A DNA stretch of 64,000 nt from an uncultured bacterium (GTDB lineage Bacteria; Bacillota; Clostridia; Lachnospirales; Lachnospiraceae), in contig CANRWP010000013.1 of assembly GCA_947643595.1 (NCBI GenBank), positions 263 to 64,262 of the forward strand. The letters are read 5' to 3'. Made by a program: the position numbers and the translations under genes. Of the stretch, positions 1 to 64,000 are shown piece by piece. The notes under the pieces are model-generated. The model was not told the DNA's origin, did not search any database, and worked only from the letters and a program-made list of their open reading frames with translations. Every line of letters starts with the position of its first letter. Position 1 is the first letter of the stretch.

Positions 1-3000
1 GAACAGGATGCCGCTCTGGTTCTGGCTGTTATGCTCCTCAGCGTTGGTCGCATTGCCGTAGCCTGCGTCGTCGGTGCCTTCGCTCTTGCTGTTTTCCTTG
101 TTATTTCCATTTCCGTTGTTGCCGGAATTACCGTTTCCATTTCCGTTATTTCCGGAGTTTCCATTATTGCCGTTATTCCCGGAACTGCTGTTTCCGTTCC
201 CGTTATTCCCGCTCCCGGTGTTGTCCTTGTTGTTCCCATTGCCGTTGCCGGAATTGTCCTTCCAGTCCTCGTCGGTATGGAGGTTGTAGTTTAACTGGAA
301 GACACGGTTCCCGTCTCCGTCATAAGCCGCCGCCATTAAGAGCCTGTCCGCATCGTACACCGCCTGTAAGCGGTTCTCCACCGTGTAGTCGTAGTACGTC
401 TCTACTTTGTCCGTCCCGTACTCGCCGATCTCGGAGATCAGGTTGCCGTTATCGTCGTAGGTGTAATCAACGGTGGTATCCTTCTTCCCATCGAACAGCT
501 TCGCCGATACTAACTGGTTACTGTCATTATACTGATAAAATGCGCTCTCCGCAATGTCTGTCTTATTCGGATGTTTCGTGGTCTGGGTGCGTTTTACATA
601 GCTTAAGCGGTTCCCCACTTTGTCGTAGGTATAATCGTAGGTCGTGAGCCCGCTGTTCTCCTCCTGCTCCTTCGAGGATAAGAGCCTGCCGTTCTCATCG
701 TAGGTAAACTCCCTGTCCGTCTCCACGAGCTGGAAGTGGTATTCGCTGTCTTTGTCGTGCTTCCCGTTGTGCTTTGTGCCGTGGGGCATCTTGTCGTCGT
801 GCCTGCCGTCCTCATGGTGCCCGTTGTGCTTATCGTCCCAGGCGTAATCGTAGAGGCTCTCCACCGCTTTCTCTGTCGCGATATAGCCGTTATCGTCGTA
901 GGTGTAGTCGTACTGACTCACCACCCACCCGCACTCGTCGCAGGTGTTCTTCAGGCTGACGATCTGGTCCCTGGCATTGTAGGTGTTGTAGGTGCTGATG
1001 CCGTTCGGTCTGTGGATCTCCGTCACGCGGTTGATCGCGTCGTAAACATAGGTAGTGGTCTTCCCGTTCCGGTCCGTCACCGCCGTCAGGTTGTCGTTCT
1101 TGTCGTAAGCATAGCTTACCCTTGTGCCATCCGCGTAGACGATTGCTGCAAGCTGGTCACAGCCGTCGTATTCATAGCGGATGGTCTCCCCGTCTTCTTT
1201 ATCCGCGGTGTCCGCTCCCGCCTCCGCTGGTTTCCGGTAAGTGGTGACGCTGGTGATCCGCCCCAACCCGTCGTAGGTGTAGACAGAATCCCCGCTGGTG
1301 TCCATCATGCTGGTCCTCTGCCCAAGCAGGTCATAGCCGTAGAGCACGCCCGAAGGGTTCCCTTCGGAGACGGTATTGCCGATACTCTCCTGCACATCCC
1401 CGTTTTCATCCCGATAGGTTTTCTCCACCAGGTCATTCAGTGCATCGTAATCGTAGCGGATAGAATTCCCGCCGTTCATCGTATAAGAGGTCCGCCTGCT
1501 CCCCGTATCGTAGGTGAGTTTCTCCGTCCTGCCGGAGGCGTCTGTGATGCTTGTCAGGTTCTGCTCTAAATCGTAGGTATAGACTGTCTTCCTGCCCATC
1601 GCGTCGGTGACGCTGGTCAGGTTCCTCATGCTGTCATAGGTGTATTTCGTTTTCTCCCCCATGGGAGCCTGCACATAGATCAGGTTCCCGAGGATATCGT
1701 AGCCGTAGTTTGTCTTTTCTCCGCCGGTGGCAGTCTTACTGGTCAGGTTGTTGTGGTTCCCCCAGGTATAGTGCTCCGTCAGCTTCATCCGGTCGGTGAA
1801 AGCCGTCAGCCTGCTCCCCGCGTCGTATACATATTTCTCCGTCTCCGACAGGGGGTTCTTTGTCCCGATGAGCCTGTCGTCTTTGTCGTAGCTCCTCTCA
1901 TAGAGATAGCCCTTCGGATCGGTGATGCCGGTCAGGTTATAGTTGTTATCGTAAGCGTAGCCCGTGATCCGCTCGCCCGGTCTGCCTACGGAGGTGATAT
2001 GCCCCTCTTTGTCATAGCCTACCGCCATGATTTTTCCTTCCGGATCGGTGGCGGATACCAGGTCGTCGATCAAGTTCCACGCGTACTGCGTTGTGTAGCC
2101 CAAAGCATCCGTATAGCCGGAAAGGTTGCCGCGGATATCGTAAGTGTAAGTTCCCACGCCGCCCAGCGCATTCTCCGCCGTCAGCACCCGGTGCATGATG
2201 TCGTAGCTGTAGCTTTCTTTCCTGCCGAGATTATCGGCGCTCTTTACGATATTGCCCCTCGTGTCGTAGGTGAAGGTTTTCTCCAGTCCCAAAGGCGTGG
2301 TGATGCCGGTCAGGCGGTGCACTTTGTCGTAGCTGTAAGCATAGACGCCGCCGTCCGGGTTGGTCAGGCTCTTCACCAGGCCGTTCAAATCTACTTCGTA
2401 TGCCGTGGTATTTCCTTTCGCATCCGTCTTTCCGGTCACGATATCATGTTTATCATAAGTGTAGGAGGTCTCCGCCTCCAGCGGAGAAACTTCCTTCACA
2501 AGGTTGTCCATCAGGTCGTAGCTGTAGGAAGTCGTGAGCCCGTTGGGATCGGTGACGCTGCGCATCCGCCCCGCCTTGTCGTAGGTGTAGCTCTCTTTGT
2601 TCCCTTCCGGCGTGGTGATAGAAAGTACCCTGTCCATGGCGTCGTAAAGATAGGACGTCTCCCCGCCGTTGCCGTCTCTGTAAGCTACGGGCCTCTGCAA
2701 AGCATCGTAAACATACCCCGTCACGACGCCGTTGCCGTCGGTCTTTTCCGTTAAACTGCTGTCCTTATTGTAGGCGTAGAGGGTTTCCGCCCCCAGGGGG
2801 TTCACTTTCTTCGCCAAGCGGTTCAGCTTGTCATACACGTACTGGTATACTGCGTCCCCGGGTTCCGTCGTTTTGACCAGGTTCCCCGCGCCGTCGTATT
2901 CGTATGTGGTGCTCTTTTCCTCCGCATCCAAGATACCCACAAGGTCATTCCTTGCGTTGTAGCTGTAGGACGTCACCGCCGTGTCGATGCCGGTGCTCTT

Positions 3001-6000
3001 GACGATCCTGCCGAACATATCGTATTCATAGGCGGCAGTCCTGCCGATGGTATCCTTCTGCTCTGTCAGAGAGCCCCTCTCATCGTAGGCATACGCCATC
3101 TCATTGTCCGCGTTGTCGAAGGCTTTTACTACCCTGCCCATCGCGTCATAGAGGTAATAAGTGGTGAGCCCTGCGCGGTCCCTGCTGCATACCAGCCGCC
3201 CTAAGCTGTCATAGCGGAAGTATTCTTCGTCGCCGTTGGGACAGGTGACCTTTAAAAGGTTCCCCGCCGCGTCGAACGCCTGCTCCGTTGTCCTGCCCAG
3301 CACGTCCGTGGAGGAGGTAAGCTGCCCCAAAGCGTTGTAGCGGTAGGTGGTCAGCCCCTGCCCGGCGTCGGTCATCTGGGTGATCTGCCCCAGGCTGTCA
3401 TAGACAAACTTCGTCTCGCCGCCCAGAGCGTCCACCGCCTTTGTCAGTTCGCCGATGGCGTCATATTCATAAGTTGTTACGGCACCTTCCGGATCGGTGA
3501 CGGTCAGGAGGTTTCCGTTTTTGTCATAAGTGTAGCTGGTCTTTCCTTCCAAAGCGTCCAGTATCGTGATAAGCCGGTCCGCTTTATCGTAACCATAAAC
3601 GGTGGTGTTTCCATTCTGGTCCGTGGCGGCGGAGAGGTTCCCCGCGCCGTCGTAGCCGTAGGAGAAGGTATACCCTAACGGATCAGTCTCCCCAGTTAAG
3701 AGGTTCCTGCCGTTATAGCTGTAGGTATACTTCCTGCTCTCGTCGTCCCAGAGGGCGGAGAGGTTTCCCGCGCCGTCGTAGGAGAGGGTTGTTACAAGCC
3801 CCTTCTGGTCTGTCTGGGAGGAGAGCCTTCCTGCACCATCGTAAGCATAGGAAACTGTAGTATGATCCGCGTAGGTGACGCCTGCTACCCTGCCGTCCTT
3901 ATCGTACCGGTAGGCGGTGGCGTTCCCCTTGGCGTCCGTCCTTGTGAGGGCTTTGTCCAGCACCGTGTCGAACGCATACTGCGTTTTGGAGCCCCTCTTA
4001 TCGGTATAGCCCGTCAGGTTCCCCTTGGCGTCATACTCATAGCTCTGTACGTTGCCCATGGCATCCGTCTCTTTTACCAGGCGGTCCCTGCTGTCATACT
4101 CGTAGGTGGTGGTATTCCCCTGGGCGTCCGTTTCTGTCAGGATGTTATAGTTTCCGTCGTAGGTGTAAGTGAGGGTATTGCCCAGGGCGTCTTTGCCGTT
4201 TATCAGGTTGTAGGCGCTGTCGTAGGTAAATACCGCCGTGTTTCCGTTTTTGTCCGTGATGGCGGTGACATTCCCCGCCTGGTCGAAGGTATAAATTTCC
4301 TTCCCGCCTTCGCCGTCGGTTTCGCTGATGTTCCAGCCGCGCTTATTATAAGTATATCTCTTCACATGCCCCAGCGCGTCGGTCTCCGACAGCGTCCGGT
4401 TCATGGCGTCGTAGGCGTAGGCTGTGCTGTGGCCGTCTCCATCGGTAACCGAAGCAGGCACCGCCTCTGTCCCCTGATAATGGTAGGTTGTCGTATTGCC
4501 GTTCCCGTCGGTCAGGGATGTGCGGCGGTTTATCTCATCGTAAGTGCAGGTAACGCTCCTGCCGCTGCCGTCGGTCACCTTCACCGGATTTTCATGGGCA
4601 TCGTAAGTATACGCCGTCACATTCCCGGAGAAATTCGATTCCGTCAGGATCTGCCCGGCGCTGTCGTAGGAAAATGTCCTTGCCGCGCCGTCAGCCCTCG
4701 TCTCTTTTACGACGCGCCCTTTGGCGTCGTTTTCATAGCGGGTGGTGTTCCCCGCTTCATCCGTCTTTTCCGATAAGAAGCCCCTCCCGTCGTAGGCAAA
4801 GCGCTCCGTCCTGCCGTCCGGGTATTCCACCTTCGTGGTCCGCATCATATCGTCGTAGGTATACACTGTGACGTTCCCGTTGTTGTCCGTCGTGGTCGTC
4901 GTATTGCCGCTGTAGGAGAGCTTCGCCAGGTTTCCGTTGGCGTCCTTCTGGCTCGTCACCCTTCCCTTTTCGTCATAGGCATTCTCCACAACGGTAGTGC
5001 CGTTCTCGTCCTGCCAGGATGTCATATGGTGGTTACTGTCGTACTGGTAGCTTCGATAAGTGCCGTCGCCATAGGTAACTTTCACCAGGTCGTCATTGTC
5101 ATCGTATGTATAAGTGACCTTATTTCCGTCCGGCAGCGTGATCTCCTCGATCCGCTGGTCCTCGTCCATCCGGACGGAGAAAGTTTTCCCGGAAGGGGTG
5201 ACGATGGCGCAGAGATAGAAATCCGTATCGTACACTAACTCCGTCACGTTTCCATGGATATCTGTAATAGTTTTTAAGAGCCCGAATACGTCAAAGCCGT
5301 GGGTGACTCCCGACGGATCGGTCACAAGCCAGCCGTCCTCCGTCTGCTCTAAGGTATAGTCGTAGCCCTCCGGGGCTTTCCAGTCCCCGGTTTCTCCTTC
5401 GGGTTCGTCTGCATCTGTCCCGGCGCTGTCTTCTGTATCTCCTTCCTGTCCGTTTTCCTCCCCGGCGCTCCTCTCACTCACGAATGCCGCCGTGCCCCCT
5501 TCAAAGGGGAGCACCATGCCGTCCGCCGCGAAATATAATACCCTGCCGTCCTCGAGGAAGGAAAGGTTCTCGCTGTAAGGGGATGCCCAGCCCATGCCGA
5601 ACATGTTGCCGTAGTAAGCTCCCACAGAGCTGTAGTTCCTCTCTAAGGAGAAAGTCCCGCCGATGTCCGTCAGCGAAGCGTCCTCCTGCGTCATGTAAAA
5701 GCTTCCCGTGTTCAGATTCACCGGTTCAAAACCGTACATGCAGTGCAGCGCCCTGCCCCGCAGCAGCCCGTCGATCAGCGCCTGCAGGTTATAATCGATC
5801 TCTAAGTTGCTGTATGGCTCCGCTGTCTGCGGGTTCCGGATAAAGATTCTCTCCCCCTGAACGCAGAGCATGTCCGGCATATCGTTATCTTTTAAGATCG
5901 TATTGATATCCACCCCGTAGTGGTCCGCGATCCGGGGCAGCACATCGATCAGTTTTTCCTCATAGATCAGGAAGGTGTCGCTCGTCTTGACGTCGCTTTC

Positions 6001-8118
6001 CGCGGGAGCTCCCGTTAAGAGGTCCTTCCCTTTCGCCGTCGCCTCCACATGGTAGATCACATCGGTCTGCAGTTCCCCGGTATCCCCCTGCCAGTTGGAG
6101 CGTTTCTTCTTGTTCTCCCTCGCCAGCGGGTACTCCGCCCGGTAGAGGTCCGAATCCGGGTACAGCAGGGCGGAGGCCGCCGGTACGGTCTTTCCGCTGC
6201 CGCCTTCCACTAAAGTATAAGTAACCTCAGACTCCGCCTGGGATAAGCCGTTCGCCAGCACGGACAGGGTGGTGCTCCCGCCGAAGATGCTGTCCGCCAG
6301 GATCGGCTCCACATCCACCGTCAGGTCGTTGATATCCAGATTTGCAAGATCCACCAGTGCCCCGGTCCATGAGACCACGAGTTTCGGCCCGTAGGAGGCG
6401 GAGCTCCTGTTATAGAATACCTCGCACTGCATCTTCCCGGCGTCGGAGCTGCCGGATTTTTCCGTCTCCGCCTTCATCACAAAGCCGTAGTTCGGCGTCC
6501 ATCCGTTTATCCAGCCGGACACCGCGTCGGTCACATCGTAGATGATGCTCTGCCCGCGGCTCACGGAAGGCTTCGCGTCCACAAAGCTCCTGCCTAAAGA
6601 GAGCTGGGAGTTCCAGGTTAACCGCCCCGGCGTCCAGGCGTCCGTCACCTGATAGAGCCCGAACTGAGAGTTTCCTTTGCTCCACCCTGTCTTCTGGGTG
6701 ACTGAAAGCCCCGCGCTTGTGATCTCCGCCTCCGCCATCAGGGCGGAGAAGTCGTAGTTTATCATCATATAGGTCCGGCAGTTCAAATGCCTGCTGCCGA
6801 AACCCTTGTAGTTGCCCGATACCACGCCGTCGTCATAGCCCACGTAGGGGTACTGGTTATCCCCGATCACCGACCGGGGCGAACCCTCCTCCGCACAGGC
6901 GAGGGAAAAGGCGGATGGCCCCACATTTACCGCCGTGGGATCGATCCGAACCGGATATGCCCTGCTTTCATCCGAGAGCCATTCTTTGTCCGCCTCCACG
7001 CTGATCCGGTAAGTATCTTCTTCCGTCTCCTCCAATGATAATTTCACCGCGAAGGACACATCCCCCGCCGCGTCCACCATCTCCGGCGCTTCCAGGAAGT
7101 ACGCCGGCTCTTCCTTATTATCCTCATATAAAATAACCTGGTTCTCCGAAAGCTCCGCCTCCAGCCCGTCCGTGTAGAGCAGGTAGGAGAAGGTGTTTTT
7201 ATCATTCTTTTCCAGTAAGACGATATCCTCCTTCAGGCTGTCCCCCAGTACCGTGTACTGGTAGTCCACCCCGGGGAAGACGTCGCTGTAGCGGATGGCG
7301 TTGTCCTCCGCCATGCTTCTTGTAAAGTCCCCCTCCTCCGGCACAAGCTCTAACGTATGCCCGGAGGCGTCGATGTAGATTCCTTCCTGATCCGAGAGCT
7401 CCTCCGGCAGGGACACCTGCATGGCGCCGCTGCCGTTTTCGTACCGCACGCTCCCCAGGGCGTACCTTGCCATCGCCCCTGTCGATAAGGTGTTATCCGT
7501 CTCCTGAAGCTCCCCCTCTTCATCTATGTAATAGGAGGCGGAGGGGCCGATCACGGTCACGTAGGAGGCTTTTCCTTCTTCCTCTGTTTCCGCTCCTGCC
7601 GCCGCGGGCGCTTCCCCTGTCAGGTAGGTCCTGCTGTAGGCGTCGTATGCCACCAGCTCCCCGTAATCTTCCTCATCCCCCTCCGGGTAGTAGTTTTCCG
7701 GCTCCCGGAGCACGGGATCGTTGCCGGAAACGTCCTCAGGGACGTCGTTGCCGGAGACGTCGGCGTCTGCATCTGTCTCTTCGGCGCCATCGGTTTCTGT
7801 CCCGGTTTCCTCTTTATCTGATCCGCTGTCTGTCTCCGTATCTGCGCCCTCTTTGTCCGCATCCGTATCCTGATCAGCGCCTTCCGGGCCCGCATCCGTA
7901 TTCGTGTCGGTTCCTTTCTCATCGTCCTCTCCGGCAGTATCGGCATCCTTTTTGCCGCTGTCCTCTCCGGCGGTGTCTGTATCTTCCTGCACGCTTTTCA
8001 CTGTTTCTGTGCTTTTTTCATCCGCGCGCACTGTCATCGCCGCACCGTCCTGCAGCACCATGATGAACGCCAGCAGAAAACTCAGTATTCTTGCCTGCCA
8101 CCTTTGTTTTTTAAACAT
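1..8118 (-). CDS. Giant secreted RHS/YD-repeat protein (signal peptide, acidic linker, DNRLRE-like domain, LysM-like motif, DUF6531-like domain, YD repeats); 3' end runs off the window
   Basis: ATG at 8118 after GAGGAGG. Sampled segments translate in one frame: MFKKQRWQARILSFLLAFIMVL (signal), ...AYPVRIDPT, LPRIADHYGVDINTILKDN (LysM-like), EPVNLNTGSFY (DUF6531-like), many YD/YxYD repeats. The ORF track lists nothing in this frame, consistent with no stop inside the window. Confidence 0.9.
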   Translation of the reverse strand, partial: MFKKQRWQARILSFLLAFIMVLQDGAAMTVRADEKSTETVKSVQEDTDTAGEDSGKKDADTAGEDDEKGTDTNTDAGPEGADQDTDADKEGADTETDSGSDKEETGTETDGAEETDADADVSGNDVPEDVSGNDPVLREPENYYPEGDEEDYGELVAYDAYSRTYLTGEAPAAAGAETEEEGKASYVTVIGPSASYYIDEEGELQETDNTLSTGAMARYALGSVRYENGSGAMQVSLPEELSDQEGIYIDASGHTLELVPEEGDFTRSMAEDNAIRYSDVFPGVDYQYTVLGDSLKEDIVLLEKNDKNTFSYLLYTDGLEAELSENQVILYEDNKEEPAYFLEAPEMVDAAGDVSFAVKLSLEETEEDTYRISVEADKEWLSDESRAYPVRIDPTAVNVGPSAFSLACAEEGSPRSVIGDNQYPYVGYDDGVVSGNYKGFGSRHLNCRTYMMINYDFSALMAEAEITSAGLSVTQKTGWSKGNSQFGLYQVTDAWTPGRLTWNSQLSLGRSFVDAKPSVSRGQSIIYDVTDAVSGWINGWTPNYGFVMKAETEKSGSSDAGKMQCEVFYNRSSASYGPKLVVSWTGALVDLANLDINDLTVDVEPILADSIFGGSTTLSVLANGLSQAESEVTYTLVEGGSGKTVPAASALLYPDSDLYRAEYPLARENKKKRSNWQGDTGELQTDVIYHVEATAKGKDLLTGAPAESDVKTSDTFLIYEEKLIDVLPRIADHYGVDINTILKDNDMPDMLCVQGERIFIRNPQTAEPYSNLEIDYNLQALIDGLLRGRALHCMYGFEPVNLNTGSFYMTQEDASLTDIGGTFSLERNYSSVGAYYGNMFGMGWASPYSENLSFLEDGRVLYFAADGMVLPFEGGTAAFVSERSAGEENGQEGDTEDSAGTDADEPEGETGDWKAPEGYDYTLEQTEDGWLVTDPSGVTHGFDVFGLLKTITDIHGNVTELVYDTDFYLCAIVTPSGKTFSVRMDEDQRIEEITLPDGNKVTYTYDDNDDLVKVTYGDGTYRSYQYDSNHHMTSWQDENGTTVVENAYDEKGRVTSQKDANGNLAKLSYSGNTTTTTDNNGNVTVYTYDDMMRTTKVEYPDGRTERFAYDGRGFLSEKTDEAGNTTRYENDAKGRVVKETRADGAARTFSYDSAGQILTESNFSGNVTAYTYDAHENPVKVTDGSGRSVTCTYDEINRRTSLTDGNGNTTTYHYQGTEAVPASVTDGDGHSTAYAYDAMNRTLSETDALGHVKRYTYNKRGWNISETDGEGGKEIYTFDQAGNVTAITDKNGNTAVFTYDSAYNLINGKDALGNTLTYTYDGNYNILTETDAQGNTTTYEYDSRDRLVKETDAMGNVQSYEYDAKGNLTGYTDKRGSKTQYAFDTVLDKALTRTDAKGNATAYRYDKDGRVAGVTYADHTTVSYAYDGAGRLSSQTDQKGLVTTLSYDGAGNLSALWDDESRKYTYSYNGRNLLTGETDPLGYTFSYGYDGAGNLSAATDQNGNTTVYGYDKADRLITILDALEGKTSYTYDKNGNLLTVTDPEGAVTTYEYDAIGELTKAVDALGGETKFVYDSLGQITQMTDAGQGLTTYRYNALGQLTSSTDVLGRTTEQAFDAAGNLLKVTCPNGDEEYFRYDSLGRLVCSRDRAGLTTYYLYDAMGRVVKAFDNADNEMAYAYDERGSLTEQKDTIGRTAAYEYDMFGRIVKSTGIDTAVTSYSYNARNDLVGILDAEEKSTTYEYDGAGNLVKTTEPGDAVYQYVYDKLNRLAKKVNPLGAETLYAYNKDSSLTEKTDGNGVVTGYVYDALQRPVAYRDGNGGETSYLYDAMDRVLSITTPEGNKESYTYDKAGRMRSVTDPNGLTTSYSYDLMDNLVKEVSPLEAETSYTYDKHDIVTGKTDAKGNTTAYEVDLNGLVKSLTNPDGGVYAYSYDKVHRLTGITTPLGLEKTFTYDTRGNIVKSADNLGRKESYSYDIMHRVLTAENALGGVGTYTYDIRGNLSGYTDALGYTTQYAWNLIDDLVSATDPEGKIMAVGYDKEGHITSVGRPGERITGYAYDNNYNLTGITDPKGYLYERSYDKDDRLIGTKNPLSETEKYVYDAGSRLTAFTDRMKLTEHYTWGNHNNLTSKTATGGEKTNYGYDILGNLIYVQAPMGEKTKYTYDSMRNLTSVTDAMGRKTVYTYDLEQNLTSITDASGRTEKLTYDTGSRRTSYTMNGGNSIRYDYDALNDLVEKTYRDENGDVQESIGNTVSEGNPSGVLYGYDLLGQRTSMMDTSGDSVYTYDGLGRITSVTTYRKPAEAGADTADKEDGETIRYEYDGCDQLAAIVYADGTRVSYAYDKNDNLTAVTDRNGKTTTYVYDAINRVTEIHRPNGISTYNTYNARDQIVSLKNTCDECGWVVSQYDYTYDDNGYIATEKAVESLYDYAWDDKHNGHHEDGRHDDKMPHGTKHNGKHDKDSEYHFQLVETDREFTYDENGRLLSSKEQEENSGLTTYDYTYDKVGNRLSYVKRTQTTKHPNKTDIAESAFYQYNDSNQLVSAKLFDGKKDTTVDYTYDDNGNLISEIGEYGTDKVETYYDYTVENRLQAVYDADRLLMAAAYDGDGNRVFQLNYNLHTDEDWKDNSGNGNGNNKDNTGSGNNGNGNSSSGNNGNNGNSGNNGNGNGNSGNNGNGNNKENSKSEGTDDAGYGNATNAEEHNSQNQSGILF

Positions 8119-8176
8119 CTTTTCCTCCTCCTTCGTACACGGTTCCATTTATTTCAAAAATATTTCTTTAAAATTT

Positions 8177-8244
8177 ACGATAACAAATCGAAAAATTTTT
8201 TCAACATGTTGACCCTAAACGGTAAATGTTGACCGTAAATGGTT
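8177..8244 (-). promoter_or_regulatory. Putative LytTR-activated promoter of the RHS gene: tandem direct repeat plus extended -10
   Basis: Plus strand ATGTTGACCCTAAACGGT (8206) and ATGTTGACCGTAAATGGT (8226), period 20. Minus strand TGTTATCGT (8185-8177) resembles an extended -10. Confidence 0.7.
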
Positions 8245-8268
8245 GGTTTCCAAAGTTGGCAGGCCATC

Positions 8269-11187
8269 TCACCACAGTAAACTACTTTTAAAATACTTCC
8301 CGCACAGTGCAGTTCCCACTCCCGAAAATCCCGTCATCAACGCCGGATTATATTTCTCCCGTGCAGAAGCTTCCCCTCGTTCCAGTCGTTTCAATATCCG
8401 CTCCCCGAGTTCCCTGTACTCCTTCTCCAGTTCCGAATCCTCTTCCGACCGCAGATACTCTCCGAGCGCCAGATAGTTCCCCGCCAGCCCATGGCACAGA
8501 CAAAGCTCATCCTGCTCCATCTCCTCCAGAAAAATCTGTTTGCAGCGGTCTATATCACGTTTCACTGTCCCGGAATCATCCGGAAATCCGCACCGTTTCA
8601 ATCTCAATCTGGACAGCAGAATCCCTGCCGCTCCGTGGCACCACGCGTTGTTGCAAAACCGCTGTCCCTGAGGGTGCCGCAGATCCTTCCAGTTTCCGTT
8701 TTCATACAGACTGTCCTCATGCGCTAACAGCTCTTTGATTCTTTCTACATATCGCATATCCTCTGTCAGTTCAAGAAGACAGCCAAACGCAAGTATCAAT
8801 CCGCTGTTTCCATGTGCTATCCCGGCAAGCGGCTCCACCCCTTCCAACAGGCGCCATCCTCTTCCGACTTCCATGGCATCACAGCGCTCCCAGATCCCTT
8901 CCCCCATCCGCACCGCCGTTTCCAGATAGCGTTTCTCCCCGGATACCCTGAAAAGTTTCGCAAATACCGTCGCTGCCCCGGCAAGCCCGGAAAGGTAATC
9001 CATGGACGTTTCTGTCTCCCACATGCTTTCTACGATCTCCCCGTGCCGCTTTGCCCAAGCCAGAAACCGCTCTTCTCCGGTGACCTCATAGAGCAGCAGG
9101 TAGGTAAAAACAACCGAGCCCTCTCCGACAAAAGCGCCCGTATGCCCGGACGCTCTGCTCTGCGCCCCCGTTGCCGTTTCTTCCGTGTAACGGAATAATT
9201 TATTGACAGACAGCTCATAAATACGGCGGTATCTCCCGGATGGATATTTCTGCATCACTGCAGCCAGAAATACCGCTATGCCGCCGATTCCTTCATACAG
9301 GTATATCCCGGACGGAGCAATCCGGAAATTTCCACCCTCTTCCACCTGCGGGCCGTAAAATCCCACGTCTCCATTGTCAGTTGGAAGCGCCATATCACAC
9401 ACCTGATTGGCTATCCTTCGGACCTGCCTCTCTATCCGCTCTTCCCTGACTTTGCCGTCGCATACAGCATCAGAAACGTCCTCTTTCCTGCGGACAAACT
9501 TTCTTTTCTCCAGTATTCCGAGGGACAATGCGATCAGGGAAAGCTGCCTTTTCAGATCATCTTCCCCGAAACCCTTCTGCATTTTCTTCCATCTGCGAAA
9601 ATCTCCTTCCTGACAAAATGCAGGGATATCCATCTGATACAGAGCATCCCTCTCCTGCCTTGCCAGCTCCTCGTCTTTCTGGTTCTTATCCAGAACATGC
9701 AGAAACAATCTGCGCCTTCCGCCGTCTTCCAGAAATTCCGGATAAAACGAGGTCTGCAGATACATCTGATATTGTTGCGTATGGCGGATCAGGTATCTGC
9801 TTCCGCCGGAAAACAGAAGTCTGCATTTCCCTGTGATCTGCTCCTTTTCCTGCTGAAAATACCTGTAGGCACACTCAAATCCCTGACAGATCTCCTCCGC
9901 ATAAGCTGACGGATCCGCCCTCTTTCCCTGATAAACCGGCAGGCTTCCCGAAAATTCTGCCTCTCCCTGTTCATAGCCTATATGGATATCCGAACTTTCG
10001 GGCTTCCTGATCTTCGGAATGCGGAACGGTGTTTTTACCTTCTCCCCTCTGCCCAGTGCATTTAGAATGATACCTTTCCCGTCGCCTCCCCAGATAATGA
10101 CAGGCAGTATCCCGACGCTCAATACGGAATGTTTCAGTTCTTCAATGACCATCCGGTTCGCGTTTTCACGGACTGCATAATCAGGATTTCCCGGCAGGGT
10201 TTCCAGATCGACAGGGATCGGATATTCCCCTGCGGCAATGATATTTTCTCCGTGCATGTCGCTCATACCCATCAGCCGGCACAGGAAAAGCAGAATTCCC
10301 ATTCTCTGAAAATATCTTTTTACTTCCGCTTCGCTCTTACAGGAACGCTGTTCTATATAAGACTCCAGACTGTAATCCTTCTTTGCCAGAATCCGGACGC
10401 TCTGGAAAGAAAGACCGGCATTGCTGCAAAACTGTCCGTACAGTTCCATAAAACGCTGATCCTTTTCCAGACTCCGCTGCTTATAGATGAGGACCTCCTG
10501 ATTATCCGGATACACCTTTGCCACGGTCTGCCCGCCATGATGTGCGTCGGAAAGTCCGCATTCTATACTCTTTATCCTTTTGAAGGAATTCTCAGGGAAA
10601 AACAGTTTATTTATATTTTCCATATTTTTAGATATTTCTGATGCGATCTGCCTGATCTGTCTCGTCACGGTTACGATCCGGCATAACAGTAAACGTTTCA
10701 TCTCGGGATACCGATTACATAGCCCCCGGATGTAAGCCCGGTTATTTAAAAACCGTTCCTGATAGTCTCTGTACTCTTCTTCCGGATCTGCCCCCAGCAG
10801 TATGCCTCTTTCTCTGCAGGAATGTATATCCTGAATCAATGCCCGCATGGGTATCCATGCCACAGATGAGTAAAAATTGGAGAGAATTATATTTCTGAAA
10901 TTATCCTCATTGATTATCTCAGATTCTTCGGCATAAGTTACCGCAAGCCTGCCAAAAAAGCGATAGAAATTCCCGAAAGTTCCTTTCGAAAAATACTCCT
11001 CCCACCCTTTTTCCTCCTCGAACAGTTCATCGCAGAGAACGCTCAGTACAAAAACTTCTTCTTCAAAAGGATCAGAATATGTTTCCTCCTCGCAGGCATC
11101 TTCCCTTATGATTTTCTCGCACACTTCCTTTCCCAGAACTGCTTCCCAGTATTCCCTGTTCTTTTGTATTTCCCTTTTATAATCCAT
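8269..11187 (-). CDS. lanM: Class II lanthipeptide synthetase LanM
   Basis: Dehydratase motifs SDAHHGG, IYKQRS, DMHGEN, VDLET, RHTQQY. Cyclase motifs GIAHG, AWCHGAAG, LCHGLAG with the Zn ligands present. Confidence 0.95.
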   Translation of the reverse strand: MDYKREIQKNREYWEAVLGKEVCEKIIREDACEEETYSDPFEEEVFVLSVLCDELFEEEKGWEEYFSKGTFGNFYRFFGRLAVTYAEESEIINEDNFRNIILSNFYSSVAWIPMRALIQDIHSCRERGILLGADPEEEYRDYQERFLNNRAYIRGLCNRYPEMKRLLLCRIVTVTRQIRQIASEISKNMENINKLFFPENSFKRIKSIECGLSDAHHGGQTVAKVYPDNQEVLIYKQRSLEKDQRFMELYGQFCSNAGLSFQSVRILAKKDYSLESYIEQRSCKSEAEVKRYFQRMGILLFLCRLMGMSDMHGENIIAAGEYPIPVDLETLPGNPDYAVRENANRMVIEELKHSVLSVGILPVIIWGGDGKGIILNALGRGEKVKTPFRIPKIRKPESSDIHIGYEQGEAEFSGSLPVYQGKRADPSAYAEEICQGFECAYRYFQQEKEQITGKCRLLFSGGSRYLIRHTQQYQMYLQTSFYPEFLEDGGRRRLFLHVLDKNQKDEELARQERDALYQMDIPAFCQEGDFRRWKKMQKGFGEDDLKRQLSLIALSLGILEKRKFVRRKEDVSDAVCDGKVREERIERQVRRIANQVCDMALPTDNGDVGFYGPQVEEGGNFRIAPSGIYLYEGIGGIAVFLAAVMQKYPSGRYRRIYELSVNKLFRYTEETATGAQSRASGHTGAFVGEGSVVFTYLLLYEVTGEERFLAWAKRHGEIVESMWETETSMDYLSGLAGAATVFAKLFRVSGEKRYLETAVRMGEGIWERCDAMEVGRGWRLLEGVEPLAGIAHGNSGLILAFGCLLELTEDMRYVERIKELLAHEDSLYENGNWKDLRHPQGQRFCNNAWCHGAAGILLSRLRLKRCGFPDDSGTVKRDIDRCKQIFLEEMEQDELCLCHGLAGNYLALGEYLRSEEDSELEKEYRELGERILKRLERGEASAREKYNPALMTGFSGVGTALCGKYFKSSLLW

Positions 11188-11216
11188 TGTACCCCCTGCA
11201 AGTGAATAAACCTCCG

Positions 11217-11285
11217 AAAAATGATATGCCCCTTATCGGAACAGATTTTTATTTTCTTAAAATCCGCTTCGTAAGGAGCATACCA
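11217..11285 (-). terminator. Long stem-loop between lanA and lanM (attenuator or mRNA stabiliser)
   Basis: Minus strand TGGTATGCTCCTTA-CGAAGCGGATTTT pairs with AAAATCTGTTCCG-A-TAAGGGGCATATCA and is followed by a T run. Confidence 0.65.
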
Positions 11286-11318
11286 CAATCTTTAATTCCC
11301 TGCTGTAACGCTTTAAGA

Positions 11319-11459
11319 TCAGCAGCAGATAACGCTGAACAGCCCGCCAAAATCGACTGTAACCGAATAAGTGCCATTGTCTTCAACTGACATATTTACC
11401 TTTTCTGCTTCTTCCAGTTCCAACAATAAATTTTTTTCTGCTCTTAATTCAGTATTCAT
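11319..11459 (-). CDS. lanA: Lanthipeptide precursor, 46 aa: MNTELRAEKNLLLELEEAEKVNMSVEDNGTYSVTVDFGGLFSVICC
   Basis: Translated by hand. RBS GGAGG, ATG overlaps the kinase stop (ATGA), acidic leader, Ser/Thr-rich core ending in CC, directly upstream of lanM. Confidence 0.88.
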   Translation of the reverse strand: MNTELRAEKNLLLELEEAEKVNMSVEDNGTYSVTVDFGGLFSVICC

Positions 11460-12775
11460 TCCTTTTCCTCCTTCGCAATAAAGGCAAAGAGTTTTGCCTC
11501 AAAATGTTCTCCATCGTAATGAAATTCGATGTCTCCGTCATATTTTTTCAAGATGCGCCTTACCAGTTCCACCCCCATTCCATGTGCATTTTTATCTGCC
11601 TTGTCCGTTAAAAACTTCTGTCCTTTCATCACCGGACTTTTGGAACTGCTGTTTGCCAGTTTTAACATAAATCTATATCTGGCATTCCAGATCCGCAGAT
11701 ATATCTCCCGTCTCCCGGGTTCACATTTTTCGCACGCCTCGATCGCATTATCCAAAAGATTTCCCAGTAAAATCCCAAGCTCCGCCTCCTCAAAAGGATA
11801 TTCGTACACATCCAGTTCCAGCCGGAATCTGATCTCCTTTTGATCCATCACCTGTTTTTTATAATTTATGATAAAATCCAAAAATGGGAGGCCCGTCCAT
11901 ACCCGGCTTCTTTCCTCATTCAGCACTCCAAGATATTTACCAAGAAATTCTTTCGCTTCTTTATATCTTTTTTCCTCTATACAGCAGTACAGGTGTTCCA
12001 TAGTATGGCAGTATTCATGCAGATGCTCCACGCTTTTCTTATACAACTCATGGATCTCCGCAGTCTGCTCCTGCAGCAGACTCTGTGAAATATCCAGATT
12101 ATTTTTGTCTGTCTGTATTTTATTATAAGCGGTCCGCAGCAACACACAAAGAAGGGATACAGAAATACAAAAAATCAACAGTATATTCAGAACAAAATCA
12201 ACTGTCTGGAAGCCCTGCTTCCCGAGCCACATGTTATAGCTCAATAGAATCCATTGGATTCCCGTTACCGCAAATACCGCTCTGATGCGCTCCGCCAATA
12301 GTAAATGTATAAGCTTCTCATAATTCTCAGAAACCTTCTTCTTTCTTATCAGCAGTAGTATTCCGGTTACCACCATAATATACCAGCAGCATTCCAGAAC
12401 CGTACGGTTCCCTCTGTTTACGCTAATTAAAGCCTTCCCAAACCACATTCCCTCCAAAATCAGAACCGGCAGCTTCAAAAATGAAATGCTGGTCAGATAT
12501 AGTGCCACCAGTAAAAAAATATGACCGGTTTTTACTTCAAAAAAGCACTTATATATCAGGGAAAATATTATGGCAATTACTAAAATTGCTATATTGGAAA
12601 TATAAGAGTCCCAGGTACTCCAAATATATAATATACAAAGAACAGCACATCCAACCGCCCAAACACCCTTCAGCCATCTGCTGTCCTTTCTGAACTCAGG
12701 ATACAGGCTATATATGATCCATATCCCCTGCAGCATTTCTATTACCTGAATCAAAACATAACACTCCTGCAGCAT
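11456..12775 (-). CDS. Multi-TM GHKL sensor histidine kinase (AgrC/VirS-like)
   Basis: Hydrophobic N-terminal half, HEYCH H-box, GNLLDNAIEA N-box, HGMG G-box. Start chosen at the ATG after GGAGG. Confidence 0.9.
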   Translation of the reverse strand: MLQECYVLIQVIEMLQGIWIIYSLYPEFRKDSRWLKGVWAVGCAVLCILYIWSTWDSYISNIAILVIAIIFSLIYKCFFEVKTGHIFLLVALYLTSISFLKLPVLILEGMWFGKALISVNRGNRTVLECCWYIMVVTGILLLIRKKKVSENYEKLIHLLLAERIRAVFAVTGIQWILLSYNMWLGKQGFQTVDFVLNILLIFCISVSLLCVLLRTAYNKIQTDKNNLDISQSLLQEQTAEIHELYKKSVEHLHEYCHTMEHLYCCIEEKRYKEAKEFLGKYLGVLNEERSRVWTGLPFLDFIINYKKQVMDQKEIRFRLELDVYEYPFEEAELGILLGNLLDNAIEACEKCEPGRREIYLRIWNARYRFMLKLANSSSKSPVMKGQKFLTDKADKNAHGMGVELVRRILKKYDGDIEFHYDGEHFEAKLFAFIAKEEKE

Positions 12776-12776
12776 T

Positions 12777-13490
12777 TTATCCTCCATTGTCCATAATTGC
12801 ATCCCGCACATGGTTCCATTTCGACCTGCTGACCGGAAGAGTTTCCCCATTTCCGATATGTACCATATTGTCTTTCAAAGATGTTACATGGTCCATATTT
12901 ACAGCAAAGCCGCGCTCAATCACCATAAATTCTTCACCCCGAAGTTTTTCTACCAATTCCGTCAAAGACATCCTGACCGGTGTCTCTCCATCTTTATGTA
13001 CGATAACTACATATTTTTTGTCTTTTTTCAGGTAATAAATATCCCGATAAAATATCTTCCTCTTTTCCCCATAGTGCTCCACCATATAAAACCGTTCATA
13101 CTTTCTTCTCTTCCTGAGTGCCTCCTCCATCGTCAGATATGCCTGGGGAAGTTTTTCTTCCAGCTCTGTCTTCCAAATATAGCGGTAGGCATTTACCTCA
13201 TAACCATCTATGGCACACTCTCTAAAATGGCTGACATAGATCAGAATCGGCTCCGAAAATACCCTGCGGATCTGCTTTGCCACCTCCAATCCGTCCATCT
13301 CCGGCAGTTTCATATCAAGAAGATAGAGATCAAAATATCTGCCTCTCTTCAAATCCGCTAAAATATCCTTTCCACTTTTATAAACACATATTTCATAGTC
13401 CATGCTCATCCGGTCCATACATTTTTCTGTGATCTTACAGATTCGGTCAATATATATGTCCTCATCATCCAGCACTGCAATGTTTAACAT
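12777..13490 (-). CDS. LytTR-family response regulator (AgrA-like)
   Basis: Receiver motifs IAVLDD and LLDMKLP. LytTR C-terminus FMVIERGFAVN...LPVSRSK. Confidence 0.93.
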   Translation of the reverse strand: MLNIAVLDDEDIYIDRICKITEKCMDRMSMDYEICVYKSGKDILADLKRGRYFDLYLLDMKLPEMDGLEVAKQIRRVFSEPILIYVSHFRECAIDGYEVNAYRYIWKTELEEKLPQAYLTMEEALRKRRKYERFYMVEHYGEKRKIFYRDIYYLKKDKKYVVIVHKDGETPVRMSLTELVEKLRGEEFMVIERGFAVNMDHVTSLKDNMVHIGNGETLPVSRSKWNHVRDAIMDNGG

Positions 13491-13510
13491 TTTTCACCTT
13501 CCTCTTTATT

Positions 13511-14080
13511 TTAATCTTTAAATGTATAAATGCGGAACTGTTTTAAATCAAAAAAATAACTCTCCTCCCTGTTGATAACAAGTTTATAAACGTCATTCTC
13601 TAACATTTCCGGATAGCGATCGCCACTCCTGTTCCTTTCATAACAGTAATAATACTGCCCTTCTCTGTGGTTTACCAGTTTATCTATGATATCATCAACC
13701 ACCTCTGATTTTTTCATCGGATTCTTTCTGCTCGGCATCCATTTACCGATCAGTCCCTGTATGCCATACCGGCTTATCTTCATCCGTTTTGCCATCGGGG
13801 CACAGCTTTCCAGCAATTCTTCCATACTCGTACCCGCCAGTGCGCAGATGTCGTTGTATAATGCAATATCCGCCTCCCTTACCAGCCCCATCTTGATTAC
13901 TGCGCAGATCTGCAGGAGCGCCAGCTCAAGAAATTCCTCATCTTCCTCCTGACTGTACCACTTTTTTAACCAGTTCAGATTTTTACGCACATTCTCCCTG
14001 ACCGGCAGCCCCCGGCGGTTTAAAACCTCCAGCATATATACCATGGAAAGTACGGATTTTTCTTCTATTTTCTTCTTCAT
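13511..14080 (-). CDS. Hypothetical soluble protein, first gene of the LytTR/HK/lan operon
   Basis: ORF with GGAGG before the ATG at 14080. No motif recognised. Confidence 0.75.
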   Translation of the reverse strand: MKKKIEEKSVLSMVYMLEVLNRRGLPVRENVRKNLNWLKKWYSQEEDEEFLELALLQICAVIKMGLVREADIALYNDICALAGTSMEELLESCAPMAKRMKISRYGIQGLIGKWMPSRKNPMKKSEVVDDIIDKLVNHREGQYYYCYERNRSGDRYPEMLENDVYKLVINREESYFFDLKQFRIYTFKD

Positions 14081-14163
14081 CTTCGGCCCTCCAATACACC
14101 GCACTTTTATAAATGTTGTAAGCATATTGTTAAGTTCTATATCTCGCATTCCGGATTGGATTT

Positions 14164-14232
14164 ATTATAGCATAATTTCGGATGAATAAAATATTTTGAC
14201 CCTTAACAGTCAAAAGTTGACCTTAAATCGTT
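14164..14232 (-). promoter_or_regulatory. Putative LytTR autoregulated promoter: tandem repeat plus TGnTATAAT
   Basis: TTGACCCTTAACAGT (14196) and TTGACCTTAAATCGT (14217), period 21. Minus strand TGCTATAAT at 14172-14164. Confidence 0.75.
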
Positions 14233-14254
14233 ATTGCATCTAATCCATTTAATT

Positions 14255-14297
14255 AAAAAATGAGAATATCAGCCTATTCAGCTGATACTCTCATTTT
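14255..14297 (-). terminator. Rho-independent terminator of spoVT
   Basis: AAAATGAGAATATCAGC / GCTGATACTCTCATTTT inverted repeat with a T tail on the minus strand. Confidence 0.8.
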
Positions 14298-14299
14298 GC

Positions 14300-14845
14300 T
14301 CACTGTTCCATCTGCCTGCCCAGAAACCCGGCAGCCGACAGAATCAACTTCTGTTCCACCTCACCCATCTTTCCTTTTTCTGCATTGTTCAACAGGATGA
14401 CCGCCCCTATCACATCTCCCTCGCTGATGATCGGGCTGATCGCCTCCTGCCGGAACTCCTCCGAATTGTCCTGCGTCACCGGGATAAAATCCCGCTCCCC
14501 CTTGATGCTGACCACGCTCTCTCTGTTATTCACCTTGCTCTCCAGCTCTCTGCTGACATACTTCCCGACGGAATTTTTCATGCCGCCCGCCGCCGCAATG
14601 ATCTGATCCCTGTCCGCGATCATCGCCACATGGCCGGAGACCTGAGCCAGGCTCTCCGCGTACTGCTTTGCAAAAGTGGACATCTCGCCGATCGGGGAAT
14701 ATTTTTTCAGGATGATCTCCCCCTCCCTGTCCGTAAAAATTTCCAACGGATCGGACTCCCTGATCCGAAGCGTCCTCCGGATCTCCTTCGGGATTACCAC
14801 CCTGCCCAAATCATCTATTCTTCGCACAATTCCTGTTGCTTTCAT
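14300..14845 (-). CDS. spoVT: Stage V sporulation protein T
   Basis: MKATGIVRRIDDLGRVVIPKEIRR AbrB domain plus C-terminal GAF-like domain ending FLGRQME. Confidence 0.97.
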   Translation of the reverse strand: MKATGIVRRIDDLGRVVIPKEIRRTLRIRESDPLEIFTDREGEIILKKYSPIGEMSTFAKQYAESLAQVSGHVAMIADRDQIIAAAGGMKNSVGKYVSRELESKVNNRESVVSIKGERDFIPVTQDNSEEFRQEAISPIISEGDVIGAVILLNNAEKGKMGEVEQKLILSAAGFLGRQMEQ

Positions 14846-14937
14846 AGTTAAAGTTCCTCCATTTACAGTTTTTTCTAACGTTTCCATTTTAGTATCTGTA
14901 AAGGGAGGAACTTCTATACAAGCCTGAAAAACATTTT

Positions 14938-15558
14938 CTACCGCACTTCCATCTCAAAATCCGACGCCCCGTGCTTGCACAGCGGACAGACAAAGTCTGC
15001 GGGCAGATCTTCGCCCTCGTACACATAGCCGCAGATCTTGCACACCCAGACTTTCTTTCCCTCTTTCTCCTTCGGCGCCTGCGGTTTCGGTTTGATATTG
15101 TCCTGATAGTAGGTGTAGGTGACGGACGCCGCCTCGGAGAGCAGCTCCGCCGCCGTCACATCGGCGATAAACTGCGTGTGAGTCCCCAGATCGATCTCCT
15201 GCACCACTTTCCCGGAGAGATAGGAGTTCGTCCCCTTCGTGATATAGTACAGTCCGTTCTCACTGCGCTCCTTCGGACCGTAGTCCTCAAACTTGTCCAC
15301 ATTTTTTCCGCTCTGGAAGCCGAAATGCTTAAACGTATCGAAGGAGGCATCCTCCGCCAATACCGACACATTGAACATCCCTGTCGCCTTCACCATATCG
15401 TGCGTCTTATTCTGCTTATTCACCGTGATGGATATCCGGTTCGGCGTGCTCGTCACCTGCATCACCGTATTGATAATACAGCCGTTATCGAACCCATTCT
15501 CCTGCGCCGTCAAAACAAACAGCCCGTAGCTGAGCTTAAACATCGCTTTCTGATCCAT
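14938..15558 (-). CDS. Flavin reductase with C-terminal rubredoxin-like domain
   Basis: LSYGLFVLT...GTHTQF, then WVCKICGYVY...CPLCKHG. Confidence 0.9.
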   Translation of the reverse strand: MDQKAMFKLSYGLFVLTAQENGFDNGCIINTVMQVTSTPNRISITVNKQNKTHDMVKATGMFNVSVLAEDASFDTFKHFGFQSGKNVDKFEDYGPKERSENGLYYITKGTNSYLSGKVVQEIDLGTHTQFIADVTAAELLSEAASVTYTYYQDNIKPKPQAPKEKEGKKVWVCKICGYVYEGEDLPADFVCPLCKHGASDFEMEVR

Positions 15559-15662
15559 AAAATAACCTCCGTTTCTTATTTATCTTCTCCGAAACTTATC
15601 GCTGTATTCAGTATATAGCAGTAAATTTTCTGTGTCAAACGAAATCAGTAATTATTCCTGTT

Positions 15663-16229
15663 TTATGGAGCCAGCTTTCCCTCCTTGTAATGCCTTCTGC
15701 AGAGCGCAACGTACTTGTCGTCCGCCCCCAGACAGATCTGCCCTCCATCCCGGATGATCTCCCCTCTCTCGTCCAAGCGGGTATTACAGGATGCCCCCTG
15801 TCCGCACCAGCAGACCGTCTTGAGTTCCTCTATCACATCCGCCCAGGCGAGCAGCCATATGGATCCCTCAAAGGGCTCCCGGCGGAAATCCGTCCGCAGC
15901 CCGTAGCAGATGACCGGTATGCCGAGATCATCCACCACGTGCACAAAAAACTCGATATCGGACTTTTTACAGAACTGCGCCTCGTCCACGATCACACAGT
16001 CGTACTCTTTTATCTCCTCATCGTTCATCTCCACGAACTCTTCGACAAAGCGGCACTCCTTCTCCAGTCCCATACGGCTTCTGATCACCTTATCGCCGTC
16101 CCTGTTGTCCAGTTTCGGCTTCAGGAGAAACACCTTTTTGCCTCTCTCATAATAATTATACTCCACCATCAGAGCATTCGCTGTCTTCGAGCTCCCCATA
16201 GCGCCGTGTCTGAAATACAATTTCGCCAT
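15663..16229 (-). CDS. tdk: Thymidine kinase
   Basis: GAMGSSKT, VDEAQF, YGLRTDF and Zn-binding cysteines. Confidence 0.95.
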   Translation of the reverse strand: MAKLYFRHGAMGSSKTANALMVEYNYYERGKKVFLLKPKLDNRDGDKVIRSRMGLEKECRFVEEFVEMNDEEIKEYDCVIVDEAQFCKKSDIEFFVHVVDDLGIPVICYGLRTDFRREPFEGSIWLLAWADVIEELKTVCWCGQGASCNTRLDERGEIIRDGGQICLGADDKYVALCRRHYKEGKLAP

Positions 16230-16230
16230 A

Positions 16231-17160
16231 TCATTTCGCCTTCTGGAACGGTTTTCCGTTTGCCGCAGGCACTCTCGCCGTTCCCACGAACAGCACCAGC
16301 GCCAGGATCGTCACGATATACGGGATCATGGAGATCAGATTGGGAGATACCGTGTTGCTGGAAGTCGCCAGCACCTTCACGCCGTTGCAGAAACCGAACA
16401 ACAGACAGGCGAGCAGAGCGCCGTGGGGTTTAAACTTTCCGAAGATCACCGCCGCGATCGCCATAAAGCCCTGCCCCACGATAACGATCGGTCTGAACTG
16501 ACTCACTGTCGCCAGCGTGATGTAAGCTCCGCCCAGCCCCGACAGAAATCCCGATATGATGACACAGGTATATCTGAGGCGGTAAACGTTGATGCCAAGC
16601 GTATCACAGGCTTCCGGTGATTCGCCCACCGCGCGCAGCCGCATGCCGAATTTCGTCCTGTAGAAGACAAACCAGATCACTGCCACCAGAAGCAGCGACA
16701 GGTATGCGACCGAGTAGTTGCTCAGCACATTGTCCCAGAAAGAACCCACCGGGAAAATACCGTCGAACACCTTCGGCAGCTTCATGCTGATATCCACCGC
16801 GGGCGTATCGGAGGAACCGTCGTAGATCGCCTTGCAGAGAAACACCGCAAGACCCGGCGCCAGAAAGTTGATCGCCGTGCCGGAGATCGTCTGATCCGCC
16901 TGGAAAGATACGCAGGCGATCGCGTGGAGCAGCCCGAACAGTGCTCCCGCAAGCCCTCCCACCAGAAAGGCGATCCACGGATTTCCGCAGGTAAGGGCCG
17001 CCGCCGCGCCCACAAAGGCGCCGATCGTCATCATCCCCTCGATACCGATATTGATCACGCCGCTGCGCTCGGAAAAGCAGGAGCCCAGCGCTGCCAGCAG
17101 AAGGGGCGGCGTATATGTCATTGTCGCATTGATAAGCAAACCAAGATTCCTCAAAAGCAT
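16231..17160 (-). CDS. Nucleoside ABC transporter permease (NupC-like)
   Basis: SERSGVINIGIEG, GMRLRAVGE, hydrophobic. Confidence 0.9.
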   Translation of the reverse strand: MLLRNLGLLINATMTYTPPLLLAALGSCFSERSGVINIGIEGMMTIGAFVGAAAALTCGNPWIAFLVGGLAGALFGLLHAIACVSFQADQTISGTAINFLAPGLAVFLCKAIYDGSSDTPAVDISMKLPKVFDGIFPVGSFWDNVLSNYSVAYLSLLLVAVIWFVFYRTKFGMRLRAVGESPEACDTLGINVYRLRYTCVIISGFLSGLGGAYITLATVSQFRPIVIVGQGFMAIAAVIFGKFKPHGALLACLLFGFCNGVKVLATSSNTVSPNLISMIPYIVTILALVLFVGTARVPAANGKPFQKAK

Positions 17161-18284
17161 TACTTTGTACCTCCTTCGCTCTTAGCCTTTTTCTTTCCCG
17201 CATGATCGAGCAGCAGCCTCTTGAACACATGGGCGATGGCGATAAAGAAGACGATCGTTCCCATGATGATGTTGACGATCTCCGCCGGCGCGTTCACAAG
17301 CGACAGTTTCGTGCCGCCGTACTTCATGGCTCCGTAGAACAGTCCCGCAAAGATACAGCCGATCGGGTTTGTGGAGCCGATCAGCGCTACCGTGATCCCC
17401 TGGAAACCGAAGCCCTCCTGGGAGGAGAACTGGCTGATGCGCATACCCATTCCCATGAGCTGGCAGGCGCCGCCCATCCCCGCCAGGGCGCCGGAAATTG
17501 ACATTGCCGTCATAATTTCCCTGTTGGAGTTGATGCCGCCGTACTCCGCCGCGTGTCTGTTAAATCCAACTGCCTTCAATTTATAGCCCAATGTCGTCCG
17601 GTTCAGGATAAAGGCGATCACGATAGCCGCGATCACCGCCACAAAAATATTGTAGCTGGCTCCGGAGCCAAGCACATCCTGAAGGGATTCGCTCTTGACT
17701 AACATCATCGCCGACTCCAGAATATCCTTTGTCGCCTCGCCGCCCCCTTCTTTATGGACCGCCGGAATATTTACCACATAGTTGGACAGATAGTAGGCGA
17801 TCCAGTTGAACATGATGAAGGACAGCACCTCATTGATGCCTCTCTTCACCTTTAACACCGCCACGATCATGGACCAGATCCCGCCGGCGACCGCAGCCGC
17901 GATCAGGCACAACGGCACATGGATGATCGCCGGCACCTTCAAAAATACACCGACGATACAGGCCGCCAGCGTACCCACCACATACTGTCCCTCCGCGCCG
18001 ATATTGAACACGCCGGTCTGGAAGGAGAACGCCACGGAGAGCCCGGTCAAAATGATCGGGGACGCATACACGATTGCCCACACGATGAATTTCGGTTTGC
18101 CGAAAACTCCCGTGATCAGCTTTCCGTAGGCCTCGCCCGCGCTGATGCCCGCCGCCTGCAGAAGGATCGCCCCCACGAGAAAGCCCACTGCTATGGAGAT
18201 CAGCGTGTAGAGCAGATTGCCGTGAAGCACTTTTGCACCGAAGGAATTTTTCGTCTTATCTTTTGTATTACTCATGCGCTCCAC
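17160..18284 (-). CDS. Nucleoside ABC transporter permease (NupB-like)
   Basis: GVFNIGAEGQ, hydrophobic. Confidence 0.9.
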   Translation of the reverse strand: MERMSNTKDKTKNSFGAKVLHGNLLYTLISIAVGFLVGAILLQAAGISAGEAYGKLITGVFGKPKFIVWAIVYASPIILTGLSVAFSFQTGVFNIGAEGQYVVGTLAACIVGVFLKVPAIIHVPLCLIAAAVAGGIWSMIVAVLKVKRGINEVLSFIMFNWIAYYLSNYVVNIPAVHKEGGGEATKDILESAMMLVKSESLQDVLGSGASYNIFVAVIAAIVIAFILNRTTLGYKLKAVGFNRHAAEYGGINSNREIMTAMSISGALAGMGGACQLMGMGMRISQFSSQEGFGFQGITVALIGSTNPIGCIFAGLFYGAMKYGGTKLSLVNAPAEIVNIIMGTIVFFIAIAHVFKRLLLDHAGKKKAKSEGGTK

Positions 18285-19812
18285 CTCCTGCCATCATCAG
18301 GCCCAGTTCATTCTCGTTCGCATCCCTGCCCGGCACGCTCCCCACGATCTTTCCGTCGAAGATGACCTTGATCTCGTCGGAAAGGCTCATGATCTCATCC
18401 AGCTCAAAGGACACAAGCAGCACTGCCTTTCCCTTGTTCCGCTGTTCCACCAGATATTTATGTACATACTCGATCGCGCCCACGTCCAGTCCCCTGGTAG
18501 GATTCACCGCGATCAGAAGTTCTGAGTCGTTTGTGATCTCCCTGGCGATGATCACCTTCTGCTGATTGCCGCCGGAGAGTTGCCCCGCGGGTTTTCCCTC
18601 GCTTCCTCTGGGGCGGATATCAAATTTTTCGATCAGCTCCGTCGCCTTCTTCTGGATCGCGTCCCGCTTTAAGATGCCGTGGCTCGAAAACTCTTCCTCC
18701 CCGAAGTTCTGCAGGATCAGGTTGTCCGCCACGGAAAACTGCAGCACCAGCCCGTGCTTCTGTCTGTCGGCGGGAATACTGGTGATCCCGGCCTCAAAGA
18801 TCTCCCTCGGTGTCTTCCCGAACACCTCTTTTCCGTGGATCATCACGGAGCCCTCCGTGCCCTTCCTGAGACCCGTGATGATCTCCACAAGCTCCGTCTG
18901 ACCGTTGCCGTCCACGCCGGCAAGTCCCACGATCTCGCCCTTTCTGACAGTAATGTCAAGTCCTTTCAGGATCTCCACGTTCCGGTAGTCCTTCCCGTGC
19001 AGGTTTTTCACCACAAGGGCGTCCTCCCCTGGTTCCTGCTCCTTCTTATCCACCTTGAACGTGACATCGCGCCCCACCATCATCGCGGCGAGCTGATCCT
19101 CGTTCACCTCCGCCACATTCACGGTCTGGATATACTTGCCCTGGCGGATGATCGTGCAGTAATCCGCGGAAGCCTTGATCTCCTTCAGCTTGTGGGTGAT
19201 CAGGATAACGGACTTCCCGTCCCTTGTCAGATGGCCGATGATCTCGATCAGCTCCCCGATCTCCTGCGGCGTGAGGGATGCCGTCGGCTCGTCCAAAATC
19301 AGGATATCAGCCCCCCTGTACAGCACTTTCAAAATTTCCACCCTCTGCTGCATGCCCACGGAGATATCCTCTATCTTCGCATCCGGATCCACCTGCAGAC
19401 CGTAACGCCCCGACAGCTCTATCACCTGTTCTCTGGCCGATTTCAGATCCACCGTCAGCCCCTTCACCGGCTCCATGCCCAGAATGATATTTTCCGTCAC
19501 CGTGAAGGGCTGTACCAGCATAAAGTGCTGGTGCACCATGCCGATCCCCAGCTCTATCGCCTTCTCCGGCGAGTCGATGGACACCTTATTTCCATTCACC
19601 TCGATATAACCCGACGTCGGATGGTACAATCCGTATAAGACGTTCATCAGCGTAGATTTTCCGGCGCCGTTTTCCCCCAGGATCGCATGCACTTCCCCTT
19701 TGTGGACAGTCAGGTTAATGCCGTCGTTCGCGACAAAATCGCCGAATTTCTTCACGATATCGTGCATGGCGATAACTGTCCTGGAAAGGTCAACATGACT
19801 TTCTCTCCCCAT
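18268..19812 (-). CDS. Nucleoside/sugar ABC ATP-binding protein (tandem domains)
   Basis: GENGAGKST, LSGGNQQK, PTRGLDVGA. Confidence 0.93.
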   Translation of the reverse strand: MGRESHVDLSRTVIAMHDIVKKFGDFVANDGINLTVHKGEVHAILGENGAGKSTLMNVLYGLYHPTSGYIEVNGNKVSIDSPEKAIELGIGMVHQHFMLVQPFTVTENIILGMEPVKGLTVDLKSAREQVIELSGRYGLQVDPDAKIEDISVGMQQRVEILKVLYRGADILILDEPTASLTPQEIGELIEIIGHLTRDGKSVILITHKLKEIKASADYCTIIRQGKYIQTVNVAEVNEDQLAAMMVGRDVTFKVDKKEQEPGEDALVVKNLHGKDYRNVEILKGLDITVRKGEIVGLAGVDGNGQTELVEIITGLRKGTEGSVMIHGKEVFGKTPREIFEAGITSIPADRQKHGLVLQFSVADNLILQNFGEEEFSSHGILKRDAIQKKATELIEKFDIRPRGSEGKPAGQLSGGNQQKVIIAREITNDSELLIAVNPTRGLDVGAIEYVHKYLVEQRNKGKAVLLVSFELDEIMSLSDEIKVIFDGKIVGSVPGRDANENELGLMMAGGGAHE

Positions 19813-19896
19813 GAAATTCTCCTCCTTATTTCAGCTCTTTTGTAAATGCCGTGTCTCTGCTTTGCATCTACTTCCCTACTGAATATCATAACATAA

Positions 19897-19932
19897 GAAA
19901 AAGGTGTAGAAAATCTTTTTCTACACCTTTTC
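19897..19932 (-). terminator. Hairpin after the BMP lipoprotein gene
   Basis: AAAAGGTGTAGAAAA / TTTTCTACACCTTTT inverted repeat. Confidence 0.75.
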
Positions 19933-19966
19933 CATAATTTTTTATTTCAACAACATTTTTCTCAGC

Positions 19967-21097
19967 TTAGTCCAGCTCGTAAGCGTCGCCGTGCGCCGCC
20001 TCAAAGTCTGCCTGAGTCTCGGGAACAACGATCTCGCCGGAGATGATCTTTGCCTTCACATCTTCCACTGCCTTGAGCACATCGTCGGAAAGGTTTGTCG
20101 TCGTGGGCGCGATATCCACACCGCCTGCCGCCAGGTCGTATGTGATAACGCCGCTCTGCAGCGTGCCCTCGCATACGGATTTTACCGCCTCGTAGCTGGC
20201 ATTGTCCACTCTCTTCATAGCGGATGTCAGAATCGTCTCGGGACCATCGCTGCTCTGATCTTTATCTACGCCGATCGCCCAGATTCCCTTCTCCTTACAG
20301 CCCTCGATCACACCCAGGCCTGTCCCGCCTGCCGCGTGGAAGATAACGTCCGCGCCGTCTGTGATCATCGTTGTAGCTGCGGACTTACCGCCCGCCGTAT
20401 CAGCGAAGGAGTTTGCGTTCTGCTGCAGGATCACTGCGTCCGGATTTGCATCCAGAACACCTGCGCAGTAGCCGTAACCGAACTCATGCATTACCGGTGT
20501 GCCCATGCCGAGCACGAAACCTACCTTGTTGCTCTCTGTCGTCAGACCTGCCACATAACCTACCAGGTAGGAAGCCTGAGCCTGTTTGAACATCAGGCAT
20601 GTCACGTTGGGGAGCTCGATGCTCGCGTCATCGATGATAGCGAACTTCTGATCCGGGTTCGCCTCTGCCGCCGCCTTTGTAGCGTCCGCAAGCTGGAAGC
20701 CCACGCTGATGATCAGGTCGTACTCCTCGTCGATAAATGTCTCCAGGTTAGCCTTGTAATCCGCGTCTGTCTTGGACTCCAGATACTGAACCTGAACGCC
20801 CAGCTCGTCCGCCGCTCTCTGCAGGCCTTCCCAGGATGACTGGTTAAAGGAACCGTCATTTACACCGCCCACATCCGTTACCATGCCGACTTTAACCTCG
20901 GAATAATCTGCTGCCGGTGCTTCCGCCGCATCCTCTGCAGGTGCCTCGGCATCCTCCGCGGGAGCTTCCGCGTCTTCCGCCGGTGCCTCTGTCGCTTCAT
21001 CGGCAGGTGCTGCAGGCTCTTCCGCGCTGTTTCCGCATGCCACCATAGCAAATGCCAGTGTGCACGCGAGAAGAACTGAAACTAATTTCTTCTTCAT
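19967..21097 (-). CDS. BMP-family nucleoside-binding lipoprotein
   Basis: Lipobox MVAC, APAEDAE-repeat linker, DGSFNQS, IGVDKDQ, SAMKRVD. Confidence 0.93.
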   Translation of the reverse strand: MKKKLVSVLLACTLAFAMVACGNSAEEPAAPADEATEAPAEDAEAPAEDAEAPAEDAAEAPAADYSEVKVGMVTDVGGVNDGSFNQSSWEGLQRAADELGVQVQYLESKTDADYKANLETFIDEEYDLIISVGFQLADATKAAAEANPDQKFAIIDDASIELPNVTCLMFKQAQASYLVGYVAGLTTESNKVGFVLGMGTPVMHEFGYGYCAGVLDANPDAVILQQNANSFADTAGGKSAATTMITDGADVIFHAAGGTGLGVIEGCKEKGIWAIGVDKDQSSDGPETILTSAMKRVDNASYEAVKSVCEGTLQSGVITYDLAAGGVDIAPTTTNLSDDVLKAVEDVKAKIISGEIVVPETQADFEAAHGDAYELD

Positions 21098-21231
21098 AAT
21101 CTGTATTTCCTCCTGTTTACTTGTTCCCGCCTCTCAGGGCGGGGTGTCAACTTGTAGTTCCTATACAGTATAAGAGATTCTCTCTCCTTTTTCAAGGACT
21201 ACTTTTATTTTTCACAAATTTCCGATATTTT

Positions 21232-21906
21232 TTAGAAAGTCACTTCTCCGTCATGGGCCAGCAGAGATACCGCATGCACGCTCTCCAGCTTATGGATTCC
21301 CTGGATCAGTTTCTTTTCCTCCTTCGCCCTCAGTTCCACCACCATGTCCAGCTGATCCGTGGAAAGACTTCTGGATTTTACCTTGTAATAACTCGCAAGC
21401 CGTTCCACCAATTCCAGTATCTCGTCCTCCGCATCCATGCCGTTCGCATTCACCACAAGGATCTTCGGCGTCTTTGCCACCGGCATCTTGTCCAGCGCAA
21501 ATACCATGATCGTCACAAAAATGCTGACAATGACCGCGATCACATACAGCCTCGCCCCGCAGATGATGCCGATGCTGATGGACCAGAACAGAAATACCAG
21601 GTCCATGGGATCCTTGACCGCCGTGCGGAAACGCACAATGGAAAGGGCGCCCACCATACCCAGCGATACGACTATGCTGGACTGGATCGTCAGGATGACG
21701 CCCGCCGTGATCAACGCCAGGGCCGCCAGGGCAATGTTGAATGATTTGTTGTAGAATGTTTTCCTTGTAAGAACTCTGTAGACACAGAAAATATACAGCG
21801 CCAGCACCGTTGTAATAAACAGCACCATAAATATCTCCTGGGGCCTTACATCCGAGGCGGCAAGCGATTCCAGAAACGAATTCTTTAAAATGTCCTTTGT
21901 GCTCAC
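21232..21906 (-). CDS. DUF4956-family membrane protein
   Basis: SLGMVGALSIVRFRTAVKDP signature; follows a VTC-domain gene. Confidence 0.88.
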   Translation of the reverse strand: MSTKDILKNSFLESLAASDVRPQEIFMVLFITTVLALYIFCVYRVLTRKTFYNKSFNIALAALALITAGVILTIQSSIVVSLGMVGALSIVRFRTAVKDPMDLVFLFWSISIGIICGARLYVIAVIVSIFVTIMVFALDKMPVAKTPKILVVNANGMDAEDEILELVERLASYYKVKSRSLSTDQLDMVVELRAKEEKKLIQGIHKLESVHAVSLLAHDGEVTF

Positions 21907-21933
21907 AGTAAATACTCCTTTTCTTTATATTAT

Positions 21934-22623
21934 TTATAGATGATACTTCCTGCACAGGTAATATTTCGAGAACGCGGTTCTCTGCAGGTTCTCTATCTCA
22001 ATGCTCTTGTAAATATAGTCCGGAAGAAACTCATCGTATTTCACTTCCAGCACATGTATCCCCGTCGGCATGACAGGACGCTTTTTTATCGTTTGGTCAA
22101 AAAAGTGCGTATAGTCAGCCGAAGAGGCGATATTCCGATCAAAAGTCACACGGACATTTCCCAGCGGACACACAAAGACCGTCCGCTCATAATCTACGAT
22201 CACTTTCGCACGAAACTGCCTCGTATTCCATCCCAGCGCGAATTTATTCCAGACCGGCTGCTCTCCTGCATCAAGCACTCCCGCTTCCCCCGAGAGAAGC
22301 TTTTCACAAAGTTCCCTGTCTATCCGGCAGGCATCCTTGCTGGTCATACCGCACACTTTCTTCTTGTTTTCCAGTTCGATCAGATCATCGCTGTTATTGT
22401 AGATCCGGATGCGGAACTTTTCTCTCGGATCCGTCCCGTTCTCGTTCTCATAAAATCCGGTGTCCTCCAAATCGTCAAAATATACGCTTCGGATCCGATA
22501 TTTCCCGTCAAAGTCCGCATGCACATCATAGCGCATAACACCGGAAAGCCTCCCCTTGAGGCAGGCAAGCTGCGCTTCGGAACAAATATATTTAAATTCA
22601 TGACGATATACCTTTTTCTCCAA
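21934..22623 (-). CDS. VTC (polyphosphate polymerase)-domain protein
   Basis: RHEFKY, IRSVYFD, REKFRIRIY, VRVTFD, VLEVKY, FSKY. Confidence 0.9.
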   Translation of the reverse strand: MEKKVYRHEFKYICSEAQLACLKGRLSGVMRYDVHADFDGKYRIRSVYFDDLEDTGFYENENGTDPREKFRIRIYNNSDDLIELENKKKVCGMTSKDACRIDRELCEKLLSGEAGVLDAGEQPVWNKFALGWNTRQFRAKVIVDYERTVFVCPLGNVRVTFDRNIASSADYTHFFDQTIKKRPVMPTGIHVLEVKYDEFLPDYIYKSIEIENLQRTAFSKYYLCRKYHL

Positions 22624-22734
22624 AGCCTCTCCTCTTTTCCGTTCGCTTTATACATAAACACTATTGTATTCTTTTCCACAAGGCTCTGTCAATCGTCAAA
22701 TTCTTAATTTTGTTTAATTATTATAAAATTTTGT

Positions 22735-22836
22735 CTAGTCCTCCAGATACTCCCAGTAATCCTTTTCGGATGCGAACAGAATATACTGTCCTCCCACCCA
22801 GCCCATATAACCTGCAGATGTTGTAAATCCTTTCAT
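22735..22836 (-). CDS. Small protein, 33 aa: MKGFTTSAGYMGWVGGQYILFASEKDYWEYLED
   Basis: Strong RBS AGGAGG 7 nt before the ATG and an upstream extended -10 (TGTTATGCT). Below the ORF-track cutoff. Confidence 0.7.
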   Translation of the reverse strand: MKGFTTSAGYMGWVGGQYILFASEKDYWEYLED

Positions 22837-22927
22837 TTTATGCCCTCCTGTCCCGCATTTCATTCGCTTTGACAGAGAGAGCATAACAAAAGAGCTGTCC
22901 CATAACCGGTACATTTACAGCAGATAT

Positions 22928-25900
22928 TTAAATCAGATATTTCTCCATCTCATCCAGTACATTTTCCGCCAGCAGAAGCAGATTCTCCTCATCCCGCTCC
23001 ACCATACCTCCCTTTCGGTAACGGGTCTCAAAGCAGGGTGTACCCTTGCCGTTAAAGCGCAGTCCCGTCGCGCTGTCCCTGATCAGATCTCCGATCCCTT
23101 CGACCCTGATCCTCGCATCCTGCTTCATCGTAAATCGGAGCATCTCACTCTTACCTTTCACCTCCGTGATATACAGCTTATGCGCCTGCATCCGGATCAT
23201 CGCCACCCGCAGCAGATTGTCCACGGACTTCGGGATCCCGCCAAACCGATCCAGAAGTTCCTCCTTCATATCCTCGCACTCCGCCTGTGTCTCGATTCCC
23301 GCGACCCGTTTATAAATATCCAGTTTCTGATACTCATTCATAATATAGGAAGGGGGAATGTACGCATCCACATCCAGCTCCACTGACGTGTTGAAGGACT
23401 CCTCCGTCTCCTCGCCCTTTAAGCGCCTCACCGCCTCGTTCAGCATTTTACAGTACAGATCGTACCCCACAGCCGCCATATGCCCATGCTGCTGTCTCCC
23501 CAACAGATTTCCGGCGCCGCGGATCTCCAGGTCCCGCATGGCGATCTTAAAGCCGCTGCCCAGATCGGTAAACTCACGGATCGCTGTCAGGCGTTTCTCC
23601 GCCACCTCCCTCAGCACCTTGTCCCTCCGGTACATTAAAAAGGCGTAGGCATTCCGGTTGCTGCGCCCCACCCGGCCCCGCAGCTGATAGAGCTGGGAGA
23701 GCCCCATATTGTCGGAATCGTGGATAATGATCGTGTTGGCATTGGGGATATCCAGCCCGGTCTCTATGATGGTCGTGGAGATCAGCACGTCGATCGCTCC
23801 GCCGATAAAATCAAACATGATCCGCTCCAGCTCGCTCTCCTTCATCTGTCCGTGGGCGAAAGCCACTTCCGCCTCCGGCACGAGGGACTGCACCGCCGCA
23901 GCCACATCCGCTATGCTGTTTACTCTGTTATACAGATAATACACCTGTCCGCCCCTGGATATCTCCCGGACGATCGCCTCCCGCACCATCTCCTCATTGT
24001 ACTCACACACAAAGGTCTGCACCGGCATCCTGTCCCCCGGGGCCTCCTCCAGCACACTCATGTCCCGGATACCGATCAGGCTCATATGCAGGGTCCGCGG
24101 GATCGGCGTCGCAGTCAGCGTCAGCACATCCACCGATTTTCTCAACTTTTTTATTTTCTCCTTGTGGCTCACGCCAAAACGCTGTTCCTCGTCGATGATC
24201 AGCAGCCCCAGATCCTGAAATCCCACATCGGCGGACAGCATCCTGTGGGTGCCGATCACAATATCCACCATCCCCTTTTTCAGATCCTGAATGGTTCTTT
24301 TCTGCTCCGCCGCACTGCGAAATCTGGAGAGAAGAGCGATCTGAACCGGGTAGTCCTTCATCCGCTGTATGAACGTGTTGTAATGCTGCTGTGCCAGTAT
24401 CGTAGTCGGAACCAGAAAGGCAACCTGTTTATTCTCCTGAACCGCCTTGAATGCGGCCCGGATGGCTATCTCCGTCTTTCCGTAACCCACATCGCCGCAG
24501 ATCAGTCTGTCCATGATCCTGCGGCTCTCCATATCCGTCTTTGTCGCCGTGATCGCCGCCAGTTGATCCTCCGTCTCCTCAAACGGAAACAACTCCTCAA
24601 ACTCCTGCTGCCAGGTCGTATCCGGCCCGAACTGGTACCCCTGCTGATTCTGTCTCGCCGCATACAGCTCCACCAGATCCTGCGCCACCTCCTCCACGGC
24701 AGTCCTGGTCTTCGCCCGGGTCTTATTCCACTCCTGGGTCCCAAGTCTGTTCAATTTCGGCTTTTTCGCGTCGGCGGAGGCATACTTCTGGATGACCCCC
24801 AGGTTGGTTGCGAGTACATACAAATTCCCCCCGCCGGCATACTCGATCTTCATATAGTCCTTCACCACATGGTCCATTTCCACCTTCTCGATCCCGCGGT
24901 AAATTCCCATGCCGTGATTTTCATGCACCACAAAATCGCCCACCTTCAGGTCGGCAAAATCCTGGATCTTCTGTCCCTCGTATTTTCTGGTTCGCTTCTT
25001 TCGCTTTTTCTCCGCCCCGAATATATCGCTCTCGGAGATCACGACAAATTTTAACAGCGGATATTCAAAACCTTTCCACACCCGCCCATAGAAAGTCATG
25101 ATCTCGCCGGACTGAATCTCCCGCTCCGGATTCTCCGTGTAGAAAGCGGTCAGCCCGTACACGCCCAGATCCTCCGCCAGTCTCTTCGCCCGGGTGCGGG
25201 ACGCGGAAAGCAAAAGCACCCGATAGCCGTTTTTCTTATACATCCGCAGATCCTTCACCAGGGTCTCAAAACTGTTATTGTAGGGCGATATGCTCTTTGC
25301 GGAAAAGTCATATTTTCTGTCCGGCCGCATAAACGGATTCTTCATATCTAAGGACGCTATCGTCACAACCGGATAGTCCGACATTCTGGCGGCGGTCTCG
25401 CCGCTGCCGTACAGAAGCGTCATCTGACCGGGCAGAAGGTAGCCTTTTTCCAGTCTGTGGGACATGCTCTCCCGAAATTCCAGTTCCACCGCTTTCGCAT
25501 GTTCCTCTATTCTGACCGGCTCATCCAGAAAAATACAGCTTTCATTCCTGTCAAAATTTCCGAGAAAAGAACCCATCTCCTGATAAAAATACCTCACGTA
25601 GGATTCCAGATTGACCTTCGCCTCCAGCTCCAGTACTTCCTCCCGCAGTTCCCCGATCTGTCTGTGCAGCCTTGCCGCCTCCTCGATCTTTCCCTGAGCC
25701 CGCAGCGCCTCCTCCTGCTTTTTTGCCTCCAGCTCTATCAGATGCATCCCTCTGGCCCGTTTATCCTTCGTCAAAATCATCTCCGTGGCCGGATATATAT
25801 CGACGGAGCTGAGCTTTTCAATAGAACGCTGGCTGAGCACATCAAAACTTCGGATGGAATCCACATCCTCCCCCCACAGCTCGATCCGATAGGGATTTTC

Positions 25901-26470
25901 TTCCGTCAGGTCAAAGATGTCCACGATCCCGCCCCGGATGGAAAACTGTCCCGGCACCTCCACCTGATAGGTCTTCTCATACCCCAGCGTCACAAGCTTT
26001 TCCGCCAGCTCTTTTTCCTGTATCTGCCCGGAAGCGCTGATGTGCAAAATATCTTTCTCGATCTGTCCAAGCGGAATCTGAGGCTCCATCAGACAGTCGA
26101 GCGTCGTCACGATCGTCATCGGCACGCCTTCCAGTATCCGCCGCAGCACTTTCCAGCGATCCGTCACAAGCTGGTTGCCGTGAATATCAGCCTGAAAAAA
26201 GATCAGATCCTTCGCGGGGTACATACTGACATTTCTGTCATAAAATTTATAGTCCTCGTAAATTTCCCTCATCCGCTGATCGCTGTAGGTTATGATCAGT
26301 TTATAGCGAAATCCTTCGCTCAGGCCGTATATCATATGCAGTTTCTGGGAATCCACGCACCCGGAGATTCCCAGACAAACGGGCTCCCTTTTCTTCAATC
26401 TGCCCTGTATTTCCTCAAACTCACCCAGCTCCCGCAGGGGCGCTCTCAGTGCTTCCATTCCTTCCCTCAT
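22928..26470 (-). CDS. mfd: Transcription-repair coupling factor
   Basis: CarD/RID region VGDFVVHENHG, GDVGYGKT, DEEQRFG, TRCF C-terminus. Confidence 0.97.
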   Translation of the reverse strand: MREGMEALRAPLRELGEFEEIQGRLKKREPVCLGISGCVDSQKLHMIYGLSEGFRYKLIITYSDQRMREIYEDYKFYDRNVSMYPAKDLIFFQADIHGNQLVTDRWKVLRRILEGVPMTIVTTLDCLMEPQIPLGQIEKDILHISASGQIQEKELAEKLVTLGYEKTYQVEVPGQFSIRGGIVDIFDLTEENPYRIELWGEDVDSIRSFDVLSQRSIEKLSSVDIYPATEMILTKDKRARGMHLIELEAKKQEEALRAQGKIEEAARLHRQIGELREEVLELEAKVNLESYVRYFYQEMGSFLGNFDRNESCIFLDEPVRIEEHAKAVELEFRESMSHRLEKGYLLPGQMTLLYGSGETAARMSDYPVVTIASLDMKNPFMRPDRKYDFSAKSISPYNNSFETLVKDLRMYKKNGYRVLLLSASRTRAKRLAEDLGVYGLTAFYTENPEREIQSGEIMTFYGRVWKGFEYPLLKFVVISESDIFGAEKKRKKRTRKYEGQKIQDFADLKVGDFVVHENHGMGIYRGIEKVEMDHVVKDYMKIEYAGGGNLYVLATNLGVIQKYASADAKKPKLNRLGTQEWNKTRAKTRTAVEEVAQDLVELYAARQNQQGYQFGPDTTWQQEFEELFPFEETEDQLAAITATKTDMESRRIMDRLICGDVGYGKTEIAIRAAFKAVQENKQVAFLVPTTILAQQHYNTFIQRMKDYPVQIALLSRFRSAAEQKRTIQDLKKGMVDIVIGTHRMLSADVGFQDLGLLIIDEEQRFGVSHKEKIKKLRKSVDVLTLTATPIPRTLHMSLIGIRDMSVLEEAPGDRMPVQTFVCEYNEEMVREAIVREISRGGQVYYLYNRVNSIADVAAAVQSLVPEAEVAFAHGQMKESELERIMFDFIGGAIDVLISTTIIETGLDIPNANTIIIHDSDNMGLSQLYQLRGRVGRSNRNAYAFLMYRRDKVLREVAEKRLTAIREFTDLGSGFKIAMRDLEIRGAGNLLGRQQHGHMAAVGYDLYCKMLNEAVRRLKGEETEESFNTSVELDVDAYIPPSYIMNEYQKLDIYKRVAGIETQAECEDMKEELLDRFGGIPKSVDNLLRVAMIRMQAHKLYITEVKGKSEMLRFTMKQDARIRVEGIGDLIRDSATGLRFNGKGTPCFETRYRKGGMVERDEENLLLLAENVLDEMEKYLI

Positions 26471-27063
26471 TCCTGCGCCGGTTTATGCGCCGCAACCTTT
26501 TTTCTGTTATATTTGTTCATCGCCGCGTCGGCCCCTTCCGTCAGCATGGTTTCCAAAGCCTTCACCGCCTCCGTGATGCTTTCGCCGATCTTCTCCCGAT
26601 CCTCCCCGGAAAAGCGCCCCAGCACATAGTCCGCCAGATCCCACTCCTTCGGTTTCTCACCGACTCCCATCCGGATCCGCTGAAACTTTTCCGTCCCCAG
26701 ATGTTCAATAATATTTTTTAACCCGTTGTGCCCGCCGGCGCTTCCCTTCTTCCGGATCCTGATTCCGCCCACTTCCAGCGAGACATCGTCCGAGATAACG
26801 ATCAGTTCCTCCTCCGGGTCTATCTTAAAGTAATCCGTGATCTCCCGCACACTCTCTCCGCTCAGATTCATATACGTCTGCGGCTTTAAAAGGATCACCC
26901 GCTGTCCCTCGATAGCGCCTTTCCCAAACAGCGCTCTGAACCCCCTCTCCCTCACTGCTATACTATATTTCTCCGCGATCGCATCTATCACATCAAAGCC
27001 GATATTGTGCCTTGTATTCTCATACTTTTTCTCCGGATTTCCCAATCCCACAATGCAAAACAT
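26467..27063 (-). CDS. pth: Peptidyl-tRNA hydrolase
   Basis: VGLGNP, TRHNIG, KPQTYMNLSG, GGHNG. Confidence 0.97.
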   Translation of the reverse strand: MFCIVGLGNPEKKYENTRHNIGFDVIDAIAEKYSIAVRERGFRALFGKGAIEGQRVILLKPQTYMNLSGESVREITDYFKIDPEEELIVISDDVSLEVGGIRIRKKGSAGGHNGLKNIIEHLGTEKFQRIRMGVGEKPKEWDLADYVLGRFSGEDREKIGESITEAVKALETMLTEGADAAMNKYNRKKVAAHKPAQE

Positions 27064-27154
27064 CTTTCCGCGTCCTCTTCCTTCCCTGTACTTTTTCCCA
27101 AGTCCCCACTATTCTATCAAACCATCCCACATTCCACAAGCAAATTCTTTCGAT

Positions 27155-27231
27155 GGCTTCCCCCCAGCGATCGCTTCGCTGCACCACGCAGGGGCACCGA
27201 TAGCGAAAAAATCGCTGATAGGGGAATGGCC
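27155..27231. repeat. Nested imperfect palindrome (REP/MITE-like hairpin)
   Basis: Nested pairs TTCCCC/GGGGAA, CAGCGAT/ATCGCTG and TTCGCT/AGCGAA. Confidence 0.45.
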
Positions 27232-27257
27232 CTAAAGCAATTTTTCCGGACATGCAA

Positions 27258-27287
27258 AGAAAGCCGCAAAAATGCGGCTTTCTTTTC
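27258..27287. terminator. Terminator after spoVG
   Basis: AAGAAAGCCGCA-AAAA-TGCGGCTTTCTT. Confidence 0.8.
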
Positions 27288-27335
27288 CAATTCATTTACA
27301 TTGTAGTGGATTTCCTTATGTCAATTCCTCTTGGA

Positions 27336-27620
27336 TTATTCTGTCATCTCTTCAAAGTCTGGCTCCAGCAGTGCTTTCTCATATCCCTCTAAAATAATGG
27401 ATTGGATCTTCTCTCTTGTCTCAGAGTTAATGGGATGCGCGATGTCTCTATACTCGCCATCTGTCGATTTTTTACTTGGCATAGCGATGAACAGTCCCTT
27501 TTCGCCCTCGATAATCTTGATGTCGTGAATCGCAAATTCGTCGTCCAGGGTGATAGAAACAACTGCCTTCATCCTACCCTCTTTTGTGATCTTTCGTACT
27601 CTTACATCTGTTATCTGCAT
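27336..27620 (-). CDS. spoVG: SpoVG
   Basis: [25 protein letters not shown]. Confidence 0.96.
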
Positions 27621-27686
27621 AGCCTCGACCCCTTTTCTTATTTGTGACATTCCCCAAGGGCTTTTGGTTTCGTCACAGGACCTTAT

Positions 27687-28805
27687 CTACATGACATATC
27701 TGTCGTTTCTTTCCACCACTATTTTTATTCCGTCTTCTCCTTTGTAGTATGAATTTGCTTTCATCGTGCCTCTGCTCTCCACGATGCAGTTCTCAATGTA
27801 GGTGTTGTCACCGATATAGACATCATTGAGAATAATGGAATTTTTGATACAACAGTTATTGCCAATGTATGCTTCTTTAAATACAATGGAATTTTCCACC
27901 GTTCCATTGACAATACAGCCGCTTGCGATCAAACTGTTTTTAACCTTCGCTCCAACATTGTATTTTGCCGGCGGCTGGTCATCTACTTTCGAGTAGATGT
28001 CAGGGTATTCCCTGAAGAAATACTTTCTGATATCCGGTTTCAAGAAGTCCATATTCGTGTCAAAATAATCGTCAACGCTCGCTATATTCCGCCAATAATC
28101 CTTGATCTTATAGCCGTAAATATGTTTCATACCTTTATAGCGTATCAGAATATCTCTCACGAAATCATACCGTTCCTCCTCCACACACCGTTCCACAAGA
28201 TCGATGAGCTGGCGCCTTCTGATGACATAGATCCCGCAGGAAATCGTATTGGATTTTGCCAGCAAAGGTTTTTCCTCAAAATCTTCAATCCTGCTTTCCT
28301 CGTTCATCTTCACGGTGCCATAGCGCTCCAGATTTGTGCCTTCCGGCATATCCTTACATACGACGGTGATATCTGACTTCTTACTAATATGATATTCTAA
28401 AAGTTTGTTAAAGTCAATCTTATAAACACAATCTGCTGAAGCAATAATAACATAGGGCTCGTGACTGTTCTTCAAAAAGCTGATATTCTGGTTGATCGCG
28501 TCCGCTGTCCCCCTGTACCAGAAACCGTTGTCCGCCGTGATCGTCGGCGTGAACACGAACAATCCTCCCTGTTTTCTGCCGAAATCCCACCATTTGGAAG
28601 AGCTCAGATGTTCATTCAGACTTCCCGCGTTATACTGTGTAAACACTCCTACTTTCTGTATGCGGGAATTTGCCATGCTGCTCAGTGCAAAGTCGATCGC
28701 CCTGTAACTGCCCGCTATGGGCATAGCGCCCACCGCACGCTTTTCCGATAATGCGCCAAGCTTGTGGTTCGTACCGCCCGCTAAAATAATTCCTATCGCT
28801 CTCAT
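27687..28805 (-). CDS. glgD: Glucose-1-phosphate adenylyltransferase subunit GlgD
   Basis: Degenerate GlgC paralogue (YRAIDFALS, WYRGTADA) directly after glgC. Confidence 0.92.
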   Translation of the reverse strand: MRAIGIILAGGTNHKLGALSEKRAVGAMPIAGSYRAIDFALSSMANSRIQKVGVFTQYNAGSLNEHLSSSKWWDFGRKQGGLFVFTPTITADNGFWYRGTADAINQNISFLKNSHEPYVIIASADCVYKIDFNKLLEYHISKKSDITVVCKDMPEGTNLERYGTVKMNEESRIEDFEEKPLLAKSNTISCGIYVIRRRQLIDLVERCVEEERYDFVRDILIRYKGMKHIYGYKIKDYWRNIASVDDYFDTNMDFLKPDIRKYFFREYPDIYSKVDDQPPAKYNVGAKVKNSLIASGCIVNGTVENSIVFKEAYIGNNCCIKNSIILNDVYIGDNTYIENCIVESRGTMKANSYYKGEDGIKIVVERNDRYVM

Positions 28806-28828
28806 GTAAAATTATGCTCCTTTCCGCA

Positions 28829-30097
28829 TTATTCCCCCGCCTTAATCATTGTTCTTCCGCTCGGAAGATATAGATCAGGATAGTCCTCCAGGGTTGTCAC
28901 ACCACCGACACAGACATTCTTTCCGATCGTCACATCATTCGGAATCACACTCTTCTCTCCGACAGTGCACAATCCATGATTATAGATATGCGGGTCAGTC
29001 TCGTTATCCTTCTCCTCGCCGATACCCATCTTAACACGATCGCCGACTGTTACATTTTCCGCGATAATTACTTTATTCAGTTCTCCGCCGTGACCGATCT
29101 TCGTATCGTTCATAATGATGGAATCCCGAACGACCGTACCGGCCCCGATCACCACATTACAGCCGATCACAGAGTTGTAGACCTTGCCGTAAACTTCCGT
29201 ACCCTCGCCGATGATGCTTCTCTCCACTTCACTGTCCTCCGAGAAATACTGCGGCGGCAGAGCATCGGACTTCGTGTAGATCTTCCAGTATTCCTCATAC
29301 AGGTTGAACTCCGGCACAATATCGATGAGCTCCATATTCGCCTCCCAGTAGGAGTGCAGCGTTCCCACATCCTTCCAGTAGCCGTTAAATTCGTAGGCAT
29401 ACAGAGGATAATCGTTGTTCTTGCAGTAAGGGATCACGTGCTTGCCAAAATCGAGATGCGGCTGGTCCGCATTTTTCATCAGAGCTTCCCGCAGAGTCTT
29501 CCAGTTAAAGATATAGATACCCATGGAAGCCAGGTTGCTGCGCGGTTTCGCCGGTTTCTCCTCAAAATCGACAATTTTCTTCTCATCGTCTGTGATCATA
29601 ATGCCAAAGCGGCTTGCCTCCTCCCAGGGCACAGGCATAACCGCGATCGTCACGTCCGCATTGTTCGCCTTGTGGAAATCCAGCATCGCTTCGTAATCCA
29701 TCTTATAGATGTGGTCTCCGGAAAGGATCAGCACGTACTCCGGATTATAGCCGTCCATGTACTCAATATTCTGAAAGATAGCGTTCGCCGTGCCGGTGTA
29801 CCACTCCGTACTCTCAATTTTTTCGTACGGCGGAAGTACGGTCACACCGCCTATGTTTCTGTCCAGATCCCAGGGGATACCGATCCCGATGTGGGTATTC
29901 AGCCTCAGGGGCTGATACTGCGTAAGTACACCAACCGTATCCACTCCGGAATTGATACAGTTGCTGAGTGGGAAATCAATAATTCTGTACTTTCCACCAA
30001 AAGCAACCGCCGGTTTTGCAACTTTCGAGGTCAGAATGCCGAGTCGGCTTCCCTGACCACCTGCCAGGAGCATGGCAATCATTTCTTTTTTAATCAT
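28829..30097 (-). CDS. glgC: Glucose-1-phosphate adenylyltransferase
   Basis: [28 protein letters not shown]. Confidence 0.97.
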
Positions 30098-30384
30098 AGC
30101 ATCACCTCAATATTTTTACAGAATGTTGAATTTCTTTCCCCTAGTATAGCACAAGCCTCTTGAAAAGTGAATAATAAATCAAAAAAATGATTGTGTTTTT
30201 TTGTAGATATTAATCATTCCTTTTTATATTTTTTTACATATTTCACAAAAAAACCTCCTTTTTTATCCTCTTTTTCGCCTTGCTAGTGTGCGCTTTCGAG
30301 GTTAAGATGTATATATTATAGTATAAACAGCGGACAGCGCGCCCTGCGGGCCGTCCCCATTGTTCCATAAAAAGAGGTATACGC

Positions 30385-31764
30385 ATGTATCAGATTCATT
30401 TCGACGCTCCAATACACGTTCACTTTATCGGCATCGGCGGCATCAGTATGAGCGGACTGGCGGAAATTCTGCTGTCCGAGGGATTTACCGTATCCGGTTC
30501 CGACAACCAGCGTTCCCCCCTGACGGAAACGCTCACCGAGAAGGGCGCTCTCATCCGGTACGGACAGCGGCGCGACAACATAACGGATGACATCGATCTG
30601 GTCGTCTACACCAGCGCGATCCACCCGGACAATCCGGAATTTCTCGCCGTGCAGGAAAAGGGTCTGCCCTCCCTCACCAGGGCCGAACTTCTCGGACAGA
30701 TGATGCGGCAGTATAAGACTTCCGTCGCCATCAGCGGTACCCACGGCAAGACCACCACCACGGCCATGATCTCGGACATTCTTCTGCAGGAAGGTACAGA
30801 TCCCACCATCTCCATCGGCGGTATCTTAAAGTCCATCGGCGGAAACTACCGGGTCGGCGGTTCCGATTACTTTGTGACCGAAGCCTGCGAATACACCAAC
30901 AGCTTCCTGAGCTTTTTCCCGAAGATCGGCATTATCTTAAATGTTCAGGAGGATCATCTGGATTTCTTCAAGGATCTGGCGGATATCCGCAATTCCTTCC
31001 ACGCCTTCGCCAGACTTCTGCCGCCGGACGGCTGCCTGATCATCAACGGCGAGATCGAAAACTATCAGGAGCTCACACAGGGCCTCGCCTGCCCCGTCAT
31101 CACTTTCGGCATGAGGGAAGGTTTTGACTACTATCCCGGTGAAATTTCCTATGATAATACAGGAAAGCCTTCTTTTGTCTGTCACGGCCCGGACGGCTTT
31201 TCGCTGCCCGTCACGCTGGGCATCCCCGGCGACCACAATATCGCCAACGCCCTGCCCGCCATAGCCGTCTCCCATCGGTTCGGACTGCAACATGATACGA
31301 TACGCAGAGTCCTCTCCCATTTTGAGGGCACTGACAGGCGTTTTGACTACAAGGGCGAACTGGGCGGCGTCACCGTGATCGACGATTACGCTCATCATCC
31401 CACTGAAATTAAAGCGGCTCTGTCGGCCGCCGCACACTATCCCCACAGAGAACTCTGGTGTGTGTTCCAACCCCATACTTACAGCCGCACAAAATCCTTT
31501 TTGTCCGATTTTGCCGCAGTTCTCTCCACGGCAGACCACGTGGTCCTGGCCGATATCTATGCCGCCAGGGAGACAGATACGCTCGGAATTTCTTCCCGGG
31601 ACCTGATGCGGGAGATCCGGGCGCTTGGCGGCGACTGCCGCTATTTTCCCTCTTTTGATGAAATCGAGAATTTCCTTTTGGAAAATTGCACAGGGGGAGA
31701 TCTGTTGATAACTATGGGGGCCGGAGATGTCCATAAAATAGGGGAAAACCTTCTCGGGATCTGA
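30385..31764 (+). CDS. murC: UDP-N-acetylmuramate-L-alanine ligase
   Basis: IGIGGISMSG, GTHGKTTT, DDYAHHPTE, FQPH. Confidence 0.97.
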   Translation: MYQIHFDAPIHVHFIGIGGISMSGLAEILLSEGFTVSGSDNQRSPLTETLTEKGALIRYGQRRDNITDDIDLVVYTSAIHPDNPEFLAVQEKGLPSLTRAELLGQMMRQYKTSVAISGTHGKTTTTAMISDILLQEGTDPTISIGGILKSIGGNYRVGGSDYFVTEACEYTNSFLSFFPKIGIILNVQEDHLDFFKDLADIRNSFHAFARLLPPDGCLIINGEIENYQELTQGLACPVITFGMREGFDYYPGEISYDNTGKPSFVCHGPDGFSLPVTLGIPGDHNIANALPAIAVSHRFGLQHDTIRRVLSHFEGTDRRFDYKGELGGVTVIDDYAHHPTEIKAALSAAAHYPHRELWCVFQPHTYSRTKSFLSDFAAVLSTADHVVLADIYAARETDTLGISSRDLMREIRALGGDCRYFPSFDEIENFLLENCTGGDLLITMGAGDVHKIGENLLGI

Positions 31765-31765
31765 G

Positions 31766-31932
31766 ATTTCCACATATCCACAAATTTTTTTCTCCGCACG
31801 GAGACAAAATATTTGTGGATATTTTGTTCGGCGGAAAAATCTTTGATGCCTGCTTTTTCCCGTGTTTACCGGCCTTTTCGGGTCCCGGAAGTACAGGTAT
31901 CAGATTTATCCACACTTTCCACACTTTCCACA
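31766..31932. promoter_or_regulatory. Cluster of about 6 DnaA boxes
   Basis: Perfect TTATCCACA at 31906, CTTTCCACA at 31915 and 31924, ATTTCCACA at 31766, ATATCCACA at 31774, TGTGGATAT at 31814. Confidence 0.75.
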
Positions 31933-32050
31933 ATGCACTTTTATTTTTGCACCCTCCCCTGTTTTCTCCATTTTGTCTATATCTTTTCAAAAACCGCTAT
32001 GCTATAATCGATTCAGTTTTGAAAATGGGAAATCAGAGGTTAATATAAAT

Positions 32051-33100
32051 ATGAACAGCTTGACAGTTTCACAGGACTCTCATGCAGGCGTAACTATGCT
32101 TTCGAACTGCTTTATTGACGAATACATGAAAGACGCTAACGACGCGCAGATAAAGGTATATCTCTATCTGCTTCGGTGTGTTGCTGCCGGTCTGCCCACC
32201 GGTATTTCGGCGATTGCCGACCATTTCAATTACACCGAAAAGGATATTCTGCGCGCTCTGCAGTACTGGGACAGGAAACAGGTGGTTTCCCTGCTGTACA
32301 ATGACGCCGGAAAACTGGCCGGTATCCGTCTGGAAAATCTCGATTCCAGGCCTGCCGATATTATCTCCATGCCTCCGGCCTCGCCCGTCACCGCCCAGAC
32401 GCCCTGCGCGGAACCGGAAAACGTGCCCGCATCTTATGACAAGAGTGTCATTACTCTGGACCACATCAAGGCATTCAAGCAGCAGGAAAAAACTTCCGAG
32501 CTTGTTTTTATCACCGAACAATATCTGGGCAAACCGCTCAGCACGGAAAATATCCGCTCTATCATTTTTATGACGGATGTACTCCATCTCAGCACGGATC
32601 TGATCGATTATCTCGTACAGTACTGTGTGGACCGGGGGAAAAAAGATTTTCATTACATCGAAAAAGTAGCCATCAGCTGGGCGCAGGCAGGCGTCTCCAC
32701 GCCGAAAGAGGCGGCTCTGGCCGCCGCAAGGTACGACAAAAATATTTATGCCGTTATGAACGCCCTCGGCAGGACAAGCGCTCCCACCCAGAAGGAGGCT
32801 TCCTATATACAAAAGTGGTTTCAGGAGTACGGCTTCCCTTACGACATTATTATGGAAGCCTGCGAGCGCTGTGTTCTCGCCACGGACAAGCACCGGTTCG
32901 AGTATACCGACGGCATTCTACAGAACTGGCGTGACAGCGGCGTACATTCCATGCAGGATATCGCGGATGCCGACACCGCTTTTCAGAAAAAGAAAAGCTC
33001 CCGTCCCGCCAAATCCGCCGCTTCCACAAATTCTTTTCATCAGTTCCGCCAGAACGAGTACAATTACGACGAACTGCTGAAAAAAGTAAAGATCAACTGA
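32051..33100 (+). CDS. DnaD/DnaB_2-domain replication protein
   Basis: FIDEYM...KVYLYLL N-terminus and two DnaD-like motifs (YIEKVAISW, YTDGILQNW). Confidence 0.88.
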   Translation: MNSLTVSQDSHAGVTMLSNCFIDEYMKDANDAQIKVYLYLLRCVAAGLPTGISAIADHFNYTEKDILRALQYWDRKQVVSLLYNDAGKLAGIRLENLDSRPADIISMPPASPVTAQTPCAEPENVPASYDKSVITLDHIKAFKQQEKTSELVFITEQYLGKPLSTENIRSIIFMTDVLHLSTDLIDYLVQYCVDRGKKDFHYIEKVAISWAQAGVSTPKEAALAAARYDKNIYAVMNALGRTSAPTQKEASYIQKWFQEYGFPYDIIMEACERCVLATDKHRFEYTDGILQNWRDSGVHSMQDIADADTAFQKKKSSRPAKSAASTNSFHQFRQNEYNYDELLKKVKIN

Positions 33101-33113
33101 CAGGAGAAAAACT

Positions 33114-34067
33114 TTGGCCCTGACTAACGCGCAATACGAATCCATTATACGTGAATATGAGGAAAAACAGATAAAAAACCGGCATATACTGGAGAATCGT
33201 CTCTCTGACATCCGGAACGCTTATCCGGAATATGCTGATCTGGAGGACGCTTCCGCCTCTCTGTCACTTTCCTTCACCAGACGCCTGATCGACGGTGAGG
33301 AGGGCGCGAGGCAGGCTCTCTCGGAGGCTCTCGAGTCCCTGCGGCAGAAAAAGAAGGATTTTCTTCTGGAAAAGGGCTTTTCCGCCGACTATCTGGATCC
33401 CGTCTACGAATGCGCCGACTGCCGGGACACCGGCTATATCGGGCGGAAAAAATGCCGCTGTTTTGAAAAAAGAATAATAGAACTGCTCTATCATCAGAGC
33501 AATCTCTCCGGCACCCTCATGCTGGAAAATTTTGATACATTGTCCTACGAGTATCTTCCGAAAGATATACTCCCGGACTACAAAAAAGCGGTGGAGACCG
33601 CCAAAAGTTTTGTCTCCTCTTTCGATGAATGCTGCCGCAATCTTCTGTTCATGGGCACGGTCGGCACCGGAAAGACATTTCTCTCCAACTGCATTGCCAA
33701 AGCTCTGATCGACACATCTCACTCCGTCATCTATTTCAGCGCTGTGGATCTCTTCGACACCTTTGCCGGACATATTTTCGGCAAAGACAAAAAAGCGCTT
33801 GAAAATTTTTGCGAAGACCTATATCATTGTGATTTGGTTATTATAGATGATCTGGGTACGGAACTGGAAAGCTCCTTTGTTACTTCCTACTTTTTCTCTT
33901 TCCTGAATGAACGACAGCAGCTTGGAAAATCTACACTGATCACCACAAATCTGGATCTGAAAAATTTGAACGACAGATACAGCGAGCGGATCTGCTCCAG
34001 GATCATCGGAAACTTTGAGATCTGTCTGCTGACAGGTCCCGATATCAGAATCTGCAAAAAAACCTGA
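33114..34067 (+). CDS. DnaC/DnaI-like (IstB-type) helicase loader ATPase
   Basis: CADCRDTG Zn motif, GTVGTGKT, IIDDLGTE, ITTN. Confidence 0.88.
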   Translation: MALTNAQYESIIREYEEKQIKNRHILENRLSDIRNAYPEYADLEDASASLSLSFTRRLIDGEEGARQALSEALESLRQKKKDFLLEKGFSADYLDPVYECADCRDTGYIGRKKCRCFEKRIIELLYHQSNLSGTLMLENFDTLSYEYLPKDILPDYKKAVETAKSFVSSFDECCRNLLFMGTVGTGKTFLSNCIAKALIDTSHSVIYFSAVDLFDTFAGHIFGKDKKALENFCEDLYHCDLVIIDDLGTELESSFVTSYFFSFLNERQQLGKSTLITTNLDLKNLNDRYSERICSRIIGNFEICLLTGPDIRICKKT

Positions 34068-34106
34068 ACATACACACTTTATTTTCCAAAAAAGAAAGGA
34101 TTTCTT

Positions 34107-35291
34107 ATGGCAAAAAAAGAAGAAAAGCGAAATCTGGAAACCATTCCTGTCGGTTCTCTTGGCGTCATTGCCCTGAAAGGCTGTCAGACACTGGGGGAAA
34201 AGGTAGACTACTATCTCGTCAAATGGCGCACACAGCGGAAAAATGAGCATAAAGGTTCTCTCGCCTTTGCCGGGTACCAGCGCGGCACCTATCTGCTCAA
34301 TGTGGATATTCCGCGGTTCGGCTCCGGGGAGGCGAAAGGCATTATTCAGGAATCTGTCCGGGGAGATGATCTCTATATCATGGTCGATGTGTGCAATTAC
34401 AGCATGACTTATTCCCTCTGCGGGCAGCAAAATCGCATGTCTCCGGATGACCACTACCAGAACCTCAAGCGGATCATCTCCGCGGTCGGCGGTAAAGCCA
34501 GAAGAATCACTGTCATCATGCCTTTCCTGTATGAGAGCAGACAGCATAAGCGCACTTCCAGAGAATCGTTGGACTGCGCCATCGCCCTGCAGGAACTCGT
34601 CAACATGGGTGTCGACAATATTATCACCTTTGACGCACATGACGCCAGGGTCCAGAACGCCATCCCGCTGCACGGTTTCGAGACGGTGCGGCCCGCTTAC
34701 CAGTTCATCAAAGGACTGCTTCGCAACATAAAGGATCTCACACTGGATACCGATCATATGATGATCATCAGCCCTGACGAGGGAGGCATGTCCAGAGCGA
34801 TCTACATGGCCAACGTCCTCGGCCTGGATATCGGTATGTTCTACAAACGCCGCGATTATACCCGCGTCGTGGACGGCAGAAATCCCATTGTCGCCCATGA
34901 GTTTTTAGGTTCCAGCGTGGAGGGCAAAGACATGGTCATCATCGACGACATGATCTCCTCCGGTGAATCCGTCATAGAAGTGGCAAAGGCGCTGAAGGGG
35001 AGAAAGGCAAACCGCATTTTCATCTGCGCCACCTTCGGACTTTTTACCGGGGGACTGACGCGCTTTGACGAGGCATGCAAAGAGGGCATCATCAGCAACG
35101 TGCTGACGACCAACCTGATTTATCAGACACCCGAGCTGCTCTCCCGCGACTGGTATATCAACTGCGATATGAGCAAATATATCGCTTATCTGATCGATAC
35201 TTTAAATCACGATTCCTCGATCAGCGATCTGCTTGATCCCAGCGAGAAAATCCAGAACGTTATCGCCAAATATAAGGCGGGGAAACTGTGA
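34107..35291 (+). CDS. prs: Ribose-phosphate pyrophosphokinase
   Basis: RFGSGE, PFLYESRQ, SPDEGG, IIDDMISSGES. Confidence 0.94.
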   Translation: MAKKEEKRNLETIPVGSLGVIALKGCQTLGEKVDYYLVKWRTQRKNEHKGSLAFAGYQRGTYLLNVDIPRFGSGEAKGIIQESVRGDDLYIMVDVCNYSMTYSLCGQQNRMSPDDHYQNLKRIISAVGGKARRITVIMPFLYESRQHKRTSRESLDCAIALQELVNMGVDNIITFDAHDARVQNAIPLHGFETVRPAYQFIKGLLRNIKDLTLDTDHMMIISPDEGGMSRAIYMANVLGLDIGMFYKRRDYTRVVDGRNPIVAHEFLGSSVEGKDMVIIDDMISSGESVIEVAKALKGRKANRIFICATFGLFTGGLTRFDEACKEGIISNVLTTNLIYQTPELLSRDWYINCDMSKYIAYLIDTLNHDSSISDLLDPSEKIQNVIAKYKAGKL

Positions 35292-35440
35292 CAGGATAGA
35301 CAGCCGTGAGGCATACGCCTGCTTACCGATGTCCGGACAACGACAGCTTTCAAAATAACGCACAAAAAATTCGCTGCGGTACTTGCAAAATTTTGCAGAT
35401 GCTGTTAAAATAGAAAAGTGTGATAGGACATATAAGATAA

Positions 35441-35511
35441 GCAGGCGTAGTTCATCGGTAGAATACAAGCTTCCCAAGCTTGGGAGGGGGGTTCGATTCC
35501 CCTCGCCTGCT
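35441..35511 (+). tRNA. tRNA-Gly (CCC)
   Basis: Acceptor stem GCAGGCG/CGCCTGC, anticodon arm CAAGC-TTCCCAA-GCTTG, GGTTCGATTCC T-loop; CCA not encoded. Upstream TTGCAA-17-TAAAAT promoter. Confidence 0.95.
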
Positions 35512-35527
35512 GTCAAGATTTTGAACA

Positions 35528-35562
35528 ATCCCTGTAAAAATACGGCTTGCAGGGATTTTTTT
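35528..35562 (+). terminator. Terminator after the tRNA
   Basis: AATCCCTGTAA...TTGCAGGGATT followed by a T run. Confidence 0.65.
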
Positions 35563-35695
35563 AATTTCAGAATACTGTCAGTTTCCAGGAAAATGATCCA
35601 GTAAGATAGTTTAAGTCAGGGCTTGACTTTTCCCAAAATCCCTGTATAATAAATCTTCGGAAAAGCCCATAAAATCAAGGTTTTCCAAATATACA

Positions 35696-35735
35696 ACGTC
35701 AGTTCGAGACCTTCCTGACGTAAAATAAAACTAAA
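35696..35735 (+). ncRNA. preQ1 class I riboswitch
   Basis: Stem ACGTCAG/CTGACGT, loop starting TTCG, 3' tail AAAATAAAACTAA abutting the RBS of a QueT-like gene. Upstream TTGACT-16-TATAAT. Confidence 0.85.
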
Positions 35736-35749
35736 GGAGACAAAAGAAT

Positions 35750-36334
35750 ATGAAAAAACAACTAAGCAGCGAAGCAGTCCCCGCAAGGATCACTTCGCCC
35801 ATCTCACTGACCACTCTGGTTCAGGCTGCCATGATCGCAGCGATCTATGTAGTACTCACGTTACTCGCCAACGCTCTGGGATTAGCCAATTATGTCATTC
35901 AGGTACGTTTTTCCGAGGCACTCACCATCTTACCGTTTTTCACTCCGGCCGCTATCCCCGGTCTTTTTGTGGGCTGTATTCTGAGCAACATTCTGACCGG
36001 CTGTCTGCCCCTGGATGTTGTTTTCGGCAGTCTTGCGACACTGATTGGCGCGCTGGGCACTTATGCCATCGGCAGAATGAGCCGCAAAGCCGTTGATGCC
36101 GCCTCACAGCCGCAGAGGAGATTTTCCGTTTACAAGGTGTTCTCCCCTCTGCCGCCTATTATTTCCAATACGCTGATCGTCCCTTATGTCCTCTCCTACG
36201 TCTATCAGTTTGAGGGTTCCATCCCCTATTTTATGCTGACCGTGGGAGCCGGCGAAGTGATCTCCTGTGGGATCCTCGGGCTGATCCTGCTCTTTTCGCT
36301 GGACCGCTATAAGAATATTCTCTTCCGCTCTTGA
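35750..36334 (+). CDS. queT: QueT-family queuosine precursor transporter
   Basis: AMIAAIYVVLT, QVRFSEAL, PGLFVGC; preQ1 riboswitch upstream. Confidence 0.88.
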   Translation: MKKQLSSEAVPARITSPISLTTLVQAAMIAAIYVVLTLLANALGLANYVIQVRFSEALTILPFFTPAAIPGLFVGCILSNILTGCLPLDVVFGSLATLIGALGTYAIGRMSRKAVDAASQPQRRFSVYKVFSPLPPIISNTLIVPYVLSYVYQFEGSIPYFMLTVGAGEVISCGILGLILLFSLDRYKNILFRS

Positions 36335-36397
36335 CAACCGCTGGCGCGTGTGATATAAACAATAACTAAGCCGAACAGGCGACAACTGAAGATACCC

Positions 36398-36483
36398 AAT
36401 GAGGGAGTAGTGGCGCGATCTGCGTGTCCTGCCAACATACGCGGCCTTTATGGTCTGGCTTGACTTAAACAACGAGACTCATG
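36398..36483 (+). ncRNA. yybP-ykoY (Mn2+) riboswitch
   Basis: ATGAG-GGAGTAG ... GCCAACATAC ... ACGAGA-CTCAT, matching the GGAGUAG/CAACA/CGAGAC pattern. Downstream hairpin GTGCAA/TTGCAC plus a T run; TTGACA at 36331. Confidence 0.75.
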
Positions 36484-36584
36484 TGCAATGACTATGCTTC
36501 ATATTATTTTATGATGTCGACATCGTTGCACTTGGGTTTTTCTTTTACTCAAATTTGTTTTATGAATAGAAAGGAAGGTCAAAC

Positions 36585-37589
36585 ATGGAACTCACAATCA
36601 CTATTCTGCTTTTTCTCATTGGTATCGTACTGATCATCAAAGGCGGCGATTATTTCGTCGATGCTGCCTCCTGGATGGCGGAAGTCAGCGGTATCCCCAA
36701 GGTTATCATCGGGGCCACCGTTGTCAGTCTCGCCACCACTCTGCCGGAAATGCTCGTATCCGTCATCGCCGCTGTGGACGGCAAAGTAGATATGGCGATT
36801 GGAAATGCCGTAGGCAGTGTCACTGCCAACATCGGCCTGATCATGGCCATCTCGCTGGTCTTCATGCCGAGCGTCATCAACCGGAAAGATTACGTGCCGA
36901 AATCCATTTTGATGTTCTGCGGATCCCTGGTGATCGTAGCTTCCGGCAAAACCGGGAGCATCGGTTTTTTCCTTTCCGCGGTTCTGTTGATACTCTTTGT
37001 TCTTTTTCTCATTGAAAATATCCGCTCCACGCAGCATTCCATGCATAAAAATTCCGCTGCCCTCCAGGCGGCGGAATACGCTGCGATCCAAAACGGTTCT
37101 CCCACCCTTTCCAAAAGAGCAGATATGGAGAGATCCGTGGTTCTCCTCAATATATTTAAGTTTATCGGCGGTGCCGCCGGCATTGTGATCGGTGCAAATC
37201 TGCTTGTGAACAACGGCAGCGATCTGGCAAGATATATCGGTATTTCGGAGCGTATCATCGGCGTCACGCTGGTGGCAATCGGTACTTCTCTGCCGGAACT
37301 TGTGACCACCATAACCGCGATCATTAAAAAACAGTCCTCTCTGTCCATCGGCAATATTCTAGGGGCAAATATCATAGATCTCACGCTGATCCTGCCCATC
37401 AGTATGTTCTGTGCCGGGAAACCGCTTCCTATTGCATCCTCCTCCGCCATCCTGGATTTCCCTGCCTGTCTTCTGGTCGGATGCATCGCCGTTATACCGA
37501 TGATCATCTCCTCCAGGTTCAGACGTTGGCAGGGCTTTGTACTTCTCGCCGTCTATGCGGTATACCTCATACTGACCTGCACAGCGTAA
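36585..37589 (+). CDS. Calcium/sodium antiporter family (YrbG-like)
   Basis: Two alpha repeats, ATTLPE...GNAVGS and GTSLPE...GNILGAN. Confidence 0.92.
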   Translation: MELTITILLFLIGIVLIIKGGDYFVDAASWMAEVSGIPKVIIGATVVSLATTLPEMLVSVIAAVDGKVDMAIGNAVGSVTANIGLIMAISLVFMPSVINRKDYVPKSILMFCGSLVIVASGKTGSIGFFLSAVLLILFVLFLIENIRSTQHSMHKNSAALQAAEYAAIQNGSPTLSKRADMERSVVLLNIFKFIGGAAGIVIGANLLVNNGSDLARYIGISERIIGVTLVAIGTSLPELVTTITAIIKKQSSLSIGNILGANIIDLTLILPISMFCAGKPLPIASSSAILDFPACLLVGCIAVIPMIISSRFRRWQGFVLLAVYAVYLILTCTA

Positions 37590-37599
37590 CGATCCGAAC

Positions 37600-38766
37600 T
37601 CAATAAAATATATGTCCCCCTATCGATATCCCCGTAAGCCCTTCGATCGGTGTCCGGAAATATACACAGTCTCCCACATTGGAGACGCCGGACATCGCTT
37701 CGTCCGCGGCCTGATAGCACGCCGGCGTTGCACGATCCTCCGCCAGCGCGATGGCAAGACGCCCGCTTCCCACCGGCGAAAACTGTGATTTTTGATAAAT
37801 AACACCCGTCATTGTATTCGGATACACGGAGCTGAGAAGACGATTGATCACCACTGCCCCCACCGCAAGCTGTCCGGCGTAGGGCTCTCCCCCCGCCTCA
37901 CAGTAGATCAGGTTCGCCAACAGATACCGATCCTCCTCTGCAAAAGCGACCTCAGAGATATCTCTCTTTGCCGACTGCGCTGCCAGCCTGGACATGGCTA
38001 TCTCCTCCGCCAGCTTCTTTTTAAGCGCCGCAATATTCTGATCCTGCTGCTTGATCCGCGCCTCGTAGGCCTCCGCCTCCGCCTGTGCGTTGGAAAGCTC
38101 TCCTGCACTCTGGGCGATATCCCCGGAGGTGGCGCTGATATATCCGCTGACCTTCGACTGTTCCGCCTCCACCTGAATCTTAAATTCCGAAAGTTCCGCC
38201 CGCTCCTTCTGGAGTTCCTTCTCCTTTTCATCTATCTCATCCCTGATGTTCCGGAAGTCCTCCAGCTGCTGCTGGTCATAGGCGGAGATCGCATCCACAA
38301 AATCATAATAATTCAGCATGTCGGAGACACTGTCCGCTCCCAGCATACCTTCCAGAAGCGCATAGTCATCCCCTCTCTCATACATATACTGGATCCGGCT
38401 CTTCATCGCCTCATACTGGCGATCCGCATTCTCCTTCGCCTCCTCAAGCGCCGCCTGGGTTTCGTCGATCTCCTGTTCCTTGTCCGAGATCTGCCCCTCC
38501 AACACCGCCAGTCTATCGCTGACCTCTGTAAGCTGATCATTCAGATGATTCAGCTTTCCCTGCAACGTCCCCAGCTCGCTCTGTAATCCTGATATATTTT
38601 CCTGTGTCTGATCCAGCTGGTCTTTTGTCTGCTCCCTCTCCTGCTGCGCCTGATCCAGTTTTTCCTTGGTGGTGAGAGCATACGCGGAAAGAGACAGCCC
38701 CGCTGTCATCCCTATCACAAGGGAACACGCCGCCAGACGCTTCCCCGCACTCATGATCCTTCCCAT
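37600..38766 (-). CDS. Secreted coiled-coil cell wall hydrolase (SleB/Hydrolase_2 domain)
   Basis: Signal peptide, long coiled coil, LIYCEAGGE...VVINR...QFSP. Confidence 0.88.
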   Translation of the reverse strand: MGRIMSAGKRLAACSLVIGMTAGLSLSAYALTTKEKLDQAQQEREQTKDQLDQTQENISGLQSELGTLQGKLNHLNDQLTEVSDRLAVLEGQISDKEQEIDETQAALEEAKENADRQYEAMKSRIQYMYERGDDYALLEGMLGADSVSDMLNYYDFVDAISAYDQQQLEDFRNIRDEIDEKEKELQKERAELSEFKIQVEAEQSKVSGYISATSGDIAQSAGELSNAQAEAEAYEARIKQQDQNIAALKKKLAEEIAMSRLAAQSAKRDISEVAFAEEDRYLLANLIYCEAGGEPYAGQLAVGAVVINRLLSSVYPNTMTGVIYQKSQFSPVGSGRLAIALAEDRATPACYQAADEAMSGVSNVGDCVYFRTPIEGLTGISIGGHIFY

Positions 38767-38826
38767 ATGCTTCACCTCCCTTCCTCTCTGTTTATCCGTT
38801 CTCATTGCCGCTTCTGCATTCTTTCC

Positions 38827-39306
38827 CTACAGCTCCAGTTCCACCCTTCTCCCGGTCGCCTCATACTTCCTGTACACCACTCCTGCCGCGTCAAACAGTC
38901 TTTTGGACGCGACATTTCCCGGCGTTCCGTCATATTTATCGCTGCCGTAGATCACTGTCCTGATCCCTGCCTGAATGATCGCTTTCGCACACTCATTGCA
39001 GGGGAACAGAGACACATACAGAGTCGTTCCCTCCAGCGATCCTCCTCTGAAATTCAGGATCGCGTTCAACTCACTGTGGGTCACATAGGCATATTTTGTG
39101 GAGAGCATATCGCCCTCTCTCTCCCAGGGAAACTCATCGTCAGAACACCCCATCGGAAGCCCGTTATAACCCATGGAGAGAATCTTGTGATCGTTGCTGA
39201 CGATACAGCATCCCACCTGCGTTCCGGGATCCTTCGAACGCATTCCCGCCAGTTTGGATATCCCCATAAAATACTCATCCCAGCTGATATAATCTGTCCG
39301 TTTCAT
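38827..39306 (-). CDS. dCMP deaminase family protein
   Basis: RSKDP, HSELNA, PCNEC. Confidence 0.92.
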   Translation of the reverse strand: MKRTDYISWDEYFMGISKLAGMRSKDPGTQVGCCIVSNDHKILSMGYNGLPMGCSDDEFPWEREGDMLSTKYAYVTHSELNAILNFRGGSLEGTTLYVSLFPCNECAKAIIQAGIRTVIYGSDKYDGTPGNVASKRLFDAAGVVYRKYEATGRRVELEL

Positions 39307-39359
39307 TTGTACCCCCGTCGACTTATCTCTATCCTTCTGTCAGATCACGCCGTCCGGAT

Positions 39360-39989
39360 CTACTTCGTCCCGAAAATGCGGTCCCCCGCATCTCCCAGGC
39401 CGGGCACAATATAGGCGTTTTCATTCAGTTTCTCGTCCAGCGCCCCGATATAGAGATCCACATCCGGATGCTCCTTCCGCATTCTTTCCACCCCTTCCGG
39501 CGCCGCTATAATACACATAAAATGGATCTTTCTGCATCCTTTCTCTTTCAGCATGCGGATGGCGGCCGCCGCGGAACCGCCGGTGGCCAGCATGGGATCC
39601 ACCACAAAAACTTCCCTCTCTCCGCAATCCGCCGGAAGCTTACAATAGTATTCCACCGGCTCATGCGTCTCCGGGTCCCGATACAGACCGATATGTCCCA
39701 CTTTCGCCACCGGAATCATCGTCAGCACGCCTTCCACCATGCCGAGTCCGGCCCTGAGGATCGGGACGATCGCCATCTTTTTCCCCTTCATCTCCTTTGC
39801 CACAGTTTTGCAGATCGGCGTCTCGATCTCCACATCCGCAAGCTGCAGATTCCTTGTGGCTTCATAAGTCATCAGCATTGCGATCTCACTGATATTTTCC
39901 CGAAAATCTTTTGTCCCCGTCTCTTTTCTTCTGATCCATCCGATCTTGTGTTGAATCAGAGGATGATCCATAATGATAGTCTTTGCCAT
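39360..39989 (-). CDS. upp: Uracil phosphoribosyltransferase
   Basis: [24 protein letters not shown]. Confidence 0.97.
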
Positions 39990-40010
39990 ATTATCTCCTG
40001 TTCCGAAATG

Positions 40011-40439
40011 TCAGCCCTCTATCTTGCCGATTCTTCTCTTGTGTCTCTCATCCTCCGAGAACGGTGTATCCAGGAATTTTTCCACGATATCCAACGCGAG
40101 AAATTCTCCCGTCACACCCGCGCCGATGGACAACATATTTGCGTCGTTATGGAGTCTTGTCAACTTTGCCGACACCGGATCTCCGCAGAGAGCACAACGG
40201 ACGCCCGGTATTCTGTTGGCACAGATCGACACGCCGATACCTGTCGTACAGATCACGATTCCTCTGTCGCAGCTTCCGTCCGCCACAGCTTTTGCCGCCG
40301 GTTTTATAAAGTCCGGATAATCGCAGGAAGACTTGTCATTGCAGCCGAAATCTTTGTACTCTAACCCTCTCTCCTCCAGATATTTTTTTACACGTTCCTT
40401 TAGATCATATCCGCCATGATCTGATGCGATTGCTATCAT
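40011..40439 (-). CDS. rpiB: Ribose-5-phosphate isomerase B
   Basis: SDHGG, CTTGIG, HNDAN, RHKRRI. Confidence 0.95.
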   Translation of the reverse strand: MIAIASDHGGYDLKERVKKYLEERGLEYKDFGCNDKSSCDYPDFIKPAAKAVADGSCDRGIVICTTGIGVSICANRIPGVRCALCGDPVSAKLTRLHNDANMLSIGAGVTGEFLALDIVEKFLDTPFSEDERHKRRIGKIEG

Positions 40440-40513
40440 AACTGTCCCCTTTCTGTCTATGGCTTTTTATACTCTCAGTATACCGCAAAATATACTGTTT
40501 TAAAAGCAAAATC

Positions 40514-41575
40514 TCAGACTTTCTCCACACGATGTCCCGCCGCTTTCAGAAGTCTGTTCATCACCGCCTGCCCGATGCCGTCATCCTCAAAGCTTTCCGA
40601 CCAGATCACATCCACCTCCGCCTCGTCAAACTCCCGCAGGATCCGGTATAATTCTCTGGCTGTCTCAGTTCCTTCCGCCCTGTCTCCGGCACTCTTTATC
40701 AGAGTGGCTCTGTAGCGCCCCAATGTTGCGTTCGTCGCGATGACACCGCTGCGATATCCCCTTCTCTCCGCCTCCATGGCCAGCTCATTGATGCGCCTTA
40801 CCACTGCCTCTTCCTCCCCGGCGATGATCGTCAGCTCCGCCTTCGGCGCATAATGCCTGTACTTCATGCCGGGCGCTTTCGGCGCGATATCACTGCCCTC
40901 CGGCAGGATCGCCCGGTCGGTCTCCACCTCCCCCAGGACTTTGGAGAGCATCTCCTTCGTGATATACCCAGGTCTTAAGATCGTCGGCACCGCCTCTGTC
41001 AGATCCACGATCGTAGACTCCAACCCGATACAGGCCTGTCCACCGTCCAGGATCATCTCAATTTTTCCGCCCAGATCCTCCTCCACATACTTTGCCAGCG
41101 TGGGGCTGGGGCGCCCGGAAGCGTTGGCGCTTGGCGCCGCCACGTATCCGCCCGCCTCCCGGATCAGAGAGATCGCCGTCTGATCGGAGGGCATCCGCAC
41201 CGCCACGGTGCTCAGACCGCCGGTCGTCTCCCCGGGCACTCTGTCCGATTTCGCCAGTATCATCGTCAGTGGTCCCGGCCAGAAAGCTTTCCCGAGCTTC
41301 TCCGCGGTCTCCGGTATCTCCCTCACAATGGGCGCCAGGTCTTCCCATCTGCAGATGTGCACGATCAGAGGATTGTCAGACGGTCTGCCCTTCGCGGCGT
41401 AGATCCTGCGGGAGGACTCCGGATTCAGGGCATCTCCCCCGAGTCCGTAGACCGTCTCCGTCGGAAACGCCACCAAACCGCCTGTCCGCAGGATATTCCC
41501 CGCTCTTTGCACCGCCGCCCGGGCGGCGGGTGTATCTCTGTTTTTGTCTGTTATGGTAAATAATTCTGTGTTCAT
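40514..41575 (-). CDS. Sua5/TsaC threonylcarbamoyl-AMP synthase
   Basis: FPTETVYGL, KGRPSDNPLI, APSAN, SUA5 domain APGMKYRHY. Confidence 0.95.
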   Translation of the reverse strand: MNTELFTITDKNRDTPAARAAVQRAGNILRTGGLVAFPTETVYGLGGDALNPESSRRIYAAKGRPSDNPLIVHICRWEDLAPIVREIPETAEKLGKAFWPGPLTMILAKSDRVPGETTGGLSTVAVRMPSDQTAISLIREAGGYVAAPSANASGRPSPTLAKYVEEDLGGKIEMILDGGQACIGLESTIVDLTEAVPTILRPGYITKEMLSKVLGEVETDRAILPEGSDIAPKAPGMKYRHYAPKAELTIIAGEEEAVVRRINELAMEAERRGYRSGVIATNATLGRYRATLIKSAGDRAEGTETARELYRILREFDEAEVDVIWSESFEDDGIGQAVMNRLLKAAGHRVEKV

Positions 41576-41632
41576 TATTTCCGCTTCCCGATCGAAAAAG
41601 GCGGCACCGCCGCCTTTTCGGAATATATCGCA

Positions 41633-42526
41633 TCACATTTCTTCCAGTTCGCTCTTCTCCACTTCCTCAACCGTTGGAATGGAATTCGCCGCCCCCATGC
41701 GGGACACCGCTATGGCGGCCGCCTTCGCGCACAGCCGTAACGCTTCCGGCACGGGCAGTTCCTTCATCATGGAGGCGATAAAGTACCCGGTAAACGTGTC
41801 GCCTGCCGCCGTGGTATCCACCGGTTTCACCCGAAAGATTCCCTGCCGGTGCGTCTCCTTTTTATCGCGGTAGACTACACCGTCCGAGCCCAGAGTCAGC
41901 ACCACCTGAGCCTCCGGAAATTTTTCCATCATCTTATCCAGTATTTTATCCGGATCCTTCTCCCCCGAGATCTGAAACCCTTCTATCTCATTCAGCAGAA
42001 ACACTGAGATTTTACGCATATCGCAGGAGAGCAAAGCGTCATTGAACGGCGAAGGATTCAGCACAATACGCATTCCCTTACCGTAAGCGGTATCGATGAT
42101 ATAAGGCATTTCATTGACCTCATTCTGCAACAGAACAATGTCGCCTTCCCCGAAGCCCGAAAACACCTCGTCCACATACTCTTTTGTGATCATACGGTTG
42201 CTGCCGCCGTACAACAGAATACAGTTCTGCGCGTTTTTATCCAGCTGAATGATCGTATGCCCCGATTTTCCGGGCACCATCTTAACCAGAGACGTGTCCA
42301 CACCGCTCTTCGCGCATAAGTCCAGAAACCCCTGGCCATCCTCCCCGACCATTCCCGCGTGCCGCACCGGCACGCCGGCTCTCGAGAGCGCAATAGACTG
42401 GTTTAAGCCCTTTCCCCCGAAATGCGTCTCCATACCAAAGGAATCCATCGTCTCCCCCGGCGTTATCACATGATCCACCTTATAGACATAGTCATAATTG
42501 AGTGAACCGAAGTTCAATACCTTCAT
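41633..42526 (-). CDS. rbsK: Ribokinase (PfkB family)
   Basis: GGKGLNQ, DTTAAGDTF. Confidence 0.88.
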   Translation of the reverse strand: MKVLNFGSLNYDYVYKVDHVITPGETMDSFGMETHFGGKGLNQSIALSRAGVPVRHAGMVGEDGQGFLDLCAKSGVDTSLVKMVPGKSGHTIIQLDKNAQNCILLYGGSNRMITKEYVDEVFSGFGEGDIVLLQNEVNEMPYIIDTAYGKGMRIVLNPSPFNDALLSCDMRKISVFLLNEIEGFQISGEKDPDKILDKMMEKFPEAQVVLTLGSDGVVYRDKKETHRQGIFRVKPVDTTAAGDTFTGYFIASMMKELPVPEALRLCAKAAAIAVSRMGAANSIPTVEEVEKSELEEM

Positions 42527-42539
42527 CTTTATCTCCCCC

Positions 42540-43637
42540 CTATATTTTTTTGGATAACATGTCCGGATTTGTCGCATATGCCAGCGCCATCTCTGCGGTG
42601 ATCCTCTTTTCCCGATACAGGCGCAGCAGACTGGAATCCATGGAGATCAGTTCCGGCTTGCTGGAAGAATAGAGAATTCCATCGATCTGAGGCACTTTAT
42701 TCTCCCGGATCATATTCCGGATCGCGGGGTTCACCGTCATAATTTCAAACGCCGGAACCAGTCTGCCGTCCACACCCGGTATCAGCTGCTGGGATACCAC
42801 TGCCTGCAGCACCATAGAAAGCTGTACCGCGATCTGCCTCTGCTGGTTCGCCGGAAATACATCGATGATCCGATCTATCGTATTCGCCGCGCCTATCGTA
42901 TGTAACGTCGAGATCACGAGATGCCCGGTCTCCGCCGCGGTCATCGCCACCTCTATCGTCTCATAGTCTCTCATCTCTCCCAACAAAATGACATCCGGGC
43001 TCTGCCGGAGGGACGCTCTCAGCGCTGTCACATAATTATCCGTATCCAGATTGATCTCCCTCTGGCTCACAATACTTCTGTTATGTCTGTGCAGATACTC
43101 GATGGGATCCTCCAGCGTGATGATATGTTTTTCCTGCGTATTATTGATGTTATTCACCACACAGGCCAGCGTCGTCGATTTTCCGCTTCCCGCAGGCCCC
43201 GTCACCAACACCAGGCCTTTGGCCAGATTGCCGAACTCTATGATCCTGGCCGGAATGTCAATGTCCTCCGGATCCGGCAGATCGAAGGTGATCACACGCA
43301 CCACCACTGACAAAGAGCCCCTCTGCTTGTATGCATTCACACGGAAACGGGAAAGTCCGGGGAGTGCAAAGGAAAAATCATCGTCCCCCTGTCCGGTCAG
43401 CCTCTCCATATCCCGTCCCCCCGCCAGAGAATAGATCTCCTTGACATATTCCTCCGTCTGGGAAGGCATAAGCTTCTCTCCGTCCATATGATGAATCCTG
43501 CCGTTCACCCGCCATGTAATAGGAAGACCCGCCACAACAAAAATGTCCGAAGCCCCCTCATTTACCGCCTGCTCCAACAAATGCCTGATATCCGTACCTG
43601 CATAATCCATGGGATAAACATCCTCCTTCAATTCCAC
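42540..43637 (-). CDS. pilT: PilT-family type IV pilus ATPase
   Basis: GPAGSGKSTT, LEDPIE, GEMRD, STLHT, AIRNMIRE (PilT motif). Confidence 0.92.
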   Translation of the reverse strand: MELKEDVYPMDYAGTDIRHLLEQAVNEGASDIFVVAGLPITWRVNGRIHHMDGEKLMPSQTEEYVKEIYSLAGGRDMERLTGQGDDDFSFALPGLSRFRVNAYKQRGSLSVVVRVITFDLPDPEDIDIPARIIEFGNLAKGLVLVTGPAGSGKSTTLACVVNNINNTQEKHIITLEDPIEYLHRHNRSIVSQREINLDTDNYVTALRASLRQSPDVILLGEMRDYETIEVAMTAAETGHLVISTLHTIGAANTIDRIIDVFPANQQRQIAVQLSMVLQAVVSQQLIPGVDGRLVPAFEIMTVNPAIRNMIRENKVPQIDGILYSSSKPELISMDSSLLRLYREKRITAEMALAYATNPDMLSKKI

Positions 43638-43640
43638 AGC

Positions 43641-44534
43641 CTAATAGATATACTTTGTCGCATATCCCTGTTCCTTTTTCAGCTTTGCCACGCCCTGAGA
43701 ACCATTTCCCGCCGCCATGGTGGGATCCATCATAGTCCAGTTCTTTCCGTCAAACTGAATGATGCTGTCCACCCAGCCGACCTCGGCCACATAGCAGCTG
43801 ATCCACGCATGATAGAGATTCCCCACATACCCCACTTCCAGCCTCGTGGGAATCTGCTGCGAGCGGAGCATTGCAGTCATCAGCGAAGCATAGTCAAAAC
43901 AGATTCCCTTCCCGGATGCCAGCGTATTATCCGGAAACGGCGCGTAGCCCGACTGCACTGTCGCCGCCTTATTGTTGTCGTAGGCAATATTTTTCGTCAC
44001 AAAACTGTACACCGAAGACACCACGTCCAGATCGGAGGCACACCCGGATGACAGAGCCTCCCCCTTCCTCACACAGGCGGAAGCGTCGTTAAAGCTCACA
44101 TAGCAGCTCGGATATAAAAACGGCTGAAATCCGTTGGAAATTGCAACCGCCACATTCTGAGACAACGCCACCGCGTAGAGATTCCGCTGTACATCCGCCG
44201 CCTCATACACAGCAAAGCTGTAGGTTCCGTTCCCTCCCGGCAGAGGGTAAGCCTGATAAGTCCCATAGTTTGTCACCAGATAGGTATAGGTGACGCCGGC
44301 AGGCGTCTTTATCTGAAATTTCACCTTGGGATTGGCGCCGCTGTAGTTCAGCATCACATAGCCTTCCGCCTTGTTGGATGTGTCCAGCACTGCGCTTCCC
44401 GACCGGTAGACTTCCACACCGGAAGCAGTGGGCACGAGCACCCTCTTTCCCTTCGCGGAAACCTTCTCGCCGCATCCCGCACACAGTACCATAAAAAGGC
44501 AGATCATGCAAAATATTAACGTTTTCTTTTTCAT
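43641..44534 (-). CDS. Transglutaminase-like lipoprotein
   Basis: Lipobox LCAGC; triad motifs GICFDYA, HAW, MDPT. Confidence 0.85.
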   Translation of the reverse strand: MKKKTLIFCMICLFMVLCAGCGEKVSAKGKRVLVPTASGVEVYRSGSAVLDTSNKAEGYVMLNYSGANPKVKFQIKTPAGVTYTYLVTNYGTYQAYPLPGGNGTYSFAVYEAADVQRNLYAVALSQNVAVAISNGFQPFLYPSCYVSFNDASACVRKGEALSSGCASDLDVVSSVYSFVTKNIAYDNNKAATVQSGYAPFPDNTLASGKGICFDYASLMTAMLRSQQIPTRLEVGYVGNLYHAWISCYVAEVGWVDSIIQFDGKNWTMMDPTMAAGNGSQGVAKLKKEQGYATKYIY

Positions 44535-44562
44535 CGTCTTCCTCCTTACAATCCGCTCAACG

Positions 44563-45063
44563 CTATTCAAATAATAAAACGGGCAGAGGTTCCTCCTCTT
44601 TCCATACAGAGACAGAAGCTTCCTGCCACTTCACTATCTTATAATTGCCCTCTCCCTTTTCCGGATCCAAAATTTCCAGTTCCACACACAGATTCTGACT
44701 CTCGGTGATCGCCGTCTCATAGGCCAGCACAGTCGTATCTCCGCTCTGTATCACGGTGATGCCGCTGTCCGTCTCCGCGGCCGCCGCCACCGCGTCATTC
44801 AAAAATTCCACATAATCTTTTCCCTGTCGATCTATTCCATCGATCGCCCTGTCGATCTCGCCCAGTCTGTGCTGCGCTTCCGATACCGCCGCATAATAGA
44901 GACTCGTCTTCTCCGCCATCCTGTCGCCGTAGCCTTTATCCCGCAGCGCCCCCGAAAGGGACAGCACGCCCAACAGAACCAGACACATCACCACAAAGAT
45001 GACTAACAGAAAGGACGTCCCCACCTGATATCCGGGATAGTTTTTTTCTCTCCCTCTGCTCAT
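44563..45063 (-). CDS. Single-TM pilin-like protein
   Basis: N-terminal G|TSFLLVIFVVMCL hydrophobic helix; ATGA-coupled to the upstream gene. Confidence 0.65.
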   Translation of the reverse strand: MSRGREKNYPGYQVGTSFLLVIFVVMCLVLLGVLSLSGALRDKGYGDRMAEKTSLYYAAVSEAQHRLGEIDRAIDGIDRQGKDYVEFLNDAVAAAAETDSGITVIQSGDTTVLAYETAITESQNLCVELEILDPEKGEGNYKIVKWQEASVSVWKEEEPLPVLLFE

Positions 45064-45515
45064 GAAGACACCTCCCTTTTCGTATATTTCTCCACATCCA
45101 GCAGATAGATTAACTCTCCGCTGCCCACTTTGCCATAGCTGAAAGAGCATTTCTCAAAATCACCGTCCCGGGTGATCACAGCCTCAAGGCAGACGGCCGC
45201 CTCTTCCCCTCCGCATATATTCCAGTCTCTGTCATACCAGAAATGATACAATATTCCGTTCGATTCCACTTTCTCGGCCCCCTCTTCCACCAGAAAAGCC
45301 TCGAAATCTTCGGAAGCCAGAAACAGTTCCGCATATCCTGCCGCCAGATTCTGCATTCTGCTCAGTTCTTCGTTTTCACGATTGATGCTTCTCGCCGTGA
45401 CGAACAGGCGAATGCACCACGCCGAAGCCAGGCTGAACAGCAGGATCGATATCATAAGTTCCAATAAAAACAGGCTCGAACGCCTTGCCAGTTTCCCATT
45501 CATGTCTCTCTCCAC
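45060..45515 (-). CDS. Pilin-like protein with degenerate class III signal
   Basis: RRSS|LFLLELMISILLF with E5 retained. Confidence 0.7.
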   Translation of the reverse strand: MERDMNGKLARRSSLFLLELMISILLFSLASAWCIRLFVTARSINRENEELSRMQNLAAGYAELFLASEDFEAFLVEEGAEKVESNGILYHFWYDRDWNICGGEEAAVCLEAVITRDGDFEKCSFSYGKVGSGELIYLLDVEKYTKREVSS

Positions 45516-45549
45516 TCCAGTTTTACATAATTTCCATCACGCGCGATCA

Positions 45550-46041
45550 TCAGCTCTCACTTTTGACTGCCGCGTAGGTAACCAGTTCCTGTCCGTTCTC
45601 ATCTATATAAGAAATTTTAATGATTCCGTCCTCCTGCTGTGCAAACTGAAAATTATCTGCCTGCAGGATTTCCTGACCGTCCAGAACCCCGGCGGACACC
45701 CCCTCCTGCACAAACAGCTCGCGAAGCGTGCCTTCATAACAGTACAGATAGGTGACATACGCCTGCCCGCCAAAATTCTGCCGCAGAATAATACTGGGAA
45801 CCCCGTCAAATGTGCCGATCTCCACACCGCCCTTTTCATCGTTCTGGCGGATCTTCTCCGTCACATAGGAGAGACAGGTCCGGCTCTCATAATTCCTCTC
45901 TTCCCAGGCAACATTTTTCTGATAGACATTTGCAGCCAAAAGCACCAGAAACAACGAGGAGGCCGCCAGCACCAGAAAAAGCGCGATCGGCAGCAACAGA
46001 TCGACGATATGTCTGTTTTTTCCTGCTTCTTTCATAACCAT
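45550..46041 (-). CDS. DUF4860-like single-TM protein
   Basis: N-terminal TM helix, SYVTEKIRQND, TYLYCYEGTLRELF. Confidence 0.75.
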   Translation of the reverse strand: MVMKEAGKNRHIVDLLLPIALFLVLAASSLFLVLLAANVYQKNVAWEERNYESRTCLSYVTEKIRQNDEKGGVEIGTFDGVPSIILRQNFGGQAYVTYLYCYEGTLRELFVQEGVSAGVLDGQEILQADNFQFAQQEDGIIKISYIDENGQELVTYAAVKSES

Positions 46042-46045
46042 CCTC

Positions 46046-46393
46046 CTATTCTTCCGCCGACCATTCCAATACGGTCACATCCGGCATCAGATTTGCTCCA
46101 AACACCTGATAATCCACAAAGAATTCTTCCGAGTCATACTGCAGGCCATATTCTTCTTTCAATACTTCCAGGCTCTCCGGGTATTTTCCTTCTATCGCAT
46201 AGTACTGTGTGATATTTCTCCAGACCGCGTCCTCCAGACTCTTTTTCTGTTCTCGTTTCGCTTTCCGGGAAGCGCCGTCTATTCCCGCGCAGAACAGGAG
46301 TACCACCGCGAAGAAAACCACAAAGGAGATCATCGCTCCGCGCACCCTGTTTTGTTTTTTTCCGTAATAAAATCTCTTCATATCCGTCACCAT
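46046..46393 (-). CDS. Small pseudopilin-like protein
   Basis: N-terminal TM helix and YAIEGKYPESL, similar to the GspG YxxDxGxYP motif. Confidence 0.65.
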   Translation of the reverse strand: MVTDMKRFYYGKKQNRVRGAMISFVVFFAVVLLFCAGIDGASRKAKREQKKSLEDAVWRNITQYYAIEGKYPESLEVLKEEYGLQYDSEEFFVDYQVFGANLMPDVTVLEWSAEE

Positions 46394-46412
46394 CTCCGCC
46401 TACAACTTCTGT

Positions 46413-47465
46413 TTATAAACCGGCCAGAATCCCGAGCAGCGGAAGCATAACCGACAGAAGGATCGTGCCCACGATAACGGAGAGGAGGATCACCAGGGTG
46501 GGTTCCAACATCGAGACAAAAGAAGTGATCCGCTCGTCCACTTCCTCTTCATACTGGTCCGCCAGTCTGCCCATCACCTCATCCACCTGTCCGGTGCGCC
46601 CCGCGATATCTGCCATTCTCGCATAGATACCGGCGAAAATTTTTGTCTGCAGCAGAGCCTCGGCCATATTGCTGCCTTCCTCCAGCAGTTTTCTGCAGGC
46701 CGCTATCTTTTCTCCAAAAAATCTGTTTTCATTTAACTCCTCCACCAGTTCCAGACCGCGCTCCGGCGTCAGGCCGCTCTTTAAAGCCAGAGACAATCCG
46801 CCGGCAAAACGGCAGATCGCCATCTTCTCGGAAAGTTCTCTGGAGAATTTAAAATGCTGTCCCATATTTTCCAGCTGCTGTCTGCCCTTCTTTGTCTTTA
46901 CCAGCCAGACAAACAGCACTGCCAGCACCAGAAGTATCGCCACAAAAACTATCGCATATCTGGAAAGCGCATTCCCCAGAAGCAGAGCTCCCCTTGAAAA
47001 GCCGCTCATCTCCACGCCCAGCTGTCTGAATACCTGCTGGAACACAGGCATTACCTTGGTCAAAAGCACCACTACCACCAGCGCCATAATTCCGATCATG
47101 ATAAGCGGATAGGTGAGCGCGCTCCGGATGCTCTGAGAGATAGCTTCCTGTCTCTCGTAATACCTCTCCAGGGAGTAAAGTACATCATCCAATGTCCCTG
47201 TCTCCTCACCGATCTGAATCATCTTACATATGTATTCCGGAAAAACCCCGGTCTCTTTGACCGCCGCCGCAAGCGTTCCCGTCTCCTGTACTTTATCGTA
47301 AATGATACCCAAAAGTTCCTGTTCAGCCGCCGTCTGTGCGTCCTCTTTCATAATGGATATTCCCTCGATAACGGAAATACCCGCTCTCAGAATCATCGCC
47401 ATCTGTTCGCAAAATGCAGAGAGCTCCAAATTGGACAAACTATCCTGCCGCGCCGTCTTCCCCAT
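46413..47465 (-). CDS. Type II secretion F / PilC platform protein
   Basis: Two T2SSF repeats: GEETGTLD...ALTYP and GRTGQVD...LEP. Confidence 0.92.
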   Translation of the reverse strand: MGKTARQDSLSNLELSAFCEQMAMILRAGISVIEGISIMKEDAQTAAEQELLGIIYDKVQETGTLAAAVKETGVFPEYICKMIQIGEETGTLDDVLYSLERYYERQEAISQSIRSALTYPLIMIGIMALVVVVLLTKVMPVFQQVFRQLGVEMSGFSRGALLLGNALSRYAIVFVAILLVLAVLFVWLVKTKKGRQQLENMGQHFKFSRELSEKMAICRFAGGLSLALKSGLTPERGLELVEELNENRFFGEKIAACRKLLEEGSNMAEALLQTKIFAGIYARMADIAGRTGQVDEVMGRLADQYEEEVDERITSFVSMLEPTLVILLSVIVGTILLSVMLPLLGILAGL

Positions 47466-47581
47466 TTCCTGTTTCCTCCTGTCTGTTTCAAAATGACATA
47501 TTTTTTTCAGTATATCATTATTTTTTTTTCTTTGCAATCATCTCCTGCTTTTATCTCGGATCTCCGCACACCCCCAAAATC

Positions 47582-48352
47582 TCATCCTTCCATTGTACTT
47601 GCGTACCGAAGTATTCCGAGATGGATCGCCCAGGCCACTCTGTCCTGATAATCCTCCTGCATCAGCAGTTTCGCCTCCTCGCTGTTGGAGAGAAAGCCGC
47701 ACTCCGCGATAATGATCGGCGTCTCTGTCTTCTTCAGAAGATAGTAACTGTCATTCGCCTTTGCCTCCCGCCTGTTTTCCCTGTCCAACACTTCCGCCAT
47801 TGTGTTTTGCATGATCTCCGCCATCTCCTGCCCGTGTATACTGGTCGCATAGTAGAACACCTGAGCTCCTTTTACATATTCCTCCGAGTAAGAATTCTGG
47901 TGGATACTCACAGCCAGATCCGCACCAGAGGAATCGATCAACGCCACCCGGTTCTTCATATCCTGCACCTTTTTGTTGGAGTCCTCCGGGCTGTACAGCC
48001 CATCCTCACCCTCCCGTGTCATGATAACCTCCACATCCGAGAGCTCCAGATACCGCTTTACCTTCCTGGCGATCAGCAGATTAATATCCTTTTCCAGCGC
48101 CTTATTAATCCCCACTTTCCCGGGATCGATCCCGCCGTGCCCCGCGTCGATCACCACTAATAATTTATGCTTCTTTTCATCCGGTGTGTCTGTCTTTTTA
48201 TCCTCCGCCAATCCTATGGTATCCCGATGAATCACAACATTGGCGCTGTCCGTCACAATATATTCCGCCGTCCTGCGAGAAAGAAGCAACATCGCCGCCG
48301 CAAATACTGCTCCCATCCCTATCTTTATTTTCCGAAACTGCTGTTCTGTCAT
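47582..48352 (-). CDS. N-acetylmuramoyl-L-alanine amidase (CwlD-like)
   Basis: IDAGHGG, EKDINL, SIHQN, ECGFLSN. Confidence 0.9.
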   Translation of the reverse strand: MTEQQFRKIKIGMGAVFAAAMLLLSRRTAEYIVTDSANVVIHRDTIGLAEDKKTDTPDEKKHKLLVVIDAGHGGIDPGKVGINKALEKDINLLIARKVKRYLELSDVEVIMTREGEDGLYSPEDSNKKVQDMKNRVALIDSSGADLAVSIHQNSYSEEYVKGAQVFYYATSIHGQEMAEIMQNTMAEVLDRENRREAKANDSYYLLKKTETPIIIAECGFLSNSEEAKLLMQEDYQDRVAWAIHLGILRYASTMEG

Positions 48353-48426
48353 TGAAGGTCTCCGCTTCTTATCTTCCTTTCATTTTATGAAGCGAAAGCC
48401 TGGCCTATGTTACGGGGCGTGCAAAC

Positions 48427-50130
48427 TTACTCTCCTGCACAATAGCCTGCGATCAGATCCCACACATCCGGCGTTTCCAGGCCTAACTTCCATTCCGCCA
48501 CACCCGCCAGATCATAGGTCTTCATCACACTCAGTTTCACCTGAACGGAATCATAATCCTCCAGCCATACCTGATACAGCGTATCGCCCTTCTGGATCTC
48601 CCCGTAGTGCTGGCACTCTTTCTCCAGCCACTGGGTCTGTATTCCGTTGTCTGCCACAAAGTCCGCGGCCGCCTTCATTCCCACAGACTCTCCCGTAACC
48701 TCTGTTCCCGTTGTCTTCCATATTCTCGTATAGAAGGGAATGCCGTTGATCAGTTTCTCCGCCGGCACATAATTCAGCGTCTCGGCAATGCCGTCTTCCA
48801 CATAGTCGATACTGGAGACGGAGCCCGCCGTGCCGCCGGTTCCCCAGTGCTCGTCATATCCCATGACGATCACATAATCCGCATAGACGCCCTGCTCCCT
48901 GCGGTTATACCAGATGGCGCCTCCGGATATCGGATAGTTGTCCACCGAGAGAACAATACCGTTCTTCCGGCATTCAATGGAAAGTTCCCTGATAAATTCC
49001 ACAAAATGCTTCCCGGTCTTTTCGTCTATTTTCTCAAAATCTATGTTCAGGCCATCGATACCACAGTCCAACACTTCCCGCATTAAGTTCTGTATCAGAT
49101 TCGCCCTCGCCTGGGAGGAAGAGAAAATGGCATACCTGTCCACCTCCTCGGTAAAATCGTCAGCAAGCGCCCAGACTTCCAGCCCCATCTCGTGCGCCCT
49201 GTCCACATAATCCCGGGAGGCAAAGCTGACAATGTTTCCCTCGTTTCCTGTCAGATAAAACCATGTGGGGGATATCGTGTTTAGTCCCTTTGCATTCGCC
49301 GTAAACTCCGCCAGTGTGGAATTCCCAGCGCTCCCGGACACTTGATGCCATCCCATATTGATCTTATAATCTTTTGATATACTCGTGAATTCCAACTCCC
49401 CGTACATGGAAGAATTGTTCAGAAAACTTGGCGTCTCCGTCTGCACCTCCCCAAGTTTTTTATTCTCCACATAACCGATAAAGCCGTCCGTCGTCTTCAC
49501 CTTCGACCAGGTCTCCATCTGCTCCAGCAGGATGAGTTTTTCTCCCGCTTCCACCTCTTTCAGTATTTCGCTCTTCACACCGCCCTGATATCTGATCTGT
49601 GTATCCTTTTCCGTCTCCACAAACTGCCTCTCCCCATAAGCAGTGTAGATCTGGATCCGGTTCGGCTCCCGAAACGTCTCGTAATCGAATATCGTAAACA
49701 GCCGGATAAAGTCTATCGCGATATACAGTGTATCTCCCTCATAGAACGCGATCTGGTAATCGCAGAGGTTCTCGCTCTCCCCATCCATATAGCTGCTCTC
49801 CCCTATATTATAGGAAAGGATCCTGTCCGGCAGCACATAGCGAATCGTATTTTCCTCTTCGTTTACATACAGTCTCGTGTAAATAAAGTAATCGCTGACC
49901 GTGTCGTATGTAATATAGAATGTCCCGTCCGCGCTAACTCTCGCCCTGTCTTCGATCACTTCATTCTGCATAATAATGGCCGCTTCATCTCCCGCAATGC
50001 CAAAATACTTATTCAAATCAGCTTTCTCCTGGGAATAGGAATATTTTTCCATAATCCCTCTGCCGAAACTTACGCCCACTATGATAATAATAAGGACGAT
50101 TGCTATCAATACCGGAATTATTTTTTTCAT
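48427..50130 (-). CDS. GH18 glycoside hydrolase with SH3-like domain (spore/cell-wall related)
   Basis: DGLNIDFE catalytic motif, MGYDEH, WKLG, N-terminal TM anchor. Confidence 0.88.
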   Translation of the reverse strand: MKKIIPVLIAIVLIIIIVGVSFGRGIMEKYSYSQEKADLNKYFGIAGDEAAIIMQNEVIEDRARVSADGTFYITYDTVSDYFIYTRLYVNEEENTIRYVLPDRILSYNIGESSYMDGESENLCDYQIAFYEGDTLYIAIDFIRLFTIFDYETFREPNRIQIYTAYGERQFVETEKDTQIRYQGGVKSEILKEVEAGEKLILLEQMETWSKVKTTDGFIGYVENKKLGEVQTETPSFLNNSSMYGELEFTSISKDYKINMGWHQVSGSAGNSTLAEFTANAKGLNTISPTWFYLTGNEGNIVSFASRDYVDRAHEMGLEVWALADDFTEEVDRYAIFSSSQARANLIQNLMREVLDCGIDGLNIDFEKIDEKTGKHFVEFIRELSIECRKNGIVLSVDNYPISGGAIWYNRREQGVYADYVIVMGYDEHWGTGGTAGSVSSIDYVEDGIAETLNYVPAEKLINGIPFYTRIWKTTGTEVTGESVGMKAAADFVADNGIQTQWLEKECQHYGEIQKGDTLYQVWLEDYDSVQVKLSVMKTYDLAGVAEWKLGLETPDVWDLIAGYCAGE

Positions 50131-50302
50131 GCCTGTACTCCTTTCAATCGTCCCTATTATACCAAACTATTTTCATATCGTCATTATGATTTTCTGTAAA
50201 TGAACAAATTTTCTCCTCCGACATATAATATCACTATGAGGGGCTTCTCTTCCGCAATATTTTTGTCTTCGTTTTGTTCCATTCAAATGGCTTCTCAGAT
50301 GA

Positions 50303-50518
50303 CTAATTTTCCCTGACTCTATCGTAGCGGACCTGGGTCAGAACGCCGTCTTCGCTGATAACAAAATCCGGCATATAGACGACGTCTTCCATGACAAACC
50401 GCTCTGCGATCACAGTCGGTGACGATGGCTGTCCGTCCAGGTACAGCTCGATCCCCTGACTGAGAATATCTTCCAGTCTGCTTCTCATAGTCATTAATTC
50501 TTTTTTACTGTTAAGCAT
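50303..50518 (-). CDS. Small hypothetical protein
   Basis: AAAGGAGGG RBS before the ATG; 71 aa. Confidence 0.7.
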   Translation of the reverse strand: MLNSKKELMTMRSRLEDILSQGIELYLDGQPSSPTVIAERFVMEDVVYMPDFVISEDGVLTQVRYDRVREN

Positions 50519-50943
50519 AATCCCTCCTTTCGTATTTTTCTGCTATTCCAAAAGGAGTGTTACGTGATATATATATTAGGTGAATAGATTTGGAAATTTT
50601 AATTTTGAAATCGCAGATTATTTTTATTTTTGTTGACGATACTACTGTTATAAATAGTTTCCAGAATACCCGAACGTGTAAAGTGTTTTGAAAATAAAAA
50701 ATAGATTTTAATAGTTTTGGATTATTAATAATTTAGGAAATCATTTGGAAAATTTTAAACTCTGAATCGGCACATAAGCCTATAAGACATCTCAAATACT
50801 AATTTTGAATTTTAATATTTTTCTGAGATGAAGTCATTGTTTAGAAAATTCTAGATTATAATGACAGTTAATATTCCTGTCAAAAAGTTGAACTCATCCT
50901 GCCTCCCTCCGTTTACGGATTGTTCAAGGCACTCCAGAGTTAT

Positions 50944-50972
50944 ATAATACCAGAAAAATTGGCAAATTTCAA
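50944..50972 (-). promoter_or_regulatory. Sigma-A-like promoter, divergent from mecA
   Basis: Minus strand TTGAAA-17-TATTAT with TG extension. Confidence 0.6.
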
Positions 50973-51061
50973 CTATTTTATTAATTTTTTTTAAACTGTT
51001 TTCTCAAACTCTTGACTTGTCCGCCGTCAAAGTATAAAATTCCCTAAAGGATGTGATTATT

Positions 51062-51793
51062 ATGAAAATAGAAAAAGTAAATGACCATCAAATACGTTGT
51101 ACGCTGACCAGAGAAGATCTGCTCAGCCGGGAACTTAAAATAAGCGAACTTGCCTACGGCACCGACAAGGCAAAGGACCTGTTTCGCGATATGATGCAGC
51201 AGGCGGCCTGTGAATTCGGCTTTGAGGCGGAAGATATCCCCCTCATGATAGAGGCGATCCCCCTGAACGCGGAGTGCATCGTCCTGATCGTGACCAAGGT
51301 GGAGGATCCGGAAGAGCTCGATACCCGGTTTGCCCGGTTCGCCCCTTCCGTCAATGAGGAAAGTGAAAACAGTTATCCTGAGATCACGGACGAGGTGATG
51401 GATCTGTTTGAACGGATCCACCGTAATGTCTCCTCCCCGGAAAAGACTGTCGTCCAGGAAAAAAGAACTTCCGATGTGGCGGCTCCCGAAAAAGAGGAAG
51501 AGATATACCGCATTTTTGCTTTTTCTTCCATCGGCGAACTTACCAGCCTGGCGCATATTTTCGGTTCCGAACTGATCTGTGAAAACAGACTCTACAAAAA
51601 TGAACACAAAGGGCAGTATCTCCTCGTCGTAAATCAGCGTGCTCTCTCTGCGGAGGCTTTCGGAAAGGTTTGCAATACCATCTCCGAGTACGGCGTCACC
51701 ACAAAGGCACTGCAGACCGGGGTGGCCTATATGGATGAACATCTCGACTGTATCATCCCGGACAACGCCCTCCAAAAACTGGCAAAGATATAA
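51062..51793 (+). CDS. mecA: ClpC adaptor MecA
   Basis: MKIEKVNDHQIRCTLTREDL N-terminus and ISEYG...YMDEH C-terminus. Confidence 0.9.
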   Translation: MKIEKVNDHQIRCTLTREDLLSRELKISELAYGTDKAKDLFRDMMQQAACEFGFEAEDIPLMIEAIPLNAECIVLIVTKVEDPEELDTRFARFAPSVNEESENSYPEITDEVMDLFERIHRNVSSPEKTVVQEKRTSDVAAPEKEEEIYRIFAFSSIGELTSLAHIFGSELICENRLYKNEHKGQYLLVVNQRALSAEAFGKVCNTISEYGVTTKALQTGVAYMDEHLDCIIPDNALQKLAKI

Positions 51794-51821
51794 AAAAACG
51801 GCTCGTGAGAGCCGCTTTTTT
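51792..51821. terminator. Bidirectional terminator
   Basis: AAAAAAA-CGGCTC-GTGA-GAGCCG-CTTTTTT between convergent genes. Confidence 0.8.
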
Positions 51822-52011
51822 ATGCCTGCGCGATCTTATCCATCAGCTCGTCGATGCTGATGCCGTGTACCATCGCCGCTTCCTCGAGGGATTCCCCCTG
51901 CGCGGAAGGGCATCCGAGACAATGCATGCCCGCATCCATAAGGATCGGCGCCACATCAGGGTTTGTCCGCAAAATCTCCCCTATTGTCATTTCCTTGGTG
52001 ATACCGCTCAT
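51820..52011 (-). CDS. DUF1858-domain protein
   Basis: [23 protein letters not shown]. Confidence 0.9.
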
Positions 52012-52166
52012 ATTTCAATCCTCCTGTTCCATTTTCATAAAAACATATACAGTATAATACTTTCCTCTTTTGTCTGTAAATACCCATGCTTCTTATTATT
52101 TGTAAAAATTCCATAAAAATACTGTAAAACCGCAAGATATGTATAGAAAAAAGTACATCGCCGTCC

Positions 52167-52196
52167 TTGACTTAATCCTGTTTCTTACACTATAAT
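52167..52196 (+). promoter_or_regulatory. Sigma-A promoter of the pfl locus
   Basis: TTGACT-18-TATAAT. Confidence 0.65.
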
Positions 52197-52263
52197 AGCC
52201 ATATAGAATCATTGATATCTATTAATTTTCAATTCAAATTTTATGAAATAGGAGGCACACAAA

Positions 52264-54300
52264 ATGAGACCAGAATGGACAGGTTTTGTAGGCAACAAAT
52301 GGGATCGCGAAGTTAACGTCCGCGATTTTATCCAGAAGAACTACACCCCTTACGAGGGCGACGATTCTTTCCTGGCGGAGCCTACACAGAACACAAAAGA
52401 CTTATGGGAGATGGTACTGGATCTTTCCAGAAAAGAGCGTGAGGCAGGCGGCGTTCTGGATATGGACACCAAAGTTGTTTCCACCATCACTTCCCACGGC
52501 CCCGGTTATCTTGACAAGAGCAAGGAGACTATCGTAGGTTTCCAGACAGACGCTCCTTTCAAGAGATCCCTGCAGCCTTACGGTGGTATTCGTATGGCAG
52601 AAAAAGCTTGTGCAGATAACGGCTATGAAGTAGATCCCGAGATTTCCGAGTTCTTCTCGACCCACAGAAAAACACATAATGCAGGCTGTTTCGATGCTTA
52701 CAATGCTGAAATGAGAGCCTGCCGTTCTTCCCATATCATCACAGGGCTTCCCGATGCTTATGGCAGAGGCCGTATCATCGGCGACTACAGACGTATTGCG
52801 CTGTACGGTATCGACAGACTGATCGAAGACAAACAGGATCAGAAAAACTCCACAGGGCGTGTTATGACCGACGAAGTGATCCGTCTTCGTGAAGAGATCT
52901 CTGAGCAGATCGTTGCTCTGAAGATGATGAAGGAAATGGCTGCTTCCTATGGCTGTGATATTTCCAAACCTTCCACCAACGTTCAGGAAGCTATCCAGGC
53001 TACTTACTTTGGTTATCTGTGCGCCGTTAAGGAACAGAACGGTGCTGCCATGTCTCTTGGCCGTACTTCCACCTTCCTTGACTGCTACGCTGAGAGAGAC
53101 TTAAAGAACGGCGTATTTACGGAAGAGCAGATCCAGGAGTTCGTTGACCATTTTATCATGAAGCTGCGCTGCATCAAGTTTGCGCGTACTCCTGAGTACA
53201 ACCAGATCTTTGCAGGCGATCCGGTATGGGTAACCGAGTCCCTCGGCGGTATGGGCGTTGACGGCCGTTCTCTTGTAACAAAGATGAGCTTCCGTTTCCT
53301 GCACACATTGACAAACCTGGGCGCTTCTCCGGAACCCAACCTGACAGTTCTCTGGTCCACAAGACTTCCCGAGAACTGGAAGAGATACTGTGCGAAGATG
53401 TCTATCCAGACTTCTTCCATCCAGTATGAGAACGACGATCTGATGAGAGTGACTCACGGCGATGACTACGGTATCGCATGCTGCGTATCCTCCATGGTTA
53501 TCGGTAAGGAAATGCAGTTCTTCGGCGCTCGTGCCAACGTAGCGAAATGTCTGCTGTACGCGTTGAACGGCGGCGTTGACGAAGTTACCAAGAAACAGGT
53601 TGGTCCTAAATATCGTCCTGTGAGCGGCGATGTTCTGGATTACGATGATGTTATGGACAAATTCATGGATATGCTGGAGTGGCAGGCAGACGTCTATGTA
53701 AACACGCTGAACATCATCCACTATATGCACGACAAATACTGCTATGAGAGAGCAGAGATGGCTCTCCATGACAGAGATGTAAAACGTTACTTTGCAACCG
53801 GTGTTGCAGGTCTGTCCATCGTTGCTGACTCCCTTTCCGCTATCAAGTATGCGAAAGTTGAAGTGGTCCGTGACGATGACGGCGTGATCGTGGACTTCAA
53901 GACAACCGGCGATTTCCCGAAATACGGCAACGACGATGACCGTGTTGACGATATCGCTCAGGAAGTAGTTCACAAATTCATGACAGCGATCAGAAGACAC
54001 CACACCTACAGAGAGGGCGTTCCTACAACCTCCATCCTTACCATTACTTCCAACGTAACTTACGGTAAGGCTACAGGCAACACACCTGACGGACGTAAGA
54101 AAGGCCAGCCTTTTGCTCCTGGCGCTAACCCGATGCACGGCCGCGATACCCACGGTGCAGTTGCTTCCCTTTCTTCCGTATCCAAGCTTCCGTTCAAAGA
54201 TGCTCAGGATGGTATTTCCAATACTTTCACGATCATCCCCGGCGCTCTCGGCAAGGAAGACAAAGTATTCTCAGGCGACATTGAGCTTGAACTGAAATAA
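52264..54300 (+). CDS. pflB: Pyruvate formate-lyase catalytic barrel lacking the C-terminal glycyl-radical domain
   Basis: [18 protein letters not shown], active site IACCVS, GNTPDGR. Ends at 678 aa without RVSGY. Confidence 0.93.
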
Positions 54301-54378
54301 AAGTAAAGTTATAAAAACAAAACAGCAGCGCTCTGCCGGTACGGCCGGCGGAGCGGCTGCGGAACTGGAGTAAAATTT

Positions 54379-54594
54379 ATGGATGATAAAGCTTTGATTG
54401 ACGATCTTGTTAAAATGCTGGATTCCGGCATGGCAGGCGGCGTAGGACATGTCAATATCGACTACGACGAGAAAGTGGAGCAGGATAAGTCCGTTCAGAC
54501 TATGGGATGTACCGACTGCTCCAGAACCCCGCTTGCCTGCAGTGTTCCGACTCTGGAGCAGGGTTTGGATGATTACTCAGGTTCCGGTATATAA
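54379..54594 (+). CDS. Small protein with GrcA-like N-terminus and CxxC-x6-C C-terminus
   Basis: [30 protein letters not shown] resembles [23 protein letters not shown] of the next gene. Confidence 0.75.
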
Positions 54595-54629
54595 TTTATA
54601 AAATCGTAAATACTATGGAGGTAAAAACA

Positions 54630-54875
54630 ATGGCAGCATCAAATGCAGCACAGGTTGATAACCTGGTATCCTTACTTGACGGCTACGCAACAAAGGGCGG
54701 TCATCACTTAAATGTAAACGTATTAAACAGAGATATGTTACTGGACGCTCAGAAGCATCCTGAGAATTATCCTCAGCTTACGATCCGTGTTTCCGGGTAC
54801 GCTGTTAATTTCATCAAGCTGACACCCGAACAGCAGGCTGATGTTATTTCCCGTACATTCCATGAGGCTATCTAA
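54630..54875 (+). CDS. grcA: Autonomous glycyl radical domain (GrcA-like)
   Basis: [19 protein letters not shown] glycyl-radical loop; GGAGG RBS. Confidence 0.93.
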
Positions 54876-54912
54876 TCAGGAATTTTTATCGGGAAGCAGT
54901 ATACGATAGACT

Positions 54913-54943
54913 ATCCCCTGAGGCCACGCTTCAGGGGATTTTT
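54913..54943 (+). terminator. Terminator between grcA and pflA
   Basis: ATCCCCTGA...TCAGGGGAT followed by a T run. Confidence 0.75.
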
Positions 54944-54963
54944 GTAAAGGAGTTTTTTTCTCT

Positions 54964-55722
54964 ATGAAAGGACGTATTCACTCACTTGAAAGTTTTGGCA
55001 CCGTAGATGGTCCCGGCACCAGATTTGTCGTCTTTGTGCAGGGCTGCCCCATGCGGTGCGCTTATTGCCACAACCCTGACACCTGGCCCATGGACGGCGG
55101 CACGATGATAGAACCTGCAGAGATCATCGAGCAGTATGAAAAAAACCGCCCTTTCTACAAGGACGGCGGACTGACCGTCACAGGCGGCGAGCCCCTGATG
55201 CAGGTCGATTTCCTGATCGATCTGTTCACTCTGGCAAAAGAACGGGGTATCCACACCTGTATCGACAGCTCCGGTATCGCCTACAAGGAAAACAATGCCG
55301 CTTTTATCCAAAAGCTGGATAAGCTTATGCCTCTGACAGATCTTGTCATGCTGGACATCAAACACATTGATCCTGAAAAGCACAAAGAACTGACCAGCCA
55401 GCCCAACGACGGCATCCTTGCCTTTGCGAAATATCTGGAGAAGAAGCAGGTTCCCGTGTGGATCCGCCACGTGATCGTGCCGGGCCTCACGGACGATGAA
55501 AAATATTTGTATCAGCTCGGATATTTCATAGGGCATCTCTCCAATCTGAAAGCGCTGGATGCTCTCCCCTATCACACGATGGGCGAAAAGAAATATGAGA
55601 GCCTCGGCATGGAGTATAAACTGCACGGTGTCCCGGCTATGGATCAAAAAACGCTGCTTGTAAAAAAACAGGCTATTTTGGACGGCGTAAAAGCTGCAAG
55701 AAAGGAACTGGAAAATTCCTGA
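54964..55722 (+). CDS. pflA: PFL-activating enzyme (radical SAM)
   Basis: GTVDGPG, CPMRCAYCHNPDTW, TGGEP. Confidence 0.96.
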   Translation: MKGRIHSLESFGTVDGPGTRFVVFVQGCPMRCAYCHNPDTWPMDGGTMIEPAEIIEQYEKNRPFYKDGGLTVTGGEPLMQVDFLIDLFTLAKERGIHTCIDSSGIAYKENNAAFIQKLDKLMPLTDLVMLDIKHIDPEKHKELTSQPNDGILAFAKYLEKKQVPVWIRHVIVPGLTDDEKYLYQLGYFIGHLSNLKALDALPYHTMGEKKYESLGMEYKLHGVPAMDQKTLLVKKQAILDGVKAARKELENS

Positions 55723-55838
55723 ATTTTGACTTTTAGTCTTGTATATCTCATAAGATTATATTAAAATAGAAAAAAGGCTGAGGATACGATCTGGCGTCGT
55801 ATCCTTATGCGAACTTTATACATAAGGAGGATTTACTC

Positions 55839-56009
55839 ATGGCATTCGTAATTGGTGATGGTTGTGTTGGATGCGGTGCATGTGCAGGCACATGTCCTGT
55901 TGGCGCTATCTCTGAGGATGGCGGAGTTTTCGTTATCGATGAGAACACTTGCATTTCCTGCGGCGCATGCGCAGGCGGCTGCCCTGTCGGCACTATCTCC
56001 GAGGCTTAA
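55839..56009 (+). CDS. 2[4Fe-4S] ferredoxin, 56 aa (missed by the ORF track)
   Basis: MAFVIGDGCVGCGACAGTCPVGAISEDGGVFVIDENTCISCGACAGGCPVGTISEA; AAGGAGG RBS. Confidence 0.96.
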   Translation: MAFVIGDGCVGCGACAGTCPVGAISEDGGVFVIDENTCISCGACAGGCPVGTISEA

Positions 56010-56030
56010 AACACTGTCGGACTACTTTGA

Positions 56031-56062
56031 GCAGGTGCCGTGTTACACGGCACCTGTTTTTC
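56031..56062 (+). terminator. Terminator after the ferredoxin gene
   Basis: CAGGTGCCGTGT-ACACGGCACCTG followed by a T run. Confidence 0.8.
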
Positions 56063-56618
56063 TTTCCTTTCCGAAAATTTTCTTCTTTTTGCCGCTTTTT
56101 CCACGCAGCAGTGCATCCAGCTGCCTGTAATGTTCTTCCTCCAGCGCCAGCTGTCTGCTCTCTCGCTGTTCCTCTCTCTCCTCCTGCATCCGAAACTGAT
56201 AGTCCAGCTCCTTTGTAAGTCTCTCGGTGAGCTCCTCGTAGAAGCGCTCGTTGCTCTCCTGCACCGCCTCCGAGATAAGTTTCTTCATCAGATATTCCAA
56301 CCGCTTTGCCTTCTCCGCCGTCTCTTTCTCCGGCAGAGATTCTCCCTGTGCCGCCGGAACCATCTTTTCCACATCCGGAAGTCTTGTCAGCTTTCCATTC
56401 TTCAGAATCATCCGGATCGCCTTCAGCTGCAGCCCCTGCTCTTTCAATTTTTTAATCTCCTGAAATTCTGTGATATCCTCCTCCGTATAATACCTGTGCC
56501 CCAGCTCATTCCTTTTCACCGGAAGTTTCAGCTCGTCCTCCCAGTAGCGCAGCACATGGCTTTCCACTTCCACTTTTTTCGACGCGTCCGAAATGAGATA
56601 AATTTTTTTCTGTTCCAT
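56043..56618 (-). CDS. MerR-type HTH protein with coiled-coil C-terminus
   Basis: ISDASKKVEVESHVLRYWE...RNELGHRYY. Confidence 0.85.
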   Translation of the reverse strand: MEQKKIYLISDASKKVEVESHVLRYWEDELKLPVKRNELGHRYYTEEDITEFQEIKKLKEQGLQLKAIRMILKNGKLTRLPDVEKMVPAAQGESLPEKETAEKAKRLEYLMKKLISEAVQESNERFYEELTERLTKELDYQFRMQEEREEQRESRQLALEEEHYRQLDALLRGKSGKKKKIFGKERKTGAV

Positions 56619-56710
56619 GAAAATTCCTCCTGCCTTTTCTTTTTCCGCTAAAAAAAGAGAACCCACATGTCATGTCGATTCTCTTTTGTATAGTCTTTAT
56701 GGTTATTATT

Positions 56711-58045
56711 TTAATGCTGCATATTGACAAACTTTGTGTAATCAGGCAGCCACGCCAGTTCTACCGTCCCAATCGGACCGTTTCTCTGTTTCGCAATGAT
56801 GATCTCCGCAACACCTTTCTTATCGCTGTCCTTGTTGTAGTAATCGTCCCTGTAAATAAACATCACTACGTCGGCGTCCTGCTCGATCGCGCCCGATTCG
56901 CGCAGATCGGAAAGCATCGGTCTGTGGTCCGGCCTCTGCTCCACCGCACGGCTGAGCTGGGAGAGAGCAATGACGGGAACATTCAATTCCCTCGCCAGAG
57001 CTTTCAGCGCTCTGGATATCTCTGAGACTTCCTGCTGTCTGGAATCCGTTCTTCCACTGCCCGACATGAGCTGCAGATAATCTATGATCACCATCTGAAT
57101 ATTATGCTCTAACTTAAATTTCCGGCATTTCGAGCGTAGTTCCGGTACGCTGATGCCCGGCGTATCATCGATGATCAGTTTGGATCTCCCCACGACCCCG
57201 GCCCCGTCGATCAGATCCTCCCACTCTCTGTCGGACAGGTTTCCGGTCCGTATATGCTGGGAATCCACTCTAGATTCCAGAGAAAACAACCTGTTTACAA
57301 GCTGTTCCCTCGACATTTCCAGGCTGAATACCGCCAGCGGCAAATCGCTCTTAAAGGCCACATACTGCGCAATATTCAGGACAAGCGCCGTTTTCCCCAT
57401 GGAAGGTCTCGCTGCTACCAAAATGAGATCCGCCGGCTGCATCCCCGCCGTCTTGTAGTCCAGATCCAGAAAACCGGTCGCCACGCCGGTAACATTTCCC
57501 TTATTTTTGGACGCCTTCTCGATCCTTTCCATAGCGCTCAAAACAACCTGTCTGATCGGCGTATAGTCGCCGGTATCTCTCCGCTGTACAATATTAAAAA
57601 TGCTCTTCTCCGCGTCCTCTAAAATCGGCCCCAGTTCCTCTTTTCCCACATAGCAGCTGCCTGCGATCTCCTCACAGGCCTTGATCAGCCGGCGCATGGT
57701 GGCCTTCTCCGAGACGATCCTCACATAGTCTGAAATATGGGTCACCGTCTGCACCATAAGCATTAAATCCCGGACAAACTCCAGGCTGCTCACTTCCGGC
57801 GGGACATCCTTCTCCCGCAGTTTATTCTGAAGAGTCACCAGATCGACAGACTTTCCCGCATCATACAGCTCTACGATCGACTGAAACACCACCCCGTACT
57901 GCCTGTTATAAAAATCTTCTTCCTGCAGCATGTCGGCCGCCACCGTGATGGCTTCCCGCGACAGTATCATACAGCCGATAACCGACTGTTCAGCCTCAAT
58001 GCTATGGGGCAATACCCTTTTTAAGAGAGCTTCCTCTGCTGCCAT
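56711..58045 (-). CDS. dnaB: Replicative DNA helicase
   Basis: PHSIEAEQSV, AARPSMGKT, IDYLQL, SDLRESGAIEQDAD. Confidence 0.97.
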   Translation of the reverse strand: MAAEEALLKRVLPHSIEAEQSVIGCMILSREAITVAADMLQEEDFYNRQYGVVFQSIVELYDAGKSVDLVTLQNKLREKDVPPEVSSLEFVRDLMLMVQTVTHISDYVRIVSEKATMRRLIKACEEIAGSCYVGKEELGPILEDAEKSIFNIVQRRDTGDYTPIRQVVLSAMERIEKASKNKGNVTGVATGFLDLDYKTAGMQPADLILVAARPSMGKTALVLNIAQYVAFKSDLPLAVFSLEMSREQLVNRLFSLESRVDSQHIRTGNLSDREWEDLIDGAGVVGRSKLIIDDTPGISVPELRSKCRKFKLEHNIQMVIIDYLQLMSGSGRTDSRQQEVSEISRALKALARELNVPVIALSQLSRAVEQRPDHRPMLSDLRESGAIEQDADVVMFIYRDDYYNKDSDKKGVAEIIIAKQRNGPIGTVELAWLPDYTKFVNMQH

Positions 58046-58492
58046 CTATTCTTCCTCTACTTTTACCCTTAGTGTCGCTGTTATCTGCGGGTGAAGTTTG
58101 ATCCCCACCTCATGCGTTCCGAAACTCTTTATCGCCTCCTGCAGCTGAATCTTCTTCTTATCGATTTCCAGCTGATTCTGTTCTTTCAGCGCCGCTGCGA
58201 TCTCCTTGGAGGAGACAGAGCCGAACACTTTGCCGCCCTCTCCGGCCTTCATTCTCACCACAACGGCCTGCTCCCCGATTTTCTCCGCCAGCGCCTTCGC
58301 CTCGTCGAGCCGCTGCCTGGCCAGTTTCTCCTCGTTGCGTTTATGGAGTTTCAGGTCATTCAAATTTTTACTGTTGGCCTCCACCCCGAGCTTCTGCGGC
58401 AAAATATAATTTCTGGCATAGCCGTCGCTCACCTCGATGGTCTCACCCTTTTTCCCAAGCTTTTTTACATCCTCTTTCAATATAATCTTCAT
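58046..58492 (-). CDS. rplI: 50S ribosomal protein L9
   Basis: LGKKGE..EVSDGYARNY, FGSVS. Confidence 0.97.
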   Translation of the reverse strand: MKIILKEDVKKLGKKGETIEVSDGYARNYILPQKLGVEANSKNLNDLKLHKRNEEKLARQRLDEAKALAEKIGEQAVVVRMKAGEGGKVFGSVSSKEIAAALKEQNQLEIDKKKIQLQEAIKSFGTHEVGIKLHPQITATLRVKVEEE

Positions 58493-60543
58493 GAGATCGC
58501 CCCTTCCTGTGTCATAGCATCCAGTGTATTTTTTATAATCGAGATCGCTTCCATCAGAGAAACGTCCTCCATCTGGCAGCCGGCAATGTTCATGTGCCCG
58601 CCGCCGCCTAATCTCTCCATAATGATCTGCACGTTCACTTCGTCTATCGATCTTGCACTGACATAGACCTGATTCTGATAATCTGTCAAAACAAAGCTCG
58701 CTTTTACTCCCTTGATATTCAGCAGCTCGTTCGCGGCCTGCGCCCCCACCACGGTAGGGCTCTGGAGATCTTCACTGGTACAGATGGAAATGGCGTACGA
58801 ATTTTTATAGATCTCCGCCTGACTGACCGTATCAGCCCTCGCCTTATATTCGTTGGCATCCTCCCTGAACAGCTTTCTGACACGTGTCACATCCGCACCG
58901 TTTCTGCGCAAAAACGCCGCTGCCTCAAAGGTGCGCACACCGGTCTTCGTCATAAAATTGTTGGTGTCTATCATAATGCCAGAATACATACAATCCGCCT
59001 CATCCGGTCTGATCCGGATGTTATCGCCGATATACTGCAGAATTTCCGATACCATCTCACAGGCCGACGACGCATAGGCCTCCACATAGGACAGCGTCGC
59101 ATTTTCTATCGTCTCCGAGCCCCGCCTGTGATGGTCCAGCACCACGATCGATTTACAGGATTTCAAGAGTCCCGGACACTCCGTAATGCTCGGCTTGTCC
59201 ACATCCACCACCACCAGCACGGAATTGCTTCCCGCCAGCTCCAGCGCGGTCGTGCTGTTTATGATCATATCTTCCTCATAATCCGGATTATCCCGGAAAA
59301 GTTGTACAAAGGGCTGGATCGACGTCGTCACATCATCGATCACAATATGAGCCCTCTTTTCCAGCGTGAGGGCAATCCGGTAGATCCCCACCGCCGAGCC
59401 GAAGCTGTCTATATCCGCCAGACGGTGTCCCATAATGATCACACGGTCTTTGCCGGTAATGATTTCCCGCAGCGCCTGCGCTTTCACACGGGCTTTCACC
59501 CTGGTATTCTTCTCTACCTGCTGGCTCTTACCCCCGTAATAAGCGACGTTCTCCGGCGTCTTCACCACCGCCTGATCACCGCCGCGCCCCAGCGCCAGAT
59601 CGATCGCGTTCCGCGCGAACTCGTAATTCTGTGCGTAGGTCAGGCCATCCAGGCCCATACCGATACTCAGCGTGACAGCCATTTCGTTACCGATATTGAC
59701 CGTCTTCACATCCTCCAGCACGTCAAAACGGTCGCCCTTCAGCTGCTCCACCGCTTTTTTTCGCATGATGACAAGATATTTATCTTTTTCCAGCTTTTTC
59801 GCAATGCCGTCCAGCGCGGAAATATATTTATTCACTTTCCGGTCGATCAGGGCAATCAGGAGGGAACGCCGTACTTCCTCCACGCTCTCCAGCGCTTCGT
59901 CGTAATTGTCCAGATAGATGAGTCCCACCGCAAGGCTCTGATCGTCAATTTCTCTCAGAGCGATTTTAAGGGCAGTCTCATCAAAAAGGTATATCGCAAC
60001 CAGGTAGCCATCGTATCCTTCCGCCTCGATGATGTCACTGTTCATAGCCATCTCTTTCAACGAAATTTTGCGGGCTTTTACATGAAAATCACGATTCTCA
60101 AAATCTACATCCATCTCCGTGAAGACATCCCCGTTGCGCCCCGGAAGCTTGTCCCTCGTCATCCCGGGAAACAGCGTAGTGATAGACTTTTTATAGCCTT
60201 TCTCCTTATGTACCAGATTTTCAAACTCTTTGTTGGTCCATATCACTTTTCCCTGATCGTCGAGCAACGCATGAGGCAGATCCAGGTCGCGGAGAAGCCT
60301 TCTCTGTATCTGTCCATACTGTGTGGCGAAACTGATCAGCTCATTCATAATGACCGGCTTAATATGAAGATACACCGCTGTGTCAGCAATGAAATAGACA
60401 ACGATAAACGCCGCCAGCAATATCCCCGCTTTCACATCGAATGTAAATACTCCGACGTCGATCAACAGCATAAGAAATCCCATATAGAGCATAAAACTAA
60501 ATTGGAATTTCAGTTTACCTTTTAATTTTATTTTATTTTTCAT
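58489..60543 (-). CDS. gdpP: c-di-AMP phosphodiesterase (TM-PAS-GGDEF-DHH-DHHA1)
   Basis: ALGRGGDQ, DHH, GGGGH; conserved rpsR-gdpP-rplI order. Confidence 0.92.
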   Translation of the reverse strand: MKNKIKLKGKLKFQFSFMLYMGFLMLLIDVGVFTFDVKAGILLAAFIVVYFIADTAVYLHIKPVIMNELISFATQYGQIQRRLLRDLDLPHALLDDQGKVIWTNKEFENLVHKEKGYKKSITTLFPGMTRDKLPGRNGDVFTEMDVDFENRDFHVKARKISLKEMAMNSDIIEAEGYDGYLVAIYLFDETALKIALREIDDQSLAVGLIYLDNYDEALESVEEVRRSLLIALIDRKVNKYISALDGIAKKLEKDKYLVIMRKKAVEQLKGDRFDVLEDVKTVNIGNEMAVTLSIGMGLDGLTYAQNYEFARNAIDLALGRGGDQAVVKTPENVAYYGGKSQQVEKNTRVKARVKAQALREIITGKDRVIIMGHRLADIDSFGSAVGIYRIALTLEKRAHIVIDDVTTSIQPFVQLFRDNPDYEEDMIINSTTALELAGSNSVLVVVDVDKPSITECPGLLKSCKSIVVLDHHRRGSETIENATLSYVEAYASSACEMVSEILQYIGDNIRIRPDEADCMYSGIMIDTNNFMTKTGVRTFEAAAFLRRNGADVTRVRKLFREDANEYKARADTVSQAEIYKNSYAISICTSEDLQSPTVVGAQAANELLNIKGVKASFVLTDYQNQVYVSARSIDEVNVQIIMERLGGGGHMNIAGCQMEDVSLMEAISIIKNTLDAMTQEGAIS

Positions 60544-60702
60544 AGTTCGTCCTTCACATCATTCCTAAAAACTCATATAGAGTTAGTATACCATTTTTGT
60601 CCAAAAGATGCCATCACATTTTATAGGCTATTTTTGTCTAAAAACACTATATTTTGTGCAAAACGTCCTTATTTTGTCAAAAAATGCGTAAAAATACATA
60701 AA

Positions 60703-60737
60703 AATAAACCAACTGCCCTGCAGAGCAGTCGGTTTAT
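60703..60737 (-). terminator. Terminator after rpsR
   Basis: ATAAACC-A-ACTGC / GCAGT-C-GGTTTAT inverted repeat. Confidence 0.7.
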
Positions 60738-60756
60738 CCTCATTCTGTATCGCTTA

Positions 60757-61020
60757 TTAATCCTGAATATAAGGCATGATCGCCAGATGTCTCGCTCTCT
60801 TGATCGCGGTAGTGAGCGCTCTCTGATGCCTTGCACAGTTTCCGGTAATTCTTCTGGGAAGAATTTTACCTCTCTCAGATACATACCTTTTTAATTTGGC
60901 CGCATCCTTATAATCGATCACATTATCTTTTCCACAAAAAACACAAACTTTTTTTCTTCTGCGAATTCCGCCTCTTCTCTTCATCGGAGAATCAGCTTTG
61001 TCTGTTTTATTATAAGCCAT
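60757..61020 (-). CDS. rpsR: 30S ribosomal protein S18
   Basis: [21 protein letters not shown]. Confidence 0.97.
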
Positions 61021-61047
61021 TTGAATGCCTCCTATCTGAACCTGATT

Positions 61048-61497
61048 TTAATTGAACGGCAGATCCTCGTCTATTCCATCCGGAATGTTCATAAATCCGT
61101 CTCCCGCTCCGGAAGGTGCCGGTCTGCCGCTTCCTGCATTGCCCCCATCAGAACCCGGATTGCTGTTTTTGCTCTCAGCAAACTCCTGATCCTCCACCAC
61201 TACTTCCGTAGTGTAAACAGTCTGTCCATCTCTGTTGGTATAACTGCCGGTCTGGATTCTTCCCGACACGGCAATTTTTGTCCCTTTTCTCAGATATCTC
61301 TCCGCAAACTCTCCGCTTTTACCAAATGCCACGCAGCTGATAAAATCCGCGGTCTGCTGATTATCACCGCCATTATTGCGGTTGAACCTGCGGTCCACCG
61401 CAAGAGTATATCTTGCGATCGCCAAAGGGGATTCCCCCTGGGAATATCTCACTTCGGGATCTCTTGTCAGACGTCCCATAAGTATTACTTTATTCAT
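61048..61497 (-). CDS. ssb: Single-stranded DNA-binding protein
   Basis: MNKVILMGRLTRDPE, C-terminal DEDLPF. Confidence 0.97.
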   Translation of the reverse strand: MNKVILMGRLTRDPEVRYSQGESPLAIARYTLAVDRRFNRNNGGDNQQTADFISCVAFGKSGEFAERYLRKGTKIAVSGRIQTGSYTNRDGQTVYTTEVVVEDQEFAESKNSNPGSDGGNAGSGRPAPSGAGDGFMNIPDGIDEDLPFN

Positions 61498-61510
61498 ACG
61501 TTCTCCTATT

Positions 61511-61801
61511 CTATTTCTCGTCCTGTTTCACGCACAAATACCTGATCACTCCGTCCATAATGCGCATACGGCTCTCAATCTCCGCCGGCGCGGATGTCTC
61601 AGCGTCAAACTGAATGAAGTAATAGAAGCCCTCTTTCATCTTCTGGATCTCGTAGGCAAGCCTCTTCTTACCCCAGTCATCCACATTTGTGATCTGGCCG
61701 CCGAATCTCTCGATCAGGGCTTTCGCCTTTTCCACAACTGCTGCCCTGTCTTCTTCTTCGAGTTTTGCGCTAACAACAACGGCTAATTCATACTTTGTCA
61801 T
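61511..61801 (-). CDS. rpsF: 30S ribosomal protein S6
   Basis: MTKYEL, WGKKRLAYEI. Confidence 0.97.
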   Translation of the reverse strand: MTKYELAVVVSAKLEEEDRAAVVEKAKALIERFGGQITNVDDWGKKRLAYEIQKMKEGFYYFIQFDAETSAPAEIESRMRIMDGVIRYLCVKQDEK

Positions 61802-61808
61802 GTTAGTT

Positions 61809-61852
61809 ACCTCCTTTTGGTCTCTGGCCCCCGCCTGCAGCGAGAGCAAGGA
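61809..61852 (-). ncRNA. S6:S18 ribosomal protein leader
   Basis: Minus strand TCCTTGCTC...GGGGCCAGAGACCAAAAGGAGGT sequestering the RBS, typical of the Firmicutes rpsF leader. Confidence 0.7.
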
Positions 61853-61952
61853 ATATATATATCACGGACATATATTCTAGCACGAACGCCTTCCAAAATC
61901 AAGCAAATTCAAAAAATATTTTCACATATTAATAACAATTCAGCCCAGGTGT

Positions 61953-62666
61953 CTACAACTCCGAAAATATCTCACCGATATTACCTTTTACAATGAGATC
62001 CGCCATCCCGTCTCTCGATGTCGGCGTCTTATTGATGAGCACCAGTTTATTGCCCCGGTAATAATCTATGAGCCCTGCCGCAGGGTAGACTGCCAGAGAA
62101 GTCCCGCCGATGATCAACACATCCGCCTCCTGAATATGGCGCACTGCAGATGATAATGTGTTATTGTCAAGCCCTTCCTCATAGAGAACTACATCCGGCT
62201 TGATCGTCCCGCCGCAGTCACACTTCGGGACCCCCTCCGAATTTTTGACTGCCTCCACATCGTAAAACTTTCCGCAGTTTTCACAGTAATTGCGCAGTAC
62301 GCTGCCGTGCAGTTCCAGGACGTTTTTGCTCCCCGCCTTCTGGTGAAGTCCGTCTATGTTCTGTGTGACGACAGCCTTCAGCTTTCCCTGTGCTTCCCAC
62401 TCGGCCAGTTTTTTGTGCGCCGCATTGGGCTCCGCATCCAGATACAGCATCTTGTCTCTGTAAAACTGAAAAAACTCCTCCGTCTTCGACCGAAAGAACG
62501 TATGGCTCAAAATGGTCTCCGGCGGATAGGCATACTTCTGATGGTATAATCCGTCCGTACTACGGAAATCGGGAATACCGCTCTCCGTAGATACTCCTGC
62601 TCCTCCAAAAAACACAATATTATCGCTCTCGTCGATCCATTTTTTTAAAGTGTCCGGTCCCGCCAT
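61953..62666 (-). CDS. cobB: Sirtuin NAD-dependent deacylase
   Basis: GAGVSTESGIPDFR, TQNIDGLH, HGS, KPDVVLY. Confidence 0.94.
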   Translation of the reverse strand: MAGPDTLKKWIDESDNIVFFGGAGVSTESGIPDFRSTDGLYHQKYAYPPETILSHTFFRSKTEEFFQFYRDKMLYLDAEPNAAHKKLAEWEAQGKLKAVVTQNIDGLHQKAGSKNVLELHGSVLRNYCENCGKFYDVEAVKNSEGVPKCDCGGTIKPDVVLYEEGLDNNTLSSAVRHIQEADVLIIGGTSLAVYPAAGLIDYYRGNKLVLINKTPTSRDGMADLIVKGNIGEIFSEL

Positions 62667-62770
62667 AATTTTACCCCCCGACTCACATAAAGTACATTCA
62701 CACTATTTTTCTTTCGAAATATTATATCACTATTCATCGGAAAAATCTATATTTCTGAGCGTTTCGGACA

Positions 62771-63682
62771 CTATAATGCATTTCTCCCCTCATTTATCCC
62801 AAACCGGATATAGTGCTGATAATACAGCGGAAGATTTTCGCCGAATGCTTTCTGCAGGTCGGAGTATCTGGCTTTATATTCCAGTACGTTGAACATATCG
62901 GCCGCCTGTCTGCCCTCTCTCATCCCATGTACAATAAAATGATGAAACAGTGCCGGCACATTATTTCCATATGCCGCTTCTAAGTCTTTGTATCTGTCGA
63001 GGTAGTATTTTGCGTCAAATACAGGCGAATAATCCAGCCCGCCATATACCGTTTCGGCAGTCACTGCGGAGGTCCGATCCCCATACCAGATGTTCATATC
63101 CACATTGCCCCGAATTCCCGGTATCCGTCCAGCGTTGCTGTACTGCCACCCTTCCAGCCTGTGTTTGATTACCGGTTTTTTGTCCGCGGGCGGCTCCGAT
63201 GATGCTGTCATTCTCTTTCCGGACGGATAACGAGCGATCCAGAAGTTGCATATGACAGATGGCGCGTACGGTCTGATATAGCTGTTGTAAAAGGAAAGCC
63301 CTGTATATACGCCAAACTCCAGTCCTGCATTCTCAATGATCTTCTGATATGCCCTGATCATGTCGATCAGTTCCTTTCCTATCCCTTTCTGAACGGGATC
63401 CTCCACATCCAGCCACACTTTTGCCTTTCTGCCTGCCAGAATGGATAGCACACTCTTTGCATCGTATACCGCTTTTGATTCTGTGGCCGCGTAGGAATAG
63501 TTATACACGCCCTCGACAGGAATTCCCGCCGACTGACAGCCGGCCCAGTTACTCTCAAACTGTTTGTCCGGATTTAAATCCTTTCGGATTATCTTCAGTA
63601 TCGCCCCTTCCATTCCAGATTCTTTTACTTTCTTCCAGTCAATGTGTCCGTTGTAATCCGATACATCGATCATTTTTCCCAA
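62771..63682 (-). CDS. GH25 lysozyme with C-terminal tandem repeats
   Basis: IDVSDYNG, WLDVED, WQYS, VDMN, then two YxDL..A.G.N....H...G..EGR repeats. Confidence 0.88.
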   Translation of the reverse strand: MGKMIDVSDYNGHIDWKKVKESGMEGAILKIIRKDLNPDKQFESNWAGCQSAGIPVEGVYNYSYAATESKAVYDAKSVLSILAGRKAKVWLDVEDPVQKGIGKELIDMIRAYQKIIENAGLEFGVYTGLSFYNSYIRPYAPSVICNFWIARYPSGKRMTASSEPPADKKPVIKHRLEGWQYSNAGRIPGIRGNVDMNIWYGDRTSAVTAETVYGGLDYSPVFDAKYYLDRYKDLEAAYGNNVPALFHHFIVHGMREGRQAADMFNVLEYKARYSDLQKAFGENLPLYYQHYIRFGINEGRNAL

Positions 63683-63860
63683 TTTATTGCGCCTCCTGAC
63701 TATCCATGCCGCAGCATTCGCCGATCTCTCGCTTTAATATATGCATCTGAAGCATTCGGAGTCACAATTTTTCGGATACCCTGACGAAGGAGCCAGGTAT
63801 GCCTTCTATTTATCAGTTCTATTCGGATCAATCTTTCATCGCTTCTTTTCATCAACTGCC

Positions 63861-64000
63861 TCAACGGCCAAAAATCCTCTGTGCCCTGCGCATATTTTCC
63901 GATGCATCAATACCAAAGGGACACCTTCTTGTGCAGGAACCGCAATGGATACAGTCCTCCCCTGCCGCCGGCAAAGCCGCATACCGCTCCCTCAATTCAT
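63861..64000 (-). CDS. 3' end of a 4Fe-4S protein (probably an aldo/keto reductase); 5' part outside the window
   Basis: ...ELRERYAALPAAGEDCIHCGSCTRRCPFGIDASENMRRAQRIFGR*. Confidence 0.7.
   Translation of the reverse strand, partial: ELRERYAALPAAGEDCIHCGSCTRRCPFGIDASENMRRAQRIFGR

Follow-up and report, generated by a model that had tools for sequence, protein, structure and literature searches.

The 64,000-nucleotide stretch of DNA that we analyzed (the window), from an uncultured gut bacterium of the family Lachnospiraceae, carries a cassette that, judged by its sequence and by that of its relatives, is probably an undescribed agr-like peptide-signalling circuit with a lanthipeptide as its signal. 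As originally predicted, an orphan gene and the genes for a LytTR regulator, an AgrC-type (GHKL) kinase, LanA, LanM and an RHS protein are all present and co-oriented on the minus strand in that order, and no gene for LanT, LanP or LanFEG/LanI lies between spoVT and the RHS gene. Listed in the direction of transcription of the cassette, the features are as follows.

14257..14297, no strand assigned: stem-loop after spoVT, with 17-bp arms (94% complementary) and a 7-nt loop
14195..14231, minus: box 1, two 16-nt direct repeats with a period of 21, the predicted LytTR regulator site at the cassette's own operon
14164..14172, minus: extended -10 element, 25 nt after box 1, read from the sequence
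13511..14080, minus: orphan gene (189 aa), which marks the sensing module and matches no Pfam or NCBIfam family
12777..13490, minus: AgrA-type response regulator, receiver plus LytTR (PF00072 and PF04397), with Asp59 and Lys107 invariant
11456..12775, minus: AgrC-type membrane histidine kinase (439 aa, PF14501), with His253 and the N and G boxes invariant
11319..11459, minus: lanA (46 aa), with an acidic leader and a hydrophobic core ending Ser-Val-Ile-Cys-Cys
11219..11286, minus: long stem-loop in the lanA–lanM spacer (z -5.5)
8269..11187, minus: lanM, class II lanthipeptide synthetase (972 aa; TIGR03897, 618.5 bits, cut-off 304)
8208..8243, minus: box 2, two 16-nt direct repeats with a period of 20, immediately before the RHS promoter
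8177..8204, minus: sigma-70-type -35/-10 pair with a TG, adjoining box 2
1..8118, minus: WapA-like RHS gene, its 5′ 2,706 codons, with DNRLRE, DUF6531 and 43 RHS repeats

An independent study yielded, from one of its runs, a contig of 7,247 nt that covers positions 7803–15049 with four differences, so this layout is not an assembly artefact. The source genome comprises 3,218,978 bases (3.2 Mb), in an assembly that is 87% complete. The stem-loop after spoVT is likely a terminator that insulates the cassette. RNA-library contigs (two runs, one study) span parts of the orphan gene, the regulator gene, lanA, the 5′ end of lanM and the 5′ end of the RHS gene; we did not count them as support for expression, because such contigs show neither level nor strand and may derive from DNA.

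The synthetase is catalytically intact in sequence: numbered on CylM, all 14 catalytic positions (which we take to include Glu366 and the cyclase His) were kept in each of 22 LanM copies that are only about 30% identical. A lanM-like gene that directly follows a LytTR/kinase pair is already described in Clostridium acetobutylicum as the Agr effector CA_C0082 (PMC10301443, in part), and lanM of the cassette likewise follows such a pair in Clostridia. However, the CA_C0082 homologues are proteins of 670–728 aa in which catalytic and zinc residues are missing, and they come without a precursor and stand after a complete agrBD-agrCA, whereas the LanM of the window has 972 aa, intact catalytic residues, a precursor of its own and no agrBD, which ruled out a pseudo-LanM of that type.

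LanA, called as an identical protein on 78 contigs, has the leader and Ser/Thr/Cys core of class II lantibiotic precursors. It has only two Cys, and the terminal Cys-Cys is invariant among the cassette precursors. The mersacidin-type lipid II motif Thr-x-Glu-Cys (PMC11877530, PMC13289728) was absent from the core in the window and from 20 of 22 cores; the longer Cys-Thr-x-Thr-x-Glu-Cys occurred in none of the 22 precursors and a looser motif in two. A Gly-Gly/Ala/Ser cleavage site was present in just three of the 22 precursors (the other 19 had no double-Gly site), and LanA gave no match to the AgrD family TIGR04223. Related LanMs, found in LanT clusters, serve precursors of the plantaricin C family (NF000539). 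Resemblance to the leaders of that family was weak (E 0.008–0.25, in three of 13 cassette precursors, in a scan with an E limit of 10), all cassette precursors fell below the family cut-off, and, unlike that family, the cassettes lack the cleavage site, the lipid II motif and LanT/LanFEG.

The start of lanA overlaps the stop of the kinase gene by ATGA, which bears out the expected translational coupling, although this coupling is confined to the close clade and distant copies have gaps. The spacer stem-loop recurred at z ≤ -2.9 in 13 of 17 homologous spacers of unrelated sequence, and likely raises the level of precursor mRNA over that of enzyme mRNA. The kinase has a hydrophobic N-terminal half with five strong hydrophobic segments. 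In a tree of regulators, those beside lanA-lanM, those beside agr genes and the orphan regulators clustered apart from six other LytTR regulators with support of 94/98, the bootstrap of 94 being slightly below the usual threshold; the kinase tree gave the same grouping with one long-branch exception.

The operon and the RHS gene have the same tandem repeat in front of them, another point on which the original prediction held. A degenerate pattern had exactly two sites in the whole genome, boxes 1 and 2, and a matrix trained with the window's own half-sites left out gave these two its top scores (39.9 for box 1 or box 2 and 34.9 for the other), the next site scoring 18.2. The matrix scan thus returned no third strong box, hence no exporter gene in trans under one, and no box at the two other RHS genes of the same genome. 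The promoter at 8177..8204 was one of ten consensus sites and the sole one with a TG; its weight rests on its position, because the total of ten is at chance level. Among distant cassettes, 11 of 16 upstream regions had the extended -10 element 24–27 nt after the box (1.1 expected), and a held-out scan found a downstream box in only seven of the 16. Loose pattern scans of nine other genome handles (eight distinct genomes) gave counts at control level, and the convincing extra sites in those eight were just two, one before a second regulator–kinase pair and one without a clear target.

Agr operons carry imperfect direct repeats just upstream of their own -35 region (PMC5600425, in part), as the cassette does. 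Compared by eye with the published AgrA consensus, the promoter-proximal half-sites in the window matched at 9/9 and 8/9 positions with spacers of 11 and 12, and the distal ones less well (6/9 and 7/9). The best-conserved part of the repeat falls outside that consensus.

The strongest indication of what the peptide does came from its relatives. Of the 401 family genomes sampled, 16 carried the cassette. The orphan gene was found in 19 of the 401, of which 13 had lanA-lanM cassettes and three instead had AgrB (PF04647) and AgrD (TIGR04223, over cut-off), beside orphan, regulator and kinase genes of the same clade. The repeat stood directly before agrB in all three of these loci, which were outside the matrix training set, and in none of four LanT-type control loci scored. 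The proposal that lanA-lanM takes the place of agrD-agrB is thus directly supported by comparison with three genomes, and because some relatives have Agr signal genes in that place, it is likely that the ringed peptide carries a signal between cells.

We therefore propose the following circuit. LanM would dehydrate Ser/Thr residues of the core and join the terminal Cys-Cys in up to two thioether rings, of which one would be hydrophobic and span five residues, after which housekeeping proteins encoded elsewhere would trim and release the peptide. The ringed LanA would activate the AgrC-type kinase, phosphate would pass from His253 to Asp59 of the regulator, and the regulator would bind the repeat before its own operon, where box 1 would provide positive feedback, and before the RHS gene, where box 2 would provide the output. 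The RHS protein, a putative contact-dependent toxin, would then exit by Sec and deliver its tip into neighbouring bacteria.

One step that this circuit requires has no gene, because neither an exporter nor a leader peptidase for LanA was identified and G118, a closed genome, encodes no LanT and no AgrB. Searches of the 87%-complete assembly with PF03412 (C39/LanT) and PF04647 (AgrB) gave no match. Across 16 host genomes, PF03412 had no match in ten (two of them closed), hit short weak ORFs in four and identified a full transporter, elsewhere in the genome, in two.

The gap bears on two other readings. LanA could be a narrow-spectrum lantibiotic that, like salivaricin A, also induces its own genes; its export and immunity genes would then lie elsewhere, and the RHS gene would be co-regulated. 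Two-component autoinduction of lantibiotics is established (PMC4162386, in part), lanthipeptide proteases can lie outside the cluster (PMC8960859, in part), the related LanMs do serve lantibiotics, some output operons contain ABC transporters, and MutE-type immunity permeases, far from the cassette, were over cut-off in three of five genomes searched. However, no such permease was over cut-off in the genome of the window or in G003, 14 of the 16 host genomes lacked a full LanT, and one copy of the cassette stands at the head of an entire class I lantibiotic cluster, the position expected of a controller. With the scarcity of the lipid II motif and double-Gly site and the mere two Cys of the peptide in the window, we consider a self-inducing antibiotic unlikely.

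Alternatively, the kinase might sense some other cue (foreign peptides, contact or a host signal), and LanA-LanM would be a further output, or an intracellular or membrane-bound modulator of the kinase that is never exported. Besides the missing exporter and peptidase, the hydrophobic core and the close-clade coupling of lanA to the kinase fit this reading, and regulator–kinase modules without any signal genes exist (L083, L085, a second module in L091, and L137). Covariation between cores and sensors beyond shared ancestry was not significant either (partial Mantel r 0.11, p 0.09, 20 loci; r 0.135, p 0.12 over 15 loci with one close-clade member), and cores were more conserved than sensors (41% versus 20%), unlike strongly strain-specific signals. 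Against it, agrB-agrD occupy the lanA-lanM slot under the same repeat in the sister loci, the coupling is not general, and the stem-loop after lanA points to an excess of precursor; we rate a different cue as quite unlikely. It is very improbable that the cassette is what remains of a lantibiotic cluster decaying on mobile elements, with repeats that serve an ordinary two-component system: kinase or lanM genes are split in L001, L002, L040 and L053, conjugative-element genes flank several copies and remnants with the orphan gene alone exist, but the catalytic residues of such diverged LanMs are intact, the terminal Cys-Cys is invariant and the stem-loop is retained without conservation of its sequence.

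As for what the signalling circuit would control, an RHS gene lay beside the cassette in all six close loci with sequence, and in none of 16 distant cassettes did one lie beside lanM in the DNA examined. Three same-genus matches duplicate L001, L003 and L004 and entered no count a second time. The expected conservation of the repeat and of the LanM–RHS linkage thus holds in the close clade, whereas the linkage does not extend to distant copies; we rejected RHS as the general output, and it is a clade-specific output that is no part of the system itself. Distant copies head other RiPP clusters (class I lantibiotic, radical-SAM peptide) or secreted proteins, and most outputs act in conflict or are secreted. 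A complete type VII system at L004 was discarded as a candidate, because the genome concerned had no EssC above the cut-off. An antisense Xre gene accompanied 12 of 17 loci. For two cassettes, identical proteins have been deposited under the names of cultured species, [Clostridium] scindens and [Clostridium] hylemonae.

The circuit resembles Agr of staphylococci and clostridia in its membrane GHKL kinase and LytTR regulator, in its predicted small cyclic hydrophobic peptide and in having true agrBD in sister loci. It differs in that neither the cassette nor the assembly has AgrB or AgrD, in that thioethers made by LanM, rather than a thiolactone, would close its peptide, and in its orphan gene, its frequent antisense Xre gene and the conserved 3′ extension of its repeat. 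With the auto-inducing lantibiotics, of which nisin is one, it shares a lanthipeptide beside a two-component system, and, as in some of them, a class II enzyme and a core ending Cys-Cys. Their clusters, in contrast, encode export and immunity and their peptide is an antibiotic, whereas the cassette lacks both gene sets, has mostly lost the lipid II motif, uses an AgrC/AgrA-type pair and has a separate system as its output. Salivaricin A (salAMTXYKR) and streptin are documented cases of a lanthipeptide sensed by a co-encoded two-component system (PMC4162386, in part). Our literature searches, with most subscription journals and supplements (a possible home of cluster tables) outside their scope, found no report of the system described here.

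A broader scenario, to which we give somewhat less than even weight, is that in gut Lachnospiraceae dedicated lanthipeptide pheromones, derived from plantaricin C-like antibiotics, replaced AgrB/AgrD at an AgrC/AgrA pair, reach the receptor by a route free of LanT and AgrB, and act as a mobile unit that controls RHS toxins, type VII-like loci and further peptide antibiotics, with a new protein family and an antisense Xre switch to tune the pheromones. If true, this would be a peptide quorum-sensing chemistry new to the literature searched, in which a lanthipeptide serves purely for signalling and can be exchanged with the Agr autoinducer. It would trace a route from antibiotic to pheromone, and abundant gut commensals would have a switch that ties contact-dependent toxins to density or kinship. 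Such loci would be classed by genome-mining tools as incomplete bacteriocin clusters.

The orphan protein forms 391 clusters at 50% identity, and its gene was absent from 398 other genomes of a class sample (12 of them family members; two further genomes were unscored). Its model (pLDDT 87) has a helical N-terminal part and an alpha/beta C-terminal part. Foldseek at E 0.001 matched neither the whole model nor its C-terminal half, and an Atlas search with the protein had no match. The best VIA-align results were Z 8.1 (rmsd 3.1, 78 aligned, generic helices) and Z 4.7 (rmsd 2.3, 58 aligned), which are no proof of a new fold.

The RHS gene is interrupted by the contig end, 262 bases beyond the window; P0182, which matches with no mismatches over 2,783 aa, gives a full protein of 3,180 aa with a tip predicted to be nucleotidyltransferase-like (PF01909 at residues 3072–3166). 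RHS bodies that are 86–99.5% identical bear four or more unrelated tips, a pattern typical of polymorphic toxins. The prediction had allowed for a weapon or an adhesin; we favour a weapon because the tips are polymorphic, an adhesin being less well supported. WapA/Rhs toxins of Bacillus subtilis and Streptococcus suis have an N-terminal signal-like sequence, DNRLRE, DUF6531, YD repeats and variable C-terminal tips (PMC12704120, in part). The RHS protein of the window shares the DNRLRE/DUF6531/YD-repeat body, the RHS core and the variable tips, and S. suis proteins are among its homologues; it differs in the nucleotidyltransferase-like tip, in having no secF-like or srtB gene upstream and in standing behind a LytTR-type box. 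Its N terminus, read by eye, is basic and hydrophobic and ends in Ala, and may be a Sec signal peptide. Small ORFs follow the RHS gene in L004, L005 and L059.

The cassette lies on the minus strand of the window, and its genes are co-oriented in the order that the original prediction had given: orphan gene, regulator, kinase, lanA, lanM and then RHS. Two further elements of that prediction were borne out, namely the coupling of lanA to the kinase, since the lanA start overlaps the kinase stop, and the presence of the same tandem repeat (the box) before both the operon and the RHS gene. A terminator-like hairpin stands behind spoVT, ahead of the cassette, followed by these features:

14231-14195, minus strand, box 1, a pair of 16-nt direct repeats
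13511-14080, minus strand, orphan gene
12777-13490, minus strand, receiver-LytTR regulator
11456-12775, minus strand, membrane GHKL kinase
11319-11459, minus strand, lanA, 46 codons
8269-11187, minus strand, lanM
8243-8208, minus strand, box 2, a pair of 16-nt direct repeats
8118 to beyond position 1, minus strand, RHS gene, cut by the contig end

In another study, one contig runs across 7803-15049 of the window with 4 differences, and the sequencing runs containing this stretch mostly carry mouse gut labels. Contigs from RNA libraries overlap the cassette in part, as well as the 5′ end of the RHS gene, and carry no weight on transcription. Among 20 ORFs scanned in 14900-64000 there was no LanT or LanFEG gene; the scanned ORFs were housekeeping genes (flavin reductase-rubredoxin, thymidine kinase, a VTC/DUF4956 pair, mfd, pth, a glgC-like pair, Mur ligase, pyruvate formate lyase, mecA, dnaB and gdpP).

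LanM searches recovered close copies at 61–84% identity and distant copies at ~25–36%, and after removing duplicates we analyzed 23 lan-type loci (those with lanA-lanM), of which 7 were close and 16 distant. The neighborhood search that had been proposed (LytTR regulator, histidine kinase, short CC-ending ORF and LanM) found the cassette in 16 of 401 sampled genomes of the family, counting the window's own. Within the window's genus, 3 of 12 other genomes had it, a patchy presence that fits mobility. By eye, conjugative-element-like genes (helicase/methylase, relaxase-, VirD4- and ParA/B-like ORFs) flank the cassettes of L002, L005, L042, L058 and L059. At 50% identity the orphan proteins fall into 391 clusters, and no copy was found among 398 further genomes scanned from the class sample; its structural model was confident (pLDDT 87) and had no convincing match among solved structures.

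The orphan gene occurred in 19 genomes, 13 of them lan-type and 3 agr-type, in which the same regulator and kinase have AgrB and AgrD for neighbors, the others being one frameshifted orphan gene with the regulator and kinase alone and two remnants. In the regulator tree, the lan-type, agr-type and signal-less modules formed one group against six other LytTR regulators (94/98), and the kinases grouped likewise, one long branch excepted. Using a family matrix built from 19 lan-type upstream boxes, we found a box and −10 element immediately before agrB in all three agr-type loci and no box in four control loci of the ordinary LanT type. Because the same orphan gene, regulator, kinase and box accompany either gene set, these sequences argue for one sensing module with two alternative feeds, agrB-agrD (a known quorum-signal generator) or lanA-lanM, in agreement with the original prediction that lanA-lanM takes the place of agrD-agrB. 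In one agr-type copy (L081:5688-13092), a second box stands ahead of a radical-SAM cluster for a Cys-rich peptide (CcpM/TIGR04066-like, scoring below cut-off). Regulator–kinase modules of this kind that have boxes and neither peptide nor agrBD genes (L083, L085, L091:8676-11472 and L137) are possibly listeners for the signals of other strains.

Box 1 and box 2 were the only matches to a degenerate pattern in the 3.2-Mb assembly, and they scored 39.9 and 34.9, against 18.2 for the next-best site, in a genome-wide scan whose matrix was trained without them. A −10 element lies 25 nt beyond the end of each repeat pair. Scanning with a matrix restricted to the close clade placed one 24–27 nt after the best pair in 11 of the 16 distant upstream regions, compared with 1.1 expected. 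Judged by eye against the AgrA consensus given in PMC5600425, the window's proximal half-sites matched at 9/9 and 8/9 positions and the distal ones at 7/9 and 6/9; the best-kept box positions of the family (38, 38 and 37 of 38) sit just 3′ of this consensus.

The window's LanM aligns at the kinase, elimination and zinc residues that PMC4550811 names for CylM, and 14 of 14 catalytic positions are kept in all 22 full-length LanM copies, a count that omits the split copy of L053. This conservation sets the enzyme apart from CA_C0082, the LanM-like Agr effector described as inactive in PMC10301443. Across 22 precursors, only one leader Glu and a terminal Cys-Cys are invariant. None has the strict Cys-Thr-x-Thr-x-Glu-Cys motif and two have a looser lipid II motif (motifs as described in PMC11877530 and PMC13289728), three have a Gly-Gly/Ala/Ser site, and those of the close clade contain two Cys only. 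The cassette shares a predicted class II lanthipeptide chemistry with lantibiotics but lacks their export, immunity and target-binding features, and its peptide does not appear to be a typical antibiotic. Plantaricin C-family precursors are served by related LanMs of ordinary LanT clusters, which suggests that lanA-lanM may have descended from such an antibiotic. A stem-loop follows lanA in the window (z −5.5), and strong hairpins of unrelated sequence occupy the lanA-lanM spacer in 13 of 17 homologues. Four database variants of lanA with the terminal Cys changed or missing (P0321, P0323, P0380 and P0381) could be errors or muted alleles.

Gene layout, catalytic residues, repeats, the exchange with agrB-agrD and the variation of RHS tips are seen in the sequences themselves; we infer each biochemical step of the most likely circuit, in which LanM would make a small ringed hydrophobic peptide from LanA, host proteins would trim and release it, and the kinase would sense it and phosphorylate the regulator, which would bind box 1 for feedback and box 2 to control RHS. 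Such a cassette would work like agr yet, having no AgrB or AgrD, is not a member of it. Autoinducing lantibiotics are already known (PMC4162386). We found no report of the cassette layout in a search of mainly open-access literature, and the main text of a class II neighborhood survey (PMC12715929) mentions neither LytTR nor Lachnospiraceae.

Several observations count against a signal mechanism. Covariation of LanA cores with kinase sensors, which the original prediction had offered as a check, was not significant, the cores are fairly conserved, and several cassette copies are broken. The main gap is that no dedicated exporter was found: a C39 peptidase search of 16 cassette-bearing genomes gave no match in ten (two of them closed), weak matches only in four (ORFs of 259–435 aa) and a full transporter away from the cassette in two. 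AgrB was not found in four of six genomes searched, and the closed genome G118 had neither a C39 exporter nor AgrB. MutE-type immunity permeases above cut-off were present in three of five genomes, distant from the cassette, with none in the window's genome. Because lanthipeptide proteases outside their clusters are known (PMC8960859), both trimming and export could plausibly be supplied in trans. Split or truncated copies affect the kinase in L001, L002 and L040, lanM in L053 and the orphan gene in L085 and L086, and signal-deaf or signal-mute states may therefore be common.

The predicted RHS output is typical of the close clade and is not general among the cassettes analyzed. A second box follows lanM in all seven close loci, directly before RHS in four; of the others, one contig ends, one locus has a 5.5-kb insertion and a third box before RHS, and one has the box before esaA-like, WXG100, yukD-like and RHS genes, in a genome with no EssC above cut-off. 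The insertion (L058:12999-18530, also in L057) has a box copy at each end, encodes a glycosyltransferase and a 1,122-aa Mrr-nuclease/STAND NTPase protein, and had no PADLOC match. RHS adjoined lanM in none of the 16 distant loci. A held-out scan found a downstream box in seven of these, preceding a radical-SAM peptide cluster, secreted proteins, an ABC-like gene or further regulators, and an eighth matched the simple pattern ahead of a cluster for a class I lantibiotic.

P0182, a database protein of 3,180 aa, has no mismatches to the window's RHS over 2,783 residues, and its tip carries a nucleotidyltransferase domain (PF01909, E 9e-8). RHS alleles whose bodies share 86–99.5% identity end in at least four unrelated tips, among them a phage-type lysozyme. 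Such tip variation is characteristic of WapA-type polymorphic toxins (PMC12704120), and the window's RHS is a predicted toxin of this type. An Asn/Gly-rich low-complexity insert shortly before the core (window 100-260) differs between strains in the contigs compared. Two further RHS genes in the genome, on contigs C76 and C42 of G000, have no box; C76 also has an array of small membrane proteins and the beginning of an EssC-like gene.

Twelve of 17 loci (L059, L002, L004, L005, L039, L042, L044, L045, L047, L049, L050 and L058) have the box-1 promoter separated from the orphan gene by an antisense Xre-family gene (PF01381); comparison of window 14090-14160 with L059:6630-7000 places ~380 bases, including xre, as missing from the window. 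Because activation of the box promoter would transcribe across xre, a switch could arise, a possible antisense toggle in the loci that carry the gene.
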